Source: Candidatus Aenigmatarchaeota archaeon
GTDB taxonomy: Archaea; Aenigmatarchaeota; Aenigmatarchaeia; QMZP01
Direction: 5' to 3'
Length of the DNA stretch: 13,256 bases
NCBI GenBank assembly: GCA_039091855.1
Contig: JAWCLA010000001.1
Span: 1 to 13,256 of the forward strand
Positions 1 to 13,256 of this stretch are shown one piece after another. The notes below the pieces were generated by a model. It had not been told where the DNA came from and made no database searches. It saw only the letters and a program-made list of their open reading frames with translations. The position numbers and the translations under genes are program-made. Each line of letters opens with the position of its first letter. The first letter of the stretch is position 1.

Positions 1-57
1 ATTGGTCAGAATTGGCTTCTTGTTGCGCTTGAAGATGTTTTTAGATTGACGGCTTAA
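1..57 (+). CDS. Possible 3' end of an upstream gene (...IGQNWLLVALEDVFRLTA*), product unknown
   Basis: Frame 1 is open from the window edge to TAA at 55-57 and reads like protein. It is too short to identify. Confidence 0.3.
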   Translation: MGQNWLLVALEDVFRLTA

Positions 58-450
58 GCCAATTTCATAAAGCCGTCCTTCCAAATCATGTCCCTGATAC
101 TATTCTCTATTGTTGGGAGGAGGTTCATGCATAGGTATATGGTGGTTTTACTGCATATAACTATGCTCCCAACATTATTATGTTAACAGTCTCGCTAATC
201 TTACACTTTAACTTAAACCCTTCCAAGGTAAGCACCAAACCAAGAAATACCATTTTTCTATATAAACTTCAACAGCTAGTGTTATTTCCTTAGAGAAAGT
301 CTTTTATTTATTTTTATTTTATGATTCATATTTTTTACAGCATTTTGGTATATGCTACGAGAAATCAAAAGTCCAGCTGATGTACCATTTAGTCCCATCT
401 ACAAACCCATTCTCAAATTCCAGATTAAGTTCGCAGAACTCCGAACATAA

Positions 451-458
451 TTTAAATA
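451..458 (+). promoter_or_regulatory. Putative TATA box (TTTAAATA) for the ferredoxin-GGR unit
   Basis: Matches the archaeal TATA consensus and ends 27 nt before the ATG at 485. No SD motif precedes the ATG, consistent with a leaderless mRNA. Confidence 0.5.
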
Positions 459-484
459 TCCCGTTCAACTATATTTAGATTTTT

Positions 485-664
485 ATGATAAAGACAGATT
501 CCAAAAAATGCCTGAGGTGCAGCGGCTGCGTGGCTGTATGCCCGAGGTCAGCCCTCACACTGACAGAGCACGGGATTGTCTGTAACAACAGGTGCAACAA
601 CTGCAAGATTTGTATCAACTTCTGCCCTGTTGGGGCGATAGCTCTTGTGGGTGAAGGAAAATGA
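485..664 (+). CDS. 2x[4Fe-4S] dicluster ferredoxin, 59 aa (not in the ORF track)
   Basis: Manual translation: MIKTDSKKCLRCSGCVAVCPRSALTLTEHGIVCNNRCNNCKICINFCPVGAIALVGEGK. It has two CxxCxxCxxxCP motifs. The stop overlaps the next start (ATGA, 661-664), and a GGTGA SD-like motif precedes 661. Confidence 0.95.
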   Translation: MIKTDSKKCLRCSGCVAVCPRSALTLTEHGIVCNNRCNNCKICINFCPVGAIALVGEGK

Positions 665-1845
665 AAGAGAGTTATGACATTGTAATTGTGGGTGGTGGAC
701 CTGCGGGCTCTTCTGCTGCAATGACTGCCGCAAGGGCAGGATTAAAAGTCCTTATGGTTGAGAAAAGGGCTGAGATAGGCTCTCCAAAAAGGTGCGGTGA
801 AGGGCTTTCAAGATCAGCACTGGAGAGGATGGGTCTTGATAAGGATGATGTGTGGGTGCGAAGGACAATATTGGGGGCCAGTGCCTACGCGCCAAACGGA
901 AAGAAGATAACTGTTGATTACAGGGGCCCTGAGGGATGGGTAATAGAAAGAAAGGTTTTTGACAAGTGGCTAGCGAAAAAAGCCGTTGACGCAGGGGCAA
1001 GGGTTTTGTCAAAGACTGACGCTGTTTCTCTGACAAAGAATAACGGGAAGGTTTCAGGCGTGACGCTTGAGTCAAACGGGAAAAGGTGGGACGTTGAGGC
1101 AAAGATTGTTATAGCGGCAGACGGGGTGGAATCAAAAATCGCAAGGGAAGCGGGAATAGACACAACAATAAGGCTTGCTGATATTGCCTCAAGCGTCCAG
1201 TTCGAGATGGCTGGAGTAAACATAGACCCTGACAGGATTGAGCTGTATTTCGGGAATGAGATTGCTCCTGCCGGCTACGCCTGGATATTCCCCAAAGGTG
1301 AGAAGGAAGCGAATGTTGGGGTTGGTGTCAGGAAGCCTTGGGCAAAAAAGACAGCACTTGAATACCTTACGGATTTTGTAAATTCCCGCCCTGGACTGAA
1401 AGACGGCTCTATCATTGAGGTTAATGCAGGCGGTGTTCCTGTTGGGGGGCTGATGGAAGATATGGTTACAGACAACTTTATGGTTGTAGGGGATGCCGCA
1501 CACCAGGTTAATCCTATACACGGCGGGGGAATAGGGGAATCGTTTGTGGCTGGAAGGATTGCGGCCCAAGTGGCTATAAAGGCAATCCGAAAGGGCGACT
1601 GCTCCAAAAAATCCCTTTCAGAGTATAACAAGCTGTGGTGGAAGGAGAGGGGAGAAAAGCTTCAAAGGCTTGTTAAGCTCAGGGAGGTTATGGAGTCCCT
1701 TTCTGACGAGGAGCTTAACTGGCTCGCAGGATACCTCACGGGAGAGGACCTGGTGGAATTCGCGCGCGCCTCAGGACTAAAGAAGCTTGGAATGATCCTG
1801 ATGAAGAAGCCCAAACTAATAAGATTGGCTAAAAAGCTGTTCTGA
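661..1845 (+). CDS. Geranylgeranyl reductase family FAD-dependent oxidoreductase (digeranylgeranylglycerophospholipid reductase-like)
   Basis: GGGPAG FAD-binding motif, KRCGEG, RKVFDKWL, ADG, PAGYAWIFP (PxxYxWxFP) and GDAAHQVNPIHGGGI (PxxGGG). At 394 aa it is a typical size for archaeal GGR. Confidence 0.92.
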   Translation: MKESYDIVIVGGGPAGSSAAMTAARAGLKVLMVEKRAEIGSPKRCGEGLSRSALERMGLDKDDVWVRRTILGASAYAPNGKKITVDYRGPEGWVIERKVFDKWLAKKAVDAGARVLSKTDAVSLTKNNGKVSGVTLESNGKRWDVEAKIVIAADGVESKIAREAGIDTTIRLADIASSVQFEMAGVNIDPDRIELYFGNEIAPAGYAWIFPKGEKEANVGVGVRKPWAKKTALEYLTDFVNSRPGLKDGSIIEVNAGGVPVGGLMEDMVTDNFMVVGDAAHQVNPIHGGGIGESFVAGRIAAQVAIKAIRKGDCSKKSLSEYNKLWWKERGEKLQRLVKLREVMESLSDEELNWLAGYLTGEDLVEFARASGLKKLGMILMKKPKLIRLAKKLF

Positions 1846-1859
1846 TTGACGATAATTCC

Positions 1860-1867
1860 TTTATTAA
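1860..1867 (+). promoter_or_regulatory. Putative TATA box for SRP RNA (TTTATTAA)
   Basis: AT-rich box 22-29 nt upstream of the predicted SRP RNA 5' end at about 1889. Confidence 0.6.
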
Positions 1868-1888
1868 TACTTCGTTTAACCTAATTAT

Positions 1889-2201
1889 GTAGGACTAGGC
1901 CGGGGTGCTCGGCGTACCCTGTAACCGCAAACCGTCGACATCACATCATTATTGGTTAATCCTTTAATGATGCGGCGACAAAGGCGGGGCCGAAGCCCGA
2001 GGGCGGCTTGCATTTACATGATGCAGCCCACATTCTCGACTGAGAAGCTTTGTCCTGCAGGACTGCTGTTATGGCGAACCAGGTCAGGGCAGGAATGCAG
2101 CAGCCTTAAGTCATTACAGCCGTGCTTGCAGGGTAGCGAAGCGGAGAAGAGGATGTGGAAACTCGTCATGCACTTGCATTCCCACCGAAGGCACGTCCTA
2201 C
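1889..2201 (+). ncRNA. ffs: Archaeal signal recognition particle RNA (7S RNA), containing a 42-nt putative intron
   Basis: Terminal helix GTAGGAC (1889-1895) pairs with GTCCTAC (2195-2201). The Alu domain reads GGCCGGGGTGCTCGGCGTACCCTGTAACCGCAAACCGTCGA...GCGGGGCCGAAGCC, with the UGU(NR) motif and loop-loop complementarity (UCGGCG/CGUCGA). Helix 8 has the SRP54-binding motif GAACC-AGGTCAGGGCA-GGAA-TGCAGCAGCCT. Helix 5 pairings include CCACATTCTC/GAGGATGTGG and GCTTTG/CGAAGC. Confidence 0.95.
1940..1981 (+). other. Putative bulge-helix-bulge intron (42 nt) in the SRP RNA helix-4 loop
   Basis: 5' strand CC-GTCG-[ACA]-TC and 3' strand GG-CGAC-[AAA]-GG form a 4-bp central helix with two 3-nt bulges. 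There is an internal stem CATCATTA/TAATGATG. Cutting after the 2nd nt of each bulge yields the canonical-looking CCGC-AAACCGTCGACAG-GCGG. Confidence 0.8.
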
Positions 2202-2205
2202 ACTA

Positions 2206-2212
2206 TTTTTTT
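2206..2212 (+). terminator. Oligo-T archaeal terminator after SRP RNA
   Basis: TTTTTTT lies just downstream of the 3' end of the terminal helix. Confidence 0.6.
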
Positions 2213-2237
2213 GTTGATTGACAGGTGTGACAACAGC

Positions 2238-2245
2238 TTATATTT
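2238..2245 (+). promoter_or_regulatory. Putative TATA box for ade (TTATATTT)
   Basis: Located 22-29 nt before the ATG at 2267, with no SD motif. Confidence 0.4.
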
Positions 2246-2266
2246 CTTTACAGGATATCTGATTAT

Positions 2267-3916
2267 ATGTTTTCGGTGAAAGGAAAAATTGTTGACGTGG
2301 TTTCAGGCAAAATAGATGACTCATACCTGCATATAGAAAACGGGAAAATAGTTTCGGAAAAGGGGAAACCTGAAAGGATTTTTGACTTCTCCAGCTTTTA
2401 CATAGTCCCTGGATTCATAGATTCGCACATCCACATAGAAAGCTCTATGATGACCCCTTCCTTCTTTGCAGAATCTGTAATTCCACACGGGACTGCTGCT
2501 GTTGTTGCAGACCCTCATGAGATTGCCAATGTTGCAGGAATAGAAGGCATACAATTCATGATGAAAGATTCAGAAAACTTGCCTGTCAGGGTTTTCTTTA
2601 CAGCCCCGTCCTGTGTGCCAGCAACCAATATGGAAACTTCAGGCGCTGTTATAGGAGCGGATGAGATAGAAAATCTTCTTAAAAATCCCAGAGTGGTCGG
2701 GTTGGGGGAAATGATGAACTTTCCAGGGGTTTTGGGTGAAGATCCTGAAGTGATGAAAAAAATAAAGGCAGCGAAAAAATCAGGGAAGGTCTTGGACGGA
2801 CACTGCCCAGGGCTGAAAGGCAAGGGACTGAAAAAATACGTAAAGGCTGGGTTGCAATCTGATCACGAGTGCACAAGCGTAGAAGAGGCGATTGAGAAGC
2901 TATCTGCAGGAATGTGGCTTATGATAAGGGAAGGCTCTTCAATGAAAAACCTGGAAGCCCTGCTTCCTGCTGTAAATGAAAAGACGTGGAAAAAATGCAT
3001 TTTTGTATCTGACGACATACATCCTGAAACAATATTGAAGGAAGGGCACGTTGACAGGATTCTCAGAAAGGCTGTCTCTCTCGGGCTTGACCCAATAACA
3101 GCAATGAGGATGGTTACACTCAATCCCGCAAAATACTTTTCCCTTGATGAGATTGGCTCTCTTGAGAAAGGGAAATCAGCCACCTTTGCGGTTGTGAAGG
3201 ACTTGAAGGGGTTTGAAGTGCTGGCTTTCTTTGTAAACGGGGAAATGATTTACCAGAAAGGGAAATTGCTTTGCAAAATCAAAAATCAAAACCCTCCTGA
3301 AAAAATCCGCTCATCTGTCAGAATTAAGACGTTCCTGAAAAAGGACCTTATGATTCCTTCAAACTCTGCCGTTAAGGTAAAGGTGATAAAGGTTCCTAAT
3401 GAAAAAACAGAAGCGGTTCTGGGATATGAGAACGGCTTCCTGAAGCCAGACATAGTGAATGATGTTCTGCCTGTTGTTGTTATGGAGAGGCACAAGGCAA
3501 CAGGAAACATTGGAAAGGGGTTTGTGCAGGGCTTTGGTTTGAAATCAGGTGCTTTGGCCTCAACCATTGCCCACGATTCCCACAACATAATCTGCGTCGG
3601 GGCTGATTACGATGATATGGTTTCAGCGATAGACGCTCTTAAAAATTCAGGAGGCGGCATTGTTGCCGTAAAAAACAGGAGAACGATTGCCATTCTGGAG
3701 CTTCCTGTCGCCGGGCTGATGGCACCCGATCCTGCTGAAAAAATAAGAATGAAGCTCGATTTGATACACTCGGCAGCAAGGGAACTCGGCTGCTCGCTTG
3801 AATCCCCATTTATGGCTCTTTCATTTCTGGCGCTTCCAGTTATCCCAAAGCTAAAATTAACGGACAAGGGGCTTGTGGATGTGGAGAGGTTTCAGATAGT
3901 GGATGTAAGGGGTTGA
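2267..3916 (+). CDS. ade: Adenine deaminase (AdeC family amidohydrolase)
   Basis: PGFIDSHIHIESSM, ADPHEIANV, PSCVPAT, GEMMNFPGV, DGHCP, SDHE, REGS, SDD, AHDSHN and LPVIPKLKLTDKGL motifs; 549 aa. Confidence 0.96.
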   Translation: MFSVKGKIVDVVSGKIDDSYLHIENGKIVSEKGKPERIFDFSSFYIVPGFIDSHIHIESSMMTPSFFAESVIPHGTAAVVADPHEIANVAGIEGIQFMMKDSENLPVRVFFTAPSCVPATNMETSGAVIGADEIENLLKNPRVVGLGEMMNFPGVLGEDPEVMKKIKAAKKSGKVLDGHCPGLKGKGLKKYVKAGLQSDHECTSVEEAIEKLSAGMWLMIREGSSMKNLEALLPAVNEKTWKKCIFVSDDIHPETILKEGHVDRILRKAVSLGLDPITAMRMVTLNPAKYFSLDEIGSLEKGKSATFAVVKDLKGFEVLAFFVNGEMIYQKGKLLCKIKNQNPPEKIRSSVRIKTFLKKDLMIPSNSAVKVKVIKVPNEKTEAVLGYENGFLKPDIVNDVLPVVVMERHKATGNIGKGFVQGFGLKSGALASTIAHDSHNIICVGADYDDMVSAIDALKNSGGGIVAVKNRRTIAILELPVAGLMAPDPAEKIRMKLDLIHSAARELGCSLESPFMALSFLALPVIPKLKLTDKGLVDVERFQIVDVRG

Positions 3917-3928
3917 TTACACTAACAT

Positions 3929-3944
3929 AAAAAATTATATTTTT
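3929..3944. terminator. Putative bidirectional T-tract terminator between convergent ade and mtnP
   Basis: AAAAAA-TTATA-TTTTT in the 32-bp gap gives a T-run on each strand. Confidence 0.45.
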
Positions 3945-3948
3945 AATG

Positions 3949-4731
3949 TCATATCTCCGCCCCCTTTAACGCGTCCTTGCAGATGCAGTTCCTTTCCTTT
4001 GGGATTTTTGGTATCACTGCCTCAAGAATCCTCTCTGTGTTTTGTATGTTCTTGCTCATAACCTTTTTTATTTCATCGCAACTAACTGGTTTTTCTGCCC
4101 AGACATCGTAATCGGTAACTGTCGCTATAACCGAAAAGCAGATTTCCCTTTCCCTTGCAAGAATTGCCTCGGGAACGCAGGTCATCCCTATTATGTCGCC
4201 GAACTGCCTGTACATTTTTGAGGCGGAGCGGGTTGAGAATTGCGGGCCCTCTATCCTGATGTATGTGCCTTTTTCGTGGACTGGTATTTTAAGCGAGCGG
4301 GCTATTGAAACAAGGAGCTTGTTCAATTCGGGGCAGAAGGGATCCGCCATCGAGACGTGGTAGAACTTTCCCCCGTCGTAAAAGGTGTGGACCTGCTTAC
4401 CCCAATCTATGAACTGGTCGGGAATCACGACCTCTCCTGCCCTGTATTCTTCCTTAAGGGAGCCCACAGCCGCAAGTGCGATAATTCGCTGGACACCGAG
4501 CTGCTTGAGGGCATAAATGTTTGCGCGGAAGTTTATCCTGTGCGGAGGTATTGTGTGGTTTTTTCCGTGTCTTGGAAGAAGTGCTATTTTCCTTCCTGAA
4601 AAATTTCCTATTGTTATAGAATCCGAGGGGTTTCCGTAAGGAGTTGAAATCCTTGTCTCTTTTTTGCCTTCCATAAGCTCTTTGTTGAAAACGGCTGTCC
4701 CTCCTATTATGGCTATCTCAGCGCTTTCCAT
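3949..4731 (-). CDS. mtnP: 5'-methylthioadenosine phosphorylase (PNP/MTAP family 2)
   Basis: IAIIGGT, TPYG, LPRHG..H..PPH, AVGSL, PDQFID, HVSMADPFC, EGPQFST, IGMT..PEA.LARE, the TDYD 6-aminopurine specificity motif and a C-terminal CxC. Confidence 0.93.
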   Translation of the reverse strand: MESAEIAIIGGTAVFNKELMEGKKETRISTPYGNPSDSITIGNFSGRKIALLPRHGKNHTIPPHRINFRANIYALKQLGVQRIIALAAVGSLKEEYRAGEVVIPDQFIDWGKQVHTFYDGGKFYHVSMADPFCPELNKLLVSIARSLKIPVHEKGTYIRIEGPQFSTRSASKMYRQFGDIIGMTCVPEAILAREREICFSVIATVTDYDVWAEKPVSCDEIKKVMSKNIQNTERILEAVIPKIPKERNCICKDALKGAEI

Positions 4732-4752
4732 GATATTATTGTAGGCGCAAGA

Positions 4753-4764
4753 TTTTTATAAAAA
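4753..4764. promoter_or_regulatory. Palindromic TATA box (TTTTTATAAAAA), probably shared by divergent mtnP and the Lon-like gene
   Basis: A perfect 12-bp palindrome centred about 27 nt from both start codons (4731 on -, 4785 on +). Confidence 0.65.
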
Positions 4765-4784
4765 GAACTCCCATCTTAATTGAT

Positions 4785-5540
4785 ATGAAAATAAAGATTT
4801 TGCTTTTCCTTATAGGAATAATGGTGGGGGCATACATAGGCGGGTTTTTCACTTCCCAGACTGTTTATGTGTATTACTATAATTACACCACACGCGAGGT
4901 TCCCAGAGTACCTGTTGAGATTAATGCCTCAAATGTTTCCTTTGTCTCAATAACAGTTCCTGCAGTAGACCAGGAAGGGAATGGGGTTTCGACAATTCTT
5001 GATGTGCAAATTGCTCCTGGCTCTGGGAAAACGCTCGTCAACGTGGACAAGCTTCTTTTCTGGACTGACACGCAAAACTCAATAAGGACTGCAAAGAAGG
5101 TTGCCGAAGAAGTTACAAACACGAGCCTTGAAAGTTATGACATCATTTACACAATAACTGCAAACGCCTCAGTAATAGAGGGCCCATCTGCAGGCGCTGC
5201 GCTTACTATAGCAACAATCGCGGCCATCCAGAACAGGCAGATAAATTCAAGCGTTATGATTACGGGAACAATAAACCATGACGGTACAATAGGGCCCGTG
5301 GGAGAGATAATAGCGAAGGCTCAGGCTGCAAAGGAGATAGGGGCAGAGCTTTTCCTAGTTCCTCTAAGCCAGTCTGCACAGATTACTTATGAGTCAAGGA
5401 GATACTGCGAAAAGATAGGATTCACGCAGATATGCACGATAGAGCAGATACCCCAAAAGGTTGACGTCTCGGAAAAGGTTGGAATAAGGGTTAAAGAGGT
5501 AAGGACAATACAGGAGGCTCTTGAATATTTCCTGGTATGA
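4785..5540 (+). CDS. Membrane-anchored or secreted S16 (Lon-type) serine protease domain protein without an AAA+ module
   Basis: N-terminal hydrophobic segment; EGPSAGAALT (catalytic Ser); MITGTINHDGTIGPVGEIIAKAQAA (catalytic Lys); LFLVP; several N-x-S/T sequons. Confidence 0.88.
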   Translation: MKIKILLFLIGIMVGAYIGGFFTSQTVYVYYYNYTTREVPRVPVEINASNVSFVSITVPAVDQEGNGVSTILDVQIAPGSGKTLVNVDKLLFWTDTQNSIRTAKKVAEEVTNTSLESYDIIYTITANASVIEGPSAGAALTIATIAAIQNRQINSSVMITGTINHDGTIGPVGEIIAKAQAAKEIGAELFLVPLSQSAQITYESRRYCEKIGFTQICTIEQIPQKVDVSEKVGIRVKEVRTIQEALEYFLV

Positions 5541-6055
5541 AAGCGAAATTTGTTTTTTTGATAGCGCTTTTTGCTGTGTTTTTTGCAGGGTTCATAACAG
5601 GGCTTATAACCAACGAGCAAGAAAAGGCTTTTCAGGAAGAGATGGTTCCGAGTGAAATTCCCCATCTTTCAACAGAAGGCTTTACAAGGGCTTATGTAGA
5701 TACAGGGCCTTCTGTTATATACCTTGTATCGGGTTGCAGGAGGCTGACACTGGTTACAAATGAGATTCAGTCAGAATCTGTTGAAATGGGATTGTCCAAT
5801 ATAACAGGCTTTAGGCCAAACACCCATGATTTGATAAAAAATATAATTGAGAACTACGAAATAAAACCTCTTATGGTAAAGGTTGAATCATTGGCCGAGG
5901 GAACATACTATTCAAAAATCCTGATGATAAGGGACAACAACATCCTGAATCTTGACTCAAGGCCAAGCGACGCGATAGCGATTGCCGTCAGGACAGGAAC
6001 GCCTGTTTACGTGAAGGACGAGCTTTTTGGGCAGGCAGGAGAAAAAATATGCTGA
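5537..6055 (+). CDS. Bifunctional nuclease family (DUF151/BFN) protein with an N-terminal signal or anchor helix
   Basis: RPNTHDL, V..LAEGTYYSKI and LDSRPSDAIAIAVR..PVYV motifs; hydrophobic N-terminus MKAKFVFLIALFAVFFAGFITGLI; ATGA overlap with the upstream gene. Confidence 0.88.
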   Translation: MKAKFVFLIALFAVFFAGFITGLITNEQEKAFQEEMVPSEIPHLSTEGFTRAYVDTGPSVIYLVSGCRRLTLVTNEIQSESVEMGLSNITGFRPNTHDLIKNIIENYEIKPLMVKVESLAEGTYYSKILMIRDNNILNLDSRPSDAIAIAVRTGTPVYVKDELFGQAGEKIC

Positions 6056-6064
6056 GGTGAGGGA

Positions 6065-6814
6065 ATGATTGACATACACGCACATCTATGCTTTCCGCAG
6101 TTTGAGAGGGGCATTGAAAAAATAATTGAAAAGGCAAAGGAGGAGATAGACGGGATAATAGTCTCTTCCACAAGGCTTGAGGAAGGGAAGAAGGTTCTCG
6201 AGCTTGTGAAAAAGCACCCCGGGTTTCTTTTCGCAACACTGGGCTATCACCCAACGGAGGGAACGGATTGCGAAGGCGTTCTGAGGCTCATAGAAGAGAA
6301 TCATAAGAATATAGTAGGGGTGGGTGAGGCAGGGCTTGACTATCACTGGGAAGAGGATCTCAAGAAGAGGGACCAGCAGAAGGTCGTTTTCGAGAAGTTC
6401 ATATCTTTAGCAGAGAGATACAATCTGCCTCTTGTAATTCATTCCTGGGACGCTGAGCCTGACTGCTTCCTGATGGTGAAGAACAGGAATGTAAAATGCG
6501 TTTTCCACTGCTATTCAGGTCCGATAGATCTCGTTAAGCAGATAATTGACAGGGGTTTTTACATATCTATGTCCACGCAGATATGCTTTTCCAAGCACCA
6601 CAAAAAGCTTATAAGAGCTGTTCCTCTCGAGAACCTGCTTCTTGAAACTGATTCCCCTTTCCTTGGTCCTGAAAGGCACATGAACATGCCTTGGAACATA
6701 AAGCTGTCCGCCGAGAAGATAGCGGTTGAAAAGGGAGTAACTAAAGAGGCTGTCCTCTCTGCGGCAAGGGAAAATGCCATAAAGGTTTTCAGTCTGAAAC
6801 TTGGGCAATTCTAA
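6065..6814 (+). CDS. tatD: TatD family metal-dependent nuclease
   Basis: DIHAH, GYHP, GEAGLDY, VIHS, FHCYSG and LETDSPF motifs; GAGGTGA SD motif at 6055-6060 region. Confidence 0.95.
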   Translation: MIDIHAHLCFPQFERGIEKIIEKAKEEIDGIIVSSTRLEEGKKVLELVKKHPGFLFATLGYHPTEGTDCEGVLRLIEENHKNIVGVGEAGLDYHWEEDLKKRDQQKVVFEKFISLAERYNLPLVIHSWDAEPDCFLMVKNRNVKCVFHCYSGPIDLVKQIIDRGFYISMSTQICFSKHHKKLIRAVPLENLLLETDSPFLGPERHMNMPWNIKLSAEKIAVEKGVTKEAVLSAARENAIKVFSLKLGQF

Positions 6815-6845
6815 CCAATTTTAAGCCTTTTTTTAAATTCTGATT

Positions 6846-8573
6846 ATGGACAGGGAAAAGGAAAGGGAGGTCTCTTCCCTTGACCTGAGGTTCTTTGTGA
6901 AAGAATGGGAATTCCTGAAAGGCGGATTCATAAGGAAGGTTTACCATTCAGGAGATTCTGAAAACTGGAAAGTTGTTTTTGAGGTTTTTGTTCCTCAGAA
7001 GGGAACCTTTTACCTTAATGTCTATCCAAAATGGATTTCTCTGGAAAGGTCAAAGGAACAGCTGGGAGAGAAACCCTCAGGGTTTTGTATGTTGTTGAGA
7101 AAGAATCTTTCAGGCAAGAGGATAGATGGCATTGATCAGCACGGGTTTGACAGGATTTTGGAGATATCTGTCGGTGGCTTGAGATTAGTTTTTGAATTTG
7201 TCCCGCCAGGAAACATAATACTTATTGACAGCCAAAACATCATAATAGGGGCATTGAAAACGAAAAAATGGAAGGACAGGGAGATAAGGGCTCGCTCCAA
7301 CTATCTATATCCTCCTGGAAGGCAAGACCCATTCTCTATGGGGTTTGAAGAGTTCAGTAGGTTTTTTTGCTCTGAAAAAAAGGCTGTTGCTGTGCTGGCT
7401 TCAGAACTTGGGTTCGGTTCTGCTTACGCGAACAAAATCTTCTCCGAGTCAGACATATCCACTGAAAAGCCAGCAAAGGAATTGAAAGAGGAAGAGATTC
7501 GCTTGATTTTTGAGAAAATCCGTACAGTTGAAAAAATTCAATCAGCCCCACCAAAGACCGAAAAAAATCAAGAAAAGGATAGACTGGAAATTATAGAACT
7601 GCAAAGAAAGGAAGCGCTTGAGAAATGGAAAGAAGCGGAGAGGGCTGCAAGGGAAAGGGCTGACGCAATATACAGGAAGTTTGACACAGTCGAAGCCCTG
7701 CTCGAAAAATTTTCAAAAAAGGAGGGGATGGGGTTCGAACCCATTATGAAGAGGGAAGGGCTTCACATCACTGTGAATCTCGATGGGGTTGATGTCACTC
7801 TCGATTTAAGGAAATCTGCACAGGAAAATGCTGCATACTATTACGAGCAGGCAAAGAAGGCAAGGAGAAAAATAAAGGGTCTTGAGCAGTCAATGGAAAA
7901 GCCCCTAAAAGAAAGGGTTGGAATTGATAGAGAACCTATTGAAGAGAAGAAAGGTTGGTACGAGAAGTTCAGGTGGTTTGTTTCCAGCGACGGGTTTCTT
8001 GTTGTGGCAGGAAAAAGCGCTGAGCAGAACGAGCTTCTACTGAAGAATTATGCAGAGCCCGAGGAATGGTGCTTTCACGCGGATGTGAAGGGGGCTGCCT
8101 TCGTTGTGGTGAACTCAGGTAAAAATGAGCCTCCTGAACAGACAAAAAAGGAGGCAGCTGAGTTTGCCGCTGCAAGCTCAAAGGCTTGGACAAGGGGGTC
8201 TGGAAGCGTTGATGTTTTTTCTGTTCAGAGAAAAAGCCTTTCAAAATCCCCTCCAACAGGAATGTTCCTTCCCAAGGGTTCCTTTATGGTTTATGGCAAA
8301 AGGGTGTGGTACAGGAATGTTCCTTTGAGAATGGCTGTTGGAGTTGACCAAAAAGGCAGGGTTGTTTCCGGGCCCGAGTCTTCTGTCAGCAAGGTTTCAA
8401 AATATGTTGTTGTTATAGTTCCCGGAGAAAAAAGGGCATCTGAATTGGCAAGGGAGATAAAATCCGAATTCATCAAAAAAGCAAGGGTTGAGGATGCTGA
8501 ATCAATACAAAGGCTTTCGCTGGAGGAGATAGAAAGACATATTCCTTTCGGAAAGGGTGAATTGATGCAGTAA
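6846..8573 (+). CDS. rqcH: Ribosome quality-control protein Rqc2/RqcH (NFACT family)
   Basis: NFACT-N motifs (SSLDL, PSGFCMLLRK, FDRIL, GNIIL, DREI...Y.YPP); HhH-like GFGSAYA; coiled coil ENAAYYYEQAKKARRKIKG; NFACT-R motifs (WYEKFRWFVSSDGFLVVAG, QNELL, FHADVKGA, LPKGSFMVYGKR). Confidence 0.92.
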   Translation: MDREKEREVSSLDLRFFVKEWEFLKGGFIRKVYHSGDSENWKVVFEVFVPQKGTFYLNVYPKWISLERSKEQLGEKPSGFCMLLRKNLSGKRIDGIDQHGFDRILEISVGGLRLVFEFVPPGNIILIDSQNIIIGALKTKKWKDREIRARSNYLYPPGRQDPFSMGFEEFSRFFCSEKKAVAVLASELGFGSAYANKIFSESDISTEKPAKELKEEEIRLIFEKIRTVEKIQSAPPKTEKNQEKDRLEIIELQRKEALEKWKEAERAARERADAIYRKFDTVEALLEKFSKKEGMGFEPIMKREGLHITVNLDGVDVTLDLRKSAQENAAYYYEQAKKARRKIKGLEQSMEKPLKERVGIDREPIEEKKGWYEKFRWFVSSDGFLVVAGKSAEQNELLLKNYAEPEEWCFHADVKGAAFVVVNSGKNEPPEQTKKEAAEFAAASSKAWTRGSGSVDVFSVQRKSLSKSPPTGMFLPKGSFMVYGKRVWYRNVPLRMAVGVDQKGRVVSGPESSVSKVSKYVVVIVPGEKRASELAREIKSEFIKKARVEDAESIQRLSLEEIERHIPFGKGELMQ

Positions 8574-8864
8574 ATGATTAATAGATAAAATCTAAATATT
8601 CTGATATGGATAAAAAATCTTTCAGGATGGTGGAGCCAACTGACTGGTTCAGGAATTTCAGGTGGTTCGAGTCATCCGAGGGGTTCAAGGTTGCATGCGC
8701 TACAACTGCTGAACAGAACAATCTCCTTATGGAAAGGTACGCAGAGCCAAACGATTTGGTTTTTTATGCAGACCTTCCTAATTCCAGGTTTGTCCTTGTG
8801 AAGCCTTACAAGGGAAATGTTGATGAGAAGACAAAAAAGGAGGCAGCTGAGTTTGCCGCTGCAA
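8140..8864 (+). repeat. 36-nt exact direct repeat, copies at 8140-8175 and 8829-8864
   Basis: AGACAAAAAAGGAGGCAGCTGAGTTTGCCGCTGCAA occurs in both rqcH and its paralog and encodes TKKEAAEFAAA. Confidence 0.9.
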
Positions 8865-9274
8865 ACTCAGAGGCATGGAAAAAGAACCTCACTCATGTTG
8901 ATGTTTATTGTGTGTTAAGGTCGCAGATAAAGAGGCATTCTGAACCATCAAAAGCTTTCGGCTCCTCTTCCTTTATGATATTCGGTGAAAGGACGAGGTA
9001 CAAAAATGTTGACGTGAGGCTCTCGATAGGCGTAAAGCTGCTAATAGGCGAGAAGGTTCCTCTTGTTGTTTGCGCTCCCTCTTCTGCAATAAGGCACAAT
9101 GCGGACTTCTTCGTTACATTGAAGCCTGGTATGAGAAGCGTTTCCGACATAGCGGCAACAATAAGAAACAGGATATTCCTAAAGGTCCCTGACAGGTTCA
9201 GGCCCTATGTGGAAAGGGTAAGGGAAAGCGACATATATGAACTTGTTCCTGACAACGTGGTGGAGATAATCTGA
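8606..9274 (+). CDS. Stand-alone NFACT-R (DUF814-like) domain protein, paralog of the RqcH C-terminal part
   Basis: Aligns with the RqcH C-terminus: WFRNFRWFESSEGF vs WYEKFRWFVSSDGF; AEQNNLL..YAEP; TKKEAAEFAAA.S.AW; SFMIFGER.RYKNV. Confidence 0.88.
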   Translation: MDKKSFRMVEPTDWFRNFRWFESSEGFKVACATTAEQNNLLMERYAEPNDLVFYADLPNSRFVLVKPYKGNVDEKTKKEAAEFAAANSEAWKKNLTHVDVYCVLRSQIKRHSEPSKAFGSSSFMIFGERTRYKNVDVRLSIGVKLLIGEKVPLVVCAPSSAIRHNADFFVTLKPGMRSVSDIAATIRNRIFLKVPDRFRPYVERVRESDIYELVPDNVVEII

Positions 9275-9285
9275 CTATCAAAAAG

Positions 9286-10254
9286 TTATCTTAAAACCTC
9301 ATCCATTTTTTTGAGAAATTTTTCCAGTGTCCCAAACGGGATTTTCGCTCCTGCCGCGTTCTGGTGACCTCCACCAGAGCCTCCTACTGACTCTGATGCT
9401 ATCTCAGCGAGCCTGTTAAGGGCAATCTTTGAGTCATGGGAGCGTATGGTCACATCAAGGTATTTGTCCCTCCTGAAAACGCACACTCCTACAGGCCTTT
9501 CCGTAACAGTGGCTGCAAACAGGGCCGCAGGTCCCCTGAAGCCAAATGAAGGCGTGTCCGTTATGTATCCTATTTTTCCAAGGGTTTTTGCCTTCCTTTT
9601 TACTATTCTGTAAAGCTCGAACTCCCGCCTTACAGCATCTGCTGCGCTTTTGACCAATCCCTCTATGTCTGAAGGGGTTTTCCCTTCCGCAAGGGTCTTG
9701 ACTATGTTTCTTTTCGCATCGTATCCGGAGAATTCCTCGTTTTTTATTCCAAGGGATATTGTGCACACCTCAAAGTATATTGCCCTCTTGTCCCAGTCTG
9801 AGATGTGCCTTCTTATGAAATCCGTGTCCTCTGAGTAGTCGCCTATTGCTCCATAAAGGGCAGTCCATATCATTTCCTTTGGCAGTTCTGACTGGAAATG
9901 CCTGTAAACTATTTCGGATGTGCTTGCCTTTGGGTTGTGGGCAAATGTTTCAAGAAGTTTAGAAAGCCTACTTCTTGCATCTGCCTGAAGGGGGTGATGG
10001 TCAAAATACATTATCCTTGACTGCTTATCCTCTATTGTTTTAAGGAATTTCTGTACATCTGACCTGTTTATTGCTATGTCCAAAATTATTATCCTTTCCG
10101 ATGTGGAATTTTTGAGGTCTTCGCATACAGAAACAGGCTTTGTGAAAAAAACTTTTGCTTCTGGAAATCTCGCGAGGGCAATCGCTCCTGCGCATATGCC
10201 ATCGCAGTCGGCGTGGGTGAGAATGAGTGTCTGATTTTTGCCTTCAGGTTTCAT
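9286..10254 (-). CDS. DHH/DHHA1 family phosphoesterase (RecJ/NrnA-like), 322 aa from MKPEGKNQ
   Basis: THADCDG, ILDI, FDHH, ASTS, GAIGDY, TIRS and GGGHQNAAGA motifs. I moved the start to the ATG at 10254 because the longer ORF overlaps the zinc-finger gene and the tRNA. Confidence 0.9.
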   Translation of the reverse strand: MKPEGKNQTLILTHADCDGICAGAIALARFPEAKVFFTKPVSVCEDLKNSTSERIIILDIAINRSDVQKFLKTIEDKQSRIMYFDHHPLQADARSRLSKLLETFAHNPKASTSEIVYRHFQSELPKEMIWTALYGAIGDYSEDTDFIRRHISDWDKRAIYFEVCTISLGIKNEEFSGYDAKRNIVKTLAEGKTPSDIEGLVKSAADAVRREFELYRIVKRKAKTLGKIGYITDTPSFGFRGPAALFAATVTERPVGVCVFRRDKYLDVTIRSHDSKIALNRLAEIASESVGGSGGGHQNAAGAKIPFGTLEKFLKKMDEVLR

Positions 10255-10302
10255 AGATATTTTATAACTGATTTGGAATATATAGATATATAGAGTGATA
10301 TT

Positions 10303-10461
10303 ATGCAAGTGCCTGCCCTCTGCCATCTGTGTAACGCAATTGCAAAGCCTGCATATACCTGCAAGATGTGTGGGATGATTGTTTGCTCTGACTGCTTCAA
10401 TGTGCAGACAGGAATGTGTATTATATGTTCCCAGAAATTCGGTAGGCGCAGAAAGGCTTAA
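10303..10461 (+). CDS. Small four-CxxC zinc-finger protein, 52 aa (not in the ORF track)
   Basis: Manual translation: MQVPALCHLCNAIAKPAYTCKMCGMIVCSDCFNVQTGMCIICSQKFGRRRKA. It has four CxxC pairs and a basic tail, and it fills the gap between the DHH gene and the tRNA promoter. Confidence 0.85.
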   Translation: MQVPALCHLCNAIAKPAYTCKMCGMIVCSDCFNVQTGMCIICSQKFGRRRKA

Positions 10462-10470
10462 TAATCGCAT

Positions 10471-10478
10471 TTTATAAA
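10471..10478 (+). promoter_or_regulatory. TATA box for tRNA-Ser (TTTATAAA)
   Basis: Consensus TATA box 23-30 nt upstream of tRNA position 1. Confidence 0.7.
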
Positions 10479-10536
10479 ACTCAATAGTTAGATTTGTCGC
10501 GCTGGGATGGCGGAACGGCAACGCGCAAGCTTGGAG

Positions 10537-10597
10537 TGACCCTTTTTACAGGAGCTGACGCTTCCATAAAAAGCGTCAACGGAAAAACTCACCTAAA
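10537..10597 (+). other. tRNA intron 1, position 37/38, about 61 nt
   Basis: Interrupts the anticodon loop. Relaxed BHB/BHL motif (TTGG/CCTA with one mismatch, AAA bulge). Internal hairpin TGACGCTT/AAGCGTCA. The junction is uncertain by 1-2 nt. Confidence 0.75.
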
Positions 10598-10629
10598 AGC
10601 TTGTGCCCGAAAGGGCTTGGGGGTTCGAA

Positions 10630-10741
10630 TACCGAGCCTTTTTACGAGAGACTTCCGTCTTCTTCAAAAGGCTAGGTCTCACCCAAAAACCGAAAACATA
10701 GTTAACCAATAAAATGGTTAATAGTGAGATTCAGTAGAAAG
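10630..10741 (+). other. tRNA intron 2 in the T loop, position about 59/60, about 112 nt
   Basis: Separates GGGGGTTCGAA from TCCCTCTCCCAGCG. Relaxed BHB motif (TTC/GAA plus a G-A mismatch, bulges AAT and AGT). Internal stems AGCCTTTT/AAAAGGCT, TCTCAC/GTGAGA and TTAACCA/TGGTTAA. Confidence 0.75.
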
Positions 10742-10757
10742 TCCCTCTCCCAGCGCC

Positions 10758-10765
10758 TTATTTTT
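10758..10765 (+). terminator. T-rich terminator after tRNA-Ser
   Basis: TTATTTTT directly follows the tRNA 3' end. Confidence 0.5.
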
Positions 10766-10781
10766 AGTTATTGAACGGATA

Positions 10782-10789
10782 TTATATAA
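10782..10789 (+). promoter_or_regulatory. Putative TATA box (TTATATAA) for the vWA surface protein gene
   Basis: Consensus-like box 19-26 nt before the ATG at 10808, with no SD motif. Confidence 0.45.
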
Positions 10790-10807
10790 CCTGCAATAAT
10801 ATAATTG

Positions 10808-13256
10808 ATGAAAAGGGCTTTCGTGTTTTCGCTTGATGCTGTAATGGTTCTGGGCCTTGTGCTGACGCTTACGCTCTTCATTGCAGCCCTCTCTTTCTCC
10901 TACTCAAACCCGGAACTAAGATATCAGAGGATGTATTATGCTGGTAAGGATATGTTAAATGTGATAAGCGAGGTCAGGATAAATTCTCTTCTGGATAATC
11001 CTGTTGTAAAGGATTACATCTCAAGCGGGATATTGGTGGAGGATGACCTTAACAAGACGCTTCTTGATGTGATTGGTTCTTTATGGGCAAAGGGTAACAT
11101 CACTGAAGCAAGGAACCTCACAAATTCCACATTTGCCCAGATACTTAACGGCACTAATTTCGATTATGAGCTTCTTATAGATGGACAGGAAATATTTGAG
11201 AAAAACACATCTTTGGGAACAAGCTACCTATCAAAGCTGTCCGCAATAGTTTCAGGTTATGAAATAGGGAAGCCTGTTTCAGGATATTCTGCAAGAACCA
11301 GGCTAACAAAAGCCAACAGGGTTTCTTCATACTACATATATTTCGGTGGGTATATTGGAGATGGAAACATAACTGTAAACTTCACTCTGCCAGAATTTGA
11401 CAACATTCTTAATTCTACGATGGAGATGAGTGTTGGTAACAATTTCAGCCTTTATATAAATGGGAATTATGCAGGAACGTATTTGAAAAACTCAAAAACC
11501 AACATAAGTGCAGACAGGTGGTGGATAGAAAACGACTATCTTAATTATTTTGTGCAAGGCAACAACACAATTGAAATAAATTTCACAGGAAACCAGAGCA
11601 TGTACATAGGTGGTGGATACATAAAGATAGCCTATAACACATCAAAGCTTGCTGAATCGCAGGAAATTTTTGGTGAAAATGCGACAAAGACGGAGATGTT
11701 ACATGGGATTGACGGTATAGTAAATGAGTATTCGTCTTTTTATGTTCCTGGTGCTCTCAAAAACATGACTATTTATCTTCATTACAAGAGCAATTTCACG
11801 ATTTTTATGACGGTTGGAAACAAAACTATTTATGAGGGAAACTCTTCTCTGGAAGGAGAGAAGTCAGTTATAATGGATGACAGTTATCTTTCTGGTATAT
11901 TGGATTATTCTGAAATTAGCAATAAAACAATACCTTACAGGATAGGGCTTCTGAATGTCTCTTATATAACAATAGGAATATATGGTATAGGCGACCCTGT
12001 TTTGGTGACTGATGTTTCTGGAAGCATGGATTATTGCGCTGTTTATAACCCTACGCCACCTTATCTCCAGCCTCTTACATGCAGGTATGACTGCCTGATA
12101 GGAGGGAGAAAATACTGCGACATATCCAACCCAAGTCAATGTACAGGAAATGTCTGTGGTGGGTTGTGCTGGCCAAGCGCATCGGGGCACACAGTTTGCT
12201 ACTCAAAGCTTACTATTGCAAAGGACGCTGACAAGAAGTTTGTTGACATAATATTGAACGAGTCTGTACAAGGAAACAGGGTTGGGCTTGTTTCGTATTC
12301 AACATCAATTTCTGGCTATCTCAATCTTACAAACAACGAGACACTTCTTAACAACACAATAAATTTATATGATGCAGGCGGAAGCACCTGTATATGCTGT
12401 GGTATAAACAGGGCGACACAAATGCTCAAAGATCTTAGTGACAACACAAGAAGGAGAATTCAGGTTGTGATGACAGATGGGGAAGCAAATGTTAGATGCA
12501 CAGAAAACAGGGCAAATGCAGATATGAATGGTGATGGAACGATAAATGCAAAGGATGACACTATAAACGCCTCTTGCATGGCATACCAGAATTATGGTAT
12601 AAAAATATACACAGTTGGTTTTGCTGAAAGTGAATCCGAGGTTGATGCAAACACACTCAACCTGACTGCACAGTGTGCAGGAGGAAAATACTATTACAGC
12701 AACGTAACAGAACTTGCAGAAACCTTCCAGCAAATTGCCTTGGAGATTATCAATGCAAGTTATGTTGCGCAAACGGTTGAGGTGATGGGAGAACCTAACA
12801 TAAGCAAGCTGTACCCAGATTCCTATATAAAAATAGTTTATGATTCGTTTGTTGCAAAGCCAGGGTATGGTGAAGTTATGCTCACATTTGAATCCCCAAC
12901 TATTGAAAATATGAGCGGTGAAGAGATAATAACACACAATGATACAGGTACAAAGGATGGTTGGTACTTCATTCCTGAGAATATGCAGGTTGTAGATGCC
13001 AAAGTCACTTCATATTCTTCAAACTACTGGACTGACAGATTGTATGTGAATAGCTCAAATACAGCTGACTGGACAAGGGTTTACTGGCTTGCGGACTATA
13101 ATATGAATTACACAAGTCTTGGCGATCCGTTCATAGTTCAGATTCCTGTTCAATACATAGGAACAGGGAACAACTCTATTAGGATAGGAACAGGCCTTTC
13201 GAGCATAAATGGAACAGGAGGCTCTCCTGATGACAGGATTATATACACGCTTAAAA
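10808..13256 (+). CDS. Large pilin-like (class III signal peptide) surface glycoprotein with a von Willebrand factor A domain; 3'-truncated by the window edge, at least 816 aa
   Basis: The frame is open from ATG 10808 to the window end, so the ORF track missed it for lack of a stop. The N-terminus MKRA/FVFSLDAVMVLGLVLTLTLFIAAL resembles a prepilin-peptidase substrate. vWA MIDAS elements: VLVTDVSGSM, GST, VVMTDG, plus RVGLVSY and IYTVGF. About 35 N-x-S/T sequons by manual count. Confidence 0.88.
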   Translation, partial: MKRAFVFSLDAVMVLGLVLTLTLFIAALSFSYSNPELRYQRMYYAGKDMLNVISEVRINSLLDNPVVKDYISSGILVEDDLNKTLLDVIGSLWAKGNITEARNLTNSTFAQILNGTNFDYELLIDGQEIFEKNTSLGTSYLSKLSAIVSGYEIGKPVSGYSARTRLTKANRVSSYYIYFGGYIGDGNITVNFTLPEFDNILNSTMEMSVGNNFSLYINGNYAGTYLKNSKTNISADRWWIENDYLNYFVQGNNTIEINFTGNQSMYIGGGYIKIAYNTSKLAESQEIFGENATKTEMLHGIDGIVNEYSSFYVPGALKNMTIYLHYKSNFTIFMTVGNKTIYEGNSSLEGEKSVIMDDSYLSGILDYSEISNKTIPYRIGLLNVSYITIGIYGIGDPVLVTDVSGSMDYCAVYNPTPPYLQPLTCRYDCLIGGRKYCDISNPSQCTGNVCGGLCWPSASGHTVCYSKLTIAKDADKKFVDIILNESVQGNRVGLVSYSTSISGYLNLTNNETLLNNTINLYDAGGSTCICCGINRATQMLKDLSDNTRRRIQVVMTDGEANVRCTENRANADMNGDGTINAKDDTINASCMAYQNYGIKIYTVGFAESESEVDANTLNLTAQCAGGKYYYSNVTELAETFQQIALEIINASYVAQTVEVMGEPNISKLYPDSYIKIVYDSFVAKPGYGEVMLTFESPTIENMSGEEIITHNDTGTKDGWYFIPENMQVVDAKVTSYSSNYWTDRLYVNSSNTADWTRVYWLADYNMNYTSLGDPFIVQIPVQYIGTGNNSIRIGTGLSSINGTGGSPDDRIIYTLK

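Follow-up and report, generated by a model that had tools for sequence, protein, structure and literature searches.

A collinear SRP RNA gene from Aenigmatarchaeota (DPANN) with a probable bulge-helix-bulge intron in its helix-4 loop

Can the gene for an SRP (7S) RNA be interrupted by a plain internal intron of the kind that is removed by the tRNA-splicing machinery? Bulge-helix-bulge (BHB) introns are known from tRNA genes, from 16S and 23S rRNA genes, and from a few mRNAs (cbf5). The question is raised by a stretch of 13,256 nucleotides from a member of the Aenigmatarchaeota, here called the window, in which an earlier note, made from the sequence alone, had recognised an archaeal SRP RNA gene with extra sequence in the loop of helix 4 and had interpreted the addition as a conventional internal intron of a non-permuted gene. 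The gene is indeed present. The Rfam model Archaea_SRP (RF01857) matches window positions 1888–2202 on the plus strand at full length (model positions 1–317, not truncated) with 139.2 bits, compared with a gathering score of 96.5, and leaves ∼43 nt unaligned after …CCGUCG. Since the model is matched in order, the gene is collinear and therefore not permuted; its 3′ part is not encoded upstream of its 5′ part, as would be the case in a Thermoproteus-type permutation. It is also the sole SRP RNA match in the assembly (G000; 689 kb in 38 contigs, 84% complete), and scores within the range of its intronless orthologues (139 vs 135–141 bits).

According to the Rfam alignment and an alignment within the genus, the 5′ exon (1888–1939, plus strand) comprises helices 2 and 3 together with the 5′ strand of helix 4 and its loop, while the Rfam alignment assigns helices 5 and 8 and what remains of helix 4 to the 3′ exon (1982–2202, plus strand), which contains the GNAR tetraloop of helix 8 (GGAA, 2092–2095). 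The gene is flanked by those for a geranylgeranyl reductase (661–1845) and an adenine deaminase (2267–3916). A TATA-like box (TTTATTAATA; 1860–1869, plus strand), read from the sequence, lies ∼20–28 nt upstream of the RNA start and is presumably the promoter; a similar box lies upstream of the SRP gene of G004. A run of seven T (2206–2212, plus strand), also read from the sequence, is likely an archaeal terminator. Six sequencing runs contain window positions 1700–2400, all of them DNA and labelled hot-spring metagenomes. ARAGORN detected no tRNA gene in the window. A T-arm-like motif at ∼7744 on the minus strand (5-bp stem and TTCGAAC loop, after which come a C-rich heptamer and a run of T) lies on the strand opposite to an NFACT-family ORF (6846–8573) and is probably due to chance.

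The predicted intron of 42 nt occupies positions 1940–1981 (plus strand), with cuts at 1939|1940 and 1981|1982 as given by the standard EndA rule; excising 1941–1982 instead leads to an identical product. Every pair and every bulge listed in the earlier note exists in the sequence. The central 4-bp helix consists of an exon strand, GUCG (1934–1937), and an intron strand, CGAC (1976–1979), which are accompanied by the bulges ACA (1938–1940) on the 5′ side and AAA (1980–1982) on the 3′ side (all plus strand). The intron-side helix (1941–1975, plus strand) starts with the pairs U1941-G1975 and C1942-G1974, continues after an A/C mismatch with 8 bp between 1944–1951 and 1965–1972, and is capped by a 13-nt loop. 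On the exon side, an outer helix of 2 bp (C1932-G1984 and C1933-G1983; 5′ strand 1932–1933, plus strand) could form. The core of a BHB motif, that is, a 4-bp helix and two 3-nt bulges on opposite strands, is thus present (features (4,2,2) with p = 52 and q = 94). When positions 1924–1992 were folded with RNAfold, both the minimum free energy (MFE) and the centroid structure contained the central helix, the 5′ bulge, and the intron stem (−23.8 kcal/mol; z = −3.5, with one of 200 shuffles being as stable), and the same local structure resulted from folding the whole gene. The outer helix is not part of the MFE fold. There, G1984 pairs with C1928 to close helix 4, as it does in the Rfam alignment, which would place the 3′ splice site within a 5×4 internal loop; ACA and AAA are both unpaired in this fold, and AAA becomes a 3-nt bulge only if 1932–1933 pair with 1983–1984. 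The fully strict form is predicted at −19.1 kcal/mol and is, thus, 4.7 kcal/mol less stable at 37 °C. The earlier designation as a “strict BHB” is therefore too strong: the exon-side 2-bp helix could form but competes with helix 4, and, as modelled, the motif has canonical geometry towards the intron and a relaxed one towards the exons. A box C/D guide within the intron was considered by eye and rejected, since an AUGAUG is present without a D box.

Structured RNAs offer many opportunities for such motifs: a naive BHB scan of whole SRP genes, which yielded between a few and several dozen chance matches in each, proved uninformative by itself. Of 5,000 dinucleotide shuffles of SRP positions 41–106, evaluated over 59 tolerant cut combinations, 92 contained a strict and 1,056 a relaxed BHB, and across 53 SRP genes the strict geometry is realised in 0.063% and the relaxed geometry in 0.7% of all (p,q) pairs. 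Taken alone, the motif in the window is only moderately unlikely to be a product of chance. The predicted fold also leaves room for the main rival explanation, in which the 42 nt are not removed at all but kept in the mature SRP RNA, where they would project as an extra hairpin from the loop of helix 4: the MFE structure of the whole gene retains every SRP helix and merely adds a hairpin, and the exon-side helix of the BHB is weak. The intron reading draws its support from the comparison with relatives.

Ten SRP genes were aligned at the genus level (that of the window, those of G001–G003, the partial gene of G004, and four full and one partial gene on metagenome contigs). The insert occurs in the window gene only and is missing from all nine others, a distribution that speaks against a retained segment. 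In G001–G003, the same two flanking genes are found, with amino acid identities of 82–84% (geranylgeranyl reductase) and 74–80% (adenine deaminase) to those in the window, which identifies the SRP loci as orthologous. Excision of 1940–1981 by the EndA rule had been expected to restore the usual loop size; the resulting helix-4 loop is exactly as long as that of the intronless gene of G003, from which it differs at two positions. When excisions were scored by alignment to the intronless relatives, the one dictated by the BHB rule raised the score from 350 to 399, the unconstrained maximum being 400. A search of metagenomes with a 25-nt exon pattern returned five contigs, all intronless, and thus no other intron-bearing allele. 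The intron appears to have been acquired recently in this species, and its presence and absence inside one genus make intron gain datable.

Beyond the genus, inserts at the same site were found in three further genomes. In G018, which belongs to another genus, excision of 43 nt (alignment score of 290, compared with a maximum of 295) yields the central helix CGUC/GGCG, the bulges AAA and AAU, and an inner helix of 4 bp. In G021 and G124, which belong to one genus, the excised segments of 33 and 42 nt, respectively, sit at the alignment optimum and are delimited by GUCU/GGAC, two AUA bulges, an inner helix of 4–5 bp, and an outer helix of 2 bp. Relative to the conserved CCGUC, the cut sites in G018, G021, and G124 are at most 1 nt apart, and, as judged by eye, the intron sequences of the window and of these three genomes are unrelated; near-identical cut sites combined with unrelated sequences suggest that the helix-4-loop inserts were gained independently. 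That the same-site inserts keep the 4-bp central helix and the 3-nt bulges, but not the sequence, is what the intron reading predicts for insert-bearing relatives and weighs against a segment retained in the mature RNA. A similar insert of 38 nt (CCGC/GUGG, two AAA bulges) lies a few nucleotides upstream in G035. The helix-4-loop insert of G021 (L037) contains a stretch that is identical to the Rfam consensus of the helix-8 tip, CCCGGAAGGGAGCAG. Model scores are low for the SRP genes of G021 (L037; 55 bits) and G124 (L055; 50 bits).

The position of the insert bears on a tertiary contact of the Alu domain. Across 35 sequences (34 distinct), the positions corresponding to 1910–1913 (CGGC in loop 3, plus strand) and 1934–1937 form a 4-bp helix with all cells paired; compensatory changes are found in three of the four pairs, one of which is represented by five pair types, and pairing falls to 45–59% in slid controls. 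This covariation marks CGGC as the tertiary partner of GUCG in the mature Alu domain, in agreement with the loop-3/loop-4 interaction described by Zwieb and Bhuiyan (2010; PMC2905702). GUCG at 1934–1937 is, therefore, both the exon strand of the BHB and the partner of loop 3, and in the precursor CGAC of the intron rivals CGGC of loop 3 for it. The BHB exon strand overlaps with the loop-4 contact in the same way in G018, G021, and G124. For a retained segment, it is unexpected that the 3′ end should pair with precisely those four nucleotides on which loop 3 relies. Still, as the insert lies 3′ of the contact nucleotides in loop 4, it need not block the contact outright, which could in principle form in its presence; the competition would therefore constitute a structural conflict rather than proof of removal.

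Long SRP genes are not confined to the lineages mentioned so far. In an order-level sample, 16 of 37 full-length SRP genes exceeded 300 nt, the usual length being 264–290 nt; in a phylum-level sample, 21 of 141 did; and a hand count over both samples found a gene longer than 290 nt in 28 of the 160 genomes with a match. Of 41 related genomes, no more than 28 passed the Rfam cut-off. As an interruption lowers the model score of an SRP gene, the annotation of DPANN genomes is likely to miss SRP RNAs. For a survey, 53 genes (25 short and 28 long) were assembled, and inserts were defined purely by alignment to the nearest short gene with stiff gap opening; greedy BHB-constrained excision had mis-joined two inserts in G039. 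This resulted in 34 inserts in 27 genes. A 4-bp helix with two 3-nt bulges and at least 2 bp on one flank was present in 13 of the 34 at the alignment optimum and in 18 within 3 score points, compared with 0.85 and 2.0 expected, respectively; a 4-bp helix with at least five of the first six flank pairs was present in 10 at the optimum (0.22 expected) and in 14 within 3 points (0.53 expected), with expected values being the background rate of each geometry across all cut pairs and the ratios overstating significance because related genomes are not independent. Six of 34 had the 4-bp helix, both 3-nt bulges, and at least 2 bp on both flanks within 3 score points. The 16 inserts that fail the one-flank geometry within that margin include some that are BHB-like by eye with a mismatch (G035 and G039).

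Sites of the inserts include the UGUNR junction (G052 and G131), and others lie in the helix-4 loop, in helix 5 (G034 and G039), in the helix-8 tetraloop (G013, G019, G025, G033, G034, G036, G039, G054, G110, G157, and G171), and at two positions 3′ of helix 8. Those of the 11 relatives in helix 8 measure 31–86 nt and lie in or beside the GNAR tetraloop. According to our reading of the drawings, excision by the BHB rule rebuilds CCA-GGAA-UGG in G013 and CCC-GGAA-GGG in G157. An insert inside the helix-8 tetraloop would, if kept, destroy a conserved motif, which argues for the removal of helix-8-type inserts in the phylum and, by the same token, against retention as the general fate of such segments. 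Inserts of the helix-8 type were seen at the loci L003, L018, L023, L025, L032, L030, L035, L047, L046, and L045. In the SRP gene of G039 (L003), a 43-nt segment at 139–182, partly aligned as helix 6 by Rfam, shows strict BHB geometry (4,2,2) when excised at the alignment optimum and may be an intron instead of helix 6. Weighing the comparative evidence against a fold that would tolerate the extra hairpin, we consider it improbable that the 42 nt of the window gene are retained in the mature SRP RNA.

If the insert is an intron, the genome should hold the means to remove it. Two EndA genes are present, one of 408 amino acids (G000:C19; L039:129–1355, plus strand) and one of 198 (G000:C12; L038:1204–1800, plus strand). 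The 408-aa protein is of the three-unit type and aligns end to end with PDB 4fz2 (E 1.5e-97), which we take to be the three-unit ε2 EndA of ARMAN-2. The 198-aa, α-like paralogue reads AHSIRAR where 5x89 has AHSVRK and the 408-aa copy has AHSVKK. Relatives of the 408-aa EndA were confirmed at 45 loci, most of which are titled Aenigmatarchaeota, with the rest being mainly Micrarchaeota at 39–43% identity. The most likely candidate for cutting the SRP intron is the 408-aa EndA. The ligase RtcB is encoded as well (561 bits). As an in-genome control, the gene for tRNA-Glu(CUC) on contig C7 contains a 79-nt intron within a canonical BHB (4-bp central, 5-bp inner, and 7-bp outer helix). In all 38 contigs (689 kb), ARAGORN detected one plain tRNA gene and three with introns of 56–88 nt, while the Rfam tRNA model gave no match above its cut-off and T-arm motifs numbered only four; this scarcity reflects either contig ends falling at tRNA genes or heavy disruption of the tRNAs of this organism. 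A genome-wide search for 5S rRNA yielded only a weak match on the minus strand (G000:C1:37832–38000), whose 26.6 bits fall short of the cut-off (38) and whose 169 nt correspond to a model of 120 positions; cmscan of G000:C1:37300–38500 reported no 5S rRNA at E ≤ 0.001.

The presence of an intact RtcB is relevant to a second rival, according to which the transcript is cut but not rejoined, so that SRP RNA would exist as two pieces, of 52 and 221 nt, that stay associated through helices 2 and 4. The BHB evidence fits this scenario equally well, and base pairing in both helices does link the exons. With a ligase at hand, however, and with fragmented SRP RNA being, to our knowledge, without precedent, such a two-piece molecule appears quite improbable, more so than a retained hairpin.

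As to the physical reality of the insert, three runs of one study yielded Logan contigs that extend across all of it without a gap, and a contig from a fourth run, which belongs to another study, covers the 5′ junction and the 5′ part of the insert, again without a gap; the insert is not an assembly artefact. In the same sample, a 13-kb contig of another organism matches 1892–1936 and then continues with an intronless loop. That the insert reflects mobile-element damage (a small mobile hairpin) or a chimeric join impairing the gene is the least probable of the alternatives, as the contigs of four runs from two studies are gapless across the insert or its 5′ part, the sole SRP RNA gene found scores like intronless orthologues, and a blastn-short search of the 689-kb assembly with 1930–1992 revealed, besides the segment itself, only chance matches of 11–17 nt and no second copy, unlike a MITE-like element present in multiple copies. 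In run X3, which belongs to another study and represents a near-identical strain, a contig of depth 2.4 carries 61 letters in place of the 7 nt at 2115–2121. The replacement site (window 2114–2122) falls within SRP sequence that follows helix 8 on its 3′ side, close to the inserts of G005, G027, G037, and G040, and may represent a second intron polymorphism.

Together, the orthologues lacking the insert, the geometry preserved in relatives, and the coexistence of EndA and RtcB support the view that a conventional internal intron resides in a non-permuted SRP RNA gene, and we regard it as likely that 1940–1981 is a genuine BHB (tRNA-type) intron, inserted into the loop of helix 4 in this collinear SRP RNA gene of Aenigmatarchaeota. 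Its processing could then be envisaged as follows. Transcription from the TATA-like box to the T-run would generate a precursor of 315 nt, in which CGAC of the intron would pair with GUCG of the exon (1934–1937) to form the central helix and present ACA and AAA in 3-nt bulges. The splicing endonuclease would cut at 1939|1940 and 1981|1982, after which RtcB would ligate the exons to an SRP RNA of 273 nt, with the 42-nt intron probably being circularised. Only then would GUCG be freed to form the tertiary helix with CGGC of loop 3 (1910–1913), and the Alu domain be compacted, if the steps occur in this order. As the only SRP gene found bears an insert shaped for cleavage by EndA, SRP assembly in this organism probably depends on tRNA-splicing enzymes. 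If true, an essential non-coding RNA, that of SRP, would join the substrates of the tRNA-splicing machinery via a plain internal intron, and these reduced genomes would need EndA and RtcB for co-translational protein targeting.

A considerably bolder picture can be drawn from the survey, one that we offer as possible rather than probable. SRP RNA genes of Aenigmatarchaeota might have been colonised by BHB introns that are still mobile, independently, as it appears, at no fewer than five sites (among them the UGUNR junction, the loop of helix 4, and the tetraloop of helix 8), with gains and losses that separate species of a single genus and perhaps even strains, such that SRP assembly throughout the phylum would be gated by tRNA-splicing enzymes. 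The helix-4 introns would use the “kissing” tetranucleotide of loop 4 as the exon half of the BHB and mimic loop 3, thereby imposing a folding checkpoint on the Alu domain. Such genes would, furthermore, represent the “simple BHB intron” stage postulated by Plagens et al as the ancestor of permuted SRP genes.

How does the window gene compare with systems already described? The earlier note knew of no internal intron in an SRP RNA, and our search of full-text literature, which leaves most subscription journals outside its coverage, likewise found no description of one; the word “intron” is absent from a review of 81 archaeal SRP RNAs (Zwieb & Bhuiyan, 2010; PMC2905702). Circular segments of 7S RNA have been reported for Sulfolobus and Halobacterium and were not described as introns (Danan et al, 2012; PMC3326292). 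They are comparable insofar as parts of archaeal SRP RNA can apparently enter a cut-and-ligate pathway, but they derive from ordinary, uninterrupted genes. The BHB introns of archaeal 16S and 23S rRNA genes and of cbf5, covered at least in part by Nawrocki et al (2018; PMC6125680), are of the same type, likewise reside in a host gene other than that of a tRNA, and likewise involve the tRNA-splicing machinery, the latter being a prediction in the present case. They have been found in Thermoproteota and related lineages, in some cases as long introns with homing endonuclease genes, whereas the intron in the window has 42 nt and no ORF.

With respect to the enzyme, the genome of the window encodes a full-length homologue of the EndA of ARMAN-2 (Ca. 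Micrarchaeum; PDB 4fz2), which acts on non-canonical tRNA introns, but the putative substrate here is SRP RNA instead of tRNA. Cleavage of relaxed BHB motifs at non-canonical positions is reported for EndA of the ε2 and (αβ)2 types, and the same source gives ε2 as known only from relatives of Micrarchaeum (Kaneta et al, 2018; PMC5829648); compared with that range, most of the 45 loci found here are titled Aenigmatarchaeota. The closest parallel is the SRP RNA of Thermoproteus tenax and T. uzoniensis, which is encoded in permuted form, processed via a BHB, and circular (Plagens et al, 2015; PMC4731332). Both RNAs would mature via a BHB, the tRNA-splicing endonuclease, and RtcB, as predicted here from the sequence. 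Unlike in Thermoproteus, the window gene is collinear, its BHB flanks an internal intron of 42 nt and not the transcript ends, and its host belongs to the DPANN and not to the Thermoproteales. In the same study, a simple BHB intron is hypothesised as the stage from which permuted SRP genes arose (Plagens et al, 2015; PMC4731332), and the window gene, if its intron is genuine, would supply this hitherto only hypothesised intermediate. The mechanism proposed for the locus is known, whereas its host RNA was not found described in this role, and the locus belongs to a wider pattern in Aenigmatarchaeota.
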